From Escherichia phage sutha: a stretch of DNA of 64,000 nt. Numbering within the stretch: the stretch's first letter is position 1; every line of letters starts with the position of its first letter. The translations under genes were made by a program, and so were the position numbers. Positions 1 through 64,000 of this stretch are shown piece by piece. The notes beneath the pieces were generated by a model. The model searched no databases, was not told the origin of the DNA, and saw nothing but the letters and a program-made list of their open reading frames with translations. The stretch lies in the sequence record PV245934.1; one strand, 5' to 3'.

Positions 1-2
1 CT

Positions 3-41
3 GGTGCAGATTTCGATGAGTTAACTGGTCTTGCAGGTTAA
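3..41 (+). CDS. 3' end of upstream late structural gene (tail sheath gp18 expected by T4 synteny), partial
   Basis: Open frame from window edge ending GADFDELTGLAG then TAA at 39-41, directly upstream of gene 19; identity by synteny only. Confidence 0.4.
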   Translation, partial: GADFDELTGLAG

Positions 42-57
42 TACGGTGCATTCTAAA

Positions 58-75
58 GGCCTGTTTCGGCAGGCC
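58..75 (+). terminator. GC-rich stem-loop GGCCTG-tttcgg-CAGGCC after upstream gene
   Basis: Perfect 6-bp inverted repeat read directly; no strong T-run, so may be an RNA-stability hairpin rather than a terminator. Confidence 0.4.
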
Positions 76-76
76 A

Positions 77-84
77 TATAAATA
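77..84 (+). promoter_or_regulatory. T4-type late promoter TATAAATA
   Basis: Exact TATAAATA upstream of gene 19. Confidence 0.6.
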
Positions 85-135
85 CACTATATCCTTAATT
101 CTTTAATTCTATATGCCCTAGGTTAAACATAGGGA

Positions 136-143
136 TATAAATA
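136..143 (+). promoter_or_regulatory. T4-type late promoter TATAAATA (gene 19)
   Basis: Exact TATAAATA 15 bp upstream of gene 19 ATG. Confidence 0.7.
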
Positions 144-157
144 CTACAGAGGCTAAT

Positions 158-649
158 ATGTTTGTAGATGATGTAACACGAGCGTTTGAATCTGGTGATT
201 TTGCTCGACCTAACTTATTCCAAGTAGAAATTTCTTATCTTGGACAAAATTTTACGTTTCAATGTAAAGCCACTGCTTTACCAGCTGGTATTGTAGAAAA
301 AATTCCAGTCGGATTTATGAACCGTAAAATTAACGTAGCAGGCGATCGTACATTCGATGACTGGACTGTTACAGTAATGAACGATGAGGCACATGATGCT
401 CGCCAGAAGTTTGTTGATTGGCAAAGCATTGCTGCTGGGCAAGGGAACGAAATTACTGGTGGAAAACCAGCAGAGTATAAAAAGAGTGCTATTGTACGCC
501 AATATGCTCGTGACGCTAAAACTGTAACAAAAGAAATCGAAATTAAAGGCTTGTGGCCTACCAACGTGGGTGAACTTCAATTAGATTGGGATTCAAACAA
601 TGAAATCCAAACCTTTGAAGTAACTCTCGCTCTCGATTATTGGGAATAA
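158..649 (+). CDS. 19: tail tube protein gp19
   Basis: 163 aa; MFVDDVTRAFESGDFARPNLFQVEISYLG... matches T4 gp19 by recall; synteny 19-20-67-68-21-22-23. Confidence 0.95.
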   Translation: MFVDDVTRAFESGDFARPNLFQVEISYLGQNFTFQCKATALPAGIVEKIPVGFMNRKINVAGDRTFDDWTVTVMNDEAHDARQKFVDWQSIAAGQGNEITGGKPAEYKKSAIVRQYARDAKTVTKEIEIKGLWPTNVGELQLDWDSNNEIQTFEVTLALDYWE

Positions 650-681
650 AATGAATGGGGAGAAATCCCCATCCTGCTTAA

Positions 682-2306
<1,625 letters not shown>

Positions 2307-2307
<1 letters not shown>

Positions 2308-2555
2308 TGGAAGGTTTAATTGAAGCTATTAAATCAAACGACCTCGTAGCCGCTCGTAAATTATTTGCTGAAGCCATGGCTGCAAGAACGATTGATTTAA
2401 TTAAAGAAGAAAAAATCGCTATCGCTCGTAATTTCTTAATCGAAGGTGAAGAACCTGATGATGAGGATGATGAAGACGAGGATGATGACGAAGATAGCGA
2501 TGATAAAGACGACAAAAAAGACAAAGACTCTGACGAAGACGAGGATGATGAATAA
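2307..2555 (+). CDS. 67: prohead core protein gp67, acidic D/E-rich C-terminus
   Basis: 82 aa, TAATG overlap with gene 20 stop; acidic tail [13 protein letters not shown]; position matches T4 gene 67. Confidence 0.85.
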
Positions 2556-2980
2556 TGCTTCTGATCCCTGAAACTCATGAATTAGTTCTCGAGAATGTCG
2601 AAGCACTTATTCCTGAAGCACAGGGTCGCTTTGACGAATTGTCTTCTGCTTTAAATAAAGACGATATAAATACAATTGTCGAGAATATGCTTGATGATGA
2701 AACTGATTTAGCAATTGCATTAGCTTCTATTAATGAAGATATGCCGCTAAATGAATTCATCGTTAAACATGTTTCTGCTCGTGGTGAAATTACACGTACT
2801 AAAGACCGCAAGACGCGTGAACGTAATGCATTTCAAACCACCGGGCTGTCTAAAGCAAAACGTAGACAAATTGCTCGCAAAGCTACCAAAACGAAGATTG
2901 CCAATCCAGCAGGTCAATCTCGTGCTCAGCGTAAGCGTAAAAAAGCTCTTAAACGCCGTAAAGCATTAGGATTAAGCTAA
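2555..2980 (+). CDS. 68: prohead core protein gp68
   Basis: 141 aa, start overlaps gene 67 stop; size and position match T4 gp68. Confidence 0.85.
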
Positions 2981-3618
2981 TGAATGAACCCCAATTACTA
3001 ATTGAAACTTGGGGTCAACCTGGCGAAATTATTGATGGTGTGCCAATGCTTGAATCCCACGATGGAAAAGACTTAGGTTTAAAACCTGGTTTATACATCG
3101 AAGGAATATTCATGCAAGCGGAAGTCGTCAATAGAAATAAACGTCTTTATCCAAAACGCATATTAGAAAAAGCGGTAAAAGACTATATCAATGAGCAAGT
3201 TTTAACTAAACAAGCTCTCGGAGAATTAAATCATCCTCCACGCGCTAATGTTGACCCGATGCAAGCCGCTATCATTATAGAAGATATGTGGTGGAAAGGA
3301 AATGACGTATACGGACGAGCTCGTGTTATTGAAGGTGACCATGGTCCTGGAGATAAATTAGCAGCTAATATTCGTGCCGGATGGATTCCAGGAGTTTCTT
3401 CTCGTGGATTAGGTTCATTGACTGACACAAATAAAGGTTATCGTATCGTAAACGAAGGATTCAAATTAACTGTAGGTGTTGATGCAGTATGGGGTCCAAG
3501 TGCTCCAGATGCATGGGTAACTCCTAAGGAAATTACCGAATCACAGACGGCGGAAGCCGATACAAGTGCCGATGACGCCTATATGGCTCTCGCAGAGGCC
3601 ATGAAAAAAGCGTTATAA
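2980..3618 (+). CDS. 21: prohead core scaffold protein and protease gp21
   Basis: 212 aa, size and position match T4 gp21 prohead protease. Confidence 0.9.
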   Translation: MNEPQLLIETWGQPGEIIDGVPMLESHDGKDLGLKPGLYIEGIFMQAEVVNRNKRLYPKRILEKAVKDYINEQVLTKQALGELNHPPRANVDPMQAAIIIEDMWWKGNDVYGRARVIEGDHGPGDKLAANIRAGWIPGVSSRGLGSLTDTNKGYRIVNEGFKLTVGVDAVWGPSAPDAWVTPKEITESQTAEADTSADDAYMALAEAMKKAL

Positions 3619-3648
3619 ATATTATTATCTAAACAACAGGACTACAAA

Positions 3649-4458
3649 ATGCTTAAAGAACAACTGATTGCTGAAGCGCAAAAAATTGATGCTTCCGTTG
3701 CTCTTGATAGTATTTTCGAATCAGTTAATATTTCTCCGGAAGCAAAAGAAACTTTCGGCACTGTATTCGAAGCTACCGTCAAGCAGCACGCCGTTAAATT
3801 AGCTGAATCTCATATCGCTAAAATTGCTGAAAAAGCAGAAGAAGAAGTAGAAAAAAATAAAGAAGAAGCCGAAGAAAAAGCTGAGAAGAAAATCGCTGAG
3901 CAAGCTTCTAAATTCATCGACCATCTTGCGAAAGAATGGCTCGCTGAAAATAAATTAGCAGTTGATAAAGGCATCAAAGCCGAACTGTTTGAATCCATGC
4001 TTGGTGGATTAAAAGAGCTCTTTGTTGAACACAACGTTGTTGTTCCAGAAGAATCAGTTGATGTTGTAGCTGAAATGGAAGAAGAGCTGCAAGAACATAA
4101 AGAAGAATCAGCTCGTCTGTTCGAAGAACTCAATAAGCGTGACGCATATATCAATTATGTGCAGCGTGAAGTGGCATTGAGCGAAAGTACTAAAGATCTG
4201 ACTGAGTCTCAAAAAGAAAAAGTCTCTGCTCTGGTCGAAGGTATGGATTATTCAGATGAATTCTCAAATAAATTGAGTGCCATCGTAGAAATGGTGAAGA
4301 AGTCTAATAAAGATGAAAGCACTATTACTGAGGGTATAAATACTCCTGATACTGAAGCAGTCGGACTGAATTTCGTCACTGAAGCTGTAGAAGATAAAGC
4401 TGCACCTGGTGCAGAAGATATTGTAAGTGTATATGCGAAAGTCGCATCTCGTTTCTAA
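3649..4458 (+). CDS. 22: major prohead scaffolding core protein gp22
   Basis: 269 aa, E/K-rich coiled-coil-like sequence; T4 gp22 size and position. Confidence 0.9.
   Translation: MLKEQLIAEAQKIDASVALDSIFESVNISPEAKETFGTVFEATVKQHAVKLAESHIAKIAEKAEEEVEKNKEEAEEKAEKKIAEQASKFIDHLAKEWLAENKLAVDKGIKAELFESMLGGLKELFVEHNVVVPEESVDVVAEMEEELQEHKEESARLFEELNKRDAYINYVQREVALSESTKDLTESQKEKVSALVEGMDYSDEFSNKLSAIVEMVKKSNKDESTITEGINTPDTEAVGLNFVTEAVEDKAAPGAEDIVSVYAKVASRF
4335..4342 (+). promoter_or_regulatory. late promoter TATAAATA inside 3' end of gene 22 (P23)
   Basis: Exact TATAAATA ~135 bp upstream of gene 23 ATG, as known for the T4 gene 23 late promoter. Confidence 0.6.
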
Positions 4459-4476
4459 TTTTAAAGGTTAACACAA

Positions 4477-6042
4477 ATGACTATCAAAACTAAAGCTGAA
4501 CTTTTGAACAAATGGAAGCCATTACTGGAAGGTGAAGGTTTACCGGAAATTGCTAATAGCAAACAAGCGATTATCGCTAAAATCTTTGAAAACCAGGAAA
4601 AAGATTTCCAGACAGCTCCAGAGTACAAAGACGAAAAAATCGCTCAGGCGTTCGGTTCTTTCTTAACAGAAGCTGAAATCGGTGGTGACCACGGTTACAA
4701 TGCTACTAACATCGCTGCTGGTCAGACTTCTGGCGCAGTAACTCAGATTGGCCCAGCTGTTATGGGTATGGTACGTCGTGCTATTCCTAACCTGATTGCT
4801 TTCGATATTTGTGGCGTTCAGCCGATGAACAGCCCGACTGGCCAGGTATTCGCACTGCGTGCAGTATATGGTAAAGACCCAATCGCTGCCGATGCTAAAG
4901 AAGCATTCCACCCAATGTATGGTCCAGATGCAATGTTCTCTGGTCAGGGTGCTGCTAAGAAATTCCCAGCTCTGGCTGCTAGCACACAAACCGTTGTAGG
5001 TGATATCTATACTCACTTCTTCCAGGAAACTGGTACTGTGTATCTGCAAGCTTCCGCTGTAGTAACAATCGATGCTAGTGCTAACGATGCAACTAAACTG
5101 GATGCTGAAATTAAGAAACAAATGGAAGCTGGTGTACTGGTAGAAATCGCTGAAGGTATGGCTACTTCTATCGCTGAACTTCAGGAAGGTTTCAACGGTT
5201 CTACCGATAACCCATGGAATGAAATGGGCTTCCGTATCGATAAACAAGTTATCGAAGCTAAATCTCGTCAGCTGAAAGCTGCTTACTCTATCGAATTAGC
5301 ACAAGACCTCCGCGCTGTTCACGGTATGGATGCTGATGCTGAACTGTCTGGTATTCTGGCTACAGAAATCATGCTGGAAATCAACCGTGAAGTTGTTGAT
5401 TGGATTAACTACTCAGCTCAGGTTGGTAAATCTGGTATGACCCTGACTCCGGGTTCTAAAGCTGGTGTATTTGACTTCCAGGATCCGATTGATATTCGTG
5501 GTGCTCGCTGGGCGGGTGAATCCTTTAAAGCTCTGTTGTTCCAGATTGACAAAGAAGCAGTTGAAATTGCTCGTCAGACCGGCCGTGGTGAAGGTAACTT
5601 CATTATCGCTTCCCGTAACGTAGTTAACGTTCTGGCTTCAGTTGATACCGGCATTTCTTATGCTGCGCAGGGTCTGGCTACCGGCTTTAATACTGATACT
5701 ACCAAGTCAGTATTTGCTGGTGTTCTGGGTGGTAAATACCGTGTATATATCGACCAGTATGCTAAACAGGATTATTTCACTGTAGGTTATAAAGGTCCGA
5801 ACGAAATGGATGCTGGTATTTACTATGCTCCATATGTAGCTCTGACTCCGCTGCGTGGTTCCGATCCGAAGAACTTCCAACCAGTAATGGGATTCAAAAC
5901 TCGTTACGGTATCGGTATCAACCCATTTGCAGAATCCGCTGCTCAGGCTCCGGCTTCTCGCATCCAGAGCGGTATGCCTTCTATTCTGAATAGCCTTGGT
6001 AAAAACGCTTACTTCCGCCGTGTATATGTTAAAGGTATCTAA
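4477..6042 (+). CDS. 23: major capsid protein gp23
   Basis: 521 aa; MTIKTKAELLNKWKPLLEGEGLPEIANSKQAIIAKIFENQ... matches T4 gp23 by recall. Confidence 0.97.
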   Translation: MTIKTKAELLNKWKPLLEGEGLPEIANSKQAIIAKIFENQEKDFQTAPEYKDEKIAQAFGSFLTEAEIGGDHGYNATNIAAGQTSGAVTQIGPAVMGMVRRAIPNLIAFDICGVQPMNSPTGQVFALRAVYGKDPIAADAKEAFHPMYGPDAMFSGQGAAKKFPALAASTQTVVGDIYTHFFQETGTVYLQASAVVTIDASANDATKLDAEIKKQMEAGVLVEIAEGMATSIAELQEGFNGSTDNPWNEMGFRIDKQVIEAKSRQLKAAYSIELAQDLRAVHGMDADAELSGILATEIMLEINREVVDWINYSAQVGKSGMTLTPGSKAGVFDFQDPIDIRGARWAGESFKALLFQIDKEAVEIARQTGRGEGNFIIASRNVVNVLASVDTGISYAAQGLATGFNTDTTKSVFAGVLGGKYRVYIDQYAKQDYFTVGYKGPNEMDAGIYYAPYVALTPLRGSDPKNFQPVMGFKTRYGIGINPFAESAAQAPASRIQSGMPSILNSLGKNAYFRRVYVKGI

Positions 6043-6057
6043 TCTTTGACGATTTAA

Positions 6058-6073
6058 GGGACCTTCGGGTCCC
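6058..6073 (+). terminator. intrinsic terminator GGGACC-ttcg-GGTCCC with UUCG tetraloop
   Basis: Perfect hairpin followed by T-rich tract directly after gene 23 stop. Confidence 0.75.
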
Positions 6074-6090
6074 TTTAGTTGTTTTTATGG

Positions 6091-6098
6091 TATAAATA
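6091..6098 (+). promoter_or_regulatory. late promoter TATAAATA (gene 24)
   Basis: Exact TATAAATA 28 bp upstream of gene 24 ATG. Confidence 0.7.
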
Positions 6099-6125
6099 AA
6101 TCATATAAACCAAAAGGAAAGCGCA

Positions 6126-7409
6126 ATGGCTAAAATCAACGAACTTCTGCGCGAATCAACCACAACGAATAGCAACTCAATCGGTCGCCCAAATCTCGTT
6201 GCTTTGACTCGCGCTACCACTAAATTAATATATTCTGACATTGTAGCAACGCAAAGAACTAATCAACCTGTTGCTGCTTTTTATGGTATCAAATACCTTA
6301 ACCCAGATAACGAATTTACATTTAAAACTGGTGCTACTTACGCTGGCGAAGCTGGGTACGTAGACCGAGAACAAATCACAGAATTAACAGAAGAGTCTAA
6401 ATTAACTCTCAATAAAGGCGATTTATTCAAATATAATAATATCGTTTATAAAGTATTAGAAGATACACCATTTGCTACCATTGAAGAAAGCGATTTAGAA
6501 TTAGCTCTTCAGATTGCAATTGTTCTTTTAAAGGTTCGTTTATTTTCTGATGCTGCAGTAACAAGCAAATTTGAAAGCTCTGATAGTGAAATTGCGGATG
6601 CTAGATTCCAGATTAATAAATGGCAAACCGCAGTTAAATCTCGTAAACTTAAAACTGGCATCACAGTTGAATTAGCACAAGATTTAGAAGCAAATGGATT
6701 CGATGCTCCTAATTTCTTGGAAGATTTGCTTGCAACTGAAATGGCAGATGAAATCAATAAAGATATTCTGCAGTCTTTGATTACAGTATCAAAACGCTAT
6801 AAAGTTACAGGAATTACTGATACTGGATTCATTGATTTGAGTTATGCATCTGCACCTGAAGCTGGTCGTTCATTATACCGAATGGTGTGTGAAATGGTTT
6901 CGCATATCCAAAAAGAATCAACTTATACTGCAACGTTCTGTGTTGCTTCAGCTCGTGCTGCTGCGATTCTTGCTGCATCAGGTTGGTTAAAACATAAACC
7001 AGAAGATGATAAATATCTTTCACAAAATGCCTACGGGTTCTTAGCTAATGGTTTACCGCTTTATTGCGATACCAACAGCCCATTAGATTATGTAATCGTT
7101 GGTGTAGTAGAAAATATCGGTGAAAAAGAAATTGTTGGATCAATTTTCTATGCTCCGTATACAGAAGGTCTTGACTTAGATGACCCTGAACATGTAGGTG
7201 CATTTAAAGTTGTAGTTGATCCAGAAAGCTTACAACCATCTATCGGTTTATTGGTTAGATATGCTTTATCTGCAAATCCTTACACTGTAGCAAAAGATGA
7301 AAAAGAAGCAAGAATAATTGATGGTGGAGACATGGATAAAATGGCGGGTCGTTCAGATTTGTCTGTTTTATTAGGTGTTAAATTACCAAAAATTATCGTT
7401 GATGAATAA
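6126..7409 (+). CDS. 24: capsid vertex protein gp24
   Basis: 427 aa, gp23 paralogue pattern; T4 gp24 size and position. Confidence 0.95.
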   Translation: MAKINELLRESTTTNSNSIGRPNLVALTRATTKLIYSDIVATQRTNQPVAAFYGIKYLNPDNEFTFKTGATYAGEAGYVDREQITELTEESKLTLNKGDLFKYNNIVYKVLEDTPFATIEESDLELALQIAIVLLKVRLFSDAAVTSKFESSDSEIADARFQINKWQTAVKSRKLKTGITVELAQDLEANGFDAPNFLEDLLATEMADEINKDILQSLITVSKRYKVTGITDTGFIDLSYASAPEAGRSLYRMVCEMVSHIQKESTYTATFCVASARAAAILAASGWLKHKPEDDKYLSQNAYGFLANGLPLYCDTNSPLDYVIVGVVENIGEKEIVGSIFYAPYTEGLDLDDPEHVGAFKVVVDPESLQPSIGLLVRYALSANPYTVAKDEKEARIIDGGDMDKMAGRSDLSVLLGVKLPKIIVDE

Positions 7410-7415
7410 AACAAA

Positions 7416-7431
7416 GGGACCGAAAGGTCCC
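7416..7431. terminator. bidirectional terminator GGGACC-gaaa-GGTCCC between convergent gene 24 and rnlB
   Basis: Palindromic hairpin flanked by A-run on the left and T-run on the right. Confidence 0.7.
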
Positions 7432-7438
7432 TTTTTAT

Positions 7439-8443
7439 TTAACTTACCAGTTCAATCCAAGCCGGACGAAGTACATCTTGTACCATTTTAACTAATTCCT
7501 TTTTAATCAAAGAAGGATTATCCGCTTGAGTTAAAGTAATACCTTCACGAGAAGTTTCTTCCAAAATATCTTGAACAGTTAGTCCCATCACCTTTCCAAA
7601 ATCCTTTGGACCAATTTCGCCAATTTTAGAAATAACGTTATTTACTCGGTTCAGTGTAACGTAGCAAGCTAAAATTCCCAGCAATTTATTATCAGCTTCT
7701 GACAGCTCAACTTTAGCTTTAATAGGCTTATCAGACTTTTTCTTTTCGCTAAATTTAGAGTTCTTGCATTTAATAGCTACACGATTGCCATTAGGCATCC
7801 AAGAAGGATAACAAGGTTTCAATACATAACCTTCAGCGGTAAATACTTCACCTTTCGCTTCGGCATTCCAAACGCATTTATTTGCATCAACTAATCCAGC
7901 ATGGTCTACTGTAAAATTATAATCCTGGACGACAGAATCTAAATCATTTGGCAATTTAATAAGTTCTTCAAATTTACCACGACCCAAAAGTGGAGCCATT
8001 TTAAATTTGAATGTATTACAGAATGATTCCATCATATAATCATCGACATAAGTCACATCACCACTTTCTGTAGTAACAATAATGTCAAATACATAAAAAT
8101 CTTTATCGCCATAATCAACATTCTTCTGAATGCCAGGTCCAGCAAATTCGCCGAAGACTTGATAAGATACAACTGCTGAAGTTTCCATAATATCTTGTAC
8201 TGCTTTAATGGAATCAGCGTAATTCTTTAGAATAATTTCATACCCAAAGAAATCTTCAGCAGGAAGAATCGGTCCAGTACGTTTAGCACAAGTTGCTTTA
8301 TCGCGTTCAATAATCAGTGAGAAATTTGTGCCATGAATCTTTTCACGAGCTACCCATTCGCCGCCAGTCAATCCTAAACTGTAAAGTTTTTCAATGAATT
8401 TAGAATTGTAATGATTTTCAAGACTGCTATACTTTTTAAACAT
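7439..8443 (-). CDS. rnlB: RNA ligase 2 (Rnl2)
   Basis: 334 aa; [20 protein letters not shown]...KIHGTNFS with ligase lysine motif KxHGxN; matches T4 gp24.1 by recall. Confidence 0.93.
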
Positions 8444-8452
8444 AATTAATCC

Positions 8453-8731
8453 TCAAAATGTAATTTCTAACCAATCACCATCACGCTGATCACTATTGAC
8501 TTTAAAGCTAAATCCTTCTTTTCTCAGCCAATCACCAATTTCTTCAGTAATCAATTTATCGCGAGCAGTACAATAATAACTAAAATATGTTTTACCTTGT
8601 TCAGCTGCTTTATTAGCAAGTTCCGAAAAATCTTTAATAAAACACTCTAGTTTAAACTGTTTACTTTTAAGTGCTTTTTCGCGTAATTGATTAGCAAAAG
8701 ATTCATTTTCATAAAGATCATACTGTTCCAT
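8453..8731 (-). CDS. hypothetical protein (T4 24.2 position)
   Basis: 92 aa ORF co-directional downstream of the next ORF. Confidence 0.6.
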   Translation of the reverse strand: MEQYDLYENESFANQLREKALKSKQFKLECFIKDFSELANKAAEQGKTYFSYYCTARDKLITEEIGDWLRKEGFSFKVNSDQRDGDWLEITF

Positions 8732-8933
8732 TTTTCACCTTTTTATTAATATGTCTTTTTCTATAGACAACTTTTTCTCGAGTCTCAAATTTATTTTTAG
8801 CAGTCATAGCTCGAGCCCATAATACAGCCACTTCTTTCGCCTGTAAGTTCAATTCACGAGCAATTTCAATGAATGACTTTCCAGACTCATGAAGAGTAAA
8901 CACCACAACCTCAGTTCTCATAATCAATCTCAT
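8718..8933 (-). CDS. hypothetical small protein with HTH-like segment (T4 24.3 position)
   Basis: 71 aa; ESGKSFIEIARELNLQAKEV resembles a helix-turn-helix. Confidence 0.55.
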   Translation of the reverse strand: MRLIMRTEVVVFTLHESGKSFIEIARELNLQAKEVAVLWARAMTAKNKFETREKVVYRKRHINKKVKNGTV

Positions 8934-9002
8934 GTTATCGAGTTGGTGCCATTATATACATCATTTTCTGATTGTGTTTTGTGTGCTTTCAAAATGAAGA
9001 AA

Positions 9003-9016
9003 GGGGCCGAAGCCCC
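9003..9016. terminator. hairpin GGGGC-cgaa-GCCCC
   Basis: Perfect GC stem with tetraloop between hoc end and 24.3 start. Confidence 0.6.
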
Positions 9017-9021
9017 TAAGA

Positions 9022-10152
9022 TTATGGATAGGTATAGATGATACCAGTTTCTAAAGCAGTTTTATGAATGATGTATCCATTGCGCGATTCTTGAACATCA
9101 ACTTCTGGATAGTCTTTCATCATCTTCTGAAGAGTGTAACGATGCAAGTAGTACTTACTATCTGGGTCGTCAGTTTTCCAATCTTTACCTTCTTCAGTCA
9201 TTTTTTGGATTTCATCCATAACCCACCAACCACACCAGATGTAAGCTGAAGTGCGATGTGGAAGAGGATGAACATAAGGTAATTCACCTTCTGGTTCTGG
9301 AGCAACTTTATCAGTTACCTGAACTTGACCTTCTGCTGTGATAGTTTTGCTATCATAATCAGTGGCAGTAACAGTTGCAGTAACTTCAATAGTTTGACTT
9401 CCAATAGATGATGTATCAACAGTGTATACATTAGTTGACCCTTCTACTGGAGAAGAATCTTTCTTCCATGAATATTCGATTTGTGCTTCTTCCGGAGCAT
9501 CCGTAACGTTAGCCGTAAATGTAGCCGAAGCATCTTGCTGAACATTAATAGAAGGAGGAGTCAATGTAACCTGTGGATTCATTGTCTTCTTATTAACAGT
9601 CAGTGATACTTCATTAGAAGTAACTTCCTTTGCATCATAATCTGTCGCGGTTACTTGGGCTACGCATTTAATTCTTTTTACTCCACTTGTAGTTGGAGTA
9701 TAGCTAAATGTAGCGGAAGTTGCTTCACTAACAGGAGAATCATCTACATGCCACTGATACGTAGCAGATGCGCCTGATGGTTGAGAAGCTAAAGCAGCAG
9801 TAAATTCAACAGGAGTTCCAATCACTCCAGCAGCAGGACTATCAGGAGTTACAGCTAAGGTAGTTGTCTGTGTCTTATTTTGAACTGTGATAGTTGTACT
9901 AATTTCTGCTGTTTCAGCTTCGGTATCAGGAATAGTATTTGTTGCAACAACTTTAATTGTTTTTGTTCCAGCAGGTCCTTTTAACACATAATCAAAAGTT
10001 TCTGCCGATCCTACTTGAGGAGCATCGTCTACACTCCATGCATAGGTAATAGTTCCACCTCCAGTTTCACCACTGGGTGTAGCAGTAAACTGCTGAGTCT
10101 GATCTATAACTCCAGTAGGTGTTTTAGGAGTTATATCAACTGTAAAAGCCAT
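9022..10152 (-). CDS. hoc: head outer capsid protein Hoc, three Ig-like repeats
   Basis: 376 aa; three ~90-aa repeats each ending in ...TATDYD...; T4 Hoc size and position. Confidence 0.93.
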   Translation of the reverse strand: MAFTVDITPKTPTGVIDQTQQFTATPSGETGGGTITYAWSVDDAPQVGSAETFDYVLKGPAGTKTIKVVATNTIPDTEAETAEISTTITVQNKTQTTTLAVTPDSPAAGVIGTPVEFTAALASQPSGASATYQWHVDDSPVSEATSATFSYTPTTSGVKRIKCVAQVTATDYDAKEVTSNEVSLTVNKKTMNPQVTLTPPSINVQQDASATFTANVTDAPEEAQIEYSWKKDSSPVEGSTNVYTVDTSSIGSQTIEVTATVTATDYDSKTITAEGQVQVTDKVAPEPEGELPYVHPLPHRTSAYIWCGWWVMDEIQKMTEEGKDWKTDDPDSKYYLHRYTLQKMMKDYPEVDVQESRNGYIIHKTALETGIIYTYP

Positions 10153-10161
10153 AAGTTATCC

Positions 10162-10842
10162 TTATTTTAATGTTACGAAAGAAGAATTGCGTGTTTCACG
10201 AATTAGAACTGATCCGTCGCGATTAATGTAATAAATTAAGCTAAATAAAGTTTGATGTGCCGACGCGTGTTCAAAACTAGTTGGGTGAGATTTCCAATCC
10301 GGAGTTTCAGCAATCCATTGGTAAATCCACCAAGGAACAGTGCAGAATCCTGGATTTTTTCCAATCAGCTGAAGATTCGGACTAAAGTTTTCCGGAAGAG
10401 TAAATACAGACGGCTTTTCAGATTCAATAATCTCAGCTACAGCCTGCTCGAATTTTTCTTCAACAAAAGGAGTATCTTCAATTAAAACATCGGTATTTTC
10501 AGGAATTTTATCCGTTTCGACTACTTCAATTTTAATATCAGATTTAACCGGAGAATCAATCAGAAGTGCTGCTTCTGGATTGACTTCTTCATCGTCATAT
10601 TTTAATCCCTCTGCAGCATCAGCAGCATTAATTAAGTCTTTAATAGATAACCCATCAGTCTCTGGCATAGGTTCACTAGCGAGCTTCTGGAGGGCTTCTT
10701 CAATATCAATAACGATATTATCAAAAGATTTATTCTTTTTGACCTTTATACCAAACTGTTCAGCATATTCAGCTAATTTAGCCTTAGCTTCTTTATTATC
10801 ATCAAGAGCCTTCAGCTCTGCAATATAATCTTTATCTATCAT
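10162..10842 (-). CDS. inh: inhibitor of prohead protease gp21 (Inh)
   Basis: 226 aa, position between hoc and segE/uvsW as in T4. Confidence 0.8.
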   Translation of the reverse strand: MIDKDYIAELKALDDNKEAKAKLAEYAEQFGIKVKKNKSFDNIVIDIEEALQKLASEPMPETDGLSIKDLINAADAAEGLKYDDEEVNPEAALLIDSPVKSDIKIEVVETDKIPENTDVLIEDTPFVEEKFEQAVAEIIESEKPSVFTLPENFSPNLQLIGKNPGFCTVPWWIYQWIAETPDWKSHPTSFEHASAHQTLFSLIYYINRDGSVLIRETRNSSFVTLK

Positions 10843-10858
10843 AATATTTCCTCAGTAT

Positions 10859-10866
10859 AAATATAG
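10859..10866 (+). promoter_or_regulatory. late promoter TATAAATA upstream of segE-like ORF and uvsW
   Basis: Exact TATAAATA 26 bp upstream of the ATG at 10892. Confidence 0.6.
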
Positions 10867-10891
10867 ATATATTTATTACTCGGAAAATAGT

Positions 10892-11509
10892 ATGTACCAC
10901 TTTGTATATGAAACAACAAATCTAATAAACGGTAAAAAGTATATAGGAAAACACTCTACTGATGACTTGAATGATGGTTACCTTGGTTCCGGTAAGGCAA
11001 TTCAACAGGCTATAAAGAAATATGGTGAAAACAATTTCTCTAGAACAATACTAAAAGAGTTTAAAACTTCCGAAGAAGCGTACATGTATGAAGAAGAAAT
11101 TATAACTCCTGAACTAATAAAAAGCAAAAATTATTATAATATGAAACCTGGTGGAATTGGTGGAATTGTTATGACTGCAGAGGTTATAGCAAAGATGAAA
11201 GAATCTTCCGCTAAGAGATTTGAAAACTCACCGGGCACGGTATTAGGTACAACTTGTTACACCAATGGAACTAAAAATATTTTTATTAAACCTGGAGAAC
11301 TTGTTCCAGAAGGATTTGTAAAAGGAATGGTTCATCCTAATAGAAAGTCCAGAAAAGGATGTAAAGTCAAACCGACTACCACAGGAACTTTTTGGGTCAA
11401 TAACGGTGCAATAAATAAATTAATACATCCAGACGGTATTATTCCCGACGGATTTATTAAAGGTCGTCTCATGAAAAGAGACTCTAAAGGCAAATTTAGT
11501 AAGGCATAA
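10892..11509 (+). CDS. segE: free-standing GIY-YIG homing endonuclease (SegE-like)
   Basis: 205 aa; N-term YHFVYETTNLINGKKYIGKHS...YLGSG is a GIY-YIG domain; C-term repeated PEGFVKG/PDGFIKG modules; location hoc/inh-uvsW matches T4 segE. Confidence 0.85.
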   Translation: MYHFVYETTNLINGKKYIGKHSTDDLNDGYLGSGKAIQQAIKKYGENNFSRTILKEFKTSEEAYMYEEEIITPELIKSKNYYNMKPGGIGGIVMTAEVIAKMKESSAKRFENSPGTVLGTTCYTNGTKNIFIKPGELVPEGFVKGMVHPNRKSRKGCKVKPTTTGTFWVNNGAINKLIHPDGIIPDGFIKGRLMKRDSKGKFSKA

Positions 11510-11511
11510 TT

Positions 11512-13020
11512 ATGGATATTAAAGTACATTTTCACGACTTCAGTCATGTACGCATCGATTGTGAAGAGAGCACGTTCCACGAATTAAGAGATTTCTTTTC
11601 GTTTGAGGCCGATGGATATAGGTTTAATCCTCGCTTCAGATATGGCAACTGGGATGGACGAATCCGTCTTTTAGATTATAATCGTCTTCTTCCGTTTGGT
11701 TTAGTCGGGCAAATTAAAAAGTTCTGTGATAACTTTGGCTATAAAGCCTGGATTGACCCACAAATTAACGAAAAAGAAGAATTATCAAGAAAAGATTTTG
11801 ATGAATGGCTTTCTAAATTAGAAATCTATTCAGGAAATAAAAGAATTGAACCACATTGGTATCAAAAAGATGCAGTGTTCGAAGGATTAGTTAATCGTCG
11901 TAGAATTCTTAATCTTCCAACATCTGCAGGTAAATCTTTAATTCAAGCTTTGCTTGCACGTTATTATTTGGAAAATTATGAAGGTAAAATTCTTATCATT
12001 GTTCCAACAACTGCTCTGACAACTCAGATGGCTGATGACTTTGTTGACTATCGTTTATTCAGTCATGCAATGATAAAGAAAATCGGTGGTGGAGCATCAA
12101 AAGATGATAAATATAAAAATGATGCGCCAGTCGTTGTTGGTACATGGCAAACTGTAGTAAAACAGCCGAAAGAATGGTTCTCACAGTTTGGAATGATGAT
12201 GAATGATGAATGCCATCTTGCTACAGGAAAAAGTATTTCATCTATCATATCAGGTTTAAATAACTGTATGTTTAAATTTGGTTTGTCCGGTTCATTACGC
12301 GATGGCAAAGCCAATATCATGCAGTATGTTGGAATGTTCGGTGAAATATTTAAGCCAGTAACGACTTCTAAATTAATGGAAGATGGGCAAGTAACTGAGT
12401 TAAAAATTAATAGTATTTTTCTTCGCTATCCCGATGAGTTCACTACTAAATTAAAGGGAAAAACTTACCAAGAAGAAATAAAAATTATTACTGGGCTCAG
12501 TAAAAGAAATAAATGGATCGCTAAATTAGCTATTAAACTTGCACAAAAAGATGAAAACGCTTTTGTCATGTTTAAACACGTATCGCACGGTAAAGCTATT
12601 TTCGATTTAATTAAAAATGAATACGATAAAGTTTATTACGTATCAGGGGAAGTTGATACCGAAACACGCAACGTAATGAAAACCCTAGCTGAAAACGGTA
12701 AAGGAATAATTATAGTAGCTAGTTATGGTGTATTTTCTACTGGTATTTCAGTTAAAAATCTGCATCACGTTATTTTAGCACACGGTGTTAAATCTAAAAT
12801 TATTGTATTGCAAACAATAGGTCGCGTATTACGTAAGCATGGTTCTAAAACAATCGCAACGGTCTGGGACCTCATTGATGATTGCGGTGTTAAGCCAAAA
12901 TCTGCTAATACGAAAAAGAAATACGTTCATTTGAATTATCTTTTAAAACACGGCATTGATCGTATTCAGCGATACGCAGATGAAAAATTTAATTACGTAA
13001 TGAAAACAGTTAATTTATAA
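11512..13020 (+). CDS. uvsW: UvsW RNA-DNA and DNA-DNA helicase
   Basis: 502 aa; SF2 helicase motifs (Walker A PTSAGKS, DECH box MMMNDECH); T4 UvsW size. Confidence 0.93.
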   Translation: MDIKVHFHDFSHVRIDCEESTFHELRDFFSFEADGYRFNPRFRYGNWDGRIRLLDYNRLLPFGLVGQIKKFCDNFGYKAWIDPQINEKEELSRKDFDEWLSKLEIYSGNKRIEPHWYQKDAVFEGLVNRRRILNLPTSAGKSLIQALLARYYLENYEGKILIIVPTTALTTQMADDFVDYRLFSHAMIKKIGGGASKDDKYKNDAPVVVGTWQTVVKQPKEWFSQFGMMMNDECHLATGKSISSIISGLNNCMFKFGLSGSLRDGKANIMQYVGMFGEIFKPVTTSKLMEDGQVTELKINSIFLRYPDEFTTKLKGKTYQEEIKIITGLSKRNKWIAKLAIKLAQKDENAFVMFKHVSHGKAIFDLIKNEYDKVYYVSGEVDTETRNVMKTLAENGKGIIIVASYGVFSTGISVKNLHHVILAHGVKSKIIVLQTIGRVLRKHGSKTIATVWDLIDDCGVKPKSANTKKKYVHLNYLLKHGIDRIQRYADEKFNYVMKTVNL

Positions 13021-13033
13021 GGGCTTCGGCCCT

Positions 13034-13276
13034 TTGGAGAAAAAGATGTTACTAGAATTTAAACAATTTCTTTATGAAGCTTCTATTGATGAATTTATGG
13101 GTAAAATTGCCTCTTGTCAAACATTAGAAGGTCTAGAAGAACTTGAAGCTTATTACAAGAAAAGAGTTAAAGAAACTGAATTAAAAGATACTGATGACAT
13201 CTCTGTGAGAGATGCTTTGGCAGGAAAAAGAGCTGAATTAGAAGATTCAGACGATGAAGTAGAAGAAAGCTTTTAA
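13034..13276 (+). CDS. UvsW.1 small acidic protein
   Basis: 80 aa ORF directly after uvsW, as T4 uvsW.1. Confidence 0.75.
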   Translation: MEKKMLLEFKQFLYEASIDEFMGKIASCQTLEGLEELEAYYKKRVKETELKDTDDISVRDALAGKRAELEDSDDEVEESF

Positions 13277-13330
13277 ATTAAAAAGGCCCAACCAAAAAGG
13301 AAGGGCCAAAACTATAGACTAAAGGTCACA

Positions 13331-13498
13331 CTATAGCAAAAGTTGTGTTTCATTTAATTGTTCTTCCGAACTTTCTGAAACTGGTAGTTCTTTAATGTAA
13401 TTATAACAAGGCCCAGGATGTACAGGACCTTTGTCTGTTTCAACAACCAATGCAGAATCGATTGGAGTTTTACAGACAACACAAATCTTATCTGACAT
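13331..13498 (-). CDS. small Cys-containing protein (uvsY.-2 position)
   Basis: 55 aa ORF found by hand (MSDKICVVCKTPIDS...), below the 60-aa track cutoff. Confidence 0.5.
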   Translation of the reverse strand: MSDKICVVCKTPIDSALVVETDKGPVHPGPCYNYIKELPVSESSEEQLNETQLLL

Positions 13499-13526
13499 GA
13501 TTGTCTCCTCTAAATTATATATCTAT

Positions 13527-13751
13527 TTATATAACTCTCATATGCATATCAATGCCCATATCTTTAGAATAAAAATATTCATCAAGATATCCGGCAAATT
13601 TTCCTTTAACATAAAGTACATCTTCACCGCATGGATGGTCAGCCAGGATACGAATATCCTGACGCTTGAGATTATACTTTTTCATTAAGAATTGAATTTC
13701 CGTTTCAAATTCTTCTTCATAATTAAAAGCATCATCAATGCTATATCTCAT
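13527..13751 (-). CDS. hypothetical protein (uvsY.-1 position)
   Basis: 74 aa, start overlaps uvsY stop (ATGA). Confidence 0.65.
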   Translation of the reverse strand: MRYSIDDAFNYEEEFETEIQFLMKKYNLKRQDIRILADHPCGEDVLYVKGKFAGYLDEYFYSKDMGIDMHMRVI

Positions 13752-14164
13752 TATTTTCCAGCCTCAAATGCTCGCATGTCTTGAATATGCTTAATAGCAA
13801 ATCCGCGTGATTTAATAGCATCAAGAGCTCCGCTACAGAAATCTAATAAAATTCCCCAATATTGTAATGAAGTATCAACTTTTAAAACATCCTTATCAGC
13901 TGATAGAACTGTCTTCATTTCTGATTTCTCATAACGGTCCATACTAAATTCATCACCATCTCCTCGTCCCGAGTAGTAGTCTAATTTAGCTTTAAGAGCA
14001 ACTTTTTTCTGCGCTTCAATTCTAAGCATTTCCTTTTTAATACTTGAATGCTTATTAAGCCATTTACTATATAACATTACGTTATTAGCTGCTTCATACT
14101 GTAATTTAGTCGAATCTATAAACACATCTTTCTTCAATTCTTCTTGAAGATCTTCTAATCTCAT
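13751..14164 (-). CDS. uvsY: UvsY recombination mediator protein
   Basis: 137 aa; MRLEDLQEELKKDVFIDSTKLQYEAANNVMLYSKWLNKH matches T4 UvsY by recall. Confidence 0.95.
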   Translation of the reverse strand: MRLEDLQEELKKDVFIDSTKLQYEAANNVMLYSKWLNKHSSIKKEMLRIEAQKKVALKAKLDYYSGRGDGDEFSMDRYEKSEMKTVLSADKDVLKVDTSLQYWGILLDFCSGALDAIKSRGFAIKHIQDMRAFEAGK

Positions 14165-14204
14165 ATTGTTCTCTATTCAATTGTTATTGGATGGACTTAG
14201 ATTC

Positions 14205-14232
14205 ATTATACCACGTTTATACGTGAAGCATT
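14205..14232 (-). promoter_or_regulatory. MotA-dependent middle promoter of uvsY (MotA box AATGCTTCA + TATAAT), coincident with T4 ori(uvsY)
   Basis: On minus strand AATGCTTCA, 13-bp spacer, TATAAT, ~40 bp upstream of uvsY ATG. Confidence 0.6.
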
Positions 14233-14629
14233 ATACTCTGTTACTGGAAGCTAGTTGTAGTTTTATCTGCTCAATATCATCAGGGTTATCGATGACCGAA
14301 AAGCGTATTTCTACTATCAGAGTATAATCATCATAAACTGGTATTACATTAACTGCTAATTTATCAATACGTGGCTCGTAGTTTCTTACTGCGCTTTCAA
14401 TGTTACGCTCAACAGTATCAGCAGTAAGAGGAGTCATATTCTCAAAAAGCTGATCAGATAAATCACATCCAAATTCCGGGTCAAATGGTCTCGACCCTTT
14501 TCTGGTTGTAATAATTCCCAAAAGGCTATTTTTAATTGACCTTAATCCAAGAGATCTAGAAACATCTTTGTCCCAATCCATTTTCATTTCTGGGTCAATG
14601 TCAGAATAAAGCTTATTAATATTTGCCAT
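14231..14629 (-). CDS. 25: baseplate wedge protein gp25
   Basis: 132 aa; [28 protein letters not shown] matches T4 gp25 by recall. Confidence 0.93.
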   Translation of the reverse strand: MANINKLYSDIDPEMKMDWDKDVSRSLGLRSIKNSLLGIITTRKGSRPFDPEFGCDLSDQLFENMTPLTADTVERNIESAVRNYEPRIDKLAVNVIPVYDDYTLIVEIRFSVIDNPDDIEQIKLQLASSNRV

Positions 14630-15255
14630 TACAATAGCTCAAAGAATTCTTTGAGTCCTCTTATTACATGAGCGTGAGATTTTCCACACTCTGGACATTT
14701 AATTGGAACAGCCAAATAAACAGTAGGCTTTAAAAGCATATCTTTTATAGCTACAATATCTGACTCTGTGATGATAGAATATAAATCTTCCAACTCTTTT
14801 TCATTCAAGTCTTCAATTGGAATGCTTTCACCGTTAGCATGAATCGTTTCTATACATGATACTATCATGTGGGCTATATTTTTATCATCAAAAATTTTAG
14901 GGTAATGGAACTTAATTTTAATGTCACCCAGTGTATACCAGAGGTCTTCTGGTGCATCTATTTGTGTATGTAATAGATTTATATGGGTTGGTATTTCAGT
15001 TCCGCAGGTGCACTTCCAGGAGTTTTCGTGATTAACTTCTCCAAGAGAATGCGCCCATAAATGAATCAACAGTAGTTCTGATTCTTGGCGGTTTAAATCT
15101 TTTGCATTTGTGCATTCTTTGATTAGCTTTTTAACGTTCTCTTCTACTGAACCGTTCTTTTTAGCAGTAATAAGTTCTAGATATTCTTTAAGAGTAAATG
15201 CGCGACAGTTGATTATTTTAGAACCAACTCTCACATCAAATTTGTATTCATACAT
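14629..15255 (-). CDS. 26: baseplate hub protein gp26
   Basis: 208 aa, overlaps gene 25 start; T4 gp26 size and position. Confidence 0.88.
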
Positions 15256-15276
15256 ATTTAGCTCCTTTATTTATCA

Positions 15277-15288
15277 TATTTATAAATA
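15277..15288. promoter_or_regulatory. divergent overlapping late promoters (TATAAATA on both strands) for genes 26 and 51
   Basis: Plus TATAAATA at 15281-15288 and minus-strand TATAAATA (plus tatttata) at 15277-15284 in the 50-bp divergent intergenic region. Confidence 0.6.
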
Positions 15289-15305
15289 GAATAAAAGGAG
15301 CATCT

Positions 15306-16055
15306 ATGGCAAACATTATTCGTTGTAAATTACCAGATGGTGTTCATCGTTTTAAACCATTTACGGTAGAAGATTATCGAGATTTTTTGTTAGTTCGAAA
15401 CGATATAGAACATCGGTCACCACAAGAACAAAAAGAAATAATTGCTGATTTAATTGCTGATTATTTTGGAGACTATCCGAAGACTTGGCAACCATTTATA
15501 TTTTTGCAGGTATTTGTAGGGTCAATAGGTAAAACTAAAGTACCGGTTACATTTGTATGTCCAAAATGTAAAAAAGAAAAGACAGTTCCATTTGAAATAT
15601 ATCAAAAAGAATTAAAGGAACCTGTTTTTGATGTAGCTAATGTTAAAATTAAATTAAAGTTTCCTTCTGAGTTTTATGAAAATAAAGCAAAGATGATTAC
15701 TGAAAATATTCATTCCGTTCAAGTAGATGAAATGTGGTATGATTGGAATGAAATTAGCGAATCAAGTCAAATAGAACTTGTTGATGCCATCGAGATAGAA
15801 ACATTAGAAAAAATTCTCGATGCAATGAATCCTATTAATTTAACGCTACACATGTCCTGTTGTGACAAGTATGTAAAAAAATACACTGATATAGTAGATG
15901 TATTTAAGCTATTAGTTAACCCAGATGAAATATTTACTTTTTATCAAATTAATCACACACTCGTAAAAAGTAATTATAGCTTAAATTCAATAATGAAAAT
16001 GATTCCTGCCGAGCGCGGATTCGTATTAAAACTGATTGAGAAGGATAAACAATAA
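15306..16055 (+). CDS. 51: baseplate hub assembly catalyst gp51
   Basis: 249 aa, T4 gp51 size and position. Confidence 0.88.
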
Positions 16056-17230
16056 TGAGTATGTTGCAACGCCCCGGATATCCAAATCTCAGCGTTAAAT
16101 TATTTGATAGCTACGACGCTTGGAGTAATAATAGATTTGTTGAATTAGCTGCTACTATTACTACATTAACTATGCGGGATTCTCTTTATGGACGAAATGA
16201 AGGAATGCTGCAGTTTTATGATTCTAAAAATATCCACACAAAAATGGATGGAAATGAAATAATTCAGATTTCTGTAGCTAATGCAAACGATATTAATAAT
16301 GTTAAAACAAGAATTTATGGATGTAAGCATTTTTCCGTGTCAGTAGATTCAAAGGGTGATAACATCATTGCTATTGAATTGGGAACTATTCATTCTATAG
16401 AAAATCTTAAATTTGGCAGACCGTTTTTCCCTGATGCAGGTGAATCTATAAAGGAAATGCTTGGCGTCATTTATCAAGATCGCACATTATTAACTCCAGC
16501 AATAAATGCTATAAATGCTTATGTTCCTGATATTCCGTGGACTAGTACATTTGAAAACTATTTATCGTATGTTAGAGAAGTTGCTCTAGCTGTAGGAAGT
16601 GACAAATTTGTGTTTGTGTGGCAAGACATCATGGGAGTTAACATGATGGACTATGATATGATGATAAATCAAGAACCGTATCCAATGATTGTCGGTGAGC
16701 CATCTTTAATAGGTCAATTCATCCAAGAATTAAAATATCCATTAGCATATGATTTCGTTTGGTTGACTAAATCGAATCCTCACAAACGTGACCCAATGAA
16801 AAACGCTACTATCTATGCGCATTCATTTTTAGATTCTTCATTGCCAATGATTACTACAGGAAAGGGCGAAAACTCTATTGTAGTGTCAAGGTCAGGTGCT
16901 TATTCTGAAATGACTTATAGGAATGGATATGAAGAAGCTATTCGTCTTCAAACTATGGCACAATACGATGGCTATGCTAAATGTTCTACTGTCGGTAATT
17001 TTAACTTGACACCTGGCGTTAAAATTATTTTTAACGATAGTAAAAACCAATTTAAAACAGAATTTTACGTTGATGAAGTCATCCATGAATTATCAAATAA
17101 TAATTCAGTAACTCATCTATATATGTTCACTAATGCAACGAAACTGGAAACAATAGACCCAGTTAAGGTTAAAAATGAATTTAAATCTGATACTACCACT
17201 GAAGAAAGTAGTTCTTCCAATAAGCAATAA
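16055..17230 (+). CDS. 27: baseplate hub protein gp27
   Basis: 391 aa, T4 gp27 size and position. Confidence 0.92.
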
Positions 17231-17708
17231 AGAAGTTTCTATTCCTAAAATGGGTCTTAAACATTATAACATTTTAAAGGATGTTAAAGGTCCTGATGAA
17301 AATTTAAAACTTCTTATTGATTCTATTTGTCCGAATTTATCACCGGCAGAAGTTGATTTCGTTTCCATTCATTTATTGGAATTTAATGGAAAGATTAAAT
17401 CTCATAAAGAAATAGATGGTTATACTTATGACATTAATGATGTTTATGTATGCCAAAGATTAGAATTTCAATACCAAGGAAATACATTTTATTTTAGACC
17501 GCCTGGAAAATTTGAACAATTTTTAACTGTGAGCGATATGTTATCCAAATGCTTGCTTAAGGTCAATGATGAAGTTAAAGAAATTAATTTTCTTGAGATG
17601 CCAGCATTCGTTTTAAAATGGGCAAATGATATTTTTACAACTTTAGCAATTCCTGGCCCTAATGGTCCAATAACCGGAATTGGCAATATTATTGGATTAT
17701 TTGAATGA
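17175..17708 (+). CDS. 28: baseplate hub distal subunit gp28
   Basis: 177 aa, overlaps gene 27 3' end in another frame; T4 gp28 size. Confidence 0.8.
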
Positions 17709-19477
17709 AAAAGCCACAAGAAATGCAAACGATGCGTAGAAAAGTTATTTCAGATAATAAACCAACACAGGAAGCGGCTAAATCCGCTTCTAACACTTTA
17801 TCTGGACTTAACGATATATCTACGAAATTGGATGATGCTCAAGCTGCTTCTGAGTTAATTGCTCAAACTGTCGAAGAAAAATCGAATGAAATAATTGGAG
17901 CAATTGATAACGTAGAAAGCGCAGTGAGTGATACTACTGCCGGTTCTGAGTTAATTGCTGAAACCGTTGAAATTGGCAATAATATTAATAAAGAAATCGG
18001 TGAATCACTCGGGAGCAAATTAGATAAATTAACAAGTTTACTAGAGCAAAAAATTCAGACAGCTGGAATTCAACAAACAGGAACTAGTTTAGCCACGGTT
18101 GAAAGCGCTATTCCTGTTAAAGTTGTTGAGGACGATACAGCTGAATCTGTGGGTCCTTTATTACCGGCTCCTGAAGCAGTTAATAATGATCCTGATGCTG
18201 ATTTTTTCCCTACCCCTCAGCCAGTCGAACCTAAACAAGAATCTCCAGAAGAAAAACAGAAAAAAGACGCATTTAACTTAAAATTATCTCAAGCTTTAGA
18301 TAAATTAACAAAGACTGTTGATTTCGGATTTAAGAAATCTATTTCAATTACTGATAAAATATCAAGCATGCTATTTAAGTATACCGTCAGTGCTGCTATT
18401 GAAGCTGCTAAAATGACTGCAATGATATTGGCTATTGTTGTTGGAATAGATCTACTGATGGTTCACTTTAAATATTGGTCAGATAAATTTTCAAAAGCCT
18501 GGGATTTATATAGTACTGATTTTACTAAATTCTCTAGCGAAACCGGAACATGGGGTCCTTTATTACAGAGCATCTTTGATTCTATTGATAAAATTAAACA
18601 ACTTTGGGAAGCGGGAGATTGGGGTGGATTGACAACAGCTATCATAGAAGGACTTGGAAGTGTTCTTTTTAATTTAGGAGAGCTTATTCAATTAGGTATG
18701 GCTAAATTATCTGCAGCAATTCTTCGAGTCATTCCTGGTATGAAGGATACTGCTGATGAAGTAGAAGGAAGAGCATTGGAAAATTTCCAAAATTCTACTG
18801 GAGCATCTCTCAATAAAGAAGACCAGGAAAAAGTTGCAAATTATCAAGATAAACGAATGAACGGAGACCTTGGTCCGATAGCAAAAGGATTAGATAAAAT
18901 TGCTAATTGGAAAACTCGTGCATCTAACTGGATTCGTGGCGTTGATAATAAAGAAGCACTAACTACCGACGAAGAACGCGCAGCAGAAGAAGAAAAATTA
19001 AAGCAACTTTCACCAGAAGAAAGAAAAAATGCTTTAATGAAGGCTAATGAAGCTCGGGCCGCGATGATTCGTTTTGAAAAATATGCTGATTCAGCTGATA
19101 TGAGTAAAGACTCGACAGTTAAATCAGTTGAAGCTGCCTATGAAGACCTTAAAAAACGGATGGATGACCCGGATTTAAATAATTCACCGGCAGTTAAAAA
19201 AGAACTTGCTGCTAGATTTTCTAAAATTGATGCTACTTATCAAGAGCTCAAGAAAAATCAGCCTAATGCCAAACCTCAAACTTCTGCTAAATCGCCAGAA
19301 GCAAAACAAGTCCAGGTAATAGAAAAGAACAAAGCACAGCAAGCTCCTGTTCAACAAGCATCTCCTTCGATCAATAATACTAATAATGTTGTTAAGAAAA
19401 ATACTGTCGTTCATAATATGACACCCGTAACGAGCACGACTGCTCCTGGTGTATTTGATGCGACTGGAGTTAATTAA
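17705..19477 (+). CDS. 29: baseplate hub / tail length determinator gp29
   Basis: 590 aa, ATGA overlap with gene 28; T4 gp29 size. Confidence 0.92.
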   Translation: MKKPQEMQTMRRKVISDNKPTQEAAKSASNTLSGLNDISTKLDDAQAASELIAQTVEEKSNEIIGAIDNVESAVSDTTAGSELIAETVEIGNNINKEIGESLGSKLDKLTSLLEQKIQTAGIQQTGTSLATVESAIPVKVVEDDTAESVGPLLPAPEAVNNDPDADFFPTPQPVEPKQESPEEKQKKDAFNLKLSQALDKLTKTVDFGFKKSISITDKISSMLFKYTVSAAIEAAKMTAMILAIVVGIDLLMVHFKYWSDKFSKAWDLYSTDFTKFSSETGTWGPLLQSIFDSIDKIKQLWEAGDWGGLTTAIIEGLGSVLFNLGELIQLGMAKLSAAILRVIPGMKDTADEVEGRALENFQNSTGASLNKEDQEKVANYQDKRMNGDLGPIAKGLDKIANWKTRASNWIRGVDNKEALTTDEERAAEEEKLKQLSPEERKNALMKANEARAAMIRFEKYADSADMSKDSTVKSVEAAYEDLKKRMDDPDLNNSPAVKKELAARFSKIDATYQELKKNQPNAKPQTSAKSPEAKQVQVIEKNKAQQAPVQQASPSINNTNNVVKKNTVVHNMTPVTSTTAPGVFDATGVN

Positions 19478-19485
19478 GGAATAAT

Positions 19486-20580
19486 ATGGCAATTGTTAAA
19501 GAAATAACTGCTGATTTAATTAAAAAGTCCGGTGAGAAAATTTCAGCCGGACAGAGTACTAAATCAGAAGTAGCAACTAAAACATACACTGCCCAGTTTC
19601 CAACTGGGCGTGCTAGTGGTAATGACACTACAGGGGACTTCCAGGTAACAGATCTATATAAGAATGGATTATTATTTACTGCATACAATATGTCATCTAG
19701 GGATTCTGGAAGTCTTAGATCGATGAGATCTAACTACTCTTCTTCATCTTCGAGTATTTTAAGTACAGCTAGAAACACTATTAGTAGTACAGTATCAAAA
19801 CTATCAAATGGATTAATATCAAACAATAATTCAGGAACAATAAGTAAAGCTCCTGTCGCAAATATTCTTTTACCGAGATCTAAATCTGATGTTGATACAT
19901 CATCACATAGATTTAATGATGTTCAAGAAAGTCTTATCAGTAGAGGCGGAGGTACTGCTACTGGCGTGCTAAGTAATATTGCTTCAACTGCAGTATTTGG
20001 GGCACTGGAAAGTATAACGCAAGGTATAATGGCTGATAATAATGAACAGATTTATACGACAGCCAGAAGTATGTATGGCGGTGCTGAGAATAGAACTAAA
20101 GTGTTTACATGGGATTTGACTCCACGTTCAACAGAAGATTTGATGGCTATTATCAATATCTATCAATATTTTAACTATTTTTCTTATGGTGAAACGGGCA
20201 AATCTCAATATGCTGCTGAAATAAAGGGGTATTTAGATGATTGGTATCGTTCTACATTAATTGAACCTTTATCTCCGGAAGACGCGGCTAAAAATAAAAC
20301 ACTATTTGAGAAAATGACATCGAGTTTAACTAACGTTCTAGTAGTTTCAAACCCGACAATTTGGATGGTGAAAAACTTTGGTGCAACATCTAAGTTTGAT
20401 GGAAAAACGGAAATATTTGGCCCATGTCAAATACAGAGCATCAGATTTGATAAAACACCTAATGGTAACTTTAATGGATTAGCTATTGCTCCAAACCTCC
20501 CTAGTACATTTACTCTTGAGATTACTATGAGAGAAATTATCACGTTAAACCGTGCTTCTTTATATGCGGGGACTTTTTAA
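19486..20580 (+). CDS. 48: baseplate tail tube cap gp48
   Basis: 364 aa, T4 gp48 size and position. Confidence 0.9.
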   Translation: MAIVKEITADLIKKSGEKISAGQSTKSEVATKTYTAQFPTGRASGNDTTGDFQVTDLYKNGLLFTAYNMSSRDSGSLRSMRSNYSSSSSSILSTARNTISSTVSKLSNGLISNNNSGTISKAPVANILLPRSKSDVDTSSHRFNDVQESLISRGGGTATGVLSNIASTAVFGALESITQGIMADNNEQIYTTARSMYGGAENRTKVFTWDLTPRSTEDLMAIINIYQYFNYFSYGETGKSQYAAEIKGYLDDWYRSTLIEPLSPEDAAKNKTLFEKMTSSLTNVLVVSNPTIWMVKNFGATSKFDGKTEIFGPCQIQSIRFDKTPNGNFNGLAIAPNLPSTFTLEITMREIITLNRASLYAGTF

Positions 20581-21500
20581 TGTATTCTTTAGAGGAATTT
20601 AATAATCAAGCAATAAACGCAGATTTCCAACGTAATAATATGTTTAGCTGCGTTTTTGCGACAACTCCATCAACTAAAAGCTCTTCGTTGATAAGTTCAA
20701 TTAGCAACTTTTCTTATAATAACTTGGGTCTAAATTCAGATTGGTTAGGATTGACTCAAGGCGATATTAATCAGGGAATTACCACGCTAATTACTGCTGG
20801 CACACAAAAACTGATAAGAAAATCAGGGGTTAGTAAATATCTTATTGGTGCCATGAGTCAACGTACAGTTCAAAGTTTATTGGGCTCATTTACAGTTGGT
20901 ACATATTTAATTGACTTCTTTAACATGGCATATAACTCATCTGGATTGATGATATATTCTGTAAAAATGCCAGAGAATAGATTATCCTATGAAACTGACT
21001 GGAACTATAATTCTCCTAATATTCGTATAACTGGGAGAGAATTAGACCCTTTGGTTATTTCATTTAGAATGGATTCAGAAGCTTGTAACTATCGTGCAAT
21101 GCAAGACTGGGTTAACGCTGTTCAAGACCCAGTAACTGGATTGCGTGCTTTGCCACAAGATGTCGAGGCAGATATTCAGGTTAATCTTCATGCTCGTAAT
21201 GGATTACCTCATACTGCGGTGATGTTCACTGGATGCATTCCAGTGTCAGTGAGCGCTCCTGAGTTATCATATGATGGAGATAACCAAATAACTACATTTG
21301 ATGTTACTTTTGCGTATAGAGTCATGCAGGCTGGGTCGGTTGATAGACAAGCTGCGCTTGAGTGGCTTGAATCTGCTGCTATAAACGGTATTCAAAGCGT
21401 TCTCGGAAATAGTGGAGGTGTTACTGGATTATCTAATTCGCTTTCACGACTTAGTAGATTAGGGGGAACTGCTGGAAGCATTTCCAACATTATACTATGA
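20580..21500 (+). CDS. 54: baseplate tail tube initiator gp54
   Basis: 306 aa, TAATG overlap with gene 48, position as T4 gene 54. Confidence 0.88.
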   Translation: MYSLEEFNNQAINADFQRNNMFSCVFATTPSTKSSSLISSISNFSYNNLGLNSDWLGLTQGDINQGITTLITAGTQKLIRKSGVSKYLIGAMSQRTVQSLLGSFTVGTYLIDFFNMAYNSSGLMIYSVKMPENRLSYETDWNYNSPNIRITGRELDPLVISFRMDSEACNYRAMQDWVNAVQDPVTGLRALPQDVEADIQVNLHARNGLPHTAVMFTGCIPVSVSAPELSYDGDNQITTFDVTFAYRVMQAGSVDRQAALEWLESAAINGIQSVLGNSGGVTGLSNSLSRLSRLGGTAGSISNIIL

Positions 21501-21548
21501 CGGGAATTGTCAACTCGCAAAGTAAAATATTAGGAGCAATATAACAAT

Positions 21549-21566
21549 GGGGACCTTTCGGTCCCC
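21549..21566. terminator. bidirectional terminator GGGGACC-tttc-GGTCCCC
   Basis: Perfect 7-bp stem followed by T-run, between convergent gene 54 and the minus-strand ORF. Confidence 0.7.
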
Positions 21567-21573
21567 ATATTTT

Positions 21574-21864
21574 TTATTTACGGAATGAAATAAAAGCAGC
21601 AACTGAAGCAACTAAACTGTCTTCAATATAAACTTCAATTTTTACCGGAGCTTCTGACTCAAATTTACCTGTTACTACACCTTGGAAAATACTTTCAGTC
21701 TGTTCTGGCTTTGAAAAATTTTCAGAAGGAAAAATTCCGAACTTTTTATCTGTTCCAAAAATTTTGATAAATTCGTCGTAAACCGCTTCATTAAAAGCGT
21801 TATCAGCAGGAATAACGCCTTCAACTACGAGTTCTTGACCTAAAAAGCGCAAAGAAGATTTCAT
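21574..21864 (-). CDS. hypothetical early protein downstream of alt
   Basis: 96 aa ORF with early promoter and GAGGA Shine-Dalgarno upstream. Confidence 0.7.
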   Translation of the reverse strand: MKSSLRFLGQELVVEGVIPADNAFNEAVYDEFIKIFGTDKKFGIFPSENFSKPEQTESIFQGVVTGKFESEAPVKIEVYIEDSLVASVAAFISFRK

Positions 21865-21895
21865 TTTATGTTCCTCATGTTATGTCAGTAAATCT

Positions 21896-21925
21896 ACTAT
21901 AACACAACACGAGGGACTTGTAAAC
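21896..21925 (-). promoter_or_regulatory. T4-type early promoter (GTTTAC -35 with downstream A/T-rich -10)
   Basis: Minus strand GTTTAC-AAGTCCCTCGTGTTGTGT-TATAGT; part of a 54-bp block repeated at 35725-35778. Confidence 0.65.
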
Positions 21926-22041
21926 TACATTTTGAACTTTTTAGACATTCCGTTGACGTTAACCAAAGAAGCCAAGATTTGAGAAACTTCGTTTTCCTCT
22001 TCTTTTGATTCTTCTACAAGGAATTGGTTAAATCCAGTCAT
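21925..22041 (-). CDS. small hypothetical protein, 38 aa
   Basis: Hand-found ORF MTGFNQFLVEESKEEENEV... with ATGA overlap onto the alt stop; below track cutoff. Confidence 0.35.
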   Translation of the reverse strand: MTGFNQFLVEESKEEENEVSQILASLVNVNGMSKKFKM

Positions 22042-24131
22042 TGAACGAACTTGTAAGGAATGTTTGCAATATCTATGCAAGATGCAATAATTCCAAGAGA
22101 TGATTCTACTTTTTGTTTAACATTTGATGAAACAAATGATGCAAAGTCAACTCTGTCTTCTATTTCAATATCACCTGTCATTGCAACTACTTCACCAGTT
22201 TCCATTAAACGGTCACCGTCATAAATTACTGATTCGGTGAGTTCTTCTGTAGTCATAACTTCAGCTTGAATGAGTTTTGTATTATTAGATATTATTCCGT
22301 CATTATTAGAAGCATCAGTTATTTTATTAACTTTGACCATCAATCCGCGTGGTAGAATAACTTCAGCTTCTGATGCTATTCCGAGACTTCCTGGATATAC
22401 AACATTAACTTTATGAGCTCCATCAATTGCCCATCCTATTTGAACTTTAACGTATTCAGGATTTTCTTTATACGCTCTTATTTCGCTTGGATTAATAGTT
22501 ATTCCTTCTTCATTTTTATCAACTGTTAATTCATTACGAGCTTCTGGTTCTAAAAGACCAATACCAGCATGTGTAATTCCAAAACGTCCAAAAATGATAG
22601 GAGTTAAAGAAGTAGATACAAAATTTCTGAAATAGAACACTTTATTTTTAACTAGTGCTTCGTATATAGGAGCAGTCATGCTTTGAGCACGATAAACTGT
22701 AATGCCTTCTGGTATACGGTCACCATTTTCAAAGGCTGAATCTAAATTATTTATCGCAGATTCAATTTCTTTTTCACTCATTACCTCATATCGTTCTGGA
22801 TTGTAGCGGCCTAAAAGAAGATTATTGATGTCGGTATAACCTGAGCCACAGTATTCTCTGATGCCGCGCTTTTGTGATGGAGTATATTTAGAACCATCAC
22901 GGGCAATAGTAATATCAATCATTGGACCTGCACCAATTCCAGAAAAACTATAAATCATTCGTTTGAGGAATACAGTTTTTGCTGCGTTCCAGCAATTTTT
23001 AGTTATTTCTTCCCAGACTTCATCTGGCTGTCCTTTGCGGGTTTTATTATGTGTATCAAGCCATTTATCTTTATATTCTTCAAAGAATTGATTAACAGCT
23101 GCTGCGTATTTCTCTAAACATTTTATTGAAGTAGTTGGTTCATTTTTGATCGCATTAAGAATTACATCTTTAATTTTTTCAGAAACTTCATCAACCTCAC
23201 TTTTTGAAACGAATTTATAGTAATAGCGAAGTTCATTTACAGTTCCTTCGGCAATAATTTTTGCTGCCTTAGTTTTAGAAGCTAATGAATTAATTCCAAG
23301 CTTCATTTCTTCTGCTTCGGGAATTAAAGGAGCGGTAGCAGGTTTATTGAAATTAGCTGCGGTAGATTCATATTTCTGGAATAATTCACTTTCAAATCTA
23401 GAAGATTCCAATGACTGACTTTGTGCAATTGCTCTACGGGAAATTTTAACTTTAACGATTACAGCTTGGTCAGAACGTTTATCATTTTCTTGCGCAATAG
23501 ATGCAGCAATTGCCTCATTTTTAGTTACTTGAGCTCCGGTATCTTTATTGATATAAACATCACCGACCTTCGATTCAACTTTAGTAAAGAGCTCGGTGCT
23601 AATTTCCGGAACTCCTGGAATGTCTTCTAGTGATACATTTTTGCGATGTATAAGAATATATGCATACTTTTTATCATAATCCCAGAGTTCCTTAAGAAGG
23701 ACGTATCTGCCACCTGAACGACTACGGATAAGTCTATCAGCAATAAGTTGAATTTGACGAGCTTGACCAGCAGTTTTAGACTTAAGAATACGGAGCATAC
23801 AGGCATCAATTTTATACTGACGCATCGTTTGCATTGCAACAGTAAAAACTGAATTGATGTAATTAATTGGGCTTGGACCGAGACCTTTTAATTTAGCAAT
23901 TGAACCTTTAGCAGTTAATGTAAAAGGAACAATATGCATCATTTTATCGCCCATCTTTAAATCACGGTTAGTATCACCTCCAGATGTATAGGTACATAAA
24001 CGAAAGCCTGGTTGTTCAATCGCATCATCAACATGAACTGAAAAAATTTGCGGTATTTTCTTCTTTGGATTCAAGTTTGTAATCGGAAGAGTAGTATCTT
24101 CGTCAAATAATTCTGTAATAAGTTCCATCAT
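22038..24131 (-). CDS. alt: Alt ADP-ribosyltransferase, virion-packaged
   Basis: 697 aa; MELITELFDEDTTLPITNL... as T4 Alt; ART-like segments YRAQSMT and FVSTSL; true start may be the second Met. Confidence 0.9.
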   Translation of the reverse strand: MMELITELFDEDTTLPITNLNPKKKIPQIFSVHVDDAIEQPGFRLCTYTSGGDTNRDLKMGDKMMHIVPFTLTAKGSIAKLKGLGPSPINYINSVFTVAMQTMRQYKIDACMLRILKSKTAGQARQIQLIADRLIRSRSGGRYVLLKELWDYDKKYAYILIHRKNVSLEDIPGVPEISTELFTKVESKVGDVYINKDTGAQVTKNEAIAASIAQENDKRSDQAVIVKVKISRRAIAQSQSLESSRFESELFQKYESTAANFNKPATAPLIPEAEEMKLGINSLASKTKAAKIIAEGTVNELRYYYKFVSKSEVDEVSEKIKDVILNAIKNEPTTSIKCLEKYAAAVNQFFEEYKDKWLDTHNKTRKGQPDEVWEEITKNCWNAAKTVFLKRMIYSFSGIGAGPMIDITIARDGSKYTPSQKRGIREYCGSGYTDINNLLLGRYNPERYEVMSEKEIESAINNLDSAFENGDRIPEGITVYRAQSMTAPIYEALVKNKVFYFRNFVSTSLTPIIFGRFGITHAGIGLLEPEARNELTVDKNEEGITINPSEIRAYKENPEYVKVQIGWAIDGAHKVNVVYPGSLGIASEAEVILPRGLMVKVNKITDASNNDGIISNNTKLIQAEVMTTEELTESVIYDGDRLMETGEVVAMTGDIEIEDRVDFASFVSSNVKQKVESSLGIIASCIDIANIPYKFVQ

Positions 24132-24159
24132 ATCCTCTCTAGTGTTTATTTCTATTTAC

Positions 24160-24167
24160 TATTTATA
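24160..24167 (-). promoter_or_regulatory. late promoter TATAAATA for alt (minus strand)
   Basis: Plus tatttata is minus TATAAATA, ~30 bp upstream of alt ATG. Confidence 0.6.
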
Positions 24168-24171
24168 AATT

Positions 24172-24189
24172 AAAGGCCCGAAGGCCTTT
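24172..24189. terminator. hairpin AAAGGCC-cgaa-GGCCTTT
   Basis: Perfect palindrome with flanking A/T runs. Confidence 0.6.
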
Positions 24190-24376
24190 AATAATCTAGT
24201 GGTAAGAGAGTACGATATATTTCAAACTTCGGACCTTTTTCATAGGCATCAAATGTTTCTGTGAATTTATTATAAGCATATGCATCTATAAATTCAATCA
24301 TAATTTGTGATACAGAAGTAGAAACATCTCCACCTTCTTTTTGAGCAACGACAATTGTTTCTAAGTAAGCTTTCAT
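24188..24376 (-). CDS. hypothetical small protein
   Basis: 62 aa, start overlaps gene 30 stop (ATGA). Confidence 0.6.
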   Translation of the reverse strand: MKAYLETIVVAQKEGGDVSTSVSQIMIEFIDAYAYNKFTETFDAYEKGPKFEIYRTLLPLDY

Positions 24377-25836
24377 AGACCAGTTACCTCATGAAAATCA
24401 CCAAATACATCCTCGAATGTATTAGCTTTAGTTTTATCTTCACGTAAACGAATCGCAATCGGAAGAAATAATTTAACGTAATCAGTGCGGCCATCAGATT
24501 TTAGCCAACCGTTGCATTCGCACTCTAGAATTTTTCCAATATAATAATTTTGGTTTTCCATAATGCGAGTACGGTCAAGTTCATGTGATTTTACACCGGC
24601 TTTATCTTTTAAGCCTGAACCAGCATTTACTTTAATTTTTCCACACTCTGATTCAAGAATAAATCCACCTGCTTTAGTAGGGTCTTTACGGTGAGGATAA
24701 ATTCCTACAATTTTTAAATCAACATCAATTACTTCTTTAAATTTATAGAGATTTTTTGAACGAGCATTTTCCCACAATCCATCGGTATTTTTGAGAATAA
24801 TACCTTCAAGACCTTGGTCAATATACTTTTTATAAATTACCTTAGCTTCATCTAGGTTATTTACTACCTGGTTTTCAATTAAAATTACTTTATCATATCC
24901 TGATGTCATTTGTTCTAGTTTAGAAAAACGTACATCATATTTTAAACGAAACGCCGGAAGACCGTATATTTCTACCAACGGGACATAATCCCAGACCTGA
25001 AACTTCATACATTGAGCTTCTTTTTCGGAAATGGTTCCTTTTAAGGATTTATTGGCGATTCCATTAGAAGCAGTACGAGATTCCGCTACTTCGGCGAATT
25101 CTTTAGCTTTACTAATTTCAGGATAAGCATCAAAAAGAAAATCTAGGCCTTCTGGTTCCTTTTTAATTTGCTCATGGTATACCAATTCGCCATCAATTAA
25201 CACACCTTCTGGATGAATCTGGCGGGCTTCAGCAGTCATTTTGATTAATTCTTCCTTAAGAAGATCTAATCCTAGATATTCATTACCAGCTCGTGATAAA
25301 AGACGAACATCATCTAATTCATCACCTCGGACTTCAGCAAAACACCGAGCTCCATCTGCTTTTAACTGTGCAAAGGCTGGAAACTTAATATTCTTACTAA
25401 TGCCTTTTTCATCATAAGAACTTGCCAGCATTTGAGGTTGTTCAGGAATTAAACCTGGCCAAACTTTATTTGCAATAGATACTGAAGCACCGCATTCAAG
25501 GTCTCGCATCATCACTCGACGCAAAACTTCAACATCATCCTTTTTACCATCGGTGATATATCCAGTCAATTCCTCAATTGCAGCATTTCCGGTCAATTTC
25601 CGAGTAGCTAACGTGAATTCAATGAAGTCAAGCATATCGGTAATGGTCAGCATTCCAAAACTCTGGGTAGCAATACCAGGTTTAGGCCATTTCTTGATAT
25701 AATACTGTAACCCACGAGAATAAGTCAGACGATATACCCGTTTAAGCAATTCATTATCTTTATTCTTTTCAAGAATTGCTTGCTTCTGCTTAGTTGATCC
25801 AATAGATGCTATTTCATTCAGAATTTTAAGAATCAT
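24373..25836 (-). CDS. 30: ATP-dependent DNA ligase gp30
   Basis: 487 aa; MILKILNEIASIGSTKQKQAILEKNKDNELLKRVYRLTYSRGLQYYIKKWPKPG... nearly identical to T4 DNA ligase by recall; ligase KxDG motif (FAQLKADGARCF). Confidence 0.98.
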   Translation of the reverse strand: MILKILNEIASIGSTKQKQAILEKNKDNELLKRVYRLTYSRGLQYYIKKWPKPGIATQSFGMLTITDMLDFIEFTLATRKLTGNAAIEELTGYITDGKKDDVEVLRRVMMRDLECGASVSIANKVWPGLIPEQPQMLASSYDEKGISKNIKFPAFAQLKADGARCFAEVRGDELDDVRLLSRAGNEYLGLDLLKEELIKMTAEARQIHPEGVLIDGELVYHEQIKKEPEGLDFLFDAYPEISKAKEFAEVAESRTASNGIANKSLKGTISEKEAQCMKFQVWDYVPLVEIYGLPAFRLKYDVRFSKLEQMTSGYDKVILIENQVVNNLDEAKVIYKKYIDQGLEGIILKNTDGLWENARSKNLYKFKEVIDVDLKIVGIYPHRKDPTKAGGFILESECGKIKVNAGSGLKDKAGVKSHELDRTRIMENQNYYIGKILECECNGWLKSDGRTDYVKLFLPIAIRLREDKTKANTFEDVFGDFHEVTGL

Positions 25837-26102
25837 TGCTCATCCTTCAAAGTTTGGTTTACAGCTCTATTATAAATCAATTCATCATTAAGCTCAGGCA
25901 AAGACTTATGATATGTAGTTCTAACTTTATTTCCTTGCATCCAGTGCTTGACGTAAATGAAACCTTGCTCTACACATTTTTTAAAAATTCGTTCGTCTTT
26001 TTGAGCTCGGAATTCTGGATTGCATCTAAAAAATTGATTTACGTGACCGTAATCACGTGTAGTATTACCTTCATTTTCATAAATAGTGTGAACGACAAAC
26101 AT
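25833..26102 (-). CDS. hypothetical protein (30.1 position)
   Basis: 89 aa, start overlaps the next ORF's stop and stop overlaps gene 30 start. Confidence 0.65.
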   Translation of the reverse strand: MFVVHTIYENEGNTTRDYGHVNQFFRCNPEFRAQKDERIFKKCVEQGFIYVKHWMQGNKVRTTYHKSLPELNDELIYNRAVNQTLKDEQ

Positions 26103-26965
26103 TAGAATGCTCCTTGGAAAATATTATCACCACTAGTAAATCTATTAAAATACCCTGCATCACCAGGCTTAGTATAACTCCACGTATGGAATGGATTCAT
26201 ATGATACGGGTGTGTATAATATGGATTATATGGATGTGTATAATATGGATTATACGGATTAAATCCAGGAGTTCTCCAGGTAGTGTTCCAACGAAAAGAA
26301 TCGTTTTTAACCATCTTCTCAATTACATCTTTTATAGCTTTTTCACTATCAAAACTTTTTTTATTTTCCTTCGGCGAAAAAAGCTTATTTTCTACATCAT
26401 TCCATGTATAAACTCGCTGAGCGGTTTTTGGAATATTGTCACGCTCTCCTCGCGCCATCCAATAAACAGGAACATTTAATATTTCACTCGCATGGTCGCA
26501 GTGGTGAGCGAGATCGTCAATATAACAAATTACGTTATATTTCTCTTTTGCCTTTTTGAATAACTCTTCTTTTGAAGAATCATGACCACACATCATTACT
26601 TCTGAGAAGGCACCAGGAAAAAGAGCATTTAAATTAAATTGACGATTCAACAGAGCGTCAATAGAATCACCCAATGCTGTAACAGCTACAAAATTATAAT
26701 CTTCTTTTAATTTGTTAATTACACACAGGGCATCTTTATACGGAGACAAGTAACGAATAAAATCTGAACGATTGTATTTTTCAATTAACTTGACGCCAAG
26801 TTCTTCATCACAATTAAAGAGTTTACCCGGAGAAATAAATTTCTCATCTTGGATCATTTTTAAAATATGTTCTAACGGAAGATTATATTTCTGAGCAAAA
26901 TAAGGAAGGCCTGATTGCCAGCTTAAACATACTCCATCAATATCAGTCAAAATAGTAGGCTTCAT
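26102..26965 (-). CDS. HAD-superfamily-like hydrolase with C-terminal PYNPYYTH tandem repeat (30.2 position)
   Basis: 287 aa; N-term MKPTILTDIDGVCL has HAD motif I DxDGV; C-term NPYNPYYTHPYNPYYTHPYHMNPFHTW encoded by a tandem 24-bp repeat at 26211-26257. Confidence 0.7.
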   Translation of the reverse strand: MKPTILTDIDGVCLSWQSGLPYFAQKYNLPLEHILKMIQDEKFISPGKLFNCDEELGVKLIEKYNRSDFIRYLSPYKDALCVINKLKEDYNFVAVTALGDSIDALLNRQFNLNALFPGAFSEVMMCGHDSSKEELFKKAKEKYNVICYIDDLAHHCDHASEILNVPVYWMARGERDNIPKTAQRVYTWNDVENKLFSPKENKKSFDSEKAIKDVIEKMVKNDSFRWNTTWRTPGFNPYNPYYTHPYNPYYTHPYHMNPFHTWSYTKPGDAGYFNRFTSGDNIFQGAF

Positions 26966-27426
26966 AGAGAGTCTCTTAATAGATTTAACATATCAATAAA
27001 TTCAGCTTCGGTTAGTATTGTATCATCTTTTGTTAGACCACTAGCCATGCTGTGCTTCAAAACTTTTCCTTTCGAGGCTTGTAATGCATCGCGAAAGCCC
27101 TTGTTTTGGAACGCTGCTTCAAAATATGCATTTGTGTATAATTCTTTCCACGCCGGAGAGTATCTTGAAAACGGAACTCCAAGCCAGAAGAGGGTCCCAC
27201 GGTCCTGAGCTCTAGCATAAGACCTTCCAGCTTGTTGGGCGGCAAGCCCGGATAACCCAAATATACGACGTTGCTGTTCAACATTTTTCACCTTACATCC
27301 TTGGAGGAATCCTTCGAGACCTCCAAATTGGATACCATCCATAACAAAAGGCCATTGGGCGAAATTACTTAATGCACATGATGGCCATCTAAAATTGCTT
27401 CTTATCTCTAACTCAGACATTTTCAA
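26962..27426 (-). CDS. NADAR / YbiA-like (DUF1768) protein (30.3 position)
   Basis: 154 aa; LSNFAQWPFVMDGIQFGGLEGFLQGCKV aligns with E. coli YbiA FSNFAAWPIKVDGKTWPTSEHYFQAQKF as recalled. Confidence 0.65.
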   Translation of the reverse strand: MKMSELEIRSNFRWPSCALSNFAQWPFVMDGIQFGGLEGFLQGCKVKNVEQQRRIFGLSGLAAQQAGRSYARAQDRGTLFWLGVPFSRYSPAWKELYTNAYFEAAFQNKGFRDALQASKGKVLKHSMASGLTKDDTILTEAEFIDMLNLLRDSL

Positions 27427-27619
27427 TACTTATAATTTCAACATCAGCCCAATGACCATAGCAAGGAAGACGAAATTCAACTGGCCAGTTAGGGTCCTTT
27501 TCTAATATAATAGACTGAACTTGTGGCTCTTCATGTTCATCGGTATACGGACCTTTATACGTTACTTTATATGTAACCTTAATGTACTGAATTCCAAAAA
27601 TCTTATTAATTATATTCAT
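27413..27619 (-). CDS. hypothetical small early protein
   Basis: 68 aa, overlapping start/stop with neighbours. Confidence 0.55.
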   Translation of the reverse strand: MNIINKIFGIQYIKVTYKVTYKGPYTDEHEEPQVQSIILEKDPNWPVEFRLPCYGHWADVEIISIENV

Positions 27620-27813
27620 ATTAATTCCTTTAATCCATAGATAGGAGATAATTCATCACCCATACGAAGGTCTTCATTTCCATCTACCCAGGAAACAATA
27701 TAAGCCTCTTTTATTTGAATACCACTCCATTTAAATGGAGGTAGAACCTTAGAAATTAATCCAGGTATACCAACTCCCTTTAATTCAACAGTTTGACCCA
27801 AAAAGAATTTCAT
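27616..27813 (-). CDS. hypothetical small early protein
   Basis: 65 aa, ATGA-type coupling with neighbours. Confidence 0.55.
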   Translation of the reverse strand: MKFFLGQTVELKGVGIPGLISKVLPPFKWSGIQIKEAYIVSWVDGNEDLRMGDELSPIYGLKELI

Positions 27814-28100
27814 TAGAACCTCATCTGAAAACCATGCGATTTAACATTACCGCCGCCAATATCAGAAATGTTAATTTCACGCGCAATTGAAGGGTCAATG
27901 TCAATTTCACGATTAAGTTTAGTGATAGCTAAAGTATCGCGGCCATTTACAGTACGGAACTCTAAAGGGCAGACTACATTAACATAGTTTTTAATCGATT
28001 CACTAGTAGGCTGCAAATGAGCAGGAAGGTCTTTAGGTGCCTTAGAAAAAACCACTTCACAGAAATTTTTGCGGGTATCAAAATAAGTAGTCATAAACAT
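27813..28100 (-). CDS. hypothetical early protein
   Basis: 95 aa ORF. Confidence 0.6.
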   Translation of the reverse strand: MFMTTYFDTRKNFCEVVFSKAPKDLPAHLQPTSESIKNYVNVVCPLEFRTVNGRDTLAITKLNREIDIDPSIAREINISDIGGGNVKSHGFQMRF

Positions 28101-28117
28101 AGTAATTTCCTCAGTAA

Positions 28118-28131
28118 GGGGCCGAAGCCCC
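28118..28131. terminator. hairpin GGGGC-cgaa-GCCCC
   Basis: Perfect GC stem with tetraloop followed by T-rich tract. Confidence 0.6.
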
Positions 28132-28141
28132 TCATTTTATT

Positions 28142-28507
28142 TTAAATATCAAATTCGTTAAGAACTACATCAAAGATTGCTTCAAGATGCTCAGGTTTAG
28201 CTCTGTTACTCAGAATATGACGAATCCAAGTTTTAACCAGAAGCTTGCGATTAACGCCATTCCAGCAAGGATGAGTCCCTAAATCGCGTTGACGAAAATC
28301 ATCATCTAATGCGATTTTAAAAGAAGAACCTTCTTTCGTGATTGAAACCGTAATGCCATTTTCAAATCGCATATAAACGTAGTTAGGAGTCATATACTGT
28401 TCAATTTCGCATACTGATCCATTTTGATGTTTCCAAAGGCAGATAGTATCAATAGAACCTGCAATACCGTTAGAAACATATTTACGTTCAAAGTTGATGT
28501 AATTCAT
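28142..28507 (-). CDS. hypothetical early protein
   Basis: 121 aa ORF. Confidence 0.6.
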   Translation of the reverse strand: MNYINFERKYVSNGIAGSIDTICLWKHQNGSVCEIEQYMTPNYVYMRFENGITVSITKEGSSFKIALDDDFRQRDLGTHPCWNGVNRKLLVKTWIRHILSNRAKPEHLEAIFDVVLNEFDI

Positions 28508-28575
28508 TTTTATTCTCCGAGATGTTTAATTGCGGTACAGGTATATAATATCATATCCTGTACCAAAGTAAACAA

Positions 28576-28908
28576 TTATTTTACTACTTTCCAGTGCTGC
28601 ATGTCAAGTTTACCAACTTTTTTCATCTTCTCAATTAAGCGTTCGGCACGTTGGCGAGCTGTAACATAATGCCATTCACCCAATTCATTTTGTTCAATTT
28701 TTCCAACGATTACTGTATTCAATTCATAAATCCAACCAGTAAAGAAATTATGAACTTGGATTGTAAAGGTGAAATCTGTTCCCATACCTTCTGTTGTTTC
28801 TACTTCAATAATATCACCTTCAACTGCCATTAAGAACCACATAGTTTCATCATATTTACCATTGAAGCATTTAGTTTTAACTGTGGCGTTCAGATTAATC
28901 GTTTTCAT
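28576..28908 (-). CDS. hypothetical early protein
   Basis: 110 aa ORF preceded by an early promoter. Confidence 0.6.
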   Translation of the reverse strand: MKTINLNATVKTKCFNGKYDETMWFLMAVEGDIIEVETTEGMGTDFTFTIQVHNFFTGWIYELNTVIVGKIEQNELGEWHYVTARQRAERLIEKMKKVGKLDMQHWKVVK

Positions 28909-28930
28909 TTTATTCTCCTTTGTTTGTGTA

Positions 28931-28965
28931 AGATAATACTATCACAAAGGAACTATACTGTAAAC
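28931..28965 (-). promoter_or_regulatory. early promoter (GTTTAC -35)
   Basis: Minus GTTTAC-AGTATAGTTCCTTTGTGA-TAGTATTAT upstream of the 110-aa ORF. Confidence 0.5.
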
Positions 28966-28995
28966 AACTTTATGCAATCTTTGGAAAATAAAAAA

Positions 28996-29013
28996 GGACT
29001 CCCGAAGGAGTCC
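28996..29013. terminator. hairpin GGACTCC-cgaa-GGAGTCC
   Basis: Perfect 7-bp stem with tetraloop and flanking A/T runs. Confidence 0.65.
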
Positions 29014-29018
29014 TCAAC

Positions 29019-29237
29019 TTATGCTTTCTGCTTACCAAAACGAGAAGCATCATCTCGAAGAACCGCACGTGCTCGGCGCATGATCTTCTCAACAGTTTGA
29101 TTGATACGAGAGTTCGACCCACGCTTGTAACCAGCGCGTTTAGAATCACCAACTTTCTTTTCAACTGCTTTCTTTGCTTTAACTTGTTTTGCCATTATAA
29201 ATTCTCTTTTAAATGAAAATGCAGGACTTATTGGCAT
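29019..29237 (-). CDS. small basic protein (30.9 position); start may be the internal Met at 29195
   Basis: K/R-rich 58-72 aa ORF MAKQVKAKKAVEKKVGDSKRAGYKRG... Confidence 0.55.
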   Translation of the reverse strand: MPISPAFSFKREFIMAKQVKAKKAVEKKVGDSKRAGYKRGSNSRINQTVEKIMRRARAVLRDDASRFGKQKA

Positions 29238-29389
29238 TGCCTGCGCAAGCCCTCAAGGGGAACATAGGTTTTGAGTATTTACCGACAGGATAACCATAAA
29301 CCTCGTCAACATTCAAGAGGTACACCGTAAAACAAAGTTCGACGGCTCCTCGATTTTAGCTCACACTAAGGCAGTGAATCTCCAATAAA

Positions 29390-29638
29390 TTACTTCAGTG
29401 TTACCACAAAGTGACGAACTGCTTTTCGTGCGGCAGAAGCCAGAGGCTTAGCATATTTAAGTTCATCTTTTTCCTGAAGCTCAGCAGCTAATGCAGTTTG
29501 AGCAGGATTCAGATGTTTGAAATAACGCAGGATTTCAAGAGCTTCGGCTTCAACATCAATAGATGCGCCATAGTTTTCGTGACCATTATTCCATGCGTTT
29601 CGTTGCAGTTCAAGAGCGTGTTGTAATTGTTTAATCAT
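29390..29638 (-). CDS. rIII: RIII lysis-inhibition accessory protein
   Basis: 82 aa; MIKQLQHALELQRNAWNNGHENYGASIDVEAEALEILRYF matches T4 rIII by recall. Confidence 0.92.
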   Translation of the reverse strand: MIKQLQHALELQRNAWNNGHENYGASIDVEAEALEILRYFKHLNPAQTALAAELQEKDELKYAKPLASAARKAVRHFVVTLK

Positions 29639-29785
29639 TTAAAAATTCTCGTTAGAGATTAAAACTCGGTAGTCACGTTCTTCTGAATTTCATCTTCTTT
29701 CGACAGATCTCTCAGTTGTAGACTACCACATAGAATTGTTCGGTTAACTTATTATTCCGATACCCAATTCATATTATTATTTATA

Positions 29786-30121
29786 TCACTTATAAAGACA
29801 CGGAATAGCTTTATAGTGACAGGTAACAAATTTTTGTTTAATTTCTTTTGGCTGCTTAAGACCTAGAGCTACAAAAGGATGCGGAACGTTTCGAATTTGA
29901 CCAACTGGAAGAGAAGTCAAATCACCAACTTCGCAGAAACCTTCAGGAACATCAGGACCAACAGAGTGAACTACACACAGTTCAGGAACTTCACCTTGAA
30001 CACGTTTACCGATAATAAGTCCTGATTCTGTAACTTCTTCATCACCGGCTTGTGCAGGTTCAGAAACTAAAATAACATATTCACCGACAGCACGAATTGG
30101 TAGCTGTTGTACTTCAGACAT
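29786..30121 (-). CDS. 31: co-chaperonin gp31 (GroES-like)
   Basis: 111 aa; [38 protein letters not shown] matches T4 gp31 by recall. Confidence 0.95.
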
Positions 30122-30177
30122 CGTTTTTCCTTTTTGTTAACAGATGAATTAATAATAACAAATAATTCTTAAAGCAT

Positions 30178-30486
30178 TTATTTACCAATAAATTGAAGCA
30201 AATGCTCAACTTTCATGCCATTAACTGAAATCAATTTGTCAATAGAAAAACCTCGCCATGCACCAAGCTCAACATCAAATACTGGAATCATATCAGTAGA
30301 TTCTTTCCGAGTAGATTCAGTCAATTTACCGGTTTGCATAGTTGGCATAAAGTCAGCATCACGAGTGCCTTTCATAGTACGAATAGTACCATCAGACTTT
30401 TCAAAAACCACGTTTGAAATACCCATGGACAATTTAGTTTTCAAAATTTCACGAATTGCTACTTTCTGTTCAGTTGTCAATTTCAT
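30178..30486 (-). CDS. hypothetical protein (31.1 position)
   Basis: 102 aa ORF. Confidence 0.65.
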   Translation of the reverse strand: MKLTTEQKVAIREILKTKLSMGISNVVFEKSDGTIRTMKGTRDADFMPTMQTGKLTESTRKESTDMIPVFDVELGAWRGFSIDKLISVNGMKVEHLLQFIGK

Positions 30487-30723
30487 TTATTTACCTATTA
30501 CAGTTTTAATATGGGTTGTTCCACGTTCTTTAAGAGTGGAAAGCAACTTTTGGCATTTTTCTAAATCAGATTTCCAACTATACGGTCTATCAATACAAAC
30601 CCATTCTGACTTATAATACTGCTTCCATTTAGAGAAAAAATACTTCTTATACTCTACAGCAAATGAAATGTTCTCGTTAGAATAAGAACTAATTGCTGTG
30701 AGCTGTACCAAACGAAATTTCAT
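30487..30723 (-). CDS. hypothetical protein (31.2 position)
   Basis: 78 aa ORF, start overlaps cd stop. Confidence 0.6.
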   Translation of the reverse strand: MKFRLVQLTAISSYSNENISFAVEYKKYFFSKWKQYYKSEWVCIDRPYSWKSDLEKCQKLLSTLKERGTTHIKTVIGK

Positions 30724-31304
30724 TATTCACCACAGAATTCGTTGATATTTTCCCAATTTAACTTATTCAAGTTTTTCTTAGGAACATTAAACACTTCAAT
30801 ACCTGCATTTCGCAGAATATCATCCCAGCCAGGCTTATTTTTATCGTATGTTTCGCAATAAACCAGCTTTTTAATTCCAGATTGAGCTATGGCTTTTGCA
30901 CAATCCGGACAAGGAGAAAGTGTTACATACATAGTAGCACCTTCAATTGAAGAACCATTTCGTGCAGCAAACAAAATCGCATTTAGTTCAGCATGAATTT
31001 CATTTTTAGACGACCACTCAGAGTGAGCGCTACGGTGTTCTTTCGCCAAGACAAAACGATCAGTTGAACCAAACGATACGCATTCAGGCTTATGACCTTG
31101 AATGATAGTATGTTTAGGCTTATTCAGCAACCAGCCTTGTTCAGCAGCATAATCACAGCAATTCACACCGCCTGCAGGTGAACCATTATATCCGGTAGAA
31201 ATAATACGTCCATTCTTTTCAATTACTGCTCCTACCTTCCAGGAGCAACATTTTGATTCTTGTGATACTAAATATGCAATTTGAAGTACTGTACTCGCTT
31301 TCAT
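30723..31304 (-). CDS. cd: dCMP deaminase
   Basis: 193 aa; zinc-dependent deaminase motifs HAELNAI and PCPDC; T4 Cd size. Confidence 0.93.
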   Translation of the reverse strand: MKASTVLQIAYLVSQESKCCSWKVGAVIEKNGRIISTGYNGSPAGGVNCCDYAAEQGWLLNKPKHTIIQGHKPECVSFGSTDRFVLAKEHRSAHSEWSSKNEIHAELNAILFAARNGSSIEGATMYVTLSPCPDCAKAIAQSGIKKLVYCETYDKNKPGWDDILRNAGIEVFNVPKKNLNKLNWENINEFCGE

Positions 31305-31639
31305 TTCATAATCACCAGATAAGCAGATTTAGCAGTTTCAACACGATAAATTTCGTGACGAAGTTTAGTTATACTTTTAATAACAGAACTAATTATATTC
31401 TGCCCATCTTTAAAGCGGTTTTTCTTATCAATAAAAATTGCACCAGCCATCTTTTTGTGAAGCTCAACCGGATACTTCGTCACAATAATAGCATCATACA
31501 CAGAAGGATGAATACTATTCACTAGAGTATCATTCATTAAAGTTATTCTAATGAACTGTGCTGTTTCAGAGTCAAGCGCTCTATGATCGCCAGTATCATT
31601 TTCAAGACAATTATCAATTATATCAGTTAAATTCATCAT
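31301..31639 (-). CDS. hypothetical protein (cd.1 position)
   Basis: 112 aa, ATGA overlap with cd. Confidence 0.6.
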   Translation of the reverse strand: MMNLTDIIDNCLENDTGDHRALDSETAQFIRITLMNDTLVNSIHPSVYDAIIVTKYPVELHKKMAGAIFIDKKNRFKDGQNIISSVIKSITKLRHEIYRVETAKSAYLVIMK

Positions 31640-31872
31640 AGTACGCCATACACCCTTTGTGCTTCAACTAATCCATCAAAATCCAGTTTAAGATGTGTTA
31701 TTTGGTCACCATCACCTGGATTCACAATTACTAATACTGAACGAGGAGTTTCGGTAATAACACGAACCGATGTTTCAGGAAATCGTTCAGAAACCTTATT
31801 TACCAATTCCTGAGCAAATAGTTTAACTTTTTCTTGGAATTCTCTAGTAGTAATTGGTTTTTCACTTAGCAT
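31636..31872 (-). CDS. hypothetical protein (cd.2 position)
   Basis: 78 aa ORF. Confidence 0.6.
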   Translation of the reverse strand: MLSEKPITTREFQEKVKLFAQELVNKVSERFPETSVRVITETPRSVLVIVNPGDGDQITHLKLDFDGLVEAQRVYGVL

Positions 31873-32393
31873 GTTGATCCCAGCTCCTTACTTTCAACGT
31901 TTTTAACTAATTTGACAGAAACTAATTCGGCATCTTGGGTAATCATTACCGGGCCTTCTTCATACTCTTCAAGATATTCTAGAGCTTTCTTTTTAGCTTC
32001 TTCCTTCGTATCAGTTTGAGCATAGATATAAAACATACAACCAGTAATACCTACTACTTTCCACTTAATTTCTTTATCAGTTTTAATTTCAAATTTACTG
32101 ATAGAGTCATCTTTTTGAACTTCTTCGAAAAAAGAATATTCTAACATATAAGCAATTGAAAATAACGGGCTAACTTTATAAGATTCGCCCATTACATCAA
32201 CAGCTTTATACCAGCAATCGTCAATTTCGCGTTTAATGCTAATAACATTTTTCGCAGGATCTATTTTTACTTTAAATGAATTTTCCCCAATAAACTGAGC
32301 AATTCGTTTATTAGCCCCGCAAGTTTCATTAAAAATATCTTTATATCCAGCTTTAAAGCGATAAACCTTATCTTCTTCAAACCATTTGCTCAT
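31866..32393 (-). CDS. hypothetical protein (cd.3 position)
   Basis: 175 aa ORF with early promoter upstream. Confidence 0.65.
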   Translation of the reverse strand: MSKWFEEDKVYRFKAGYKDIFNETCGANKRIAQFIGENSFKVKIDPAKNVISIKREIDDCWYKAVDVMGESYKVSPLFSIAYMLEYSFFEEVQKDDSISKFEIKTDKEIKWKVVGITGCMFYIYAQTDTKEEAKKKALEYLEEYEEGPVMITQDAELVSVKLVKNVESKELGSTC

Positions 32394-32422
32394 TTCAATT
32401 TCCTCATTTGTTTTGGTAGAGC

Positions 32423-32452
32423 TATAATATCACAACTCTACCGTAAAGTAAA
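32423..32452 (-). promoter_or_regulatory. early promoter (GTTTAC -35, TATTAT -10)
   Basis: Minus GTTTAC-18 bp-TATTAT upstream of the 175-aa ORF. Confidence 0.55.
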
Positions 32453-32455
32453 CTG

Positions 32456-32737
32456 TTAAATTGCCTTGAATTCTGATGTCTGTGATTCAAAACGAATATC
32501 GCCTTTGATGACTAGCTCAGCATCAAGACCGAATACGACAATGATATGCGCAGAACCTGGATACAGCGTAATGGCAATAGAATCCACCTGGTCTGGAAGC
32601 AAAGTATTCAATACATGAGTCACTTGAGCATGAATTCGAAGCTCAGCTGCATTATCAAACTTTTCAAACATATTATTAGCGATAATTTGGCTAAACACTA
32701 CTTCTACGATTTTAGAATAAGTCGGAAACATATTCAC
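32456..32737 (-). CDS. hypothetical protein (cd.4 position)
   Basis: 93 aa ORF. Confidence 0.6.
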   Translation of the reverse strand: MNMFPTYSKIVEVVFSQIIANNMFEKFDNAAELRIHAQVTHVLNTLLPDQVDSIAITLYPGSAHIIVVFGLDAELVIKGDIRFESQTSEFKAI

Positions 32738-32926
32738 CTCACATAATTTTCTTCAAGCCAATTAATAACATCCAACGCATTATCAAAAGTTGAACCATCT
32801 ACTTTGTCTTCTGTTTCATAATCAAGAACATCTAAGCCTACTCTTCCATCAACAATAGGCCATAAACAAAATAGATATTTCTTTTCTTTTTCAATTTTAT
32901 CACAAAGTCGATAAATCTTTTCTATG

Positions 32927-32934
<8 letters not shown>
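32734..32934 (-). CDS. hypothetical protein (cd.5 position)
   Basis: 66 aa ORF. Confidence 0.55.
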
Positions 32935-34349
<1,415 letters not shown>

Positions 34350-34352
34350 TTA

Positions 34353-34583
34353 TTATTTCTCAACCAATGATTGAATATAATCATGCAAGTCTTTAGATGC
34401 TTTACCCCACTTATTTTGGTATTCATTTTTAAGATTAGCCCGAGATTGAGCTAATAAAACATCATTAGTTGGAGGTAAAGATTCTAACCGTTGAATCTGG
34501 CGTCCATAAATCATTGCAGCCATCTCGGATTCATAAATCAATCCTTTGAGATGTTCAAATTGATGCCATGAAATCATTTGCAT
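34353..34583 (-). CDS. hypothetical protein
   Basis: 76 aa ORF. Confidence 0.55.
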   Translation of the reverse strand: MQMISWHQFEHLKGLIYESEMAAMIYGRQIQRLESLPPTNDVLLAQSRANLKNEYQNKWGKASKDLHDYIQSLVEK

Positions 34584-34873
34584 TTATCCTCTTTTAACTC
34601 TTGACGATAATAACATATCATAGTTTTCTGATCATGTACATATCGTTTTACATCATTAAGCCAAATGCGAAATTCCTGGGAATCTTCAAATGGCATACCG
34701 ACCCAAGCTTTACCATCAATAACTTTAACTTGCCAAGATAGTTTAGCTTCATCATATGACTTTATTTGTACAGGCCAATTAGGATGAACTGTTTCTTTCT
34801 TTACTTCTAGAGGCTTTGTCGAACAACCAACTAGAAGACCAATAGATAATATTACTGCTGATAGTTTAATCAT
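34574..34873 (-). CDS. outer-membrane lipoprotein, candidate o-spanin
   Basis: 99 aa; signal peptide plus lipobox MIKLSAVILSIGLLVGC; ATGA overlap with upstream i-spanin-like ORF. Confidence 0.65.
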   Translation of the reverse strand: MIKLSAVILSIGLLVGCSTKPLEVKKETVHPNWPVQIKSYDEAKLSWQVKVIDGKAWVGMPFEDSQEFRIWLNDVKRYVHDQKTMICYYRQELKEDKCK

Positions 34874-35223
34874 TTAGAAAGGTCCTGGATGTCTTCTGCG
34901 AACTTGTTGAAGGAGTTGTTGATTTGTTTTTCAACCAATCCTGGCTTATGAGCCACCACATCCGCCTTCTTTGCGTCTTTGCGCAGTTTTTCATTTTCAC
35001 GCTCAATAGCAGCAATTGCCTCACGATTTTTATTATTCATCGCATCAATATAATTATACTGAATTCGCAAATTATTTAATGCTAAAGCGTTTTCATTGGC
35101 CGTTTTTGTAATTTCTACAACAGACGTTTCTAATCTTTCAATTTTATTTTTTAAAATTAAAGAAGTTCCGCCCAATGCAATTACAATTAATAGCAAGCCT
35201 GCTGTCGTATTACTTAATTGCAT
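34870..35223 (-). CDS. N-terminal transmembrane coiled-coil protein, candidate i-spanin
   Basis: 117 aa; TM helix AGLLLIVIALGGTSLIL then coiled-coil-like region. Confidence 0.6.
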   Translation of the reverse strand: MQLSNTTAGLLLIVIALGGTSLILKNKIERLETSVVEITKTANENALALNNLRIQYNYIDAMNNKNREAIAAIERENEKLRKDAKKADVVAHKPGLVEKQINNSFNKFAEDIQDLSK

Positions 35224-35717
35224 AAAGTTTTAATAACCTCTATAATATCGTCTTGAGAAAGACCGTTAATTAAAATATGATGTTCAGCCGGAGATTTAGA
35301 AATTTTAAAGCATGCCTCAACATCTTCTGCCATATCTGATGCGCTACGATTTGGATTACTAATTCCAAGACGATGTTTTCCCGTCAAAGGATTAACGATG
35401 ATATAGCATTTACAGTTGTTAATATGAACATTAGGTTGAGTCTGATTAATGAACACATCACAATCATATTTCGCAAGCTGATTTTCTAAAAAGACTTTCA
35501 TCTCCTCAACTGCATCAGGAAGCATATCACGGGCTTGCTCAAGACGACGATTTCGATATTCTTTAATGGTCGTTTTCCGCTTGACTTGCTTAGCTAAATC
35601 TTTCTTAAGATCGGTGATATATCCAACTCGACGATTTCCTTTAAATACAGAAATCCCATCTGTAGTATCACCGTATGCTTCAACGACCATTTCAGTAGTA
35701 ATAAGCTGTAAATCCAT
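35214..35717 (-). CDS. alc: Alc transcription terminator / inhibitor of host transcription
   Basis: 167-168 aa at the T4 alc position between spanin genes and rnlA; early promoter upstream. Confidence 0.75.
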   Translation of the reverse strand: MDLQLITTEMVVEAYGDTTDGISVFKGNRRVGYITDLKKDLAKQVKRKTTIKEYRNRRLEQARDMLPDAVEEMKVFLENQLAKYDCDVFINQTQPNVHINNCKCYIIVNPLTGKHRLGISNPNRSASDMAEDVEACFKISKSPAEHHILINGLSQDDIIEVIKTLCN

Positions 35718-35748
35718 CATAAAGTCCTCATGTTATGTCAGTAAGACT

Positions 35749-35778
35749 ACTGTAACACAACACGAGGGACTTGTAAAC
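35749..35778 (-). promoter_or_regulatory. early promoter (GTTTAC -35) within conserved 54-bp block
   Basis: Minus GTTTAC-AAGTCCCTCGTGTTGTGT-TACAGT; near-identical to block at 21872-21925. Confidence 0.65.
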
Positions 35779-35781
35779 AGC

Positions 35782-37369
<1,588 letters not shown>

Positions 37370-37377
37370 AATAAAAT

Positions 37378-37391
37378 GGGCCTTGCGGCCC
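37378..37391. terminator. hairpin GGGCC-ttgc-GGCCC
   Basis: Perfect stem between nrdB stop and denA start. Confidence 0.5.
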
Positions 37392-37396
37392 ACTCC

Positions 37397-38566
37397 TTAA
37401 AAATATTTTTTAAAACTCATCATAACTTTATCATCAACATCATTATCAATCTGTGCTACAAGGTAAGATGACAGTTCTACTTCTTGTGGCGCGGATTGAA
37501 CATTATCAGAATTAAGATATTCACGAATCCAAGGATACGGATGTTTAACCGGAGCATCAGTAATTGGGCATGGAAGACCACACTGTTTCATACGAGATAC
37601 AGTTAAGTAATCAATAAAGCTCCACATGCTATTTGTATTTAATCCAGGAACATCGCCATCTTTAAATAAATGAACTGCCCAGTCTTTTTCTTGACGGTTA
37701 ACTTCCATGAAAATATCAACTGCTTCTTGTTCACACTCTTGGGCGATTTTAACCCATTCATCACCATCAGTGCCAAGTTGAAGTTGACGAATAATATATT
37801 GGGTGCCTTTAAGGTGAAGCTGCTCATCACGTGCAATGAACTTCATAATCTTGGCATTACCTTCCATAATTTCCATGTTCTTATGGAAGTTAAAGGTACA
37901 TGCGAAAGATACATAAAAACGAATAGCTTCCAATGCGTTGATTACATGAAGGCAAAGATAAAGAGATTTCATTAGTGCCCGTTTAGTATATTCAACAACT
38001 TTGCCTAGCTCTTCTTTACGAAATCCTTCTGATAAAATTCCTTCATAATCTTCAACCGCATTCTGATATTCACGAGTCTTAACTAGAACATCATCATAAT
38101 AGCGACCAATAGATTCAGCACGTTTCATGATAGCTTTATCTAATACAATCTCATCAAATACCTTTGATGGATCAGTATAAAGATTTCGCATAATATGAGT
38201 ATATGAACGGCTGTGAATAGTTTCGCTAAAAGTCCATGTAGCAACCCATGTATCAAGACTTGGGTCTGAAATTAACGACATAAGTACAGCAGACGGCGCA
38301 CGACCCTGAATGCTATCCAAAAGTGATTGATACTTCAGGTTATTAGTAAAAATATCTTGCTGATATTGAGGAAGCTTGTTAAATTGTGCAGCATCCATCA
38401 TTAAGTTTACTTCTTCAGGACGCCAGAAAAATGATAACTGCTTTTCGGTTAAATCTTCAAAAACTTTATGGCGTTGAATATCATAACGCGCAATACCAAG
38501 ACCTGAACCGAAGAACATAGGTTCTTTTAAAACATCAACTGGATTTGTATTAAAAACTGTGCTCAT
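37397..38566 (-). CDS. nrdB: ribonucleotide reductase small subunit NrdB, uninterrupted (no intron)
   Basis: 389 aa continuous ORF MSTVFNTNPVDVLKEPMFFGSGLG...KKYF with di-iron radical signature; T4 nrdB is split by an intron, this copy is not. Confidence 0.95.
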   Translation of the reverse strand: MSTVFNTNPVDVLKEPMFFGSGLGIARYDIQRHKVFEDLTEKQLSFFWRPEEVNLMMDAAQFNKLPQYQQDIFTNNLKYQSLLDSIQGRAPSAVLMSLISDPSLDTWVATWTFSETIHSRSYTHIMRNLYTDPSKVFDEIVLDKAIMKRAESIGRYYDDVLVKTREYQNAVEDYEGILSEGFRKEELGKVVEYTKRALMKSLYLCLHVINALEAIRFYVSFACTFNFHKNMEIMEGNAKIMKFIARDEQLHLKGTQYIIRQLQLGTDGDEWVKIAQECEQEAVDIFMEVNRQEKDWAVHLFKDGDVPGLNTNSMWSFIDYLTVSRMKQCGLPCPITDAPVKHPYPWIREYLNSDNVQSAPQEVELSSYLVAQIDNDVDDKVMMSFKKYF

Positions 38567-38617
38567 AAATTTTCCGCTTAGTTAATAGATAGTGACTCGT
38601 CCGTGAGTCAAATTATA

Positions 38618-40882
38618 TCATAATTTACAGGATGAACAATCTTCAGCTTTTGGAGTTTCTATTTCATAATCATCAGTACCAGAACCATCGCGGGTATTAT
38701 GATAATAGAAATTTTTTCCGCCAAAATACCAAAAATACAAAAGGTCATCAATCATTATTGACATTGGAACCTTTCCTTTTGGAAAAATCTGCGGGTCATA
38801 ATATGTATTTGCTGAAGCTGATTGACATACCCATTTAAGCATAATAGCTACCTGCGTAAGATAAGGTTTATTACCTTTCTTAGCTAATTTCCACGTATAA
38901 TCATAGAGGTCTATGTTATGCTCAATATTGGGCACGACTTGATTAAAGGAACCCTCTTTTGATTCTTTAACAGAGACTGGTCCACGTGGAGGCTCGATAC
39001 CGTTTGTACTGTTAGAAACTTGGGAAGATGACTCACATGGCATAAGTGCTGATAATGTGCTATTACGGATGCCAAAGAGCTTAAGGTCTTCCCGCAGCGA
39101 CGACCAGTCACAAACGTATTTTGGAGCTGCGATTTGGTCAATCTTTTTATTGTACCAGTCGATAGGTAATTCGCCTCGAGACCAACGAGTGTCTGAATAA
39201 TATTCGCAAGGTCCTTTTTCTTTGGCGAGCTTAATGGATGCTTTAATGAGTCCATACTGCAATCTCTCAAATAGTTCATGTGTTAAATCGTTAGCATCTT
39301 CATAAGAAGCAAAGTTACTTGCCAGCCAAGCTGCATAGTTAGTAACACCTACGCCAAGGTTTCGACGCTTTTTAGCTTTTTCTGCTTCAGGAACTGGATA
39401 TCCTTGGTAATCCAAAAGATTATCAAGAGCGCGAACTTGAACTTCTGCTAATTCATTAATTTTATCTTGGTCTTGCCAATCGAAGTTATCCAACACGAAT
39501 GCAGATAACGTACACAATCCAATTTCAGCATCAGGACTATTCACATCATTTGTTGGAATAGCAATTTCACAGCACAAGTTACTCTGACGAATAGGTGCCT
39601 TTTCACGAATAAATGGAGTATAGTTATTCGTATTATCAATGAACTGCACATAAATCCTTGCTGTTCCTGAGCGTTCAGTCATTAGCAATTCAAACAGTTC
39701 ACGTGCTTTAATACGCTTTTTACGAATATTAGGGTCTTTTTCTGCGGCTTCATATAATTCACGGAAACGGTCTTGGTCTTTAAAATAAGAATAATAAAGC
39801 TCGCCACTCATTTCATGCGGACTGAACAAAGTAATGTAGTCGTTCTTTCCAAAACGTTCCATCATCAAATCATTCAGCTGAACGCCATAATCCATATGAC
39901 GGATACGGTTTTCTTCTACGCCTTTGTTATTTTTCAAAACGAGAAGATTTTCAACTTCCAAATGCCAAATAGGATAATAAGCAGTAGCAGCGCCGCCACG
40001 AATTCCACCCTGTGAGCATGATTTAACAGCAGTCTGAAAATGTTTCCAAAAAGGAATAACACCAGTATGGCGTACTTCACCTGTACCAATCTTAGAACCT
40101 TCGGCACGAATCATACCAACGTTAATACCAATTCCAGCGCGTTTGGAGATATATTCAACAATTGAAGCGGAAACCTTATTGATAGACTTCAGCGAATCAC
40201 CTGCCTCAATAACAACACATGAACTAAACTGTCGAGTCGGAGTACGACAACCAGCCATAATAGGAGTTGGTAATGAAATTTGTCGAGTAGATACTGCTTC
40301 ATAAAAACGAATAACATGTTTTAATCTATCAACAGGTTCATCTTGATGTAATGCCATTCCAATAGTCATAAATGCAAACTGTGGAGTTTCATAAATTTGA
40401 CCAGTGGTTTTATCTTTAACGAGATATTTTTCTTTTAATTGCATCGCCCCGGAATAAGTAAATTCCATATCCCGCTCGTGCTTAATTTTTGATTCTAAAA
40501 ATGTAATTTCTTCTGCTGAATATTTTGACAGCAGTTCAGGGTCATATTTACCTTCATTTACACAGTAAGAAATATGGTCAATAAATGAACGTGGTTCATA
40601 TTGCCCATAAACATGCTTACGAAGAGCAAACATTAAACAGCGAGCGGCTACATATTGATAATCAGGCTCTTCAACTGAAATAGAATTCGCAGCAGCCTTA
40701 ATTACAATGGTTTGAATGTCATCAGTGGTCATTCCATCACGGAGATATGATTTAATATTTTCATATAATTCATAAGGATCTACAGATGTTCCTTCGGCTG
40801 CCCAAGATAAAACTTTAATAATTTTTTGTGGATCAAAGCTCTGAGAAACACCACTACTTTTGATAACATTAATTAATTGCAT
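38618..40882 (-). CDS. nrdA: ribonucleotide reductase large subunit NrdA
   Basis: 754 aa from MQLINVIKSSGVSQSFDPQKII... matching T4 NrdA by recall; track ORF has a 32-codon in-frame extension; AGAGGA Shine-Dalgarno before ATG at 40882. Confidence 0.95.
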   Translation of the reverse strand: MQLINVIKSSGVSQSFDPQKIIKVLSWAAEGTSVDPYELYENIKSYLRDGMTTDDIQTIVIKAAANSISVEEPDYQYVAARCLMFALRKHVYGQYEPRSFIDHISYCVNEGKYDPELLSKYSAEEITFLESKIKHERDMEFTYSGAMQLKEKYLVKDKTTGQIYETPQFAFMTIGMALHQDEPVDRLKHVIRFYEAVSTRQISLPTPIMAGCRTPTRQFSSCVVIEAGDSLKSINKVSASIVEYISKRAGIGINVGMIRAEGSKIGTGEVRHTGVIPFWKHFQTAVKSCSQGGIRGGAATAYYPIWHLEVENLLVLKNNKGVEENRIRHMDYGVQLNDLMMERFGKNDYITLFSPHEMSGELYYSYFKDQDRFRELYEAAEKDPNIRKKRIKARELFELLMTERSGTARIYVQFIDNTNNYTPFIREKAPIRQSNLCCEIAIPTNDVNSPDAEIGLCTLSAFVLDNFDWQDQDKINELAEVQVRALDNLLDYQGYPVPEAEKAKKRRNLGVGVTNYAAWLASNFASYEDANDLTHELFERLQYGLIKASIKLAKEKGPCEYYSDTRWSRGELPIDWYNKKIDQIAAPKYVCDWSSLREDLKLFGIRNSTLSALMPCESSSQVSNSTNGIEPPRGPVSVKESKEGSFNQVVPNIEHNIDLYDYTWKLAKKGNKPYLTQVAIMLKWVCQSASANTYYDPQIFPKGKVPMSIMIDDLLYFWYFGGKNFYYHNTRDGSGTDDYEIETPKAEDCSSCKL

Positions 40883-40907
40883 AAGTCCTCTGTAGTAAGT
40901 TACTCCA

Positions 40908-40915
40908 TATAAATA
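40908..40915 (+). promoter_or_regulatory. late promoter TATAAATA for antisense homing endonuclease gene
   Basis: Exact TATAAATA 22 bp upstream of ATG at 40938, then AGGAG Shine-Dalgarno. Confidence 0.6.
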
Positions 40916-40937
40916 TAATTTTATATAGGAGAATATA

Positions 40938-41669
40938 ATGAAATCTGGAATATATGCTATTATAAACACTAAAACCAATAAGCACTATATAGGAAGTGCA
41001 ATTAATTTTGAAGAACGATGGAAACGACACTTCAAAGATTTAGATAATGGAAATCATCATTCAATAAAGCTGCAACGTTCTTATAATAAGCATGGGAAAG
41101 ATGCTTTCGTATGTAAAATCATAGAAGAACTTCCATACGAAAAATCTATCATTATTGAACGTGAAAATTATTGGATACATGAATATGACTCAAAGGAAAA
41201 TGGGTATAATATAGCAGACGCATCGTTTGGGGATACCTTATCTCATCACCCAAGAAAGCAAGAAATCCTTAATAAAATTTCAAATGCAATTAAAAATAAT
41301 AATTCAAAATTATCACCAGAAGAACTTAAGCAAAAACATGGTAGACCTAAAGATATTAAAGGTAAAACTATAGAAGAACACTATGGGTTAGATCGTGCTA
41401 TAGAAATAAGCAAAAAGTTCCAAGAAAGAAACGCTGCACTTAATATGAAAGGCATCAATAATCCATATTATGGACAGACACATACCAATGAAGTTAGAAA
41501 ACGAATTTCTGACTCACAAAGAGGTAAAAAGAAACCCCATCTAAGAGTAAGTATAGATGGGGTAGAATATCCAACAATAGCAGAAGCTGTGCGTCAAACC
41601 GGAATAAGCAGAAAACTTATATCTAAAAGATGTGCTCTAGATTGTTGGGAATCATATTTATACTGCTAA
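40938..41669 (+). CDS. free-standing GIY-YIG homing endonuclease, I-TevI-like catalytic domain with NUMOD/HTH C-terminus
   Basis: 243 aa; first ~100 aa ([21 protein letters not shown]...RWKRHFKDL...[12 protein letters not shown]...IIERENYWI...[13 protein letters not shown]) closely parallel I-TevI; C-term [22 protein letters not shown] and [22 protein letters not shown]; antisense to flanking nrdA/td. Confidence 0.85.
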
Positions 41670-41903
41670 AGTTCTACATTCGTCATATTGTTTTTCCGTT
41701 AAAACAGTAATATCATAATAACAATCTGAAGAAGTTTTAACTGTAGAAATTTTATTATCAAAATACTCACGAGTCATTTTATGAGTATAATATTTTTTGC
41801 CATAAATGACAATAGGCTGTTCTGGTCCTGGAACTTCTAACTCGCTTGGATTAGGAAGTGTAAAAAGAACTACACCAGAAGTATCTTTAAATCGTAAAAT
41901 CAT
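41658..41903 (-). CDS. hypothetical protein between td and nrdA
   Basis: 81 aa ORF, convergently overlaps the endonuclease 3' end by 12 bp. Confidence 0.6.
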
Positions 41904-41926
41904 ATATCCTCACAATTAATAATTAA

Positions 41927-42238
41927 TTACACCGCCATTTTTCCTTTAATAGAAGGGTGTGATTCGTAACCTTTAAGAACGAAATCTTTAGGCCTGAGTT
42001 TAAGAATGTATTCCAATTGTTCTTTAGTAGAAAGATAGCGGAATTTATAAGGCAATCCGCCTATTACCAGTTCACAAAGCTCTTTAGGTTCACGACGCAA
42101 AATTTCTTTACATTGTTCTACGTGATTCATATAGATATGAGTATTACCGCCAGAAAATATCAAATCTCCTGGAATAAGATTACACATCTTAGCTACAATA
42201 TGAACTAACGCAGCATATGATGCAATGTTGAACGGTAG
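41927..42238 (-). CDS. td: thymidylate synthase exon 2
   Basis: Encodes LPFNIASYAALVHIVAKMCNLIPGDLIFSGGNTHIYMNHVEQ...KGKMAV, matching the C-terminal 103 aa of T4 TS; preceded by intron 3' end ...CATAATG. Confidence 0.93.
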   Translation of the reverse strand, partial: LPFNIASYAALVHIVAKMCNLIPGDLIFSGGNTHIYMNHVEQCKEILRREPKELCELVIGGLPYKFRYLSTKEQLEYILKLRPKDFVLKGYESHPSIKGKMAV

Positions 42239-43254
42239 CATTATGTTCAGATAAGGTCGTTAATCTTATCCCGGAATTATATCCAGCTGCATGTCACCAT
42301 GCAGAGCAGACTATATCTCCAACTTGTTAAAGCAAGTTGTCTATCGTTTCGAGTCACTTGACCCTACTCCCTAAAGGGATAGTCGTTAGGCATTTATGTA
42401 GAACCAATTCCACTTATCAGATTTTACACGGTAAGTAACTAATCCTGATGAAATTTCAAAATGTCTAGCCGCATCGGCTGCACATTCAAAAATAATCCCA
42501 TCGCATGAAATCTTTTTGATGTTAGCTGGCTTTTTGCCTTTCATCTTTTCAGATAGTTTAGTTTTAGTTTTTTCTGAATGTTTGTGATTAAAGAACGGGT
42601 TATTTTCACCTGAACGTTTTCGGCACTTTCCACAAGTATCGGCCGAAGATGGTATGCGAACACCGCATTTACAAAACTTGTGGTTTTCTGGATTCCATCG
42701 GCCATTTTTACTTCCGTGTTTACCATAAAGAGCTTTCCGACCATCAGGACCAAGCTTAAGCATCTTAGCTTTAACAGTTTCAGCTCGTTTCTTAGCAATT
42801 TCTTCTTTTAATGGATGATTTGAAAGCACATCGCCAAAAGACGCATCAGCAATATTATATCCATTAATTTTAGAATTTAGCTCTTTAATCCAAAAATTTT
42901 CTCGTTCAATAATCAAATCTTTCTCATATGGAATTTCTTCCAGTACAGAGCATTCAAAAACATTACCATGTTTATTAAAAGACCTTTGAAATTTTATAGA
43001 AGAGTGAACACCGTTTTCAAGGTCTTTAAAATGTCTCTTCCATCTTTTCTCAAAATCTTTAGCACTTCCAACATACACTTTACCGTTTAAAGTGTTTTTA
43101 ATCTGATAAATTCCGCTTTTCATAAACACCTCTTTTTATATAGAAGTATTTATTAAAGGGTAGTCCTACAATTTAGCACGGGATTGTCTACTAGAGAGGT
43201 TCCCCGTTTAGATAGATTACAAGTATAAGTCACCTTATACTCAGGCCTAAATTA
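42239..43254 (-). mobile_element. group I self-splicing intron of td carrying I-TevI
   Basis: 1016 bp between exon 1 end (...VDVFLG, GGT then TAA in intron) and exon 2 start (CTACCG); 5' intron sequence TAATTGAGGCCTGAGTATAAGGTGACTTATACTTG as recalled for T4. Confidence 0.9.
42386..43123 (-). CDS. intron-encoded GIY-YIG homing endonuclease I-TevI
   Basis: 245 aa from [35 protein letters not shown]...; zinc finger CKCGVRIPSSADTCGKC; C-term HTH ...VTYRVKSDKWNWFYINA; matches I-TevI by recall. Confidence 0.93.
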   Translation of the reverse strand: MKSGIYQIKNTLNGKVYVGSAKDFEKRWKRHFKDLENGVHSSIKFQRSFNKHGNVFECSVLEEIPYEKDLIIERENFWIKELNSKINGYNIADASFGDVLSNHPLKEEIAKKRAETVKAKMLKLGPDGRKALYGKHGSKNGRWNPENHKFCKCGVRIPSSADTCGKCRKRSGENNPFFNHKHSEKTKTKLSEKMKGKKPANIKKISCDGIIFECAADAARHFEISSGLVTYRVKSDKWNWFYINA

Positions 43255-43802
43255 ACCTAAGAAAACATCGACACTGCGTTGGTACCATTGTAAATCCAAA
43301 TATCCATTACGCACATTAAACTGATAAAACATATGACAAGGTGGTAATGCCATTTGCTTAAGTTCTGCCGGATTCCATGCTGAAACAATTTGACGTCTAT
43401 CATTTGGCAGTTTTTTAATACGTTCAACAACTTCTATAATTTGATCTACACCACCAAAATCGCGCCACTGTTTTCCATAAATTGGACCAAGTTCACCGCT
43501 ATGGTATCCTAAATCTTTTGCTTGATTTTCGTAATTTTCATCCCAGACTGTTTTGCCTTGAATTAATGAATCATGTTGAATTAATCGCAAATCATTGACA
43601 TTTGTGCTTCCCGATAAAAACCATATTAGCTCAGCAATACAGGCTTTCCACGCTAATTTTTTAGTTGTTACCGCAGGAAAACCTTTAGTTAAATCCCAGC
43701 GTAATTTAGTACCAAACAAAGCAATTGTTCCTGTGCCTGTTCGGTCATCGGTTTCGTAACCATTTTCCAGGATATCTTTAATTAAAAATTGGTATTGTTT
43801 CA

Positions 43803-43803
<1 letters not shown>
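43255..43803 (-). CDS. td: thymidylate synthase exon 1
   Basis: 183 codons from ATG at 43803 (MKQYQFLIKDILENGYETDDRTGTGTIALFG...[30 protein letters not shown]); the track ORF begins at an upstream TTG. Confidence 0.93.
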
Positions 43804-44835
<1,032 letters not shown>

Positions 44836-44845
44836 ATTATTTTCC

Positions 44846-45088
44846 TTAAACAGACTTTTTCACAATTTTCCAATCAGCTTTAAACTGTTCAACGTCAGAA
44901 TGGTAAATCCAGAATCCTGCGCTTTCTCCATCCTCATAAAGAGGGCATCCATCACATTCATCTTCCCATCCCATATCACGTAAAAGATGTTCAGCTTTTT
45001 CAACAAGTTCAGAATCTTTACCGATGATATTAAAATACCATTTACCTCTAACTTCTGAATCTTTGATGCTCTGGCGTTGTAATCTCAT
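44846..45088 (-). CDS. hypothetical protein (frd.2 position)
   Basis: 80 aa ORF. Confidence 0.6.
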   Translation of the reverse strand: MRLQRQSIKDSEVRGKWYFNIIGKDSELVEKAEHLLRDMGWEDECDGCPLYEDGESAGFWIYHSDVEQFKADWKIVKKSV

Positions 45089-45197
45089 TTTATTCTCCTT
45101 AGCAAGCTTTAATCAAAAGGTATAAACAAACTAACATAACTGCTGCCATAATATAAGGTGCGAACATTTTCTTTTCTCCATTAGTTTTGATAGGGTA

Positions 45198-45227
45198 ATA
45201 GTATCACACTACTACCCTGCTGTAAAC
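45198..45227 (-). promoter_or_regulatory. early promoter (GTTTAC -35)
   Basis: Minus GTTTAC-AGCAGGGTAGTAGTGTGA-TACTAT upstream of the 80-aa ORF. Confidence 0.5.
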
Positions 45228-45613
45228 TACTTTTTGAAAGTTTTTCGCAAAAGTTCAATGATTTCATCTACATTGTTTTCGTCTACAATGCAGTGAATTT
45301 TTGTTACGCCAGAAACTGGATCTTCAACTCCAGCTTCATCTTCTTCAAGAGTCGGTTCTTTATACTCGCGAAAACAGTAAAATTCATCTTCACAAATTTC
45401 TGCAAGTCTATCACAAAGGTAAAAATGCTTTCCATTCGCGCATTTAATATGTTTTACCTCTTTAAATCCATCAGCAAAGAAAACTTCTTTAACTTCAAAC
45501 CATCCGCCATTTTCTTGGATAATTTTAACTATTGATGCATTGGATCGTGGGCTATGACTAATAAATGCGTCAATAAGGCTTGGAATAAGTTCATACTTTT
45601 CGCCGATATACAT
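45227..45613 (-). CDS. hypothetical protein (frd.3 position)
   Basis: 128 aa ORF. Confidence 0.6.
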   Translation of the reverse strand: MYIGEKYELIPSLIDAFISHSPRSNASIVKIIQENGGWFEVKEVFFADGFKEVKHIKCANGKHFYLCDRLAEICEDEFYCFREYKEPTLEEDEAGVEDPVSGVTKIHCIVDENNVDEIIELLRKTFKK

Positions 45614-45655
45614 TACGTTTTCCTCATTTTAATGTGGCTTGATGCCCCTTGATAA

Positions 45656-45886
45656 TTACTGTTCAATCAATCCCATGTAAAATTCTGCGTCTTCAGAATC
45701 CATACCATCGCAGTATTCATTAGCCATAAATCGTTCAAGAACTTCTAAAGGACCTTCAATAACAATAGAAAAATTGCAATAATTGGGATCATCATGAATA
45801 CTTGTGATACTAAGTTCAGGATAACGATTACGAATAATTTCTTCAATATATTCAAAATCAACGGTGTCAATATCAACTTTAGCCAT
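45656..45886 (-). CDS. hypothetical small acidic protein
   Basis: 76 aa from [17 protein letters not shown]... with AGAGGA Shine-Dalgarno; the longer track ORF would include its own promoter. Confidence 0.55.
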
Positions 45887-45929
45887 ATTATTTTCCTCTT
45901 TAATCATCAGCAGTATTGCCGATAGTTGT

Positions 45930-45959
45930 ATAGTACCATGGAAGGACAAGGATGTAAAC
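45930..45959 (-). promoter_or_regulatory. early promoter (GTTTAC -35) within repeated cassette
   Basis: Minus GGTTTAC-18 bp-TACTAT; cassette shared with 62249-62338. Confidence 0.6.
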
Positions 45960-45990
45960 CGTTTTGTGAAAAAAATTTTGAAATAAAAAA

Positions 45991-46008
45991 GGGACCTCTA
46001 GGGTCCCC
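45991..46008. terminator. terminator GGGGACCC-ta-GGGTCCC after gene 32
   Basis: Near-perfect palindrome flanked by A-run and T-run, directly downstream of gene 32 stop. Confidence 0.7.
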
Positions 46009-46030
46009 AATTAATTAGTAATATAATCTA

Positions 46031-46939
46031 TTAAAGGTCATTCAAAAGGTCATCCAAGTCCGTGTCATCAGCACTAGATGAACTGCCGGAGCTTGAGCTC
46101 ATAAAATCATCTTCAGTTTTTGTATTGAAGTCATCAACATTGAATGCATCCAAATCATCAGCAACTTTATCGGCTTTCTTAGCAGCAGTTGCAGCGGCAC
46201 CACCCATCACAGCAGTTCCCATAACTTGACTGAACTTAGTGCTCAGTTCTTCAAACGATTTGAACTTATCTTTAGAAGTCATTTCAGAAAGGTCAACCAT
46301 TTGTTCGAACAGTTCTTTCTGGAAAGATTCATCATCAATGTTTGGAATCGCAGATTGATTCAGGAATTTAGATTCATCGTAGTTACTAAAACCAGAAACT
46401 TGTTTAACTTTCAGTACAAAGTTAGCACCTTCCCACGGACAAGTTACATCAACTGGAGTTTCACCCATTTCAACATCAACCGCAATCATTGCATTGATTT
46501 TGTCCCAAATCTTTTTACCAAAACGGTATTTGAATACTTTACCTTCGTTTTCTGGAGCTTGTGGGTCTTTAACAACCAGGATATTAGCCCAATAAGAAGT
46601 TTTACGTTTCAGTTGAGAATATTCGGTTTTGTTTGTATTGTACAGGTCATTTTTACTAATGTACTGACACACCGGACAAGAGTCATAATCGCCGTGTGTA
46701 GATGAACAAGTTTCAATATACCATTTGCCATTTTTCTTGAACCCATGGTTAACAAGAATTGCAAACGGAAGTGCGTCATCTGTTTTTGCCGGCAGGAAAC
46801 GAATTACTGCTTGACCGTTACCCGCATTGTCGAGTTTCAGTTTCCACTCGCCTTTATCTTCAGAAGAAAAACCACCTTTATTGCCATTCAGTTTAGCCAT
46901 TTGTGCAGCGAGTTCAGCAGTAGATTTACGTTTAAACAT
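46031..46939 (-). CDS. 32: single-stranded DNA-binding protein gp32
   Basis: 302 aa; [22 protein letters not shown]...; zinc site [15 protein letters not shown]; acidic C-terminus [16 protein letters not shown]; matches T4 gp32 by recall. Confidence 0.97.
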
Positions 46940-47002
46940 TTTTATTTCCTTTTTAATTTAATTAACAGTTGGTGCTATGACGATGTATGACCTCATAGCT
47001 GG
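46940..47002 (-). promoter_or_regulatory. gene 32 translational operator: A/U-rich leader plus pseudoknot-forming GCUAUGA...UCAUAGC element
   Basis: Minus-strand 5' [66 protein letters not shown] read directly; matches my recollection of the T4 gene 32 autoregulatory operator. Confidence 0.65.
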
Positions 47003-47022
47003 TCAGTGAGATAATTATAATC

Positions 47023-47030
47023 TATTTATA
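47023..47030 (-). promoter_or_regulatory. late promoter TATAAATA upstream of gene 32
   Basis: Plus tatttata is minus TATAAATA, ~85 bp upstream of gene 32 ATG. Confidence 0.55.
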
Positions 47031-47038
47031 ATAAGCAA

Positions 47039-47692
47039 TTAATACTTACAAGATTTCACAGTTTCAATGAAAACACTTTTAGCTTTCTGTGAATCAATAT
47101 TTAAAATTTTTCTATAAGCCTTTAACTTTATAGAATAATTATTCCAGACTAAATTATCAGTTTGTTCATCATGTTTATCAATTATATTTAAAAACGAATC
47201 AAGCAAGATAAACGTTTCAAACGAAATTATGTTCGATTGCAGAAGTTTAAAAATATAACTTGATTGAACTTTTGGATTATACTCAAAGATTTCTTTAAAA
47301 GCAGAAACTTCAACTTTCTTACTAAAATAATAAATGTTGCGAATATCTTCTTCAAACTTAAATTTAATTTGCTTTAAGCGTCCGATATATTCACGATAAA
47401 ACACAAGTGCATCAGCGTCCGATATCTCACCAATCCATGCGTCTTGGTTAGCAACTAAGTTGCTTATGAATATCAAGGTGAGTTCCTTCAATTTATATTT
47501 CTCTGCTAGTTTTTCAAAGAAATATTTATCTCGGCGTTTTTGATACGCATTATCCGAAACACGCATGCACCAGTTATATTTGATTACGTCATACCGACCA
47601 CCAAAATGGTTTTTGCACATCAAGTATAGTTTATATACCGATTTTCCGTTAATATAACGTTCTCCATCAGCAGGCATGCGGAGTTTAATCAT
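47039..47692 (-). CDS. 59: helicase loader gp59
   Basis: 217 aa; MIKLRMPADGERYINGKSVYKLYLMCKNHFGG...; T4 gp59 size and position. Confidence 0.93.
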   Translation of the reverse strand: MIKLRMPADGERYINGKSVYKLYLMCKNHFGGRYDVIKYNWCMRVSDNAYQKRRDKYFFEKLAEKYKLKELTLIFISNLVANQDAWIGEISDADALVFYREYIGRLKQIKFKFEEDIRNIYYFSKKVEVSAFKEIFEYNPKVQSSYIFKLLQSNIISFETFILLDSFLNIIDKHDEQTDNLVWNNYSIKLKAYRKILNIDSQKAKSVFIETVKSCKY

Positions 47693-48027
47693 AGTAGAAA
47701 ATCTAATGTATTAGTTTTTTCACAACGAACAACAGAAGGACGTAAAAGATTTTCGTCAATGGCTTCTGACTGAATTTTTTCAATTATACCTGAAGGAATA
47801 AATTTAGCAAATTGAGTTTCAGGAATAGAGTTTTCTTCCAAGAATGCTGTCGTAGCTTCAAGATAACTCATTCCAAACTCTTCTACCATTTTTTCAATAA
47901 TAAATCCGTTTTCTTGACGATCAAGAAGCTTTGCAATTTCATCCTTTTCTTTCTTAATTGAAAGTTCTTTTTCTGAAAGACCGGTCTCATCGACCGGACG
48001 AATATCATTTAGAGAAAACTGTGTCAT
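47689..48027 (-). CDS. 33: late transcription co-activator gp33
   Basis: 112 aa from MTQFSLNDIRPVDETGLSEKEL...; ATGA overlap with gene 59. Confidence 0.88.
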   Translation of the reverse strand: MTQFSLNDIRPVDETGLSEKELSIKKEKDEIAKLLDRQENGFIIEKMVEEFGMSYLEATTAFLEENSIPETQFAKFIPSGIIEKIQSEAIDENLLRPSVVRCEKTNTLDFLL

Positions 48028-48274
48028 AAAGTTCAACTACCTCTTCAGTTTCAGCTTCAAACACATCACGGTTATCTTTATGATACAAAGCTAACAGACG
48101 ATTAAACATCTTGCCATCAACACCAAGTTCATCTTTGGCACGAATTCGAATATCTTTAATCAATTCATTATAACCGGAAATTTTCAGTTTATGATCAGAT
48201 GCTTCTTTAATAAATTTAGCCAAGTCTTCGCCATGGATAGCTTCATCAAATTCAACCATTTCTTTTTTAGCCAT
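48005..48274 (-). CDS. dsbA: double-stranded DNA-binding protein DsbA
   Basis: 89 aa, overlaps gene 33 start, position as T4 dsbA. Confidence 0.8.
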   Translation of the reverse strand: MAKKEMVEFDEAIHGEDLAKFIKEASDHKLKISGYNELIKDIRIRAKDELGVDGKMFNRLLALYHKDNRDVFEAETEEVVELYDTVFSK

Positions 48275-48282
48275 TATTCACC

Positions 48283-49200
48283 TCAAAATTCATTAATGTT
48301 ATTAGTTAATTTAGAAAGACCCGCTTTTACAAAATATGAATAAATTTTGCCACGCGGTGGTAATTTATATGAATTATAGTAATTCACAATGTTTGAAGCA
48401 ATATTATCAGGAATATAATCAAAATCAATTAGAACTAAATTTTCTTTATATCGATTATATTCAGATTCAGTGAGAAGCACCTTAGCTTGCTCACGGTCAT
48501 TAGCAATAGCTTCAACGATTGAAGTTTTCATTGAAGGAGTTCGTTCACCTTCAACTCTAGTAAACCAAAAGTCAGATCGTACTTTAACTGAAGCAACGTT
48601 ATCCTTTTTGTCACCTTTAAGGATTTTAGTCATACAGTCAATTTCAGCAGAACCGCTTTTAATTTTAACCCATTTCTTGTGCATCGGTGACCATTGCTTA
48701 ACATTTGGGTATTTGTGAAGTTGAGTAAAGTCACCATCCGACGAAATGATTAAAATCTTATGTCCTTCTAAAGAGAACTTTTTAACCAAAACAGCAATAT
48801 GGTCATCTGCTTCATACTTATCAATATCCATAACGATGTATGGCATATAAGCTTTCAATTCATCTATAACTTTATGACTGGATTCAAAATAACCTTCCCA
48901 GTCCCAAGTAGATTCTTCTCGTGCTTTTCCACGGTTTTTCTTATAATAATAAGCAAAATCACGACGCCAGTATCCAGATTTCGCGTTATCAATACACAAT
49001 ACAATTTTAGTGTATCCAAGAGTTTTTGCTTTTTTGACATTAAACTTAATTGAGTTCAATATCAAATGACGAACCATTGATAAATTAATTTTTTCTTTAT
49101 CTGGGAAGTTTACCAAAGCAGTTGAAAGCGCAATTTGACTAAAGTCAATTAAGCAGATTCCTTCTTTGTAATCTTCATCCAGCATCATTTCTAAATCCAT
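48283..49200 (-). CDS. rnh: RNase H (5'-3' exonuclease, FEN family)
   Basis: 305 aa from MDLEMMLDEDYKEGICLIDFSQIALS... matching T4 RNase H by recall. Confidence 0.93.
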   Translation of the reverse strand: MDLEMMLDEDYKEGICLIDFSQIALSTALVNFPDKEKINLSMVRHLILNSIKFNVKKAKTLGYTKIVLCIDNAKSGYWRRDFAYYYKKNRGKAREESTWDWEGYFESSHKVIDELKAYMPYIVMDIDKYEADDHIAVLVKKFSLEGHKILIISSDGDFTQLHKYPNVKQWSPMHKKWVKIKSGSAEIDCMTKILKGDKKDNVASVKVRSDFWFTRVEGERTPSMKTSIVEAIANDREQAKVLLTESEYNRYKENLVLIDFDYIPDNIASNIVNYYNSYKLPPRGKIYSYFVKAGLSKLTNNINEF

Positions 49201-49262
49201 ATGAACCTCGTTCAATTAGTGAGATTTCTATTATATACCATCCGAATCTTAAAGTAAACAAG

Positions 49263-49270
49263 TATAAATA
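49263..49270 (+). promoter_or_regulatory. late promoter TATAAATA (gene 34)
   Basis: Exact TATAAATA 35 bp upstream of gene 34 ATG. Confidence 0.7.
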
Positions 49271-49304
49271 CTTATTATTGAAAACACAATAGGAGCCCGG
49301 GAGA

Positions 49305-52300
49305 ATGGCCGAGATTAAAAGAAAGTTCAGAGCAGAAGACGGTCTGGACGCAGGTGGCGATAAAATAATCAACGTAGCTTTAGCTGATCGTACCGTAGGA
49401 ACTGACGGTGTTAACGTTGATTACCTAATTCAAGAAAACACAGTTCAACAATACGATCCAACTCGTGGATATTTAAAAGATTTTGTAATCATTTATGATA
49501 ACCGCTTTTGGGCTGCTATAAATGATATTCCAAAACCGGCAGGAGCTTTTAATAGTGGACGCTGGAGAGCATTACGTACAGATGCTAACTGGATTACAGT
49601 CTCATCTGGTTCATATCAATTAAAATCTGGTGAAGCTATTTCGGTTAACACTGCAGCTGGTAATGATATTACATTTACTTTGCCATCTACCCCAATTGAT
49701 GGTGATACTATCGTTCTCCAAGACATTGGAGGAAAACCTGGGGTTAACCAAGTTTTAATTGCAGCTTCAGTACAAAGTATTGTAAACTTTAGAGGTGAAC
49801 AAGTACGTTCAGTACTAATGACTCATCCAAAGTCGCAGTTAGTTTTAATTTTTAGTAATCGTCTGTGGCAAATGTATGTAGCTGATTATAGTAGAGAAGC
49901 TGTAGTTGTAACACCAGCGAATACTTATCAAGCGCAATCCAACGATTTTATCGTACGTAGATTTACTTCTGCTGCACCAATTAATGTTAAACTTCCAAGA
50001 TTTGCTAATCATGGCGATATTATTAATTTCGTCGATTTAGATAAACTAAATCCGCTTTATCATACAATTGTTACTACATACGATGAAACGACTTCAATAC
50101 AAGAAGTTGGAACTCATTCCATTGAAGGCCGTACAACGATTGACGGTTTCTTGATGTTTGATGATAATGAGAAATTGTGGAGATTGTTTGACGGGGATAG
50201 TAAAGCGCGTTTACGCATTATAACGACTAATTCTAATATTCGTCCAAATGAAGAAGTTATGGTATTTGGTGCGAATAACGGAACAGCTCAGACAATTGAA
50301 CTTCAGCTTCCGACTGATATTTCTGTTGGTGATACTGTCAAAATTTCCATGAATTACATGCGAAAAGGACAAACAGTTAAAATCAAAGCTGCCGGTGAAG
50401 ATAAAATTGCTTCTTCAGTTCAATTGCTGCAATTCCCAAAACGTTCAGAATATCCGCCTGAAGCTGAATGGGTAACTGTTCAAGAATTAGTTTTTAACGG
50501 TGAAACTAATTATGTTCCAGTTTTACAACTTGCTTATATAGAAGATTCTGACGGAAAATACTGGGTTGTACAACAAAACGTTCCAACCGTAGAAAGAGTT
50601 GATTCTTTGAATGATTCTACTAGAGCAAGATTAGGCGTGATTGCTTTAGCTACACAAGCGCAAGCTAATGTCGATTTAGAAAATTCTCCACAAAAAGAAT
50701 TAGCAATTACTCCAGAAACATTAGCTAACCGTACTGCTACAGAAACTCGTAGAGGTATCGCAAGAATAGCAACTACTGCTCAAGTGAATCAGAACACTAC
50801 ATTCTCTTTTGCTGACGATATTATCATCACTCCTAAAAAGCTGAATGAAAGAACTGCTACAGAAACTCGCAGAGGTGTTGCTGAAATTGCGACACAGCAA
50901 GAAACTAATGCAGGTACTGATGATACTACAATCATCACTCCTAAAAAGCTTCAAGCTCGTCAAGGTTCTGAATCATTATCTGGTATCGTAACCTTTGTAT
51001 CTACCGCAGGAGCTACTCCAGCTTCTAGCCGTGAATTAAATGGTACAAATGTTTACAATAAAAACACTAATAATTTAGTCGTTTCGCCTAAAGCTCTGGA
51101 TCAGTATAAAGCTACTCCAACACAGCAAGGTGCAGTAATTTTAGCAGTTGAAAGTGAAGTAATTGCTGGACAAAGCCAAGAAGGATGGGCAAATGCGGTT
51201 GTAACACCAGAAACGTTACATAAAAAGACATCAACTGATGGAAGAATTGGTTTAATTGAAATTGCTACGCAAAGTGAAGTTAATACAGGAACTGATTATA
51301 CTCGTGCAGTCACTCCTAAAACTTTAAATGACCGTATAGCAACTGAAAGTTTAAGTGGTATAGCTGAAATTGCTGCACAAGTTGAATTCGACGCAGGCGT
51401 CGACGATACTCGTATCTCTACACCATTAAAAATTAAAACTAGATTTAATAGTACTGATCGTACTTCTGTTGTTGCTCTATCTGGATTAGTTGAATCAGGA
51501 ACTCTCTGGGACCATTATACCCTTAATATTCTTGAAGCAAATGAGACACAGCGTGGTACACTTCGTGTGGCTACACAAGTTGAAGCTGCTGCAGGAACAT
51601 TAGATAATGTTTTAATAACTCCTAAAAAGCTTTTAGGTACTAAATCTACTGAAGCACAGGAAGGTGTTATTAAAGTTGCAACTCAGTCTGAAACTGTGAC
51701 TGGAACGTCAGCAAATACTGCTGTATCTCCAAAAAATTTAAAATGGATTGTGCAGAGTGAACCTACTTGGGCAGCTACTACTGCGATAAGAGGCTTTGTT
51801 AAAACTTCATCTGGTTCAATTACATTCGTTGGTAATGATACAGTTGGTTCAACGCAGTCGTTAGAATTATACGAGAAAAATAGCTATGCAGTATCACCGT
51901 ATGAATTAAACCGTGTATTAGCAAATTATTTGCCATTAAAAGCAAAAGCTGCTGACGCAAATTTATTAGATGGCCTAGATTCATCTCAGTTCATTCGTAG
52001 GGACATTGCACAGACGGTTAATGGTTCACTAACCTTAACCCAACAAACGAATCTGAGTGCCCCTCTTGTATCATCTAGTACTGCTACGTTTGGTGGTTCA
52101 GTTTCGGTAAATAGTACATTAACTATTTCTAATACTGGAACGGCAACTCGTCTGATTTTTGAAAAAGGACCTCAAACTGGAACTAACCCAGCACAGACAA
52201 TGAGCATCCGTGTATGGGGTAACCAGTATGGTGGCGGTTCAGATACAACACGTTCTACCGTATTTGAAGTTGGTGATGAAACGTCTAATCACTTTTATTC

Positions 52301-53174
52301 TCAACGCAATAAAGCCGGGAATATAACGTTTAGTATCAATGGTACTGTAATGCCAATAAATGTTAATGCTTCAGGTTCTTTGAACGCGAACGGCGTTGCA
52401 ACATTTGGTAGTTCAGTTACTGCTAATGGTGAATTCATCAGCAAGTCTGCAAATGCTTTCAGAGCAATAAATGGAAATTACGGATTCTTTATTCGTAATG
52501 CTGGTAATGACACCTATTTTATGCTCACTGCAGCCGGTGATCAGAGCGGTGGATATAATGGATTACGTCCATTATCAATTAATAATCAATCCGGTCAGGT
52601 TACAATTGGTGAAAGCTTAATTATTGCTAAAGGTGTTACTATAAATTCAGGTGGTTTAACTGTTAACTCGAGAATTCGTTCTCAGGGTACTAAAACCGCT
52701 GATTTATACACCCGTGCACCGACATCTGATACTGTAGGATTCTGGTCAATTGACATTAATGATTCGGCCACTTATAACCAGTTCCCAGGTTATTTTAAAA
52801 TGGTTGAAAAAACTAATGAAGTGACTGGACTTCCATACTTAGAACGTGGCGAAGAAGTTAAATCTCCTGGTACTTTGACTCAGTTTGGTAACACACTTGA
52901 TTCTCTTTACCAAGATTGGATTACTTATCCAACAACTCCAGAAGCACGTACAACCCGTTGGACGCGTACATGGCAGAAAACTAAAAATTCTTGGTCGAGT
53001 TTTGTTCAGGTATTTGATGGAGGTAACCCTCCTCAGCCGTCTGATATCGGTGCTTTGCCATCTGATAATGCTACAATGGGGAATCTTACTATTCGTGATT
53101 TCTTACGAATTGGTAATGTTCGCATTATTCCTGACCCAGTGAATAAATCTGTTAAATTTGAATGGATTGAATAA
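49305..53174 (+). CDS. 34: long tail fibre proximal subunit gp34
   Basis: 1289 aa; internal repeats of ...TETRRG(I/V)A(R/E)IAT...ITPKKL...; same length as T4 gp34. Confidence 0.95.
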   Translation: MAEIKRKFRAEDGLDAGGDKIINVALADRTVGTDGVNVDYLIQENTVQQYDPTRGYLKDFVIIYDNRFWAAINDIPKPAGAFNSGRWRALRTDANWITVSSGSYQLKSGEAISVNTAAGNDITFTLPSTPIDGDTIVLQDIGGKPGVNQVLIAASVQSIVNFRGEQVRSVLMTHPKSQLVLIFSNRLWQMYVADYSREAVVVTPANTYQAQSNDFIVRRFTSAAPINVKLPRFANHGDIINFVDLDKLNPLYHTIVTTYDETTSIQEVGTHSIEGRTTIDGFLMFDDNEKLWRLFDGDSKARLRIITTNSNIRPNEEVMVFGANNGTAQTIELQLPTDISVGDTVKISMNYMRKGQTVKIKAAGEDKIASSVQLLQFPKRSEYPPEAEWVTVQELVFNGETNYVPVLQLAYIEDSDGKYWVVQQNVPTVERVDSLNDSTRARLGVIALATQAQANVDLENSPQKELAITPETLANRTATETRRGIARIATTAQVNQNTTFSFADDIIITPKKLNERTATETRRGVAEIATQQETNAGTDDTTIITPKKLQARQGSESLSGIVTFVSTAGATPASSRELNGTNVYNKNTNNLVVSPKALDQYKATPTQQGAVILAVESEVIAGQSQEGWANAVVTPETLHKKTSTDGRIGLIEIATQSEVNTGTDYTRAVTPKTLNDRIATESLSGIAEIAAQVEFDAGVDDTRISTPLKIKTRFNSTDRTSVVALSGLVESGTLWDHYTLNILEANETQRGTLRVATQVEAAAGTLDNVLITPKKLLGTKSTEAQEGVIKVATQSETVTGTSANTAVSPKNLKWIVQSEPTWAATTAIRGFVKTSSGSITFVGNDTVGSTQSLELYEKNSYAVSPYELNRVLANYLPLKAKAADANLLDGLDSSQFIRRDIAQTVNGSLTLTQQTNLSAPLVSSSTATFGGSVSVNSTLTISNTGTATRLIFEKGPQTGTNPAQTMSIRVWGNQYGGGSDTTRSTVFEVGDETSNHFYSQRNKAGNITFSINGTVMPINVNASGSLNANGVATFGSSVTANGEFISKSANAFRAINGNYGFFIRNAGNDTYFMLTAAGDQSGGYNGLRPLSINNQSGQVTIGESLIIAKGVTINSGGLTVNSRIRSQGTKTADLYTRAPTSDTVGFWSIDINDSATYNQFPGYFKMVEKTNEVTGLPYLERGEEVKSPGTLTQFGNTLDSLYQDWITYPTTPEARTTRWTRTWQKTKNSWSSFVQVFDGGNPPQPSDIGALPSDNATMGNLTIRDFLRIGNVRIIPDPVNKSVKFEWIE

Positions 53175-53182
53175 GAGGTATT

Positions 53183-54298
53183 ATGGAAAAATTTATGGCA
53201 GAGTTTGGACAAGGATATGTCCAAACGCCATTTTTATCGGAAAGTAATTCAGTAAGATACAAAATAAGTATAGCGGGTTCTTGCCCGCTTTCTACTGCAG
53301 GACCATACGTTAAATTTCAAGATAATCCGGTTGGAAGTCAAACATTTAGCGCAGGTCTTCATCTAAGAGTTTTTGACCCTTCTACAGGAGCATTAGTTGA
53401 TAGTAAGTCATATGCTTTTTCGACTTCAAATGATACTACATCAGCTACTTTTGTTAGTTTCATGAATTCTTTGACGAATAATAGACTTGTTGCTATATTA
53501 ACTAGTGGAAAAGTTAATTTTCCTCCTGAAGTAGTATCTTGGCTAAGAACCACAGGAACGTCTGCTTTTCCATCTGATTCTGTATTGTCAAGATTCGACG
53601 TGTCATATGCTGCTTTTTACACTTCTTCTAAAAGAGCTATTGCATTAGAGCATGTTAAATTAAGTAATAGAAAAAGCACAGATGACTATCAAACTATTTT
53701 AGATGTTGTATTTGACAGTTTAGAAGATGTTGGAGCTACCGGATTTCCAAGAAGAACGTATGAAAGCATCGAGCAATTTATGTCAGCGGTTGGCGGAACT
53801 AATAACGAAATTGCGCGTTTGCCAACTTCAGCTGCTATAAGTAAACTCTCTGATTATAATTTAATTCCTGGCGATGTTCTTTATCTCAAAGCACAGTTAT
53901 ATGCTGATGCCGATTTACTTGCGCTTGGAACTACAAATATATCTATCCGTTTTTATAACGCATCGAATGGATATATTTCTTCAACACAAGCTGAGTTTAC
54001 CGGACAAGCTGGGTCTTGGGAATTAAAGGAAGATTATGTAGTTGTTCCAGAAAACGCTGTGGGATTTACGATATATGCACAAAGAACTGCGCAAGCTGGT
54101 CAAGGTGGCATGAGAAATTTAAGCTTTTCTGAAGTGTCAAGAAATGGAGGTATTTCGAAACCTGCTGAATTTGGCGTCAATGGCATTCGTGTTAATTATA
54201 TCTGTGAATCTGCTTCACCTCCGGATATAATGGTACTTCCTACGCAAGCATCGTCTAAAACTGGTAAAGTGTTTGGGCAAGAATTTAGAGAAGTATAA
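53183..54298 (+). CDS. 35: long tail fibre hinge protein gp35
   Basis: 371 aa, position between genes 34 and 36. Confidence 0.9.
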   Translation: MEKFMAEFGQGYVQTPFLSESNSVRYKISIAGSCPLSTAGPYVKFQDNPVGSQTFSAGLHLRVFDPSTGALVDSKSYAFSTSNDTTSATFVSFMNSLTNNRLVAILTSGKVNFPPEVVSWLRTTGTSAFPSDSVLSRFDVSYAAFYTSSKRAIALEHVKLSNRKSTDDYQTILDVVFDSLEDVGATGFPRRTYESIEQFMSAVGGTNNEIARLPTSAAISKLSDYNLIPGDVLYLKAQLYADADLLALGTTNISIRFYNASNGYISSTQAEFTGQAGSWELKEDYVVVPENAVGFTIYAQRTAQAGQGGMRNLSFSEVSRNGGISKPAEFGVNGIRVNYICESASPPDIMVLPTQASSKTGKVFGQEFREV

Positions 54299-54303
54299 AT
54301 TGA

Positions 54304-54321
54304 GGGAGCCTTCGGGCTCCC
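54304..54321 (+). terminator. terminator GGGAGCC-ttcg-GGCTCCC
   Basis: Perfect 7-bp stem, UUCG loop, T-run; after gene 35. Confidence 0.7.
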
Positions 54322-54329
54322 TTTTTCTT

Positions 54330-54337
54330 TATAAATA
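54330..54337 (+). promoter_or_regulatory. late promoter TATAAATA (gene 36)
   Basis: Exact TATAAATA 24 bp upstream of gene 36 ATG. Confidence 0.7.
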
Positions 54338-54360
54338 CTATTAAAATAAAGGGGCATACA

Positions 54361-55023
54361 ATGGCTGATTTAAAAGTAGGTTCAACAACTGGAGGCTCTG
54401 TCATTTGGCATCAAGGAAATTTTCCATTGAATCCAGCCGGTGACGATGTACTCTATAAATCATTTAAAATATATTCAGAATATAATAAACCACAAGCTGC
54501 AGATAACGATTTCGTTTCTAAAGCTAATGGTGGTACTTATGCCGCGACTGTTCGATTTAATGGAGGAGTACATGTTCCTACTATAGGTAGTAGTCAACAG
54601 TGCGGCGTTTATCCAGGCAACGGTGATGCAGCTACTTTTGCTATGGCAAATATTGACATCGTTTCATGGAATGGTATTGGTTTTAAATCATCACAAGGTT
54701 CAGCAGACCGAACTGTTGTAATTAATGCACGTAATGGTGATATTAGTACAAAAGGCGTCGTGACAGCAGTAGGTCAAATAAGAAGTAATGCAGTTTCTCC
54801 TGTATCAGCAAATGACCTTACTAGAAAGGACTATGTTGATGGAGCAATAAATACTGTTACGGCAAATGCGAACTCTAGAGTGTTACGATCTGGTGACACT
54901 ATGACGGGTAACTTAACCGCACCAAACTTTTTCTCGCAGAATCCTGCATCTCAACCTTCACACGTTCCACGATTTGACCAAATCGTAATTAAGGATTCTG
55001 TTCAAGATTTCGGCTATTATTAA
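54361..55023 (+). CDS. 36: long tail fibre distal connector gp36
   Basis: 220 aa, position and size as T4 gp36. Confidence 0.9.
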
Positions 55024-55031
55024 GAGGACTT

Positions 55032-58000
55032 ATGGCTACTTTAAAACAAATACAATTTAAAAGAAGCAAAACTGCAGGTGCACGTCCTGCTGCTTCAGTA
55101 TTAGCCGAAGGTGAATTGGCTATAAACTTAAAAGATAGAACAATTTTTACTAAAGATGATTCAGGAAATATCATTGATTTAAGCATTTCCGCTGGCGGTA
55201 ATATCAGTGGAAATATCACTCAAACTGGCGATTATTTACAAAATGGAACATATAATCTTAATGGAAACCAGTTTGTTTATGCAGGAAAATATATTGAATT
55301 TTTACCTAAAACTGCTGGCAATGGTGCTTGGGCAAATCAACACAAAAATAAAGCTCCTATCTTTACCGATTTGAGTTCAACGACTTCTACTTCAGAATAC
55401 CATCCGCTAATTAAACAACGCTATAAAGATGGAACTTTTTCTGTTGGTACGTTAGTAAACGAAGGTAGTTTTAAAATTCAATATATCAATGAATCTGGTG
55501 ATTCAAAATATTGGACTTTTAATCGTAACGGTAGTTTTATTGTAGATAATGGCAGTATTGAAGTCCGTGCAGGTAATATTTCTGCATCAGGCAATATTAA
55601 CTCGGCAACTGGATTTGTTTCTGCACCGCGCGTCAATACAAAAAATATTAACCTGAGTTCTAAAACCTTTATACCGAATAATGACACGGGTTATGACATT
55701 GTTTCTTTACCTACTTGGATTTATAATCCACCAGCAGATGGTTCTGACCGTGATACAAACGGATTGAACTACATGCGTAAAATGCGGGCTTCAAATACTT
55801 CTAGCATTTTCCATGAAGTAGTTGACTGTCGTTCGGGAAAACCACAAGAAATTTCTTGGTGGACCGGCGTAGGACCTTCATCTTTCCAGTGGGCGTTTGA
55901 TACCTCTGGACGTATTACCGCAGGTAAATCTATTTCAGTAGGTCTTCCTGATAGTGGTACAAATGGTCGTTATCCTTTAGATTCTGCAATTTCTATTGGT
56001 ATTGCGATTGGCGATAACGATACCGGTATTAAATGGGTCCGCGATGGCGTTTATGACCTGATGGCTAACGGTATTTCATCCGCTACCATTTTGAATAATG
56101 GTATTAATAGTACTAAAAAATTGATGGTTGGTTATAGCCGTGATTCCGGCTCTACTTGGGATTTCCCAAATAACAACCAAGCAATGTTTACTGCGCGTAC
56201 CGATATTGATGGTAATAATAACGGCGATGGTCAGACTCATATTGGTTATAGCAGCAATTCTAAAATGTATCACTATTTCCGTGGCACGGGTCGTATGGCT
56301 GTCGGAATGGCTGAAGGTTTAATTGTTGAGCCGGGTATTTTAGATATTAAAACTGGGTCCAATAGAGTTGCTATTAGAGCAGATGGCACATTTGACTCAA
56401 CCCAACGTATTTCAATGCGTACTGGATTATTTTTATCAGGTGATGATAATACCAATGCTTTGTCATTTAAAGCGCCTACAGGTGTTGACGGGACAAAAAC
56501 CATTAACTGGGATGCAGGCACTCGTAATGGTCAGAATAAAAATACTGTAACCATTAAAGCGTGGGGTAACTCATTTAACTCAACTCCAGGTAATAGAGAA
56601 ACTGTATTCGAAGTTTCAGATTCACAAGGTTATTATTTCTACGCTCAACGCACTAATCCTGCGTCAGGTCAAACAGTAGGTCCGGTTAACTTTAAATTTA
56701 ACGGAACTGTCGAAACAGGCCATATCATAGGCCTTGGAAATATAAGTGCCTCCGGTACAGGTTCTTTCGGTGGCAATGTTACCATGTCTAAAGGTTTGTT
56801 TGTCCAAGGTGGTTCTTCTATTACTGGACAAGTTAAAATCGGCGGAACTGCTGATGCATTAAGAATTTGGAATGCTGAATATGGTGCTATTTTCCGTCGC
56901 TCGGAAAGTAATCTTTATATTATCCCGACTCCTAAAGGTGCTGGTGAAAGTGGTGGAATAAGTAATCTCCGCCCATTAAGTATTAGTCTTAATAATGGTA
57001 TGGTACAAATGCGCCATTCTGTTACATTAGGTGATGATGGGTTAGGCGGCAATATGGTTACTGTTGATAATGATAGTAAACTTGTCGTGGTAACTTCTAA
57101 TACCAGATTAAGCCCTAATTTCCGCATGCAAATAGGCCACTCGTCTTATATTGATGTTGAATGCACTAACTCTGTTCGCCCGGCAGGTGCTGGTTCGTTT
57201 GCTTCACAGAATAACGAAAATATTCGTGCACCGTTCTATATGAATATCGACCGTGGTGATAATAGTACTTATATTCCAATTTTGAAGCAACGTTACGTTC
57301 AAGGAGATAGTACTTATTCTATTGGTACCTTGATTTCTCAGGGAGACTTCCGCGTCCATTATCACCAGGGAACTAGCACCAATGGCGTAGATTTGGGTTG
57401 GGAATTCCGTCGCACAGGCGATTTCCGCGCGGCAGGTAAAATTATTGCCGGCGCTGCCACTCTTGGCACTGATGGTAATATTACTGGTGGTTCTGGTAAT
57501 TTTGCTAACTTAAACAGTACAATTGAATCACTTAAAACTGATATTGTTTCAAGTTATCCTATTGGAGCTCCAATTCCATGGCCTACAGATACTCCTCCTA
57601 ACGGTTACGCTATTATGGAAGGTCAGACCTTTGATAAGTCTGCATATCCAAAGCTAGCTGTTGCATATCCTAGCGGTGTTATTCCAGATATGCGCGGGCA
57701 AACTATCAAAGGTAAACCAAGTGGTCGTGCTGTTTTGAGCACAGAAGAAGATGGTGTTAAGGCTCATAGCCATAGCGCATCTGCTTCAAGTACTGACTTA
57801 GGCACTAAAACCACATCAAGCTTTGACTATGGTACGAAGAACACTAATAGTACTGGTGCTCACACTCACTCTGTAAGTGGTACAACAAGTGCTGCTGGTA
57901 ACCACGCTCATCACTTAGGTCTACTATTAGTTAACGGCGGTGCTGCTTTGTACGGTTATACAACCATTGGTAACAGTCTACCTAGAACACTTGACTGGCT

Positions 58001-58232
58001 TGACAGAAGAGACAATAAGTTCCCTAACACTAACACAACTGGTAACCATACACACACATGGTCTGGTACTACAAGCGGTGCTGGTGACCATTCCCACTCT
58101 GTAGGTATTGGTGCTCATACCCACACGGTAGCGATTGGTTCGCATGGTCATACTATCACTGTAAATAGTACAGGTAATACAGAAAACACGGTTAAAAACA
58201 TTGCTTTTAACTATATCGTTCGTTTAGCATAA
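55032..58232 (+). CDS. 37: long tail fibre distal subunit gp37 (receptor-binding)
   Basis: 1066 aa; C-terminal His-x-His repeats ([41 protein letters not shown]) and end [11 protein letters not shown] as in T4-type gp37. Confidence 0.93.
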
Positions 58233-58237
58233 GGAGA

Positions 58238-58251
58238 GGGGCTTCGGCCCC
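58238..58251 (+). terminator. hairpin GGGGC-ttcg-GCCCC
   Basis: Perfect stem with UUCG loop between genes 37 and 38. Confidence 0.55.
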
Positions 58252-58259
58252 TTCTAAAT

Positions 58260-58811
58260 ATGAAAATCTATCATTATTATTTTGACACAAAAGAATTTTA
58301 CAAAGAAGAAAATTACAAACCGATTAAAGGTCTTGGTCTTCCTGCTCATTCAACAATTAAAAAACCTTTAGAACCTAAAGAAGGATACGCGGTTGTATTT
58401 GATGAACGTATTCAGGATTGGATTTATGAAGAAGACCATCGCGGCAAACGAGCATGGACTTTTAATAAAGAAGAAATTTTTATAAATGACATTGGAAGCC
58501 CAGTTGGTATAACTTTTGATGAACCCGGCGAATTTGACATATGGACTGATGATGGTTGGAAAGAAGATGAAACATATAAACGGGTTTTAATTCGTAATAG
58601 AAAAATTGAAGAATTATATAAAGAATTCCAAGTATTGAGTAATATGATCGAAGCTTCAGCTGCAAATAAAAAGGAAAAATTCTATCATCAAAACCTTAAA
58701 CGGTTCTTTGCTCTTTTAGAAAAGCATGAGCATTTAGGTGGTGAATTCCCTGCATGGCCTGAAAAAGAACGGAAGCCTTGGTATAAGCGTTTATTCAAGC
58801 ATTACGTATAA
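58260..58811 (+). CDS. 38: tail fibre assembly chaperone gp38 (T4 type)
   Basis: 183 aa; T4-type short gp38 rather than the longer T2-type adhesin gp38. Confidence 0.85.
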   Translation: MKIYHYYFDTKEFYKEENYKPIKGLGLPAHSTIKKPLEPKEGYAVVFDERIQDWIYEEDHRGKRAWTFNKEEIFINDIGSPVGITFDEPGEFDIWTDDGWKEDETYKRVLIRNRKIEELYKEFQVLSNMIEASAANKKEKFYHQNLKRFFALLEKHEHLGGEFPAWPEKERKPWYKRLFKHYV

Positions 58812-58832
58812 ATATCTTAAAAAGGAGGGTCT

Positions 58833-59489
58833 ATGTCAGCACCTAGAATATCATTTTCGCCCTCTGATATTCTGTTGGGTGTTCTAGATCGCTTGTTCAA
58901 AGATAACGCTACCGGGAATGTTCTTGCTTCCCGGGTAGCTGTCGTAATTCTTTTATTTATGATGGCGATTGTTTGGTATAGGGGAGATAGTTTCTTTGAG
59001 TACTATAAGCAATCAAAGTATGAAACATACAGTGAAATTATTGAAAAGGAAAGAAATGCACGCTTTGAATCTGTCGCCCTGGAACAACTCCAGATAGTTC
59101 ATATATCATCTGAGGCAGACTTTAGTGCGGTGTATTCTTTCCGCCCTAAAAACTTAAACTATTTTGTTGATATTATAGCATATGAAGGAAGATTACCTTC
59201 AACAATAAGTGAAAAATCACTTGGAGGATATCCTGTTGATAAAACTATGGATGAATATACAGTTCATTTAAATGGACGTCATTATTATTCCAACTCAAAA
59301 TTTGCTTTTTTGCCAACTAAAAAGCCTACTCCCGAAATAAACTACATGTACAGTTGTCCATATTTTAATTTGGATAACATCTATGCTGGAACAATAACCA
59401 TGTACTGGTATAGAAATGATCATATAAGTAATGACCGCCTTGAATCAATATGTTCTCAGGCGGCCAGAATATTAGGAAGGGCTAAATAA
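58833..59489 (+). CDS. t: holin T
   Basis: 218 aa; ...PRISFSPSDILLGVLDRLFKDNATGNVLASRVAVVILLFMMAIVWYRGD... single TM and large periplasmic domain; matches T4 holin by recall. Confidence 0.95.
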   Translation: MSAPRISFSPSDILLGVLDRLFKDNATGNVLASRVAVVILLFMMAIVWYRGDSFFEYYKQSKYETYSEIIEKERNARFESVALEQLQIVHISSEADFSAVYSFRPKNLNYFVDIIAYEGRLPSTISEKSLGGYPVDKTMDEYTVHLNGRHYYSNSKFAFLPTKKPTPEINYMYSCPYFNLDNIYAGTITMYWYRNDHISNDRLESICSQAARILGRAK

Positions 59490-59762
59490 TTATTTGTTCG
59501 TATACATCTCTAGATATCGATATACACCCTCAAAACCCTCGTTGAATTCGTCGATGAGGGTTTTCTTATCTTCTTGAGTTAATTCAGAAACAATTTTACG
59601 GAATGAATTCTGATTCAACTTTCTACCTTCATGCGTTACTCCAATCTCATTCAGAAATGCAATAAAATTAGCGCGATTCTCAACAATATCTTCTCGGGAA
59701 AATTTAATCAAAATAGACGCAACAGTAATAATTTCACGAACTGTATCAATATTTTTATTCAT
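59490..59762 (-). CDS. asiA: anti-sigma-70 factor AsiA
   Basis: 90 aa; MNKNIDTVREIITVASILIKFSREDIVENRANFIAFLNEIG... matches T4 AsiA by recall. Confidence 0.93.
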   Translation of the reverse strand: MNKNIDTVREIITVASILIKFSREDIVENRANFIAFLNEIGVTHEGRKLNQNSFRKIVSELTQEDKKTLIDEFNEGFEGVYRYLEMYTNK

Positions 59763-59790
59763 TAACTATACCACTCAATTAGTTGACTTT

Positions 59791-59823
59791 ATTATAATAT
59801 CATCAGACACTTGATTTGTAAAC
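59791..59823 (-). promoter_or_regulatory. early promoter for asiA (GTTTAC -35, TATTATAAT -10 region)
   Basis: Minus GTTTAC-AAATCAAGTGTCTGATGA-TATTATAAT ~30 bp upstream of asiA ATG. Confidence 0.6.
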
Positions 59824-59923
59824 TGGTCTGTGTTATTTTCTTCAAAAATTTTTTCTACGAATTCTTTGAACGACTCACGTTCCTGAGCTACATTATGCTC
59901 GATTACCTTTTCAAGATTATGAC

Positions 59924-60202
59924 TCATTCGAAATAATCTTCAATTTCGTAATCATGGACGTAAATCATTATAGTTTTTAATACGTCATCAATACTTTTTC
60001 CTGGAGCTGGAATTACGTAAAAATATCCCGCCTTTGAGTTATCTTTATAAGTTCCAACCAAGAAATCATTATTTTCAAGATGTAGTTCTTCAACTAATTC
60101 ATTAACAATTGAGTGGTATAAATTTGGTAGAAACTTATATAGCTTTTCTAGAATATCAATTTTGATTGTATATTGAACTACAGATTGAGAATCAATAATC
60201 AT
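59924..60202 (-). CDS. arn: anti-restriction nuclease Arn
   Basis: 92 aa ORF at the T4 arn position, acidic. Confidence 0.75.
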   Translation of the reverse strand: MIIDSQSVVQYTIKIDILEKLYKFLPNLYHSIVNELVEELHLENNDFLVGTYKDNSKAGYFYVIPAPGKSIDDVLKTIMIYVHDYEIEDYFE

Positions 60203-60285
60203 AGACCTTCCCCTTATGTTTCTGTTTGCGATTAGATTCTTTAAACGCTTTCTTTTTATCTTTATGGACAGAAGCTTTATTAAAA

Positions 60286-60504
60286 TTATGTTTTGCGACT
60301 AAATTGTTCATAGTGCTGAATTACCTCTCTTAAGCATTTGCATGTGAATGAAAACTTTTTAGCTACACCACATTCAAATATATGTTCTCTTAAATCGCGT
60401 GTATCGGTATATCCCATCTCAACAATAAAATGCCGTATTAGATTTTTATCTTTATCATTGAGAGAATTAAAATAATCAGATTTTGAATTAATTTCCCTGG
60501 CCAA
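60286..60504 (-). CDS. hypothetical protein (arn.x position), Cys-containing
   Basis: 72 aa ORF. Confidence 0.55.
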   Translation of the reverse strand: MAREINSKSDYFNSLNDKDKNLIRHFIVEMGYTDTRDLREHIFECGVAKKFSFTCKCLREVIQHYEQFSRKT

Positions 60505-60784
60505 ATTGAATCACCTTCAGTTGACGTTTTAACTCTTTTATCATTTCTTCGTTCATCGCAATATAAAGATCGCGTAAAGCAGGTTTTAGCGTTCCATTTA
60601 CTGGAGAACTAAATGGACATACATAATCTTTTCCTACAAGCTTTTTGGTGAATTCCATATCACAGAACTTAAATCCCGGCTCATTGGTATAAATTCCCCA
60701 ATTAGTTGACATCATTTTATTAGCATATTCCAGTGCCTGGATTTGATTCATAATTCCATCAATTTGAAACTTTTTAATATTCAT
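60488..60784 (-). CDS. hypothetical protein (arn.x position)
   Basis: 98 aa ORF. Confidence 0.6.
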   Translation of the reverse strand: MNIKKFQIDGIMNQIQALEYANKMMSTNWGIYTNEPGFKFCDMEFTKKLVGKDYVCPFSSPVNGTLKPALRDLYIAMNEEMIKELKRQLKVIQFGQGN

Positions 60785-61244
60785 TAGTAAAGGTCCTCAG
60801 AGTAAAGTTCTTTTTCACTACCACCACGTTCAATACGTACTTGTCCAGCGTAAGTTGCAATAATCATTGCTTCTTCACGTGTCCAATAATTACTATATTG
60901 GTCAATAAACCCTTGGTCATCATCACAAACTTGCTGAGTAACTAATTGAGGTTTAACTACATCTAAAACTTCTGCCATATCTTTAGAATAATGACGAGCA
61001 CCTGGAATAATAAGAGTTCGTCCATCTTTTAATTTAAAACGGTTGGCTGCGCAAACAATTCGTCGTTGATACTTTTGATTTTCATCCCAATATGCAGTCT
61101 GCCAACAGATTTCAGGAACTTCATCTAAACATTTTGTTCTGTATATTCACCACCGTAAGAAGCTAATTTAGCAGCCAGACTTTCCGGAGTCTCACGAGAT
61201 AAAGCTTTATCTAACAGAGCTAAACGTTCTTTAAAAGTTTTCAT
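60784..61244 (-). pseudogene. hypothetical gene disrupted by an apparent 1-nt frameshift in a T4/A4 homopolymer at 61132-61135
   Basis: Hand translation: ATG at 61244 gives 39 codons ending at TAG (61125-61127); the +1 frame stays open from 61149 to 60784 with no ATG before MAEVL...; one extra A in GAACAAAATG joins them into ~153 aa. Confidence 0.5.
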
Positions 61245-61570
61245 TTAAACCATCCTTTAATACGCTGCCACAAAGTTTTCTGTTGAGCTTTGTTGACGCC
61301 AATTGAGCGAATAACTGGTTGAGATTCCTGGAATTCTTTATAATCAGCAAGGTAAATTTCGTAAGCTGCATCTGTAAATGAACTTATTGCTGCCATAAAA
61401 TTATTGCGAATACCTACTGGAGCATCTTTACTTTCACGAATAATCATGTATTTACCAGTCTTAATCTTTACAATAGTTCCAAGATAAGCTCCATGGTACC
61501 AAATATCCCAACCCTCTTGAGTAGGTTCTGCGCAACGACGAAGTTCATTAACAATTTCTAACTTGTTCAT
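61241..61570 (-). CDS. hypothetical protein
   Basis: 109 aa ORF, start adjacent to motA stop. Confidence 0.6.
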   Translation of the reverse strand: MNKLEIVNELRRCAEPTQEGWDIWYHGAYLGTIVKIKTGKYMIIRESKDAPVGIRNNFMAAISSFTDAAYEIYLADYKEFQESQPVIRSIGVNKAQQKTLWQRIKGWFK

Positions 61571-61580
61571 TATTTATTCC

Positions 61581-62216
61581 TCACAGTTCAGATGCTACAG
61601 TGATTACAGCTTCAATGTTTTCTGCCGAGCGTTTAATGTCAAGATACACATTACCGTTTTTAGCGATTTTACATGACATTCCGATATCAGTAAATTTCTG
61701 AATATGATGTTCCATCATTTTGTATCCAAAAATTCGCATATTTCCATTGTTGTTAATTTCAAAATTACGAATTCCGTGAGTGCGTTTTTCTAAAATAGCG
61801 AGATAGTTACTGCGATAAGTTTCAACCTTTTTAAGAACAAATCCATTTTCATCTAAAAGTTTTAACATGAAGTCTTTATCTTCTTCCATATCAGAAGTAA
61901 TCTCACGAGCTTTACGAGTTGCTCGTTTTTTCAGCAGTTCAGGAGCATTTTCCTGTGCGTATAAAGTTGCTGCATTTGAAATAATATCCTGAGCTTCACC
62001 AGTAATGATTAATCCATCACCAGATTTCTCCACCAGGCCTTTTTTAATCAATACCCCAATATTACTATTAACTACTGCGTTACCTAAATCTGGATGCACC
62101 TCACGAACTTCTGCAGCTGTAATGAAATCTTTCTTAGCAATAGTAATTAAAATCGCAGCAGTTTTTTCATTCAGAACACCGTTAGAAGCTTTGATGATGT
62201 AAGTTACTTTAGACAT
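61581..62216 (-). CDS. motA: middle-mode transcription activator MotA
   Basis: 211 aa; MSKVTYIIKASNGVLNEKTAAILITIAKKDFITAAEVREVHPDLGNAV... matches T4 MotA by recall. Confidence 0.95.
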   Translation of the reverse strand: MSKVTYIIKASNGVLNEKTAAILITIAKKDFITAAEVREVHPDLGNAVVNSNIGVLIKKGLVEKSGDGLIITGEAQDIISNAATLYAQENAPELLKKRATRKAREITSDMEEDKDFMLKLLDENGFVLKKVETYRSNYLAILEKRTHGIRNFEINNNGNMRIFGYKMMEHHIQKFTDIGMSCKIAKNGNVYLDIKRSAENIEAVITVASEL

Positions 62217-62257
62217 TTTCTAATCTCCGTAATTCTGTATCAGTAGTTGATAGTTGT

Positions 62258-62287
62258 ATAGTACCACAGTATGCTTTGGTTGTAAAC
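62258..62287 (-). promoter_or_regulatory. early promoter for motA within repeated cassette
   Basis: Minus GTTTAC-18 bp-TACTAT; cassette shared with 45921-46008. Confidence 0.6.
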
Positions 62288-62318
62288 CGTTTTGTGAAAA
62301 AATTTTTGAAATAAAAAA

Positions 62319-62338
62319 GGGAGAGCCGAGGCTCTCCC
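62319..62338. terminator. terminator GGGAGAGCC-ga-GGCTCTCCC
   Basis: Perfect 9-bp stem with flanking A-run and T-run. Confidence 0.7.
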
Positions 62339-62343
62339 TAAAA

Positions 62344-62493
62344 TTACTGCATGAATGTGATAACTATCATGATAACACGTTGAATTCCGAACGCAAGAAG
62401 ACCTCCTGCTACGGCTGGAACAACGCCTAAACCCGCCAGTAAAATGCTACCAGATACTAATGCAGCGCTTGTAATACCTATGAATGGACTCAT
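62344..62493 (-). CDS. small hydrophobic membrane protein (52.1 position)
   Basis: 49 aa hand-found ORF MSPFIGITSAALVSGSILLAGLGVVPAVAGGLLAFGIQRVIMIVITFMQ; ATG overlaps gene 52 stop. Confidence 0.55.
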   Translation of the reverse strand: MSPFIGITSAALVSGSILLAGLGVVPAVAGGLLAFGIQRVIMIVITFMQ

Positions 62494-63818
62494 TTGATTT
62501 CCTCTAAATCTTTGGTGTATTCAGTAACTACATCAGTAGTTTTCCAATATTCGTTTTCTTCTTTTTTAGCTTTAGCTTCTTCAGCAAGTTTCTTCGCTTC
62601 ATCGGAAGTCATATGAAAAATATTCATTCCAACTAGTTTATCAACATAAGAAGAATACATATCGATTTTCGAAAGTTCTTCGGTCAGTTCTTTACGAGTT
62701 TTACCTTGTACAACAATTTCACCTGAAATTACTTTCTTAATGAAATGTGCCTTGGCAAAGGCTAAACGAAAAGCTGATTCAGTTTCTTTAATTTTGTTAT
62801 CAATTCGTTTTTGAACATAAGTTTTACGAACTTCAACAAAGTCTTTAATTAAATCAACTACGTTATCGTAAACTTGTAGTTTTCCTTTCTCATTAATAAC
62901 GGTAATATTCTGAGAACGACGCTCAATCAACCCGAAGTCTTTCATAATTTTTGCATGACGTTCTTCTTCATTATCGCTCAAAGAATATTCTTTGCGGAAT
63001 TTAGCTTTGAATCCAAAACCATGCTCACCGCAAGCATCATCCCATGTAATGAAGCCTTTATCTTCAAGCGGGTCTAAGATTTTACTCACATAAGTTTCAC
63101 GATCATACTTATACGGAATCTCAGTGATATGCATTTGAGTTCGTGAAGTAAACTTATATGTTCCACGAATTTCATATTGCCCATCAATTTCAACGACTTC
63201 ACCACGAAATTCTGGGAATTCTACCTTCGGTTTAGTTACTTTCTTTCCTTGAAGAGCTTGCAGTACAGCTTTCTTAACAGAAGAAACACTATGAGGAAGA
63301 ATGTAAGTTGCATAACCAGTTGCAATACCGGAAACGCCATTAAGAAGAACAGTAGGAATAACAGGCAAATAGAAAGCAGGCGGAATGTGTTCTTTATCTT
63401 GATGTACCGGAGCATATTCAGTATCTTTATATACGTTATAGAAATTTTTACTTACACGAGCAAAAATATAACGACTTGCTGCTGCTTTTTGGACAGTACG
63501 AGAACCAAAGTTTCCTTGACCATCTAACAGAGGAAAGTTATTATTCCAAGTGTTAGCCATCAAAGCACCTGCGTCTTGCGCAGAGTTTTCACCATGATGA
63601 TATCCAAGGTCCGCTACACCACCTGCAATAGAAGCGAGTTTGTGAAACTTATCTTTATTTCCTCGTGCCAAATCAAGAGCTCGAGCAATAACAAATCGTT
63701 GAACTGGCTTAAATCCATCAATCATATTTGGAATAGCACGATTTTCAACCGTGTACATAGCATAAGCCAATGCTTCATTATCAATGATACTTTTTAAATC
63801 GCGATTATTCAGTTGCAT
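62490..63818 (-). CDS. 52: DNA topoisomerase II medium subunit gp52
   Basis: 442 aa; MQLNNRDLKSIIDNEALAYAMYTVENRAIPNMIDGFKPVQRFV... GyrA-like active-site region; matches T4 gp52 by recall. Confidence 0.95.
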   Translation of the reverse strand: MQLNNRDLKSIIDNEALAYAMYTVENRAIPNMIDGFKPVQRFVIARALDLARGNKDKFHKLASIAGGVADLGYHHGENSAQDAGALMANTWNNNFPLLDGQGNFGSRTVQKAAASRYIFARVSKNFYNVYKDTEYAPVHQDKEHIPPAFYLPVIPTVLLNGVSGIATGYATYILPHSVSSVKKAVLQALQGKKVTKPKVEFPEFRGEVVEIDGQYEIRGTYKFTSRTQMHITEIPYKYDRETYVSKILDPLEDKGFITWDDACGEHGFGFKAKFRKEYSLSDNEEERHAKIMKDFGLIERRSQNITVINEKGKLQVYDNVVDLIKDFVEVRKTYVQKRIDNKIKETESAFRLAFAKAHFIKKVISGEIVVQGKTRKELTEELSKIDMYSSYVDKLVGMNIFHMTSDEAKKLAEEAKAKKEENEYWKTTDVVTEYTKDLEEIK

Positions 63819-63822
63819 AAAT

Positions 63823-63963
63823 TTACCATACTAGTGAATGTAGTGCCATAATAACATCAGAAATGAAAAGCACGACTTGAATTAATCCGAACATTATTCC
63901 GTAATATAATGCTACCAATAAAGTAGCAAGGGCTAATGAATAGCCCAAGATTTTCTTAATCAT
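63823..63963 (-). CDS. small hydrophobic membrane protein upstream of gene 52 (possibly ac)
   Basis: 46 aa hand-found ORF MIKKILGYSLALATLLVALYYGIMFGLIQVVLFISDVIMALHSLVW. Confidence 0.45.
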   Translation of the reverse strand: MIKKILGYSLALATLLVALYYGIMFGLIQVVLFISDVIMALHSLVW

Positions 63964-64000
63964 TAGTAGATAACAACACAAATGTTAAATATGCACACAT

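Follow-up and report, generated by a model that had tools for sequence, protein, structure and literature searches.

The segE gene and its neighbors

At the locus studied here, which lies in a 64,000-nt stretch of Escherichia phage sutha DNA (PV245934.1; the whole stretch is called the window below), a plus-strand ORF encoding 205 aa (10892..11509) begins with ATG and runs full length, without a frameshift, to a TAA stop codon at 11507-11509. It is preceded by two minus-strand genes, hoc (9022..10152) and inh (10162..10842), and followed, after a gap of 2 nt, by the ATG (11512) of the plus-strand helicase gene uvsW (11512..13020). The first-pass annotation of this DNA had described a 205-aa plus-strand ORF between a minus-strand hoc-inh block and uvsW, with 2 bp from its stop to the uvsW start, and the coordinates bear this out. 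The start that it gave, 10859, is not that of the ORF (10892) and falls within a promoter-like octamer, TATAAATA, at 10856-10863. The features discussed below are the following.

10856-10863 (+): T4-type late promoter octamer TATAAATA, exact match, 28 nt upstream of the segE ATG
10877..10870 (-): AATAAATA, a 7/8 late promoter match upstream of inh
10880..10891 (+): left junction and segE ribosome-binding region (CGGAAAATAGT), from an alignment of the window, T4, RB27, and SV76
10892..11509 (+): segE coding sequence, free-standing GIY-YIG homing endonuclease, 205 aa
10892..11161 (+): GIY-YIG catalytic domain, about aa 1-90
11177..11227 (+): linker helix, about aa 96-112, from AlphaFold (AF2) helix H96-112 and an alignment with the NBG1 and KP182 homologues
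11237..11326 (+): repeat module 1, aa 116-145, TVLGTTCYTNGTKNIFIKPGELVPEGFVKG, from self-alignment; AF2 strands 121-124 and 129-132
11375..11464 (+): repeat module 2, aa 162-191, TTTGTFWVNNGAINKLIHPDGIIPDGFIKG, from self-alignment; AF2 strands 167-170 and 175-178
11410-11417 (+): AATAAATA inside segE, a 7/8 match, 94 nt upstream of uvsW; the same octamer is found in T4
11512..11646 (+): recoded uvsW 5' end, linked to segE, presumed right part of the mobile cassette, from a comparison with RB27

Alignment to T4 SegE (NP_049795 / AAD42658), a check proposed in the first-pass annotation, was carried out by BLASTP: 201 of the 205 residues of the window protein are identical (98%), without gaps (E = 2e-153), and the two genes differ at 14 of 618 nucleotides. 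The N-terminal 95 residues are exactly the same. All four substitutions (A96T, E97D, T120K, and H179Q; window residue first, then T4) are conservative to moderate and lie outside the catalytic domain, in the linker and the C-terminal, presumed DNA-binding part of the protein. The order inh / segE / uvsW is shared by the window and the T4 annotation, in which segE, on the same strand as uvsW and 2 nt before it, is labeled "site-specific DNA endonuclease; GIY-YIG family." In profile searches, the protein matched the Pfam family PF19835 (SegE_GIY-YIG) with 36.5 bits, above the cutoff of 25, and the PHROG group phrog_314, "homing endonuclease" (E = 2.9e-43). The generic GIY-YIG family PF01541 reached 21.5 bits, slightly below its cutoff of 22.6, and the sole match in an NCBIfam search was a sub-threshold one to "group I intron endonuclease" (33.6 versus a cutoff of 56). 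The window and T4 align collinearly, with about 95% nucleotide identity, and the phage records closest to it, at about 98%, are Tequatrovirus genomes. We conclude with high confidence that ORF 10892..11509 is T4 segE, an intact free-standing GIY-YIG homing endonuclease gene at its canonical position in a Tequatrovirus genome. The earlier label "SegE-like" was correct and can be sharpened: with 98% identity and the same locus as in T4, the protein is an orthologue of T4 SegE itself. None of this is new: work on T4 has described the gene, its locus, its GIY-YIG type, and its homing behavior since the 1990s.

Two observations concern the neighboring genes. The hoc product is 376 aa long in the window and in T4, and 472 aa long (1419 nt) in KMB39 and RB27. 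In the window, uvsW proper encodes 502 aa and is followed by a separate short ORF, uvsW.1 (13034..13276), a split that agrees with the corrected T4 sequence (PMC1524935); the T4 reference records contain a single fused uvsW of 587 aa, with a note on "sequence discrepancies."

Nuclease domain, linker, and C-terminal repeat

The N-terminal GIY-YIG motif claimed for the ORF was found as FVY (aa 4-6) and YIG (aa 17-19). Among 73 homologues, Y6, Y17, G19, D28, Y30, G32-S33-G34, G45, N83, and G87-G88 are invariant, while H21, K43, and E67 are nearly so; the window protein keeps every one of these positions, including Y6, Y17, E67, and N83. The alignment of the 73 homologues was also used to build an AF2 model, which replaced a single-sequence run of too poor quality (pLDDT 44.9). 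The model reached a pLDDT of 86.7 overall and 94-98 across the first 80 residues, and places the motif tyrosines on a beta-hairpin (strands 2-10 and 16-23). When the model was used as a Foldseek query, the best three matches were all I-TevI catalytic-domain entries, with modest E-values of 3.6e-3 or weaker. The first-pass annotation had made its reading depend on a predicted GIY-YIG fold; both the model and the Foldseek search point to this fold, and the N-terminal domain of SegE is accordingly described here as a predicted GIY-YIG alpha/beta domain. A sequence search of the PDB with the single protein returned only a spurious tail-tube match (E = 0.003), and a search with a 4-sequence profile returned nothing relevant; no solved structure of a close SegE relative is detectable by sequence search.

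I-TevI, the T4 td intron endonuclease and structural archetype of the GIY-YIG family, is intron-encoded, whereas SegE is free-standing. BLASTP aligned the two proteins (E = 2e-7) with 28% identity over the N-terminal ~135 residues, the first ~90 of which form the catalytic domain, and paired Y6 with Y6, Y17 with Y17, E68 with E75, and N83 with N90. We take the catalytic residues of I-TevI to be R27 (the canonical Arg), E75 (Glu), and N90 (Asn). E67/E68 and N83 of SegE align with the last two of these. Opposite R27, the BLASTP alignment has a 9-residue gap in SegE: the I-TevI helix segment with R27 is absent, and no Arg of SegE is aligned there. Since T4 SegE, whose N-terminal domain is identical, is reported to be active, we regard the missing counterpart of R27 as a probable peculiarity of the family and not as a defect of this copy. 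The two enzymes differ at their C termini as well: SegE has two beta-hairpin/PxGFxKG modules, and neither NUMOD3 nor the I-TevI DNA-binding domain was detected in it by Pfam.

The heptads PEGFVKG (aa 139-145; nt 11306-11326) and PDGFIKG (aa 185-191; nt 11444-11464), which the first-pass annotation had singled out as repeated modules, each form the end of a ~30-aa module that occurs twice (aa 116-145 and aa 162-191). Local alignment of one module to the other scored 69, compared with 21.6 +/- 4.6 for shuffled sequences, none of 1000 of which scored as high. Judged by this comparison, the C-terminal tandem repeat is real, and the heptads were correctly seen as parts of it. In the AF2 model, each module consists of a beta-hairpin followed by P-x-G-F-x-K-G. 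The modules presumably bind DNA. At the linker position, longer homologues contain GKxHSEETKxK repeats, which look NUMOD3-like, and SegE retains only the helix; PF07460 (NUMOD3) is present in many SegE homologues.

Module 2 is the copy that is conserved in distant homologues. Its invariant positions in the alignment with the NBG1 and KP182 homologues are G165, W168, N170, N171, G172, P185, G187, K190, G191, and R192. A Seg-like protein of a Klebsiella phage has this copy only, and the PHROG group phrog_10820, "HNH endonuclease," matches SegE aa 154-199, i.e., module 2. Because of this lone copy and the HNH match, module 2 appears to be a portable unit common to different endonuclease families. 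A Pfam search with the last 96 residues of SegE found no family even at E <= 10, and the C-terminal modules had no significant PDB match. Given the lack of a Pfam match at that threshold and the HNH-endonuclease PHROG on module 2, we tentatively raise the possibility, doubtful as we consider it, that the ~30-aa modules (beta-hairpin plus P-x-G-[FW]-x-K-G) are an undescribed DNA-binding repeat of GIY-YIG and HNH homing endonucleases, distinct from the NUMOD/I-TevI type. If true, this would be a small addition to the modular DNA-recognition toolkit and would leave the identity of segE unchanged.

Distribution, insertion boundaries, and transcription

The first-pass annotation had also proposed looking for the gene in related phages. 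About 500 phage records with matches of at least 90% identity to inh and uvsW were counted. The whole inh-segE-uvsW locus is present in 158 of these ~500 T4-like records (about one third); in ~340 others inh directly adjoins uvsW, and the aligned span is 616 nt shorter. A tblastn search with SegE yielded 158 records with at least 95% identity, 14 with 60-80%, and a remainder below 60%. Near-identical copies scattered sporadically among close relatives are typical of a mobile homing endonuclease gene.

A more distant homologue occupies the same inh/uvsW slot in Mosigvirus vB_EcoM_NBG1 (AWM11756, 243 aa; L008 3001-3732), with TATAAATA upstream. It is 48% identical to SegE by tblastn (61% over aligned columns), conserves both C-terminal modules, and is 38 aa longer, with a linker insert, GKHRSEETKRK, that looks like a NUMOD3 motif. 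The NBG1 gene has a perfect TATAAATA in its own 3' end, 61 nt before uvsW, whereas segE of the window has only AATAAATA. The NBG1 uvsW is about 77% identical to that of the window. The inh/uvsW slot has been either long occupied or repeatedly invaded. In some relatives, another homing endonuclease gene is located between uvsW and uvsW.1, as in vB-Eco-KMB39 (KMB39; 230 aa, L002 5318-6010); its product was considered as a SegE paralogue and rejected, since it shows no BLASTP similarity to SegE. With endonuclease genes found at both inh/uvsW and uvsW/uvsW.1, the uvsW neighborhood is therefore a repeated landing site.

On the left side of segE, the intergenic sequence of T4, RB27, and SV76 is identical to that of the window up to ~10879, and homology with segE-less phages stops at about 10879/10880; of the intergenic region of RB27, only the initial 37 nt are matched by segE-bearing phages. 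In RB27, which is segE-less, TATAAATA is located 29 nt before the uvsW ATG, compared with 28 nt before the segE ATG in the window. The same octamer at this distance from uvsW in segE-less phages means that the insertion of segE separated the late promoter of uvsW from its start codon. A Shine-Dalgarno-like AAGG ahead of uvsW sits within the 3' end of segE.

On the right side, uvsW itself is altered. Over its first 120 nt, the window and RB27 share 73-77% identity, which rises to 87% over nt 121-180; the remaining gene shows identities of 0.90-1.0 per 60-nt segment, about 96% overall. The N-terminal protein sequence of UvsW is nearly unchanged despite recoding of the first ~135 nt. The 5' allele of the window is 99.3% identical to that of T4, and alleles of this type (at least 95% identity) were found in 157 records, compared with 158 records carrying segE. 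By these counts the recoded uvsW allele travels with segE, and the mobile unit appears to span about 10880 to about 11646. The matching sequence in segE-less phages presumably holds or adjoins the SegE target, and the combination of segE with a recoded uvsW looks as expected at a homing endonuclease target site.

The inh-segE spacer (10843-10891, 49 bp including TATAAATA) is identical to that of T4, and in Yersinia phage fPS-2 the site equivalent to the octamer carries the annotation "predicted late promoter." Matches to TATAAATA number 20 in the window, with 9.3 expected by chance, so that the motif by itself says little, and the argument is carried by position and conservation. In the window and T4 alike, the octamer before segE is the sole perfect one upstream of uvsW. 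A late promoter for segE at this site, as first proposed from the motif, is plausible and conserved in position; Edgell et al. (2010, PMC2988022) assign segE a promoter in the non-coding sequence ahead of it. On the opposite strand, AATAAATA at 10877..10870 is probably a divergent late promoter for inh-hoc. The X14869 annotation lists putative minus-strand promoters in the inh-segE intergenic region, and a late promoter upstream of inh is mentioned by Edgell et al. (PMC2988022). The 49-bp spacer is thus probably a divergent late-promoter region, serving segE/uvsW one way and inh-hoc the other way.

Within segE, we found no second perfect late promoter, only 7/8 matches, and no TGCTT box of a middle (MotA-box) promoter. 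Scans of 10100-13400 revealed fewer sigma-70 promoter-like sites than expected by chance and no terminator-like site between the TATAAATA promoter and uvsW. Of the 7/8 matches, AATAAATA at 11410-11417 might be considered a candidate "embedded" promoter for uvsW, its sequence being weak evidence; promoters for the downstream gene embedded within segE are described by Edgell et al. (PMC2988022). UvsW is expressed from a late promoter (PMC3016281). The identical TATAAATA that segE-less phages have 29 nt ahead of uvsW, the lack of a terminator, and the late promoter of UvsW support a shared late transcript, which we consider likely for segE and uvsW. To this extent the first-pass claim that uvsW is carried on the segE transcript stands, with the embedded promoters of the literature as a caveat.

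Homing and alternative readings

The behavior of segE in T4 is documented. The gene is described as free-standing, of the GIY-YIG type, and located between inh and uvsW, with "uvsW" as its target and homing demonstrated (Edgell et al., 2010, PMC2988022). Homing into RB30, with endonuclease-dependent non-reciprocal transfer in mixed infections of T4 and RB30, was reported by Kadyrov et al. (1997), as summarized by Brok-Volchanskaya et al. (2008, PMC2330249) and cited in PMC2988022, and the non-reciprocal marker transfer that the first-pass annotation ascribed to this locus is hence established literature. The same two sources describe site-specific cleavage of the empty allele and recombination-dependent homing with co-conversion in T4 (PMC2988022, PMC2330249). 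As to the cut site, these accounts vary between the intergenic region and the uvsW 5' end (PMC2988022, PMC2330249).

For the window, a corresponding course of events can be proposed. Late in infection, transcription would start at TATAAATA (10856-10863), originally the uvsW promoter, and produce an mRNA with segE first and probably uvsW second. The protein made from it would combine an N-terminal GIY-YIG nuclease, a helical linker, and, at the C terminus, two ~30-aa modules with a presumed DNA-binding role. During co-infection with a segE-less relative, SegE would cut the inh-uvsW intergenic region or the uvsW 5' end of that relative. The break would then be repaired by homologous recombination off the segE-bearing genome, and segE would be copied together with flanking markers ("intronless homing," co-conversion). 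Synonymous recoding of the carrier's own uvsW 5' end plausibly lessens self-cleavage and would in this way protect the carrier. The abstract of the 1997 Kadyrov study reportedly places the site at the 5' end of RB30 uvsW, with T4 DNA being cut less efficiently; such a site would fit the recoded uvsW region in the window. By analogy with the T4 enzyme, to which it is 98% identical, we infer that the window copy is probably active.

Other T4 enzymes behave in a similar way. SegF (gene 56), SegG (gene 32), and SegB (tRNA cluster) are, like SegE, products of intergenic free-standing GIY-YIG genes; they cut the allele that lacks the gene and spread with co-conversion of the flanks, leading to marker exclusion (PMC2988022, PMC2330249). 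They differ from SegE in their loci and in their target sequences.

Could segE be kept mainly because it benefits the phage, either by serving as a competition weapon that excludes the markers of co-infecting relatives or by having become necessary for uvsW expression? The Shine-Dalgarno-like AAGG of uvsW is inside segE, and the only perfect late promoter for uvsW is upstream of segE; such embedding favors retention of an endonuclease gene (Edgell et al., PMC2988022), and marker exclusion by Seg enzymes is documented (PMC2330249). However, this view extends the homing model and is no alternative to it. The two thirds of relatives without segE express uvsW, which makes segE dispensable for uvsW function generally, and the segE region is described as non-essential (PMC2330249). 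We therefore consider a mainly beneficial role unlikely.

The gene could also be a decaying or inactive copy that became fixed in the lineage and lost its cutting activity, since degeneration is the expected fate of homing endonuclease genes that have run out of empty sites. Four residues in the linker and C-terminal part do differ from T4 SegE, and the canonical Arg cannot be aligned. On the other hand, the ORF is complete and uninterrupted by any frameshift, all family-conserved positions are kept, and the N-terminal 95 residues are the same as in the biochemically active T4 enzyme. Moreover, about two thirds of T4-like records still offer an empty site, which keeps selection for homing in place, and the 158 copies with at least 95% identity fit recent spread. 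Loss of activity is very improbable on these grounds. That the ORF is another Seg paralogue (of the SegA-D, F, or G type) or an I-TevI-like enzyme at the segE locus can be dismissed: Seg proteins have the N-terminal domain in common and the window does contain a second, I-TevI-like GIY-YIG gene (40938..41669), but full-length identity to SegE of 98% rules this out, I-TevI being only 28% identical over the N-terminal ~135 residues and other phage homologues at most 80%. An intact segE that spreads by homing thus remains our preferred reading.

The second GIY-YIG gene of the window (40938..41669, plus strand) is a free-standing I-TevI-like ORF of 243 aa. With nrdA on one side and the td region on the other, it occupies the position of T4 nrdA.1 and runs antisense to its neighbors. 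Its product matches the Pfam family GIY-YIG with 58 bits and NUMOD3 above the cutoff, and the I-TevI DNA-binding domain below the cutoff; the ORF has about 70% nucleotide identity to the 5' part of T4 I-TevI. The td intron/I-TevI region itself is present at 41678-43804. Compared with T4, the window is without segD (genes 23/24), the nrdB intron with I-TevIII, nrdB.1 and mobE, and segG (genes 32/59), these absences falling at 6053-6114, 37899-37902, 38566-38622, and 47002-47038, while segE is kept. By this comparison, the set of homing endonuclease genes is mosaic relative to T4. Two minus-strand ORFs, 31866..32393 (175 aa) and 34029..34349 (106 aa), are contained in insertions without a T4 counterpart; one is located between cd.2 and cd.3 and the other between pseT and pseT.1.

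The identification of segE is of value for annotation, as it adds a T4-like phage with an intact segE, and is of little weight as a discovery. Structural work might be worthwhile only for the uncharacterized C-terminal repeat, which is also the one loose end with any novelty. Viewed as a whole, the locus is a clear textbook case of a free-standing homing endonuclease gene settled between the promoter and the start of another gene: segE would take over the uvsW promoter, supply the uvsW ribosome-binding site, and travel with its recoded target.

Follow-up and report, generated by a model that had tools for sequence, protein, structure and literature searches.

In Escherichia phage sutha, a close relative of T4, the minus-strand site upstream of uvsY is, as judged by alignment, the orthologue of the T4 middle promoter PuvsY and of its origin oriF, i.e. 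a feature that is already known. We consider that it is a MotA/AsiA-dependent middle promoter of uvsY that very probably (with a probability of about 0.8) also serves as an R-loop replication origin like T4 oriF, and we infer origin function in this phage by homology with T4. All positions refer to the window, i.e. the whole stretch of 64,000 nucleotides from sequence record PV245934.1 that was analysed.

T4 middle promoters obey a defined rule: a MotA box, (a/t)(a/t)(a/t)TGCTTtA, lies 12±1 bp from a -10 element, and a good -10 is strictly needed (PMC2988021). Direct reading and pattern searches place the putative MotA box TAATGCTTCA at 14233..14224 on the minus strand, approximately from -35 to -26. 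This 10-nt box, of which AATGCTTCA (14232..14224, minus strand) is part, fits the form (a/t)(a/t)(a/t)TGCTT(t/c)A centred near -30 in T4 MotA-dependent middle promoters. It is followed by a 13-nt spacer, CGTATAAACGTGG (14223..14211, minus strand), and by a perfect sigma-70 type -10 hexamer TATAAT (14210..14205, minus strand), identified by direct reading, by alignment with T4 and by a strict pattern search. An earlier note on this DNA had described a MotA box, a 13-bp spacer and TATAAT upstream of uvsY, and had named a spacing outside the functional range as a point against its reading. Direct reading of the minus strand finds all three elements where the note had put them, and a distance of 13 bp lies within the 12±1 bp of the rule (PMC2988021). 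The frame of gene 25 on the minus strand terminates ...AGA GTA TAA, and its stop codon TAA (14233..14231) is formed by the first three bases of TAATGCTTCA. Between TATAAT and the ATG of uvsY (14164) there are 40 nt, GAATCTAAGTCCATCCAATAACAATTGAATAGAGAACAAT. The predicted transcription start is A14198 (minus strand), 7 nt past the -10. The resulting uvsY 5' leader (14165..14197, minus strand) is 34 nt long including the start base, contains a single copy of the 10-bp unit CCAATAACAA and is presumed to be the first portion of the downstream unwinding element. A sigma-70 promoter and terminator scan at the site returned neither a -35/-10 promoter nor a terminator between gene 25 and uvsY. The site very likely functions as a promoter, its MotA motifs being read from the DNA itself and their activity at uvsY being extrapolated from T4.

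Other promoter-like sequences are found close by. The motif GTATAATG occurs twice on the minus strand, at 14229-14236 and 14204-14211, 25 bp apart, and the same is true in T4. Its upstream copy lies across both the stop codon of gene 25 and the MotA box, so that a second perfect TATAAT (14235..14230) is present within the promoter. The nearest GCTT box upstream of this second hexamer is 10 bp off, outside the 11-13 bp range. Inside uvsY, an AATGCTT at 14024-14030 (minus strand) corresponds to the second 'mot box' of T4 record M77695 (2036-2042). Since TAnnnT is absent 11-13 bp downstream of it, a middle promoter at this place seems unlikely.

Correspondence with T4 is almost base for base. Positions 13700-14700 of the window show 98-99% identity to hundreds of Tequatrovirus genomes, and the site is alignable with T4 115290-115410, the intergenic part differing by one 10-bp indel and two substitutions. 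The alignment reveals no difference from T4 in the MotA box, in the -10, in the start-site region or in the first 90 nt of uvsY. The T4 annotations fall at homologous positions. Indeed, a 'mot box' and the uvsY -10 are annotated at the homologous place in M77695, the original uvsY record, and the rep_origin entered at 115321 in AF158101 and NC_000866 is described as 'oriF (oriuvsY); (-) strand direction; primer RNA is same as transcript for gene uvsY'. In T4, the PuvsY start has been mapped at 115371 (PMC2988021 Table 1), and PuvsY and P34i are named as the promoters driving two T4 origins (PMC2988021). Carried through the alignment, the mapped start corresponds to A14198 and the origin point to 14158. 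In addition, a T4-type middle promoter is annotated at this site in the GenBank record of the relative SA21RB. The comparison with T4 ori(uvsY) that the earlier note had proposed thus bears out its identification of the site as the uvsY middle promoter and counterpart of the T4 origin. The two sites also share their position between gene 25 and uvsY, their orientation, the proximity of uvsW, the 13-bp spacing and an equal computed instability of the downstream duplex. They differ in the spacer, where two adjacent substitutions give ATAA in the window and TAAA in T4, and in the leader, which is 34 nt long in the window and 44 nt in T4 because CCAATAACAA is single in the former and a tandem double in the latter.

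Promoter architecture is conserved well beyond Tequatrovirus. We compared loci upstream of uvsY (L009, L010, L014-L016 and L018-L020) together with L017 and L021. Upstream of uvsY, a GCTT-core box located 12-13 bp from a perfect TATAAT followed by GG is present in nine genus-level lineages (Tequatrovirus, Mosigvirus, Gelderlandvirus, two further IMG/VR lineages, a Klebsiella phage group, Winklervirus, Marfavirus and Dhakavirus). The TATAAT -10 is invariant in these nine lineages, and the surrounding intergenic sequence is divergent. Downstream duplex instability is unevenly kept and is average in Mosigvirus (54-58th percentile). This pattern is a firm argument for the promoter and a weak one for an origin outside the T4 genus. 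No MotA box was found upstream of uvsY in Krischvirus (RB49 type) or KVP40. At the same place, Krischvirus displays a TGnTATGAT without a MotA box, and KVP40 has neither. Across genera, the segment from the -10 into the first transcribed bases (TATAATGG, then a T-rich run, then TAG/TCC) is better kept than the remaining intergenic spacer.

The gene neighbourhood is that of T4 oriF, and the trans factors on which this class of promoter relies are encoded in the window. The promoter's gene, uvsY (13751..14164, minus strand; 137 aa; Pfam UvsY, E = 9.8e-53), overlaps the putative origin with its 5' end. It belongs to a minus-strand group that runs from gp26 (14629-15255, identified as an ORF) through gp25 (14231-14629, identified by Pfam) to the ORFs uvsY.-1 and uvsY.-2. 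This group is convergent with the plus-strand genes uvsW and uvsW.1. The uvsW helicase gene (11512..13020, plus strand) is recognised by Pfam UvsW_N and helicase domains, and its product unwinds the R-loops at origins late in T4 infection (PMC3016281). Both activators are encoded within the 64 kb: motA at 61581..62216 (minus strand; Pfam MotA_activ and MotCF, E = 5e-60 and 9e-67), the activator required by this promoter class, and asiA at 59490..59762 (minus strand; Pfam AsiA, E = 1e-42), the middle-promoter co-activator. As a side observation, uvsW encodes 502 aa and is followed by a separate 80-aa ORF, uvsW.1 (11512-13276 for the two, plus strand). Relatives likewise annotate two genes, and T4 record AF158101.6 has one longer uvsW (112677-114440) with a note on sequence discrepancies.

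In T4, an R-loop origin consists of a promoter and an A+T-rich DNA unwinding element (DUE), ~100 bp in all, and the RNA made from the promoter persists in the DUE as an R-loop (PMC3016281). The hybrid RNA primes the leading strand, probably after cutting by the phage RNase H, and the displaced strand opens access for the gp41/61 primosome, gp59 greatly speeding the loading of the gp41 helicase (PMC3016281). Origins are silenced late in infection by promoter shut-off and by R-loop unwinding by UvsW (PMC3016281). The statement in the earlier note that the T4 uvsY promoter doubles as an origin through a persistent R-loop agrees with this published account and with the oriF annotation. In the phage studied here, the proposed course of events would be similar. 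Minutes after infection, MotA would bind TAATGCTTCA and the AsiA-remodelled sigma-70 polymerase would use TATAAT, with transcription probably proceeding from near A14198 toward lower coordinates. Part of the transcript may then remain hybridised to the template in an easily melted 50-100 bp, i.e. the leader and the first uvsY codons, giving a persistent R-loop. The RNA, probably trimmed by the phage RNase H, would prime a leading strand in the direction of uvsY transcription, and gp59 would load the gp41/61 primosome on the displaced strand. Late silencing would come about when middle promoters are turned off and the R-loops are undone by UvsW, the gene of which is 1.1 kb away.

We looked at the DNA into which this transcript would run, using for the T4 minimal origin and DUE the limits given in the 2010 reviews. 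The presumed unwinding element and R-loop zone extends over ~14100..14197 on the minus strand, with approximate limits, and includes 14158, the equivalent of the T4 oriF point. Calculated with nearest-neighbour parameters, which disregard the glucosyl-hydroxymethylcytosine of T4 and T-even DNA, the 100 bp past the start have a duplex stability of -114.6 kcal/mol versus -116.2 kcal/mol in the T4 equivalent, i.e. a slightly weaker duplex. Among all 100-bp windows in the 64 kb, these 100 bp are in the weakest 3-5%, and the corresponding figure for 60 bp is the weakest 3-12%. The A+T content is 70-71% (71% for the downstream 100 bp), compared with a window average of 64%, and purines make up 63-65% of the transcript. 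As a thermodynamic proxy for hybrid persistence, we took the difference in stability between RNA:DNA and DNA:DNA pairing, which lies at the unremarkable 14th-30th percentile. The first 100 nt of the transcript fold into no more structure than shuffled sequence (z = -0.45), and a structured leader RNA is therefore unsupported. GC skew at a 2-kb scale tracks gene orientation, and an origin-specific switch was not seen at the site. As in a T4 R-loop origin, a promoter is thus followed by an A+T-rich element, the signal of which is moderate. The sequence is compatible with an unwinding element and would not stand out by composition alone.

These results refine two claims of the earlier note. It had pointed to an A/T-rich stretch before the ATG and suggested a prediction of unwinding elements. 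The stretch is indeed A+T-rich (70% versus 64%) and the downstream 100 bp match T4, but the enrichment is not striking. It had also placed the feature at 14165-14232. The lower limit of this interval falls short: since the DUE in T4 runs into the uvsY coding sequence, the functional unit would extend from ~14233 down to ~14100-14130, past 14165 and into the start of uvsY. The presumed element further contains an imperfect 20-nt direct repeat (80% identity, spacing 43), with one copy, CAATAACAATTGAATAGAGA, in the leader (14170-14189) and the other, CAAGAAGAATTGAAGAAAGA, in the first uvsY codons (14127-14146), both in the minus-strand reading and both present in T4. This repeat may be due to chance in purine-rich sequence.

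The sole serious rival to a promoter that doubles as an origin is a promoter without an origin: the site would be the uvsY middle promoter alone, with origin activity absent or negligible here, e.g. if the shorter leader or the altered spacer did not support a persistent R-loop. Its appeal lies in the one-copy leader, 10 bp shorter than that of T4, which is the only allele ever tested, and in unwinding and hybrid-stability signals that are moderate. In addition, other genera keep the promoter while downstream stability is average in some of them, as in Mosigvirus, which suggests selection on the promoter rather than on the unwinding element. Because multiple origins are active early in T4 infection (PMC3016281), selection to retain origin activity may indeed be weak. 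However, the T4 DUE is non-specific in sequence, and heterologous unwinding elements can take its place (PMC3016281). In the window, the first 100 bp past the start are at least as unstable as those of T4, and the minimal origin otherwise has the T4 sequence. We accordingly regard a promoter without origin activity as unlikely, albeit far from negligible.

Two further readings dispute the promoter itself, and we consider both much less probable. According to one, which is highly improbable, the elements are a chance look-alike in an A+T-rich intergenic spacer, and uvsY is expressed solely via late-promoter read-through from upstream of gene 26. Consistent with this, the window shows no enrichment of the loose pattern TGCTTNA-N11-13-TANNNT (9 matches versus 5.05 expected; 8 of 100 shuffles reach 9), and a late promoter consensus, TATAAATA, is present on the same strand upstream of gene 26 (15284..15277). 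Yet the stricter TGCTTYA-N11-13-TATAAT, adopted after the loose pattern gave no enrichment, has two matches in 64 kb versus 0.07 expected, a number reached in only 1 of 100 shuffles. These matches are the uvsY site and 51514-51539 (minus strand), the P34i homologue, i.e. the counterparts of the two T4 origin promoters. Moreover, the site is orthologous to a T4 start that has been mapped experimentally, and its box, spacing and -10 are kept in nine lineages despite divergent flanking intergenic sequence. A chance match is ruled out by this orthology and conservation. The other reading, the least probable of all, starts from an inverted repeat, CACGT-ATAA-ACGTG (14225..14212, minus strand; 5-bp arms), which fills the promoter spacer, most of the repeat being within it. 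The repeat would then be the functional element, for instance by forming a stem-loop at the 3' end of the late mRNA of gene 25, and would overlap the promoter only incidentally. T4 has the same CACGT/ACGTG stem, intact in both phages, and the two substitutions are confined to the loop (TAAA in T4). Nevertheless, the stem has 5 pairs only, is not followed by a T-run, went unreported by the terminator scan and is absent from other genera that retain the promoter. Rfam gave zero matches in 13000-15500, which also counts against a hairpin.

Late-promoter motifs were seen at several places around the site. The consensus TATAAATA is found on both strands of the divergent gap between gp26 and gp51 (15277-15288) and on the minus strand upstream of uvsY.-2 (13524-13531), which suggests that uvsY could also be reached by late read-through transcripts. 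The spacer of the window reads TATAAAC, a 6/8 match to this motif, and T4 has no such match here.

Returning to the promoter that probably doubles as an origin, we examined how its leader and spacer vary among relatives. The unit CCAATAACAA occurs once in the window (14175-14184, minus strand) and twice in T4 (2345-2364 of locus L001). With a junction-specific query, the doubled unit was found in 16 records, all of them T4, T4T, RB55 or RB59, whereas the single unit is present in 477 phage records of Tequatrovirus, T2 among them. As shown by these counts, the window bears the common allele, and the T4 laboratory reference the unusual one. The two spacer alleles, ATAA and TAAA, are both found among close relatives. 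The new point, although a small one, is that the T4 reference allele has a lineage-restricted 10-bp duplication in its unwinding element. It is conceivable, at rather long odds, that T4 oriF, studied for decades, is in this respect an atypical allele with consequences, the 34-nt-leader allele being that of nearly all natural Tequatroviruses. Should the duplication alter how long the R-loop persists or how well uvsY is translated, oriF in wild T4-like phages could differ in strength from the textbook case. The one-copy and two-copy leaders are natural variants for asking how leader length affects R-loop origin firing.

The second match of the strict pattern, TGCTTCA-13 bp-TATAATGG (51514-51539, minus strand), is located within gene 34 and closely matches T4 P34i, the promoter of the second R-loop origin of T4. 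This origin, ori(34) or oriG, is annotated as a rep_origin at 152947. As judged by sequence, the window thus contains homologues of both characterised T4 R-loop origins. In practice, it can be annotated with a uvsY middle promoter, an oriF homologue and also an oriG homologue; beyond annotation, the uvsY site has little significance. Like the uvsY site, T4 oriG combines a MotA-dependent middle promoter with an unwinding element and acts via an R-loop (PMC3016281). In contrast to it, oriG lies antisense inside gene 34, so that its transcript is not an mRNA for an adjacent gene, and it is without sequence similarity to the uvsY site beyond the promoter elements. A looser analogy, drawn from PMC3016281, is with ColE1-type plasmid origins and E. 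coli oriK, which differ in promoter type, host factors and sequence. There too, a transcript in a persistent RNA-DNA hybrid is the leading-strand primer, the relation being one of mechanism and not of homology.

Follow-up and report, generated by a model that had tools for sequence, protein, structure and literature searches.

A repeated early-promoter cassette upstream of alc and alt.-3 in Tequatrovirus is predicted to form a hairpin that may gate translation

Background

Promoters embedded in inhibitory hairpins have been described for T4 e, soc, 49, I-TevI, I-TevII, I-TevIII and segB, and for Aeh1 mobE. In RNA initiated upstream of these genes the Shine-Dalgarno (SD) sequence is buried, and RNA from the internal promoter is made without the inhibitory arm (PMC3014915, PMC2988022). 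According to the review by Edgell, such promoter-in-hairpin genes "are all late genes".

A second described device is the PeSL cassette (Arbiol et al., Comeau et al.), in which an intergenic early promoter is combined with a stem-loop and an SD sequence next to the ATG, and which occurs at multiple loci with copies that recombine. The stem-loops of the RB49 and phi1 cassettes often lie between the -35 and -10 elements or over the -10 element, and G-T pairs have been noted in them (PMC2839356). For PST and T4, the published description puts the stems immediately upstream of the promoter. PeSL stem-loops have been interpreted as terminators or attenuators, with translation undiscussed (PMC2839356), and the cassettes lie preferentially next to variable ORFans in hyperplastic regions.

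The catalogued T4 early promoters (Pe) have a GTTTAC -35 element, TGn and a TAnnnT -10 element at 17-bp spacing, and the PST/T4 early promoter consensus is TTTACW-N17-TAYWAT (PMC4122927).

The DNA analysed here (the window, 64,000 nt) is from a Tequatrovirus that is a close T4 relative, and it carries two nearly identical cassettes, upstream of alc and of the alt.-3 homologue. As modelled, they have the same geometry as the gates of e, soc, 49 and I-TevI: computation places the SD in a stable helix in upstream-initiated RNA, the promoter lies in the DNA of the 5' arm and loop, and internal transcripts would lack the 5' arm, judging from the promoter geometry and the predicted start. Those gates use late or middle promoters, whereas alc and alt.-3 have a sigma-70 early promoter and are early genes in T4 omics data; the internal promoter here is neither late (TATAAATA) nor middle, and the genes are not late. 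The logic of the gate would therefore be inverted relative to e, soc, 49 and I-TevI, with translation allowed first and denied on later read-through RNA.

Both copies also have the composite of a PeSL, namely an intergenic early promoter, a stem-loop and an SD sequence with ATG. They differ from described PeSLs in that the 3' arm is the SD itself with no U-tract, and the copies flank essential genes. Like the catalogued early promoters they have the GTTTAC -35, TGn and TAnnnT -10 elements at 17-bp spacing, and they match the PST/T4 consensus; ordinary early promoters have only the consensus positions in common, whereas the alc/alt.-3 pair has the whole spacer and leader in common. We regard the cassettes as a new combination of two known T4 devices and not as a new kind of element. 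Two reviews of T4 transcription and post-transcriptional control, a review of mobile DNA and the two PeSL papers mention neither a hairpin at alc or alt.-3 nor SD sequestration by early spacers, although older T4 work may have noted it.

The repeated cassette and its genomic setting

The original prediction described a 54-bp block occurring twice, 13.8 kb apart, with three mismatches, and this was confirmed: the minus strands of 21872-21925 (copy A) and 35725-35778 (copy B) are identical at 51/54 positions in a gap-free alignment. Similarity is bounded by the G of GTTTAC and the A after GAGG, and the flanks are unrelated. These are the only two sites in the window with three or fewer mismatches, and no such site occurred in 100 dinucleotide-preserving shuffles. 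The relatives likewise contain the cassette at exactly two places per genome. A blastn search with 114 nt around either copy found 997 places in 499 records, i.e. two per genome, among them T4 (NC_000866.4), T2, T6 and RB14. The pair is thus a fixed feature of Tequatrovirus, including T4, and not a quirk of this isolate. A 2-kb query around the repeat matched 542 phage records at 80-99% identity, mostly phages of Escherichia, Shigella and Yersinia. Rfam gave no match at gathering score in the whole window.

All of the genes concerned are on the minus strand. Copy A (covariance-model hit of 59 bits) serves the 96-aa alt.-3 homologue at 21574-21864, which was identified from the ORF list, T4 annotation and tblastn. 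Upstream of copy A are a 51-aa alt.-2-like remnant (21925-22080) and alt (22038-24131). The alt.-3 transcription unit ends at a terminator-like GC hairpin (21547-21568) that lies between alt.-3 and gene 54 and is a terminator in the annotation of relatives. Copy B (60.2 bits) serves alc, the inhibitor of host transcription, at 35214-35720, and has rnlA (35782-36942) upstream. The cassettes occupy the whole intergenic gaps, rnlA-alc for copy B and alt.-2-alt.-3 for copy A. Copy A adjoins the variable alt.-1/alt.-2/second-alt segment, and copy B is between the conserved rnlA and alc.

It had been proposed that the repeat would lose its significance if its leader were no more similar than those of other early promoters. 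The pair stands out on this test. Among ten early-promoter blocks in the window, these two agree at 51/54 positions, with 39/54 for the next pair and a median of 25/54; for the leader only, the values are 18/18, 14/18 and 6/18.

The early promoter

The promoter reading of the original prediction was correct. A promoter scan found TTTACA, a 17-bp spacer, TGn and a -10 element in both copies, which agrees with the T4-type sigma-70 early pattern (GTTTAC/TTTACA, 17+/-1 bp, TGn, TAnnnT). Copy A has TTTACA-17-TATAGT with TG present (10/12), the -35 hexamer being at 21919-21924 and the -10 element, preceded by TGT as an extended -10 and located at the top of the hairpin, at 21896-21901. Copy B has TTTACA-17-TACAGT with TG present (9/12), with the -35 hexamer at 35772-35777 and the -10 element at 35749-35754; most relatives have TATAGT here. 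These motifs mark both copies as strong early promoters of the sigma-70 type. The same scan recovers Pe133295 of the T4 record (window 32453; L031 10670-10732).

Sigma-70 promoter geometry predicts the transcription start at an A 7 nt past the -10 element, at 21889 in copy A, and at 35742 in copy B. The predicted start is at block position ~37, on the loop side of the hairpin described below and past its 5' arm (12-25).

An RNA hairpin that includes the SD sequence

Conservation of the leader beyond promoter needs had been taken as a sign of a shared post-transcriptional signal, either a nuclease site or a regulator-binding site. The intuition about conservation was right; what lies behind it is that both the leader and the ribosome-binding site can base-pair with the -35/-10 spacer. 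The signal, as modelled, is an intramolecular hairpin; we found no evidence for a nuclease or regulator site. The 5' arm CCUCGUGUUGUGUU is the promoter spacer (block 12-25; 21901-21914 in copy A and 35754-35767 in copy B) and exists only in RNA begun upstream. It pairs with the 3' arm GACAUAACAUGAGG, composed of leader and SD core (block 40-53; 21873-21886 and 35726-35739), where the SD core GAGGA is at 21872-21876 and 35725-35729. The fold is a 14-bp stem capped by a 4-5-bp apical stem closing a tetraloop, with the -10 element at the top. Its minimum free energy is -23.0 kcal/mol in copy A (z -4.54) and -28.6 kcal/mol in copy B (z -5.23), and in each case none of 200 shuffles was as stable. 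Two of the three differences between the copies are in the tetraloop and the third converts a U.G pair to C-G, so that all are structure-neutral. The antisense strand folds at only -17.4 and -17.9 kcal/mol, which is 5.6 to 10.7 worse, with mismatches at three G.U positions, and the structure therefore belongs to the mRNA-sense RNA. We take this RNA structure, as modelled, to be the explanation for conservation of spacer and leader beyond the needs of a promoter.

In the read-through context, the modelled probability that the SD is unpaired is 0.001 for copy A. For copy B it rises from 0.016 in read-through RNA to 0.75 in RNA from the predicted +1. The copy A SD is only moderately open (0.34, in a 130-nt context) in RNA from its predicted start.

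Proposed gating of alc and alt.-3 translation

Our preferred reading, to which we assign a probability of roughly 60% from structural modelling and analogy with the known gates, is that a promoter inside a hairpin gates translation of alc and alt.-3. In RNA entering from upstream (rnlA into alc, or alt into alt.-3), the spacer would pair with the leader and SD and bury the ribosome-binding site. RNA from the cassette promoter would begin in the loop, lack the 5' arm and leave the ribosome-binding site free. Synthesis of Alc and Alt.-3 would then depend on their own immediate-early transcripts, later read-through RNA contributing nothing, and exchange by recombination would keep the cassettes at the two loci nearly identical. 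What is observed is the repeat, its promoter motifs, the stable sense-strand hairpin, covariation among genera, the restriction of the alt.-3 copy to one lineage and a haplotype common to both loci; the start position, the presence and quantity of read-through RNA, the translational block and what it is for are inferred.

Read-through into the cassettes is plausible from the sequence. The terminator scan called no terminator in the stretch from rnlA to alc or in that from alt to alt.-3. A TATAAATA late-promoter-like motif, recognized by pattern match only, is found just upstream of alt (24160-24167, minus strand) and could supply late read-through RNA across copy A. Alt is annotated as a virion protein, which suggests late Alt synthesis. 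In time-resolved T4 omics, alc and alt.-3 were classed as "early RNA, early protein", rnlA as "early RNA, late protein" and the alt.-1/alt.-2 RNA as "middle" (PMC9697503 supplements). These classes imply an expression boundary at the cassettes, and the pattern is what a translational boundary there would give, although it is not proof of one. The upstream stop codons are 0-5 nt before the cassettes, and ribosomes terminating at them might partially open the base of the stem.

The alc cassette in other genera

Outside Tequatrovirus the Alc homologues are at most 60% identical, and we compared the region upstream of alc from eleven further lineages. Six further genera share the arrangement of GTTTACA, a spacer able to pair with leader and SD, and a loop containing the -10 element. 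They are Gelderlandvirus (Melville), Dhakavirus (QL01), Jiaodavirus (Merci), Karamvirus, Winklervirus (LC53) and Bragavirus (phiP4-3). The stems themselves differ in sequence, as in UCUCCAUUUGGUU/AACCAAAUGGAGA, AUCCUCAUCAG/CUGAUGAGGAU and AACCUCUCAUUUUUA/UGAAAAUGAGAGGUU, and the z scores of their hairpins are -3.3 to -6.9. In all seven genera the helix includes the SD and its 3' arm ends exactly on it. The alc SD core is at least 99.9% paired, which at most 1.7% of composition-preserving spacer shuffles match. The modelled unpaired probability of the SD goes from 0.000 in read-through RNA to 0.57 in RNA from its own start for QL01, and from 0.003 to 0.56 for a Karamvirus phage.

The cleaner evidence for covariation comes from a per-sequence table in which the register of the 5' arm is fixed by promoter geometry. 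In every one of the seven genera, spacer positions 8-16 form pairs, of one to three types at each position; the only exception is the C13 bulge in T4. In the covariance-model alignment the Tequatrovirus helix is 3-4 columns off register with respect to the other genera, which dilutes the covariation count; 69.5% of cells pair there, and a control with the partners slid by +3 also gives 70%. On this model-fitted alignment the covariation score is 0.237, compared with 0.146 +/- 0.022 for shuffles, none of 500 of which reached that value, and with 0.102 at most when partners are slid. When the seven sequences are used to build a covariance model, alc-type cassettes score 50 bits or more and every other early promoter tested scores 40 bits or less.

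SD sequestration at alc is absent from Mosigvirus, which has only a small in-spacer hairpin, from Kanagawavirus, whose hairpin stops 5 nt before the SD, and from Gaprivervirus, in which an alc fragment is inserted upstream. It is therefore dispensable. Phages of Acinetobacter and Aeromonas have a differently arranged region upstream of alc, without SD sequestration.

Hairpins in other early promoters

We scanned 29 early-promoter cassettes from T4 1-77 kb and the window, and compared them with chimeras in which promoter i was joined to leader j. Twelve of the 29 native cassettes fold at -17 kcal/mol or below, compared with 2.6% of chimeras, and seven of 29 at -20 or below, compared with 0.9%. 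A looser definition (the SD core paired to the spacer in the minimum free energy structure) gave no enrichment, with 11/29 native cassettes and 36% of chimeras. Weak SD-spacer pairing is thus generic, and specificity is confined to the long, stable helices. Roughly half of the stable hairpins bury the SD, namely those of T4 motB.2, modB, nrdC.8, regB and denV, plus alc and alt.-3. Those of dmd, mobD.2, ipI, ipII, 30.7 and cd.2 stop short of it. Other near-identical cassette pairs occur at distant loci (dmd/mobD.2 and rIIA.1/nrdC.4), and the alc/alt.-3 pair is the tightest example of a recurrent pattern, in line with the PeSL idea put forward by Arbiol et al. and Comeau et al.

It is a tentative extension, somewhat short of an even chance, that anti-SD hairpins within early promoters are maintained by selection and widespread among T4-like phages, with cassettes that move between loci and rewire control of the recipient genes. 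If true, the device would control alc in seven genera or more, and T4 would use it additionally at regB, modB, motB.2, denV and nrdC.8, and alt.-3 in Tequatrovirus would be a recipient gene rewired by ectopic cassette transfer. Synthesis of immediate-early takeover proteins would end with early-promoter shut-off despite continued upstream transcription. Part of the extra consensus in T4 early spacers would then act in the RNA and would not reflect contact with RNA polymerase.

Alc, RegB and ModB act in the first minutes of host takeover, and what ends the synthesis of early proteins is understood only in part: RegB cleavage and the shut-off of early promoters are known to contribute. A rule by which a gene is translated solely from RNA of its own early promoter would provide a further, simple control in cis and would account for the conservation of spacer and leader at some early promoters. 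A regulatory cassette copied from gene to gene and kept uniform by recombination would amount to PeSL shuffling between conserved genes.

A possible insulator role of the hairpin

The hairpin could instead be a PeSL-type insulator that terminates, attenuates or 3'-stabilizes the upstream RNA, or an RNase III-type site, with burial of the SD being incidental. Early cassettes of RB49 and phi1 do have stem-loops between the -35 and -10 elements or over the -10 element (Arbiol et al., PMC2839356), and one of these terminated transcription when tested with lacZ fused to it (PMC2839356). The stable promoter hairpins that end before the SD, about half of those in T4 and the window, indicate that early-promoter hairpins have some SD-independent role, and the stacked stems of copy B come near two helical turns. 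An insulator alone, however, would not need a 3' arm that ends exactly on the SD in seven genera. Neither hairpin is followed by a U-tract, the tails being AACAUAAAAUG and CUUUAUGAUGG, and the hairpin tails in the other genera are A-rich and likewise have no U-tract. An intrinsic terminator was rejected, given the missing U-run and the lack of a terminator call at either block. We consider the insulator explanation unlikely, though deserving of some weight.

Variation within Tequatrovirus and exchange between the loci

Scans of IMG/VR with Alc and Alt.-3 and a stem-free pattern scan of metagenomes yielded only a handful of near-identical relatives, and the variation was therefore drawn from GenBank phage records. 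We compared 26 Tequatrovirus copies, from relatives including T4, T2, slur14 and OE5505 plus the IMG/VR and metagenome contigs. Both loci have one common consensus, GTTTACAAGTCCCTCGTGTTGTGTTATAGTAGTCTTACTGACATAACATGAGGA. The two copies of slur14 are identical at 54/54 positions, and those of T4 differ by one base, G40A (U.G to U-A).

Among the 26 copies the main stem varies at six sites, and pairing is kept at five of them: C15U (C-G to U.G), G16A (G.U to A-U), C13U (to U.G), G40A, and U27C, which is found at the alc copy only. The sixth, C12A, breaks the terminal pair in one contig. The 3' arm is invariant except at position 40, and the loop varies about three times as much as the stem. This variation is supportive of the stem and not decisive, as the sample is small and half of transitions would be tolerated in such a stem. 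Diversity at alc within the genus is 0.025 for the block, 0.042 for the upstream flank and 0.019 for the downstream flank; in conservation the block does not stand out clearly from the coding flanks, and the comparison is not decisive.

T2 and contig L010 carry a haplotype of three substitutions, C11T+C15T+G16A, upstream of alt.-3. OE5505 carries it upstream of alc instead, and its alt.-3 copy has the consensus sequence. The loop change G32A is common to both T2 copies. On sequence grounds, ectopic recombination or gene conversion best accounts for three substitutions being common to two paralogous sites. The same exchange behavior has been reported for PeSL cassettes (PMC2839356), whose repeated copies recombine with each other as these do.

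The direct repeats had also been proposed as deletion substrates. The 13.8-kb interval between the copies carries gene 30 for DNA ligase (24373-25836), gene 31 (29786-30121), cd and pseT. Genes 30 and 31 are essential in T4, and viable deletion phage should therefore not arise from recombination across the interval. Recombination between the repeats may nevertheless occur, which fits the PeSL literature (PMC2839356).

Origin of the alt.-3 copy

The alt.-3 homologues of Gaprivervirus, Dhakavirus, Mosigvirus, Marfavirus and Karamvirus have a different upstream cassette, with a spacer mini-hairpin of type CCACAAGGATGTGG and an exposed SD. These cassettes are 0.73-0.85 identical among themselves and 0.62-0.76 identical to the Tequatrovirus cassette. 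Outside Tequatrovirus, the alc and alt.-3 promoters of the same genus have similarities of 0.74-0.80, no closer than the cross-genus background of 0.62-0.83, and the near-identity of the pair is therefore specific to Tequatrovirus. The alt region of this genus also has duplication remnants, alt.-1 and alt.-2, beside alt.-3. The simplest history consistent with these sequences is that the alc cassette is ancestral and that a copy of it replaced the alt.-3 promoter in the Tequatrovirus lineage. The earlier suggestion of a recent duplication thus holds for the alt.-3 copy, which is Tequatrovirus-specific; it does not extend to the alc architecture, common to seven genera, and the loci have kept exchanging sequence. 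Our confidence in this structural and evolutionary description of the cassettes is high.

History alone could account for the pair, if a recent ectopic copy and ongoing gene conversion maintain the similarity and the alt.-3 copy has no selected post-transcriptional role. The five other genera, in which alt.-3 works with a different cassette and an exposed SD, are in keeping with this, as are the haplotype common to both loci, the alt.-1 and alt.-2 remnants and the block diversity close to that of the flanks, which makes selection on the alt.-3 copy inseparable from recency and gene conversion. Such an account leaves the alc-copy architecture across seven genera unexplained, and it sits poorly with the retention of the cassette at alt.-3 in ~499 genomes, with alt.-3 stem substitutions that mostly preserve pairs (C15U, G16A, G40A) and with a loop about three times as variable as the stem. 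We judge it quite improbable.

Possible trans-acting factors and DNA-level roles

The leader could be a site for a trans-acting factor, such as a RegB-like nuclease, a RegA-like repressor or a host RNase, through which alc and alt.-3 would be controlled together. Both copies do have the same 18-nt leader, and T4 RegB and RegA act at translation initiation regions (PMC3014915). A factor that binds the leader would not explain why the promoter spacer is equally conserved, though, and the alc leaders differ among genera while spacer complementarity is kept, which argues for pairing and against a sequence-specific protein site. The Tequatrovirus leader reads AUGAGGA(A/C), without the GGAG that is the RegB core. 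The chance that such a factor explains the repeat is very small.

A DNA-level role of the inverted repeat, as a cruciform, protein operator or recombination hotspot, is scarcely credible: the repeat does span the promoter and the copies have recombined, but its three G.U pairs are C.A mismatches on the other strand, at the cost of 5.6 to 10.7 kcal/mol noted above, and C15U and G16A preserve RNA pairing only.

Two candidate signals in the leader were dismissed. A RegB cleavage site would have GGAG in the SD region, and neither copy does. A leader mini-ORF begins in both copies at the AUG of AUGAGGA and ends in a UGA overlapping the AUG of the gene. In QL01, the same AUG passes the start out of frame and without a stop, and AUGAGGA is a common T4 SD context. 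As a separate observation on leader sequence, the alc leaders of the other genera do contain GGAG.

Early promoter hairpins that include or spare the SD

The early promoter cassette of the gene 30.8 homologue (window 28906-28965, minus strand) has the architecture of copies A and B, the cassettes before alt.-3 and alc, with a different sequence. In its predicted fold, the spacer UUCCUUUGUG forms a helix with CAAAGGAG, a segment containing the SD. This hairpin is weaker, at about -12 kcal/mol (p about 0.09 in spacer shuffles).

We identified five such cassettes in T4, all on the minus strand: those of motB.2 and modB (L045 8159-8218 and 13128-13186) and of nrdC.8, regB, and denV (L046 3883-3943, 12738-12797, and 15353-15413), at T4 coordinates 8218, 13186, 53943, 62797, and 65413. 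Each has a stable hairpin of -18 to -24 kcal/mol, by which the SD would be buried in read-through RNA. The predicted starts of these five promoters lie within or past the 5' arm, and in the modB hairpin the -10 region itself is the 5' arm.

In a second class of early promoter hairpins, found at 30.7, cd.2, dmd, mobD.2, ipII, and ipI, the spacer is paired with the -10/+1 region and the hairpin ends before the SD (window 28573, 32453, and 45227, minus strand; L045 20612; L046 7990, 15799, and 23939). These SD-sparing hairpins, which are as stable as the SD-burying ones, may be stem-loops of the PeSL type, the promoter-early stem-loop cassettes of T4-like phages.

Recurrent cassettes within and between genomes

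The promoter cassettes of T4 dmd and mobD.2 (L045 20553-20612 and L046 7932-7990) match almost completely across about 45 nt, a stretch that contains a 15-bp spacer/+1 hairpin. Separated by 37 kb in T4, they make up a second near-identical cassette pair. A further early promoter repeat (74 nt, 86% identical) occurs at window positions 45921-45994 and 62249-62322, spanning an A/T-rich upstream element, the -35, the -10, and the initial bases of the transcript, ACAACTATC. The T4 cassettes at 27080 and 70696 (e.8) are of the same type.

The spacer mini-hairpin CCACAAGGATGTGG is found at T4 rIIA.1 and nrdC.4 (L045 ~2400-2458, L046 ~915-973), and also before alt.-3 in Dhakavirus and Marfavirus (L021, L023 ~440-503). 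Its carriers look like a single cassette family reused at several loci and in several genera.

The alc and alt loci in related phages

The Mosigvirus alc cassette has the spacer CACCAAGGAAGGTG and an exposed SD. Its identity is 0.76-0.80 to alt.-3-type cassettes versus 0.65-0.69 to other alc cassettes (compared in L016 ~440-503, L044 90-170, minus strand, and L022 ~442-503), and this greater similarity may reflect a cassette swap opposite in direction to that in Tequatrovirus. In Gaprivervirus VR7, rnlA and alc are separated by an additional ORF of 77 aa with an Alc-like annotation (L015 260-493), apparently a partial alc duplication; an early promoter directly before alc is absent from VR7.

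In some genomes of Tequatrovirus, two complete alt genes lie in tandem (L036 and L038 (OE5505 120931-125040)) at the position of T4 alt and the alt.-1/alt.-2 remnants. The segment adjoining copy A therefore differs in structure among members of the genus. The copy A region is also present, at 94.7% identity, in MG010123.1, a 32-kb record titled 'Staphylococcus phage SAJK-IND', probably a T4-like sequence that was mislabelled or contaminated.

Other motifs in the window

A GC-rich hairpin, AAGGGGCCGAAGCCCCU, occurs at 8998-9025 and, 19 kb away, at 28113-28140, the two sites matching at 86% across 28 nt. With its GAAG loop, it has the look of a terminator stem used more than once. By pattern match only, late-promoter-like TATAAATA motifs lie on the minus strand before alt (24160-24167), before gene 31 (29778-29785), and near 41.66 kb (41655-41662), and MotA-box-like middle promoter motifs at 30178 and 41334, also on the minus strand.

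Follow-up and report, generated by a model that had tools for sequence, protein, structure and literature searches.

An Alt ADP-ribosyltransferase of the T2/T6 type and the probable remnant of a deleted Alt2 paralog in Escherichia phage sutha

The Alt protein of phage T4 is packaged in the virion, trimmed and injected with the DNA, and the trimming event is one in which gp21 takes a small N-terminal peptide off gpAlt (PMC9958956). T4 Alt ADP-ribosylates the RNA polymerase alpha subunit at Arg265 as well as other host proteins (PMC2988021). Phages T2, T6 and G50, along with roughly 400 INPHARED records, contain a full-length second tandem Alt paralog of 685 aa, called Alt2 here, which shares 43% protein identity with Alt and whose DNA similarity to alt is weak outside the N-terminal third. 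The alt genes of T2, T4 and T6 were reportedly compared by Koch and Rueger in 1994. In T4, the RefSeq notes describe alt.-1 and alt.-2 as N-terminal stumps of an alt duplication, and the same two genes have been described as remnants of such a duplication in the literature (PMC1524935). A paper on injected T-even proteins (PMC12373910) makes no mention of Alt.

The locus described here lies in a window of 64,000 nt from Escherichia phage sutha (PV245934.1), the whole stretch of DNA that was analysed. Comparison of ORFs and domains with existing annotation gives the gene order ligase, alt.1, alt, alt.-3 and gene 54, as in T4 and G50 (Table 1). The alt.1 homologue matches Pfam PF24647 (Phage_blade, E=6.9e-29) and has the position of T4 alt.1, while the alt.-3 homologue matches PF17602 (E=1.4e-64). 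With high confidence, we assign the locus to the T2/T6-type allele of Alt from a Tequatrovirus (T4-like phage), accompanied by a remnant of Alt2 that was left by a 1,951-bp deletion. This is a known gene in a minor structural variant, the T2/T6-type Alt having long been known from T2 and T6. The original prediction, made from the sequence alone, is supported in its core reading: the 697-codon Alt ORF that it claimed is present on the minus strand with an ADP-ribosyltransferase domain, and the late promoter that it placed ahead of Alt is an exact match to the T4-type motif, conserved in T4, T6, G50 and SA20RB.

Table 1. Features of the alt locus, in window coordinates
Feature	Position	Strand	Basis or remark
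Bidirectional terminator hairpin	21547..21568	both	between gene 54 (+) and alt.-3 (-)
alt.-3 homologue, 96 aa, DUF5498	21574..21864	minus	position same as T4 alt.-3
T4-early-type sigma-70 promoter for alt.-3, (G)TTTACA, 17 nt, TGT-TATAGT	21896..21924	minus	promoter scan
38-codon ORF, C-terminal stump of Alt2 (codons 648-685)	21925..22041	minus	alignment to G50 Alt2
alt CDS, T2/T6-type allele	22038..24131	minus	2094 nt; 697 codons from first ATG plus TGA stop
Deletion junction, 12-nt microhomology AAGTTCGTTCAA	22041..22052	minus	BLAST against G50; sequences compared side by side
ADP-ribosyltransferase catalytic domain, aa 380-628, R-S-E class	22248..22994	minus	Pfam PF03496 ADPrib_exo_Tox
Diverged cassette, aa 247-612	22296..23393	minus	T6-type versus T4-type; carries all internal indels
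N-terminal domain, aa 1-246	23394..24131	minus	98.8% identical to T4 Alt, 64% to Alt2
Shine-Dalgarno GAGAGGA	24133..24139	minus	read from sequence; annotated RBS in T6 X69894
T4-type late promoter TATAAATA, gp55-dependent class	24160..24167	minus	exact match, conservation
Terminator-type hairpin UUAAAGGCC-UUCG-GGCCUUUAA	24169..24192	minus	after alt.1, just before TATAAATA
alt.1 homologue, 62 aa	24188..24376	minus	ORF between gene 30 and alt
DNA ligase gene 30	24373..25836		directly before alt.1

The alt reading frame opens with the doublet ATGATG, which is also found in T4, T6 and G50, and closes with a TGA at 22038-22040 on the minus strand. The second ATG (24128, MELITE...) is the annotated start in T4 and RefSeq and the first is the annotated start in T6 X69894; initiation at the second would give 696 aa, probably the length of the protein by the T4 convention. 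The GAGG core of the Shine-Dalgarno sequence is 2 nt upstream of the first ATG and 5 nt upstream of the second, and this ribosome-binding site is shared by T4, T6, G50 and SA20RB.

Over its 697 residues, the protein aligns to T6 Alt (X69894, CAA49518) without gaps at 97.3% identity, and proteins that are 95-99% identical to it occur in 288 phage records. Identity to T4 Alt varies strongly along the chain, with 98.8% in aa 1-246, 27.6% in aa 247-380, 56.7% in aa 381-630 and 86% in aa 613-697, and the cassette of aa 247-612 is 45% identical overall. The DNA matches that of T4 at 96% only up to about window position 23322, and at 73% across 22038-22892. The original prediction had set the 697 codons against a length of 682 aa for T4 Alt; that figure agrees with NC_000866 (CDS of 2049 nt) and the length gap is real, but by sequence comparison the 697-codon form is the known T2/T6 allele rather than a lengthened T4 Alt. 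The alignment with T4 Alt that had been proposed as a check locates the 15-residue excess in internal indels (+3, -1, +1, +11, -1 and +2), to which the first ATG adds one residue and from which the loss of the terminal Gly subtracts one. The count of 697 is thus partly a coincidence, the residue gained from the first ATG being offset by the Gly lost at the deletion junction. Within the cassette, the indels comprise an added NEL at aa 299-301, an added RAYKENPEYVK at aa 552-562, an IE at the C-terminal edge and three one-residue differences.

The prediction that Alt is an ADP-ribosyltransferase is upheld by a profile search of the kind that it suggested, which detected the ART domain as a match to PF03496 with E=1e-35 and 123.3 bits (gathering threshold 23.4), covering profile positions 3-195 of 196. 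The protein also matches PHROG 802, "Alt-like RNA polymerase ADP-ribosyltransferase", over positions 2-674 of 674 (E=3.8e-270), and PF26846 (Tevenvirinae_ADPRT) is precomputed on an identical Logan protein and on all homologues, the position along the protein not being stated. A search of NCBIfam returned nothing for either Alt or the 38-codon ORF. The residues Y480-R481, S506-T507-S508 and E588-A-E590 are invariant in an alignment of the window Alt, G50 Alt1, T4 Alt and Alt2, and the YR and ExE elements align with those of CdtA, iota Ia and BEC-a. AlphaFold2 modelling of the 696-aa protein gave a mean pLDDT of 36.4 and a pTM of 0.28, from a shallow alignment of 13 sequences representing two alleles, and the putative ART fold is read entirely from the profile and the motifs. 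The 120 homologues listed are all T4-type alleles of about 71% identity, plus one cluster at 97%.

By analogy with T4, the C-terminal R-S-ExE domain would transfer single ADP-ribose groups from NAD+ to arginine residues in host proteins. Arg265 of one RNA polymerase alpha subunit is the target known best, and its modification would favour the early promoters of the phage. The activity, target, packaging and cleavage of the window Alt would all be those of its T4 counterpart; the catalytic domain over which this analogy is drawn is only 57% identical. Packaging, trimming and injection, which are established for T4, can be inferred here because the N-terminal domain is 98.8% identical. That domain (aa 1-246) is predicted to be a head-targeting module, through whose 246 conserved residues Alt would enter the prohead core. 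The N-terminus MELITE/LFDED is identical to that of T4 Alt, and MELITE/L fits the gp21 protease motif, (L/I)-x-E. Cleavage by gp21 would follow MELITE, and the trimmed Alt would then be injected with the DNA.

The late promoter motif TATAAATA is located 28 nt before the first alt ATG and is the sole minus-strand copy in the region. In the window as a whole there are 20 copies, compared with 9.3 +/- 3.1 in shuffled sequence (0 of 100 shuffles reach 20), and the copy before alt occurs at the same place in T4, T6, G50 and SA20RB; the T6 copy is labelled "T6 late promoter" in X69894. Use of this promoter, with the timing seen in T4, would follow by analogy and is consistent with the packaging of Alt. 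Just before it, the hairpin UUAAAGGCC-UUCG-GGCCUUUAA has a computed RNA folding energy of -13.5 kcal/mol (z=-3.4; 0 of 200 shuffles equally stable). G50 and SA20RB have a rho-independent terminator annotated at this position and the sequence is identical in T4, although a simple terminator scan did not flag the hairpin in the window. Its predicted function is to insulate alt from upstream early and middle transcription, and if it stops read-through from those genes, then alt would be transcribed late only, from the TATAAATA promoter. At the other end of the locus, the hairpin between gene 54 and alt.-3 was found by the terminator scan on both strands (9 pairs, 6 of them GC), coincides with terminator annotation in G50, fPS-2 and SA20RB, and is likely to form the 3' end of the late alt transcript. 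An Rfam scan of 21300-24600 at a permissive threshold returned just two sub-threshold chance hits, and no RNA element was found.

The 38-codon ORF runs from an ATG at 22041-22039 to a TAG at 21927-21925. The original prediction was correct that it overlaps the Alt stop in an ATGA and runs into an early promoter, but what had been taken as a small ORF flanking alt is not an independent small gene: judged by alignment, it is a pseudogene stump, the 3' remnant of a deleted Alt2 paralog. It is identical to the C-terminus of G50 Alt2 at 36 of 38 residues and matches the last 35 positions of PHROG 802 (640-674, E=1.6e-6); a Pfam profile search gave no hit for it. The ORF has no Shine-Dalgarno sequence of its own, its start codon corresponds to a Met inside Alt2, and it is presumably untranslated. 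Its stop codon adjoins the alt.-3 early promoter, whose -35 box begins there; this promoter scores 10/12 with an extended -10 (TG) and is conserved in T4 and G50.

Comparison with phages that retain Alt2 places the junction precisely. BLAST against G50 gives two segments that overlap at window positions 22038-22052 and are offset by 1951 nt, and in SA20RB a distance of exactly 1951 bp separates the repeats AAGTTCGTTCAA and AAGTTCGTCCAA. At the junction the 3' end of Alt (K-F-V-Q) is joined with AAGTTCGTCCAA inside Alt2, the Alt2 gene of SA20RB already holds CCAATGACTGG and has the needed ATGACT, and from there the window DNA is colinear with Alt2 DNA into the alt.-3 promoter. In each of the best 40 genome matches, a 2.9-kb query aligned in two pieces over about 4.84 kb, with two Alt-like genes annotated. 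A tblastn search with Alt2 across the entire 64-kb window hit only Alt (40%) and the stump, with no relocated copy. These data are best explained by an ancestor with a second, co-transcribed tandem Alt2 of 685 aa, from which 1,951 bp were lost between imperfect direct repeats of 12 nt. The deletion took away the Gly codon and stop of alt, a 3-nt spacer and Alt2 codons 1-647; it fused alt to a new TGA and thereby made the ATGA overlap. The Alt2 3' end that was kept holds the upstream portion of the early promoter that serves alt.-3.

The converse model, in which a single Alt is the original state and Alt2 arose afterwards by insertion or duplication in phages of the T2/T6/G50 type, has no specific support beyond being the logical converse of a deletion, and we consider it highly improbable. 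The stump is homologous to the Alt C-terminus and nearly identical to the end of Alt2, which argues that a full paralog once stood at this site, and the 43% identity between Alt2 and Alt argues that Alt2 is old. Furthermore, what survives of this paralog in T4 and slur14 is its opposite, N-terminal end, and a junction located in 12 nt of microhomology between differing reading frames is typical of illegitimate deletion. Could the junction instead have been created during assembly, by the collapse of two paralogs? Short-read assemblers can collapse tandem paralogs, and no curated phage genome has this junction: a 321-bp megablast query across it found no INPHARED record that spans it. An exact scan with the junction 27-mer found no match in IMG/VR, JGI metagenomes or GTDB genomes. 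We nevertheless reject such an artefact, to which we attach as little weight as to the insertion, on the grounds that paralogs with 43% protein identity are far too different to collapse and that the 12 nt repeated at the breakpoint fall well short of the length of an assembly k-mer. Moreover, four unrelated Logan runs independently assembled the same arrangement, Alt(696) followed by the 38-aa ORF, and one of them is 2.2% diverged from the window in the flanking DNA. Likewise rejected, and with practically no probability, is the proposal that the excess length over T4 Alt merely reflects a different choice of start codon. The ORF does open with ATGATG and the databases do differ on the annotated ATG, but the doublet is also present in T4, so that start choice explains one residue only (1 of the 15 in the alignment), the others arising from internal indels at aa 299-301, 552-562 and elsewhere.

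A somewhat stronger rival, though still quite unlikely, is that the 38-codon ORF is a real small gene, coupled to alt by the ATGA overlap and retained for a separate function of its acidic peptide. Translation in T4-type phages is commonly coupled through overlaps of the ATGA kind. The ORF is uninterrupted in four further assemblies, and a variant with two conservative substitutions likewise has no stop. Nonetheless, the ORF represents just the end of a 685-aa enzyme (codons 648-685) without any catalytic element, no Shine-Dalgarno sequence precedes it, and the overlap was made by the deletion. Of this region T4 has retained only some 20 nt at the end, which argues that a close relative can do without the peptide, and retention of the stump is explained more simply by the embedded upstream region of the alt.-3 promoter. 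The lineage is also too young to show selection, since the DRR831783 contig is the same as the window across the stump and one cluster variant is only two residues off.

Returning to the deletion of Alt2, the second Alt paralog has decayed at the same locus in other phages, where T4 alt.-1/alt.-2, fPS-2 g192c and slur14 gp216 are annotated pseudogene remnants. These remnants are N-terminal, with about 20 nt of the 3' end kept, whereas the window keeps the C-terminal 38 codons only, so the Alt2 deletions in the T4-type and window lineages were independent. The repeated, independent loss of the co-injected Alt2 (in the window, T4 and slur14-type phages) may reflect selection and not neutral decay, for example if it let a phage escape a host defence triggered by the activity of Alt2. 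We view as unlikely the joint reading in which the T2/T6-type cassette confers host targets different from those of T4 Alt and the repeated Alt2 loss occurred under selection. A lesser variant of that reading would have the 38-residue stump translated via the ATGA overlap and possessing some activity.

The finding has little importance except for getting the annotation right. The proper label for the 697-codon protein is a T2/T6-type Alt, probably of 696 aa from the second ATG, and not a novel extended Alt, while the 38-codon ORF is better marked as a pseudogene remnant of Alt2 than as a hypothetical protein. The locus does offer a clean example in which the paralog of an injected effector was lost by microhomology-mediated deletion while the promoter in its 3' end was kept. 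Among phages that are otherwise much alike, Alt2 exists intact, as an N-terminal stump or as a C-terminal stump, which also provides natural isogenic-like material on the role of Alt2.

The closest known systems are T6 Alt and the Alts of about 290 Tequatrovirus genomes (e.g. G50 YP_010070024 and SA20RB UIU28139), which have the same promoter, ribosome-binding site, ATGATG, upstream terminator and position. The window Alt ends in KFVQ and the T6/G50/SA20RB-type protein in KFVQG, the terminal Gly being absent from the former because of the deletion junction. Downstream of alt, the 38-codon stump stands in place of the full 685-aa Alt2 of these genomes; in the Alt2 of T2, T6, G50 and SA20RB (e.g. 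YP_010070023), the last 38 codons correspond to the window ORF, and codons 1-647, with the catalytic domain, are deleted in the window. T4 Alt (NP_049811, 682 aa), which is experimentally characterised and injected, is the ortholog by position and has the promoter, the terminator and the R/STS/ExE motifs in common, with a net difference of 15 residues that includes an 11-residue indel between the STS and ExE motifs. In C3/iota-type toxins, substrate-recognition loops occupy the stretch between STS and ExE, and the target range of the window Alt could therefore differ from that of T4 Alt. The nearest solved structures by sequence are the enzymatic components of clostridial binary toxins (CdtA, iota Ia and BEC-a), whose alignments to Alt (E=1.6e-4 to 5e-4) take in the helical lead-in as well as the catalytic YR and the ExE strand. 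These components, of the C3/VIP2-type R-S-E group, belong with Alt to Pfam family PF03496 and have the catalytic domain alone in common with it. Unlike the binary toxins, Alt has a phage-specific N-terminal half, lacks a translocation partner and is delivered by DNA injection from the capsid.

The alt gene of phage sutha is already known, as are its allele and its type of promoter. The sole addition to this picture is a minor structural variant, the microhomology-mediated loss of a second tandem Alt paralog (Alt2), which accounts for the small ORF overlapping the alt stop. The original prediction described the region correctly, and its 697-codon ORF, late promoter motif, 38-codon ORF with ATGA overlap and early promoter beyond were all re-found where it had placed them.

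Features of the alt region (window coordinates)
Feature	Position	Strand	Details
alt.1 homologue	24188-24376	minus	62 aa; Pfam PF24647 'Phage_blade', E=6.9e-29; start overlaps DNA ligase gene end, 24373-24376
UUCG-loop hairpin	24169-24192		directly upstream of TATAAATA; fold -13.5 kcal/mol, z=-3.4
TATAAATA late promoter motif	24160-24167	minus	28 nt upstream of first alt ATG
alt ORF	22038..24131	minus	697 codons
38-codon ORF	ATG 22041-22039 to TAG 21927-21925	minus	overlaps alt stop as ATGA
T4-early-type promoter	21924..21896	minus	G-TTTACA, 17 nt, TGT-TATAGT; begins at stop of 38-codon ORF; conserved in T4, G50
alt.-3 homologue	21574..21864	minus	DUF5498, PF17602, E=1.4e-64; served by the 21924..21896 promoter
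Bidirectional terminator, gene 54/alt.-3	21547-21568	both	stem same as T4, G50; 4-nt loop TTTC in window and HY03, GAAA in G50 and T4 (loop inverted)
Gene 54 (baseplate tail-tube junction)	20580-21500	plus	306 aa; 320-321 aa in T4, G50

The proposed identity as an Alt ADP-ribosyltransferase was upheld by a Pfam search, in which ADPrib_exo_Tox (PF03496) matched Alt residues 380-628 at E=1e-35 (123 bits; cut-off 23.4). PHROG 802 ('Alt-like RNA polymerase ADP-ribosyltransferase') matches the protein end to end (E=3.8e-270). When the window Alt is aligned with G50 Alt1, T4 Alt and Alt2, the catalytic R-S-E motifs (Y480-R481, S506-T-S508 and E588-x-E590) are the same in all four. Sequence search of the PDB found no Alt structure; the closest chains of known structure belong to the catalytic components of clostridial binary toxins (CdtA, iota Ia and BEC-a), and their alignments to Alt span YR and ExE. 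An AlphaFold model, from an alignment of 13 sequences representing two alleles only, reached pLDDT 36, too low to be of use, and the predicted ART fold is supported by the profile and motifs rather than by this model. As in T4, the genes stand in the order ligase, alt.1, alt, alt.-3 and gene 54.

The length difference from the 682 aa of T4 Alt was borne out, but the idea of a lengthened T4 Alt was rejected: the protein is a T2/T6-type allele, 97.3% identical without gaps to T6 Alt (GenBank X69894). Alt is 95-99% identical in 288 phage records, T2 and T6 among them, with its best protein match in SA20RB. Identity to T4 Alt is a mosaic along the protein, with 98.8% over residues 1-246, 27.6% over 247-380, 56.7% over the ART domain (381-630) and 86% over 613-697; at the DNA level, 96% identity extends only to about window 23322 and falls to 73% in the 3' part. 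Alignment with T4 Alt located the extra residues and itemised the 15-residue surplus completely: +3 (NEL, residues 299-301), -1 (an additional D in T4), +1 (Gly after residue 515), +11 (RAYKENPEYVK, 552-562), -1 (an additional G in T4), +2 (IE) and -1 (terminal Gly absent from the window Alt). Start choice contributes only +1, as the ORF finder counts the first ATG of ATGATG, present in T4 too, and the T4 length is counted from the second. T6-type Alt is 698 aa from the first ATG (X69894) and 697 aa from the second (RefSeq G50), so that the window protein is one residue shorter under either convention. The 11-residue indel and lowest identity relative to T4 fall between STS and ExE; because C3/iota-type enzymes carry substrate-recognition loops in this region, the target range of T6-type Alt might differ from that of T4 Alt.

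The alt start context reads GAGAGGA-T-ATGATG, and the Shine-Dalgarno spacing, 2 nt to the first ATG versus 5 nt to the second, would favor the second as start. The late motif TATAAATA occurs 20 times in the window, an enrichment over the 9.3 copies expected (0 shuffles reached 20), and the copy upstream of alt is kept at the same position in T4, G50, SA20RB and T6, being labeled 'T6 late promoter' in X69894. The equivalent of the adjoining hairpin is annotated in relatives as a rho-independent terminator, which would insulate the late-promoter motif. SA20RB (L010) has a second annotated TATAAATA within its alt coding sequence (3977-3984), which might serve Alt2 in two-paralog phages; a motif scan found no minus-strand TATAAATA inside the window alt.

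In T4, the prohead core incorporates about 40 copies of gpAlt; gp21 cuts a short peptide off the N-terminus, and the protein is delivered into the cell together with the DNA (PMC9958956). Arg265 of a single RNA polymerase alpha subunit is mono-ADP-ribosylated by T4 Alt, as are a number of further host proteins, and some early promoters become about two-fold more active (PMC2988021). The N-terminal domain here is virtually identical to that of T4 Alt, and by analogy the T6-type allele would be packaged, trimmed by gp21 and injected, and would modify Arg265 in the same way. The late transcript presumably continues through the 38-codon ORF and alt.-3 to the bidirectional terminator.

The best 40 genome matches to window 21500-24400 all fall in two pieces, spanning about 4,843 bp versus 2,901, and carry two Alt-like genes wherever annotated. 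The G50 locus consists of Alt (697 aa), a 3-nt spacer, Alt2 (685 aa) and alt.-3; Alt2 shares 43% identity with Alt overall and 64% across the N-terminal domain, carries the catalytic motifs of Alt, and occurs intact (>=95% identity) in about 400 records. Window 20002-22052 aligns with G50 2-2052 and window 22038-25900 with G50 3989-7844, giving a gap of 1,951 nt with 15 nt of homology overlap. In the two-paralog form alt ends ...TAC AAG TTC GTT CAA GGA TAA, and Alt2 at the breakpoint reads, in a different frame, ...GGT GAA GTT CGT CCA ATG RCT GGA...; the window junction is ...TAC AAG TTC GTT CAA TGA CTG GAT.... This junction lies within an imperfect 12-nt repeat, AAGTTCGT(T/C)CAA, whose two copies are exactly 1,951 bp apart in SA20RB, and the Alt2 allele with ATGACT, required for the new TGA, occurs in 45 INPHARED genomes. 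The deletion therefore took the alt Gly-stop, the spacer and Alt2 codons 1-647, and both the new alt stop and the start of the 38-codon ORF, internal Met648 of Alt2, are its products. The resulting stump is identical to the G50 Alt2 C-terminus at 36 of 38 residues and matches the final 35 positions of PHROG 802 (E=1.6e-6). No ribosome-binding site of its own was found upstream of its ATG, and it is probably not functional.

INPHARED holds no junction-spanning record, and the exact junction 27-mer was not found in IMG/VR, JGI metagenomes or GTDB genomes. A Logan contig (DRR831783) carries the exact 696-aa Alt and 38-aa ORF together; it differs from the window by 2.2% in flanking DNA, and its alt by ten synonymous changes. 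On contigs of four independent runs, gene calling places the 38-aa ORF immediately behind Alt. Collapse of the paralogs during assembly was rejected, since four independent runs carry the arrangement and the paralogs are too different to collapse; the deletion is thus taken as real and as a rare trait of one lineage. In look-ups for window 22041-24128, the clustered protein collection reports no exact copy of the 696-aa Alt, yet the gene-position index finds it on the Logan contig, an inconsistency of databases rather than biology.

In neighboring gene 54, a 1-nt deletion near 21488-21492 (AACATTAATAC to AACATTATAC) shifts the frame and alters the last 15 codons to ...SISNIIL*. HY03 and a Logan contig (L014) have a 307-aa product through a different indel, and the full 321 aa are encoded on the Logan contig from the lineage that shares the alt deletion; either a true polymorphism or an error in sequencing may lie behind the 1-nt deletion.

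No function is known for wild-type Alt.-3, but C-terminal read-through extensions of it allow T4 to escape the mRNA-ADP-ribosylating defence CmdTAC (PMC11618068). The -35 box of its early promoter starts at the Alt2 stop codon, and the A-rich upstream region probably lies within the retained Alt2 nucleotides, which would be a simple reason for persistence of the stump. The last Alt2 nucleotides were spared in two independent deletions, here and in T4, where the 3' end of Alt2 ahead of the alt.-3 promoter has shrunk to about 20 nt. T4 has kept the opposite, N-terminal end of Alt2 in the form of alt.-1 and alt.-2, which are annotated as the decayed duplicate of the beginning of alt (PMC1524935). 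PHROGs 23015 and 15247 ('unknown function', about 61-67 aa), which match Alt residues 1-58 and 63-118 (E=1e-21 and 2e-19), are very likely such pseudogene fragments filed as protein families. In phage slur14 an N-terminal stump accompanies a T6-type Alt, and in fPS-2 an annotated pseudogene accompanies a T4-type Alt; at least four states of the alt locus therefore coexist in the genus.

Follow-up and report, generated by a model that had tools for sequence, protein, structure and literature searches.

On the minus strand of the 64-kb window (the whole stretch of DNA analysed) an open reading frame carries two nearly identical 24-bp units towards its 3' end. This raises the question which protein is encoded there, and whether the repeat is a fixed or a variable part of the gene. 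A sequence-only reading had proposed a HAD-like protein with a slippage-prone or recent duplication.

Identity of the gene and its neighbours

According to the ORF list the reading frame codes for a protein of 287 aa with the N-terminus MKPTILTDIDGVCL. The profile PHROG 420 ("unknown function") matched it in full length (E 5.9e-89 over aa 1-276). The coding sequences labelled 30.2 in RB3, PP01 and ime09, as well as the T4 and T2 versions of the gene, are 92-99% identical to it on the DNA level. The window itself belongs to a Tequatrovirus: over 20 kb it shares ~97% identity with Shigella phage Shfl2 and the Escherichia phages G50 and REP4. The gene order lig / 30.1 / 30.2 / 30.3 was found in the window as well as in T4, RB3, PP01, T2 and REP4 (Table 1). 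By its full-length profile match and this position the protein belongs to the T4 gp30.2 family (PHROG 420), and on sequence grounds the open reading frame is the ortholog of T4 gene 30.2.

Table 1 Features of the gene 30.2 region in the window
Feature	Position	Strand	Basis
Ortholog of T4 gene 30.2, coding sequence (stop TAA 26102-26104)	26102..26965	-	ORF list, PHROG 420, DNA identity
HAD-fold phosphatase-like domain, aa 1-195, with helical C1-type cap (~aa 14-75) between motifs I and II	26381..26965	-	
HAD motif I, D8-I-D10-G-V12 (nucleophile Asp, general acid/base Asp)	26930..26944	-	Conservation and cdN alignment
Predicted helix aa 207-220, joining domain and tail	26306..26347	-	Both AlphaFold runs, moderate to low confidence
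Tail aa 225-287, predicted to be disordered, with many Tyr, Pro, Thr, Asn and Phe residues	26105..26293	-	Low pLDDT, composition
24-bp tandem repeat, 2.3 copies	26204..26259	-	Tandem Repeats Finder (TRF); allelic series
Shine-Dalgarno sequence AAGGAG (26110-26115) and ATG (26100-26102) of 30.1	26100..26115	-	Read from sequence ...TTCCAAGGAGCATTCTAATG
ATGA overlap of 30.3 stop and 30.2 start	26962..26965	-	Sequence and ORF list
DNA ligase	24373-25836	-	DNA_ligase_A_M match
30.1	25833-26102	-	DUF3045, E 5.6e-63
30.3	26962-27426	-	Pfam Phage_30_3, E 1.8e-69
30.7	28142-28507	-	Phage_T4_Gp30_7

T4 gp30.2 is an uncharacterised protein of ~32 kDa. It resembles the protein of the window in its position between 30.3 and 30.1 by the DNA ligase gene, in the HAD domain and in the plan of the tail, where WNTTWRTPGFNPYN is followed by an aromatic and proline-containing segment and by GDNIFQGAF. 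In contrast, T4 gp30.2 has 278 aa without the 24-bp duplication (NPYNPYHPYQTHPFQTW) and carries the other C-terminal allele type, GGIEYLYNRPT. A literature search for gp30.2, gene 30.2 and deoxyribonucleotidases in T4-like phages found no paper on gp30.2 in the collection covered. The HAD protein described in PMC13326640 was rejected as a candidate, as it is the product of a different RB69 gene. In sequence records, some depositors have already annotated the protein as HAD-like hydrolase or 5'-3' deoxyribonucleotidase.

The genes from 30.7 to 30.1 and lig are densely packed and mostly overlapping. At the junction TAATG the TAA stop of 30.2 overlaps the ATG of 30.1, and the ribosome-binding site of 30.1 lies within the last codons of 30.2, TTC CAA GGA GCA TTC TAA. 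The end ...DNIFQGAF is highly conserved at the DNA level in Tequatrovirus, probably because of these embedded signals of 30.1.

Two further observations concern the neighbouring genes. The 30.3 ortholog is listed from a TTG start with 154 aa, deposited genomes annotate versions of 459 bp or 381 bp, and PP01 has an additional internal ORF, 30.3'; thus, the start site of 30.3 is inconsistent across records. Furthermore, a protein of 302 aa from a Logan contig (P0015) combines a 30.2-type HAD domain and a short tail with an in-frame fusion to DUF3045 (30.1-like; PF11243). This may be a Rosetta-stone hint of joint action of 30.2 and 30.1, or it may reflect a lost stop codon or a sequencing error.

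The HAD domain

For residues 1-190 AlphaFold2, run with an alignment of 99 sequences, gave a model with block-mean pLDDT values of 93-98. The model shows the Rossmann-like alpha/beta core of the phosphatase branch of the HAD superfamily. All four motifs are conserved among the 99 homologs. D8 and D10 of the DxDGV sequence (motif I) and K132 (motif III) are invariant; T96 (motif II), at the end of strand 91-96, and D150-D151 (motif IV), at the end of strand 145-150, are each conserved to at least 90%. Thus, the Ser/Thr of motif II, the Lys/Arg of motif III and the acidic pair of motif IV are all present, with K132 and D150/D151 assigned by position and conservation and not by superposition.

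Foldseek assigned the model to HAD enzymes with a probability of 1.00. Matches were the cytosolic and mitochondrial 5'(3')-deoxyribonucleotidases of mouse and human (cdN and mdN) and the bacterial deoxyribonucleotidase-like protein 3bwv, with TM values of 0.63-0.70 on the target; 3bwv gave the highest identities (19-21%). Dehalogenases, sugar phosphatases and phosphoglycolate phosphatases were also found, so that the matches spread across the capped HAD enzymes. A search of BFVD returned members of the family first, followed by phage proteins named 5' nucleotidase. On the sequence level cdN was the only PDB match of the family profile (E 0.076). In the profile alignment to mouse cdN (2jao), D8 corresponds to N12, D10 to D14 and T96 to a cdN threonine. 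The entry 2jao is the D12N variant of mouse cdN, with Asp at position 12 in the wild type. The helical insertion of the cap is present in the AlphaFold model. The aromatic residue compared with cdN is the invariant W16, which aligns opposite a cdN phenylalanine just after motif I.

Weak matches to PF00702 were obtained for 13 of the 99 family members and to NT5C (PF06941) for six relatives out of 99 (best E 1.2e-4). Scans of the window's protein with Pfam, NCBIfam and PADLOC gave no match even at E<=1, and it thus stays below the gathering threshold of PF06941. In general, the protein shares with cdN, mdN (NT5C/NT5M, PF06941) and 3bwv the HAD core, the helical cap, DxDGV, the motif II threonine and the aromatic pair W16/Phe. 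It differs from them in an identity of only 13-21%, in the lacking Pfam NT5C match, in an extra helix and in a predicted disordered tail of ~65 residues. The HAD superfamily also includes the phosphatase domain of T4 Pnk/PseT (PHROG 415), to which a weak profile match was detected (E 0.0013, aa 74-176). The Pnk phosphatase lacks a cap and works on the ends of nucleic acids; in contrast, the protein of the window has a helical cap and is without a kinase domain.

A HAD fold with an intact active site is therefore well supported by the predicted structure and the motif conservation, and the proposal of a HAD-like protein held up. From the complete catalytic set we infer phosphatase activity for gp30.2: the first ~195 residues would most likely form a capped HAD phosphohydrolase that depends on Mg and dephosphorylates a small phosphoester. 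By analogy to the 5'(3')-deoxyribonucleotidases, a (deoxy)nucleoside monophosphate would be the best guess for the substrate. This nucleotidase specificity is the leading guess, yet an unproven one and only a lead, because the structural matches span capped HAD enzymes of differing specificity. There is a smaller, though appreciable, chance that the domain acts on another phosphoester, be it a sugar phosphate, phosphoglycolate or, as for Pnk, the 3'-phosphate of a nucleic acid, or that it is a HAD enzyme other than a phosphatase. Several points stand against this. The second Asp of motif I marks phosphotransferases as opposed to dehalogenases, and D10 is invariant, for which reason a dehalogenase was rejected. 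The helical cap favours a small-molecule substrate over the capless Pnk type, and with this cap present and the kinase domain absent a Pnk-type phosphatase was rejected as well. Finally, both the sole PDB match at the sequence level and the highest structural identities are deoxyribonucleotidase-like.

The C-terminal tail

The length of the family proteins ranges from 176 to 347 aa. The HAD domain is found in all members; the long tail is absent in about one third of them and extremely variable in the others. Residues 222-287 of the window's protein (66 residues) consist of 14% Tyr, 12% Pro, 12% Thr, 11% Asn and 11% Phe. Block-mean pLDDT values of the tail were 35-59 in the first AlphaFold run and 31-45 in a second one, for which the alignment was restricted to tail-bearing homologs; this alignment was shallow and degraded the cap. 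No fold or docking of the tail was seen in the second run (pLDDT <50).

In tail-bearing members three short islands follow each other: W-x-x-P-G, P-aromatic-aromatic-x-H-P and, near the terminus, G(T)GIEYLxxQPT or one of its variants. The dN/dS value, calculated from 19 Tequatrovirus alleles, was lowest in the domain (0.03) and higher in the linker (0.20) and the tail (0.26). Hence, the tail is translated and constrained, although much more loosely than the domain. When the tail was compared by BLAST with every ORF of the window, in search of a C-terminal motif in common, nothing matched. The tail is predicted to be disordered; low pLDDT is no proof of this, as the tail contains conserved islands and could fold on a partner. 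Our best guess is that it serves as a flexible spacer with short docking motifs.

The repeat in the window

On the plus strand the unit 26211-26234 (TGTGTATAATATGGATTATATGGA) adjoins the unit 26235-26258 (TGTGTATAATATGGATTATACGGA), and the two differ in one base. Read in codons, they are CCG TAT AAT CCA TAT TAT ACA CAT (26257-26234) and CCA TAT AAT CCA TAT TAT ACA CAC (26233-26210), coding for P237-H244 and P245-H252, that is PYNPYYTH twice, and CCG TAT follows as a partial third unit. The description of two adjacent 24-bp units with one mismatch was thus correct in coordinates, sequence and translation. Only the heading under which it stood, calling the repeat perfect, was slightly too strong, given the mismatch that its own text mentioned.

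Tandem Repeats Finder reported the array with a period of 24, 90% matches and a score of 98, the highest in the 64-kb window, and detected a nested period of 9 bp. No other tandem in the window has a period of 18-60 with one mismatch or none, and 300 dinucleotide-preserving shuffles yielded not a single tandem of this kind. The adjacent units are therefore near-identical beyond chance, as expected for a coding VNTR. Weaker tandems with 76-85% matches were listed at 2456-2495 (period 12), 3839-3879 (21), 34217-34268 (27), 34300-34339 (21) and 58082-58139 (27).

Copy number in related phages

Synthetic queries with one, two and three units were searched against 50,697 phage records. One copy was found in D5505 (gene of 840 bp), three copies in BYEP01 (888 bp), and two copies plus an extra 9-bp unit AAT CCA TAT in RPN226 (873 bp). 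The two-copy form (864 bp) was matched without gaps over 228 bp in at least 57 records, some of which are RefSeq/GenBank duplicates; among them are REP2/3/4, SH-1/2, HY01, PST, Shfl2, G50, G9062 and Manna. Dozens of phages of Escherichia, Shigella, Yersinia and Salmonella carry this allele, and in a dozen GenBank genomes the 228-bp repeat region is 100% identical. Other in-frame indels of the 9-bp type affect the same segment in T4 (837 bp), RB3 and PP01 (840 bp), T2 (843 bp), G8 (849 bp), OMNI12 (855 bp), EL (861 bp) and Ozark (834 bp). All ten gene lengths observed are multiples of three. Whole-unit differences in frame between related genomes, the second property of a coding VNTR, are most directly seen in D5505 (one copy) and the metagenomic contig L039 (two copies), which differ by one substitution and the 24-bp indel.

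In the tree of the repeat flanks the alleles with one and three copies are nested within the two-copy clade. This nesting, together with the pair D5505/L039, indicates that gain and loss of units are recent and recurrent. The alleles with one, two, three and two-plus-9-bp copies and this near-identical pair bear out the expectation of a slippage-prone repeat of variable copy number. A recent origin of the duplication itself does not agree with the data: the two-copy allele is spread over dozens of phages, and the first unit has diverged to PYHPYYTH (N to H) in one sublineage (Pu-Krd-SF7, FL12, Manna and AV121). Judged by these comparisons, the two-copy state is old and widespread, not new.

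The tree of the first 690 nt and the tree of the tail flanks are incongruent (L011-L026), showing inside gene 30.2 the mosaicism of alleles that is usual in these phages. The 5' part of Ozark groups with the window, yet its repeat segment is T4-like. The core of the repeat, TATAATCCATATTATACACA, was found at 13 loci in IMG/VR and JGI metagenomes; 12 of these lie in unrelated sequence and match by chance, and L039 is the only real 30.2 gene. A scan of IMG/VR for related loci gave 10 loci, none of them with the duplication.

Some records show peculiarities of their own. A second indel in the tail, at ~26120-26140 on the minus strand, distinguishes TSGDN from TSGSGDN by a 6-bp unit AGT GGT (L012, L013, L014) and varies independently of the 24-bp repeat. 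In FL12 (L022, PP400786.1, locus 83-946) a change of CAA to TAA four codons before the normal stop leaves a protein ending in ...DNIF, and the deposited 30.2 CDS is annotated 12 bp shorter. In Escherichia phage Ge15 (PP359696.1) the 228-bp query matched in four places, compared with one to three in the other matches listed, which may point to a duplicated or mis-assembled region.

Discussion

Taking gene and repeat together, we consider it likely that the locus is the 30.2 ortholog, that it encodes a capped HAD phosphohydrolase with a predicted disordered tail, and that the repeat in this tail gains and loses units in frame. Short direct repeats can misalign, and slipped-strand mispairing or unequal recombination then changes the number of whole units. 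We infer such a mechanism for gene 30.2. The middle of the tail is encoded by direct repeats of this kind, the 24-bp unit and nested 9-bp units for NPY, HPY and PFH; misaligned during replication or recombination, they would add or drop whole units, always in frame, and give rise to isolates with one, two or three copies of PYNPYYTH. The frame would be kept because the conserved C-terminal segment as well as the ribosome-binding site and the start codon of 30.1 lie downstream. The genomes are mosaic, as the incongruent trees indicate, so that recombination between alleles could also have made some of the variants. Comparable behaviour is known from coding minisatellites, with which the locus shares head-to-tail units, gain and loss of whole units, polymorphism between near-identical genomes and the preserved frame. 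It differs from them in a very short repeat of one to three units and in one dominant class.

The other readings of the repeat have to be weighed against this mechanism. That the tandem duplication is an artefact of assembly or sequencing has next to no probability: the at least 57 records with the same ungapped two-copy sequence come from numerous laboratories and countries, the metagenomic contig L039 has this sequence too, and an array of 48 bp is shorter than any read. The repeat is thus real, and the possible objection of an assembly artefact is answered. A role on the DNA or RNA level, in which the TATAAT of each unit would serve 30.1 and lig as a promoter inside the gene or as a regulatory element, seems very unlikely. 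A promoter-like sequence TGGAGA-18-TATAAT with 10 of 12 matches does exist on the minus strand (26278-26249) and ends in the first unit. Promoter-like sites in the region are, however, not above chance (nine found against 6.4 +/- 2.5 in shuffles), and TATAAT is simply the codon pair for Tyr-Asn. Moreover, alleles of the T4 type contain a single such hexamer, and synonymous differences between the units are tolerated. No terminator-like site was found in a scan of the region.

It is improbable, though not negligibly so, that the number of repeats is functional in itself, with PYNPYYTH as a short binding motif whose copy number or spacer length tunes docking in the manner of a contingency locus. 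It is the second island, P-aromatic-aromatic-x-H-P, on which the duplicated unit falls, and distant homologs also have this island, e.g. as KPWYEHPG in P0039-P0044 (P0041 of this group is from a Klebsiella phage). There the island stands between W-x-x-P-G and a near-terminal GIEYLxxQPT. Purifying selection on the tail and the strictly in-frame indels fit this explanation as well. In contrast, neither AlphaFold run revealed a partner, a predicted structure or a contact, and nothing tail-like occurs elsewhere in the window. Only one to three copies are seen, the two-copy class is dominant, and about one third of the family manages without a long tail. For the preserved frame, the C-terminus downstream and the ribosome-binding site of 30.1 embedded there are an equally good explanation. 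The suggestion of the sequence-only reading that the aromatic repeat may mediate binding stays a guess, and the tail is unstructured in both AlphaFold models. More specifically, PYNPYYTH might be a short linear docking motif, and slippage-driven changes in copy number might give the tail another valency or a different reach; we regard this as a long shot. If it were true, related phages could retune where and how strongly the phosphatase is recruited, e.g. to a complex of nucleotide metabolism or replication or to a host target.

The significance of these results beyond annotation is small, and the series of copy numbers, though new, is a minor instance of a familiar phenomenon. Gene 30.2 gains a firmer label, that of a capped, nucleotidase-like HAD phosphohydrolase with a predicted disordered tail. 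The in-frame polymorphism of the repeat could serve as a typing marker for closely related T4-type phages. It is also a natural example of short direct repeats generating indels in highly recombinogenic genomes. Furthermore, the natural series of one, two and three copies and the tail-less homologs make the substrate and the tail contacts of gp30.2 slightly more testable.

Follow-up and report, generated by a model that had tools for sequence, protein, structure and literature searches.

The window analysed here is a stretch of 64,000 nucleotides from Escherichia phage sutha (PV245934.1), and it carries on its minus strand an intact ortholog of T4 gene 30.3. This gene very probably encodes an active AdfN, erasing DarT1-made guanine ADP-ribosylation from phage DNA. 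Orthology, intactness, the NADAR fold and the presence of the catalytic residues are established in this analysis. Activity and the counter-defence role are what we infer for the sutha allele, because it is 98% identical to the T4 and T2 alleles that have been assayed.

The mechanical ORF list gives a minus-strand ORF at 26962..27426, with a TTG start, 154 aa and the stop counted in the coordinates. An earlier note on this DNA had picked out the same ORF, which is real, and had left its strand unstated. Translation almost certainly begins not at the TTG but two codons further in, at the ATG at 27420, for a product of 152 aa. We chose this ATG because the annotated T4 start (MSELEIR..., 152 aa) coincides with it, and because the published catalytic residues then land exactly on E36 and K43. 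In ATGTCTGA, reading TTG AAA ATG TCT GA, this start overlaps the end (TGA) of the upstream gene 30.4, which suggests translational coupling inside one early transcription unit. The two codons TTG AAA probably lie outside translated gp30.3. The features of the region are the following.

26962..27420, minus strand: gene 30.3 (adfN), predicted 152-aa DNA ADP-ribosylglycohydrolase of the NADAR superfamily, from the ORF, the PF08010 match, T4/T2 identity and the NADAR fold; stop codon at 26962-26964
27421..27426, minus strand: the two extra codons of the mechanical ORF, TTG AAA, within the 3' end of gene 30.4
27289..27372, minus strand: core NADAR motif LSNFAQWPFVMDGIQFGGLEGFLQGCKV, residues 17-44, with the invariant S18-N19-F20, E36 and Q40, plus K43; aligns to YbiA 29-56
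27052..27054, minus strand: codon of H123, directly after the last beta-strand; His in 62/62 family members
26965..27009, minus strand: C-terminal helix, last 15 codons, E138-L152 (predicted helix 138-151), with no frameshift of the RB69 type
27413..27619, minus strand: upstream gene 30.4, whose stop overlaps the 30.3 start
26102..26965, minus strand: downstream gene 30.2, 287 aa, whose ATG overlaps the 30.3 stop (ATGA)

Judged from the sequence, the gene is the ortholog of T4 gene 30.3 (adfN, anti-DarT factor NADAR) in a Tequatrovirus. Its product is identical to T4 gp30.3 (NP_049816) at 149 of 152 residues (98%), with all 152 residues aligned, and to the T2 allele also at 149/152. The three substitutions with respect to T4 are I104F, I125M and V144M, with M125 also found in the T2 and RB69 proteins. 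All three positions are variable columns among the 62 diverse homologues on which our family statistics are based. Relative to T4, 11 codons differ synonymously and 3 non-synonymously, a ratio consistent with purifying selection.

An internal out-of-frame ORF, 30.3', is annotated in T4 and lies here at 27057..27284(-). It encodes 75 aa; the T2 version has 68 aa and the RB69 version 34 aa. This stretch has 6 nucleotide differences from T4: 5 of them alter the 30.3' protein, and in the 30.3 frame a single codon is changed non-synonymously. By this comparison, 30.3' probably is unconstrained and not a conserved coding sequence.

The T4 gene order is kept around the gene, with 30 (DNA ligase), 30.1, 30.2, 30.3, 30.4, 30.5, 30.6, 30.7 and 30.8 all on the minus strand and with stops and starts overlapping along the run. 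The 2.5 kb surrounding gene 30.3 have 97-98% DNA identity with many Tequatrovirus genomes. The protein matches PF08010 (Phage_30_3) over profile positions 1-138 of 138, with E=1.8e-69 and 232.3 bits against a cutoff of 36. PHROGs assigns it to phrog_652, a function-unknown group, and the NCBIfam search with this protein gave no match. About 1,500 phage records contain a homologue, and their hosts include Escherichia, Klebsiella, Shigella, Aeromonas, Acinetobacter and Vibrio. Nearly all of these records say “hypothetical protein”.

Two neighbours differ from their T4 counterparts. Gene 30.2 encodes 287 aa here and 278 aa in T4. Its C-terminal part (about 26150..26300) has a 10-residue insertion that expands a Pro/Tyr-rich repeat, NPYNPYYTHPYNPYYTHPY in sutha and NPYNPY----------HPY in T4, and divergence is greater in the C-terminal tail than elsewhere in the protein. 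One related record names 30.2 as a 5'-3' deoxyribonucleotidase. The gene at the alt position, 22038..24131(-), encodes 697 aa, which is the size of the neighbouring T2 gene, and the T4 gene encodes 682 aa. This size suggests a T2-like arrangement of the alt region.

The earlier note placed the gene in the early region of the phage, and by position this holds; early expression in sutha is likewise inferred from position. In a promoter and terminator scan of the region, the promoter search found 27 sites, compared with 25.0 +/- 5.4 in shuffled sequence. Since this count is no higher than in shuffled sequence, it says nothing on expression. The best sigma-70-like site of the region is TTGACA-18-TAAAAT (11/12) at 28607-28578(-), in the last codons of 30.8 and upstream of 30.7. 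A strong terminator-like hairpin, with 9 pairs followed by a T-run, is found at 28994..29015(-), upstream of 30.8. Together, the hairpin and the TTGACA-18-TAAAAT site could mark the start of the transcription unit containing 30.3, with scan counts that are not above chance.

The earlier note had read the ORF as a NADAR, YbiA-like protein. The peptide it quoted, LSNFAQWPFVMDGIQFGGLEGFLQGCKV, is present at residues 17-44 in the 152-aa numbering. The YbiA motif it gave, FSNFAAWPIKVDGKTWPTSEHYFQAQKF, is correct and corresponds to residues 29-56 of E. coli K-12 YbiA, with 11 of the 28 residues identical between the two. It had also named the Pfam NADAR profile as a check, with a missing hit counting against this identity, and here the outcome is split. 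PF08719 (NADAR) misses this sequence, with no match at E<=1 and PF08010 as the only Pfam match, but the family does link to PF08719. Because the single gp30.3 sequence has no direct PF08719 match, the NADAR link needed tests at family level.

In these tests, 23 of the 62 family members matched PF08719, with a best E=1.5e-7. A search of all PDB sequences with the family profile (hmmsearch) found E. coli YbiA, with E=0.0074, and essentially nothing else. Comparing the family profile to YbiA with hhalign gave a probability of 94% and E=1.5e-7 over about residues 17-123. In the reverse direction, E. coli YbiA matches PF08010 with E=0.004. The single-sequence search of PDB sequences found no NADAR structure and returned a chance match only (3rjz, E=0.81). 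The AlphaFold2 model of gp30.3, predicted from an alignment that left out the T4 sequence row, has a pLDDT of 92.9 and a pTM of 0.88. It displays the YbiA fold, with core helices flanked by small sheets. Profile-profile comparison, reciprocal Pfam matches and the predicted fold support that gp30.3 belongs to the NADAR superfamily, and bear out the NADAR/YbiA-like identity.

Several residues are invariant among the 62 homologues, namely S18-N19-F20, E36, G37, F38, Q40 and H123, and K43 is present in 60 of them. In the family-profile alignments, E36, Q40 and K43 are matched by the corresponding E, Q and K in SEHYFQAQKF of YbiA. The E..(F/Y).Q..K motif, with its conserved ADP-ribose-contacting Glu and Lys, is thus present in gp30.3. 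One residue beyond the end of the hhalign alignment, H123 faces E125 of YbiA, and in the AlphaFold2 model the predicted strand 120-122 ends just before it. This residue stands where the YbiA family has its catalytic Glu and the DarT1-linked NADARs have Asp. A His at the last-strand position, replacing Glu/Asp, is the signature of phage (gp30.3) NADARs (Cihlova et al., PMC11125620). M125 of the allele here is two residues from H123. The active-site comparison suggested in the earlier note, where absent catalytic residues would have spoken against the assignment, therefore finds E36, K43 and H123 all in place.

The C-terminal end is also preserved. In the RB69 record, one additional T at nt 411/412 produces a TGA; this T is absent from the sutha gene, which reads ...CTAACCGAAGC... 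where RB69 has ...CTAACTTGAAGC... (TGA). With no frameshift of this type, the C-terminal helix (138-151 in the model) is intact. The insertion shortens the RB69 protein by 15 residues, which accounts for the DarTG1 sensitivity of RB69. A C-terminally truncated T4 protein has reduced activity and impaired rescue (PMC11825919).

The function of the T4 and T2 alleles has been described in detail. In vitro, the E. coli phage NADAR releases ADP-ribose from DNA when it is linked to guanosine and leaves the thymidine-linked form in place; in uninfected cells, this NADAR gives no rescue from DarT1 (Cihlova et al. 2024, PMC11125620). Resistance of T-even phages to DarTG1 was mapped to gene 30.3, renamed adfN (Johannesman et al., Nat Commun 2025, PMC11825919; preprint PMC11257639). 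In that work, T4 gp30.3 is both necessary and sufficient against DarTG1, deletion of adfN in T4 or T2 causes a four-log loss of plaquing on DarTG1 hosts, and RB69 is rescued by ectopic T4 AdfN (PMC11825919). DarT1-modified DNA loses its ADP-ribose when treated with purified AdfN and not with E36A, a two-hybrid assay detects no AdfN-DarT1 interaction, and AdfN is without effect on DarTG2 (PMC11825919). E36A and K43A impair the counter-defence of T4, with a loss of rescue that is partial, not complete, in the published version (PMC11825919). This partial loss means that catalysis may not rest on these two residues alone. AdfN is efficient only in T-even infections, which the authors credit to a putative preference for hydroxymethylated DNA (PMC11825919). 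Furthermore, in an independent T4 transposon screen (HIDEN-SEQ), insertions in 30.3/adfN are neutral on K-12 and are lost only on DarTG1 hosts (10.1101/2025.11.20.689424).

The earlier note had proposed a possible counter to DarT-type defences, and this is upheld by the 98% identity to T4 gp30.3, experimentally anti-DarTG1 (PMC11125620, PMC11825919, 10.1101/2025.11.20.689424). Its doubt over catalytic activity is answered by the published assays of the T4 protein, together with the catalytic residues present here.

On this basis, 30.3 would be expressed from an early/middle leftward transcription unit downstream of rIII, along with the other 30.x genes. Its product, a single-domain NADAR enzyme of 152 aa, would detach ADP-ribose from guanine in DNA by hydrolysis of the N-glycosidic bond. 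The ADP-ribose in question would be put on guanines of phage DNA by the host DarT1 toxin, part of the DarTG1 toxin-antitoxin defence. Its removal would restore genome replication and lead to normal plaquing on DarTG1 hosts. AdfN would thus reverse the damage with no binding of the toxin, and would leave untouched the thymine-linked ADP-ribose made by DarT2. In cells, it would be efficient only in T-even infections, probably through a preference for hydroxymethylcytosine DNA.

A broader role is conceivable, where the His-type phage NADAR would erase ADP-ribose from guanine bases generally, on hydroxymethylcytosine DNA and perhaps also on RNA, beyond its action against DarT1. The authors of the published work raised this as an idea, and in this window its sole support is the invariance of H123. 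We consider it rather unlikely. If true, such an eraser would guard T-even phages against undescribed defences that ADP-ribosylate DNA or RNA, or against toxins of competitors. The change from Glu/Asp to His would then be an adaptation tying the enzyme to modified phage DNA.

Three other explanations compete with an active AdfN directed against DarT1. Gp30.3 could be a housekeeping N-glycosidase of the YbiA type, clearing reactive riboflavin-pathway intermediates or another small ribosyl compound and not acting on DNA. The family, however, has His in place of the catalytic Glu of YbiA, a replacement that makes it a distinct subfamily (PMC11125620), and ADP-ribosylated DNA is a substrate of the T4 protein in vitro (PMC11825919). 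The only known phenotype of T4 30.3 is DarTG1 sensitivity (PMC11825919; 10.1101/2025.11.20.689424), and riboflavin damage control is of no obvious use to a lytic phage, so that a housekeeping role is extremely unlikely. Another possibility is that gp30.3 reverses or trims the ADP-ribosylation carried out by the phage's own Alt, ModA and ModB, with products on host proteins or RNA. The gp30.3 family is widespread in T4-like phages, and the 697-aa ORF at 22038..24131(-), a candidate alt by position and length, occupies the T4/T2 alt position 2.8 kb downstream on the same strand. This closeness is simply the conserved T4 gene order, however, and the NADARs characterised so far accept only ADP-ribose on guanine bases, while the residue modified by Alt and ModA is arginine. 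Deletion of adfN is without phenotype on hosts lacking DarTG1 (PMC11825919), and HIDEN-SEQ classes the gene as non-essential on K-12 (10.1101/2025.11.20.689424). In the literature, we found no direct published test of Alt-product processing by gp30.3. The processing of the phage's own Alt products, as suggested in the earlier note, gained no support, and we give such a role very little credence.

Non-catalytic action is a further alternative: the protein could neutralise the defence by binding the toxin or an ADP-ribosylated nucleic acid, or by sequestering either, as AdfA does. The partial rescue kept by E36A and K43A would agree with this, as would another phage NADAR, acting on Retron-Eco1, that needs no enzymatic activity (both PMC11825919). 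On the other hand, AdfN and DarT1 do not associate in the two-hybrid assay, the purified enzyme strips ADP-ribose from DNA while E36A does not (both PMC11825919), and the catalytic residues are invariant across the family. Sequestration is therefore scarcely credible as the mode of action. Even taken together, the three explanations remain improbable, since the published substrate specificity, phenotype and two-hybrid data contradict them. An active AdfN acting against DarT1 is the reading we retain.

In terms of biology, this adds nothing new, as the family, its activity, the catalytic residues and the counter-defence role are all already known from work published in 2023-2025. The practical value is a better annotation and a prediction of DarTG1 resistance. 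The gene should be called adfN (DNA ADP-ribosylglycohydrolase, anti-DarTG1). With its allele intact, the source phage is predicted to be DarTG1-resistant, unlike RB69, which matters for predicting host range and for selecting phages for therapy.

Some homologues stand out for contig size or protein length. A PF08010 homologue, 38% identical, is found on metagenome contigs L005 (6001-6468) and L006-L008, which measure up to 308 kb, the longest of the cluster being 424 kb. These large contigs are phage-like, with mostly small unannotated ORFs, and carry genes for a NUDIX hydrolase and a Thg1-like protein on the opposite strand, about 3-5 kb downstream of the homologue. The His-type NADAR family thus reaches jumbo-phage-like genomes. 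The phrog_652 profile is 296 positions long and gp30.3 covers 126-272 only, and some homologues have 201 aa (P0030, P0032), so that some family members carry an extra N-terminal region. A 201-aa homologue on contig L009 (823-1428) sits upstream of ribonucleotide reductase genes. These two unusual homologues (on contigs of 308-424 kb, and of 201 aa) were considered as bacterial DarT-linked members of PF08010 and rejected as such, both having a phage-like context and no DarT nearby.

Compared with known systems, the DarT1-associated NADAR antitoxin DarG1 (BC4488 family; Geobacter lovleyi NADAR, PDB 8bat) differs in several ways. The phage protein has no DarT partner and is an orphan: 30.3 is flanked by 30.2 and 30.4, ligase gene 30 lies farther downstream, and neither side has an adjacent DarT gene. 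With 152 residues versus 219, the phage protein does without the N-terminal extension of DarG1-type NADARs, its core starting at about residue 10, and it has His123 where they have Asp at the last-strand catalytic position. In addition, the phage protein cannot replace DarG1 as antitoxin in uninfected E. coli (PMC11825919, PMC11125620). E. coli YbiA (PF08719; PDB 2b3w) is about 20% identical to gp30.3 and has Glu125 where H123 is found here. It is chromosomal, annotated as a riboflavin-pathway N-glycosidase, and gives no protection from DarT1 in vivo (PMC11125620). The Phytophthora nicotianae NADAR (PDB 8bau, an ADP-ribose complex) is eukaryotic, has 189 residues and is 19% identical.

T-even phages have two further anti-DarTG factors, both non-homologous to AdfN (PMC11825919; 10.1101/2025.11.20.689424). 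AdfA, the anti-DarT1 factor of the gp61.2 type, is a non-enzyme that binds DarT1, and AdfM (T4 Tk.4, anti-DarTG2) is a macrodomain proposed to act on thymine-ADPr. Finally, the likeness to T4 gp30.3, AdfN itself (PF08010), extends to length, the start/stop overlaps with 30.4 and 30.2, genomic position, E36, K43, H123 and the C-terminal helix, with the two alleles separated by three substitutions that we call conservative.
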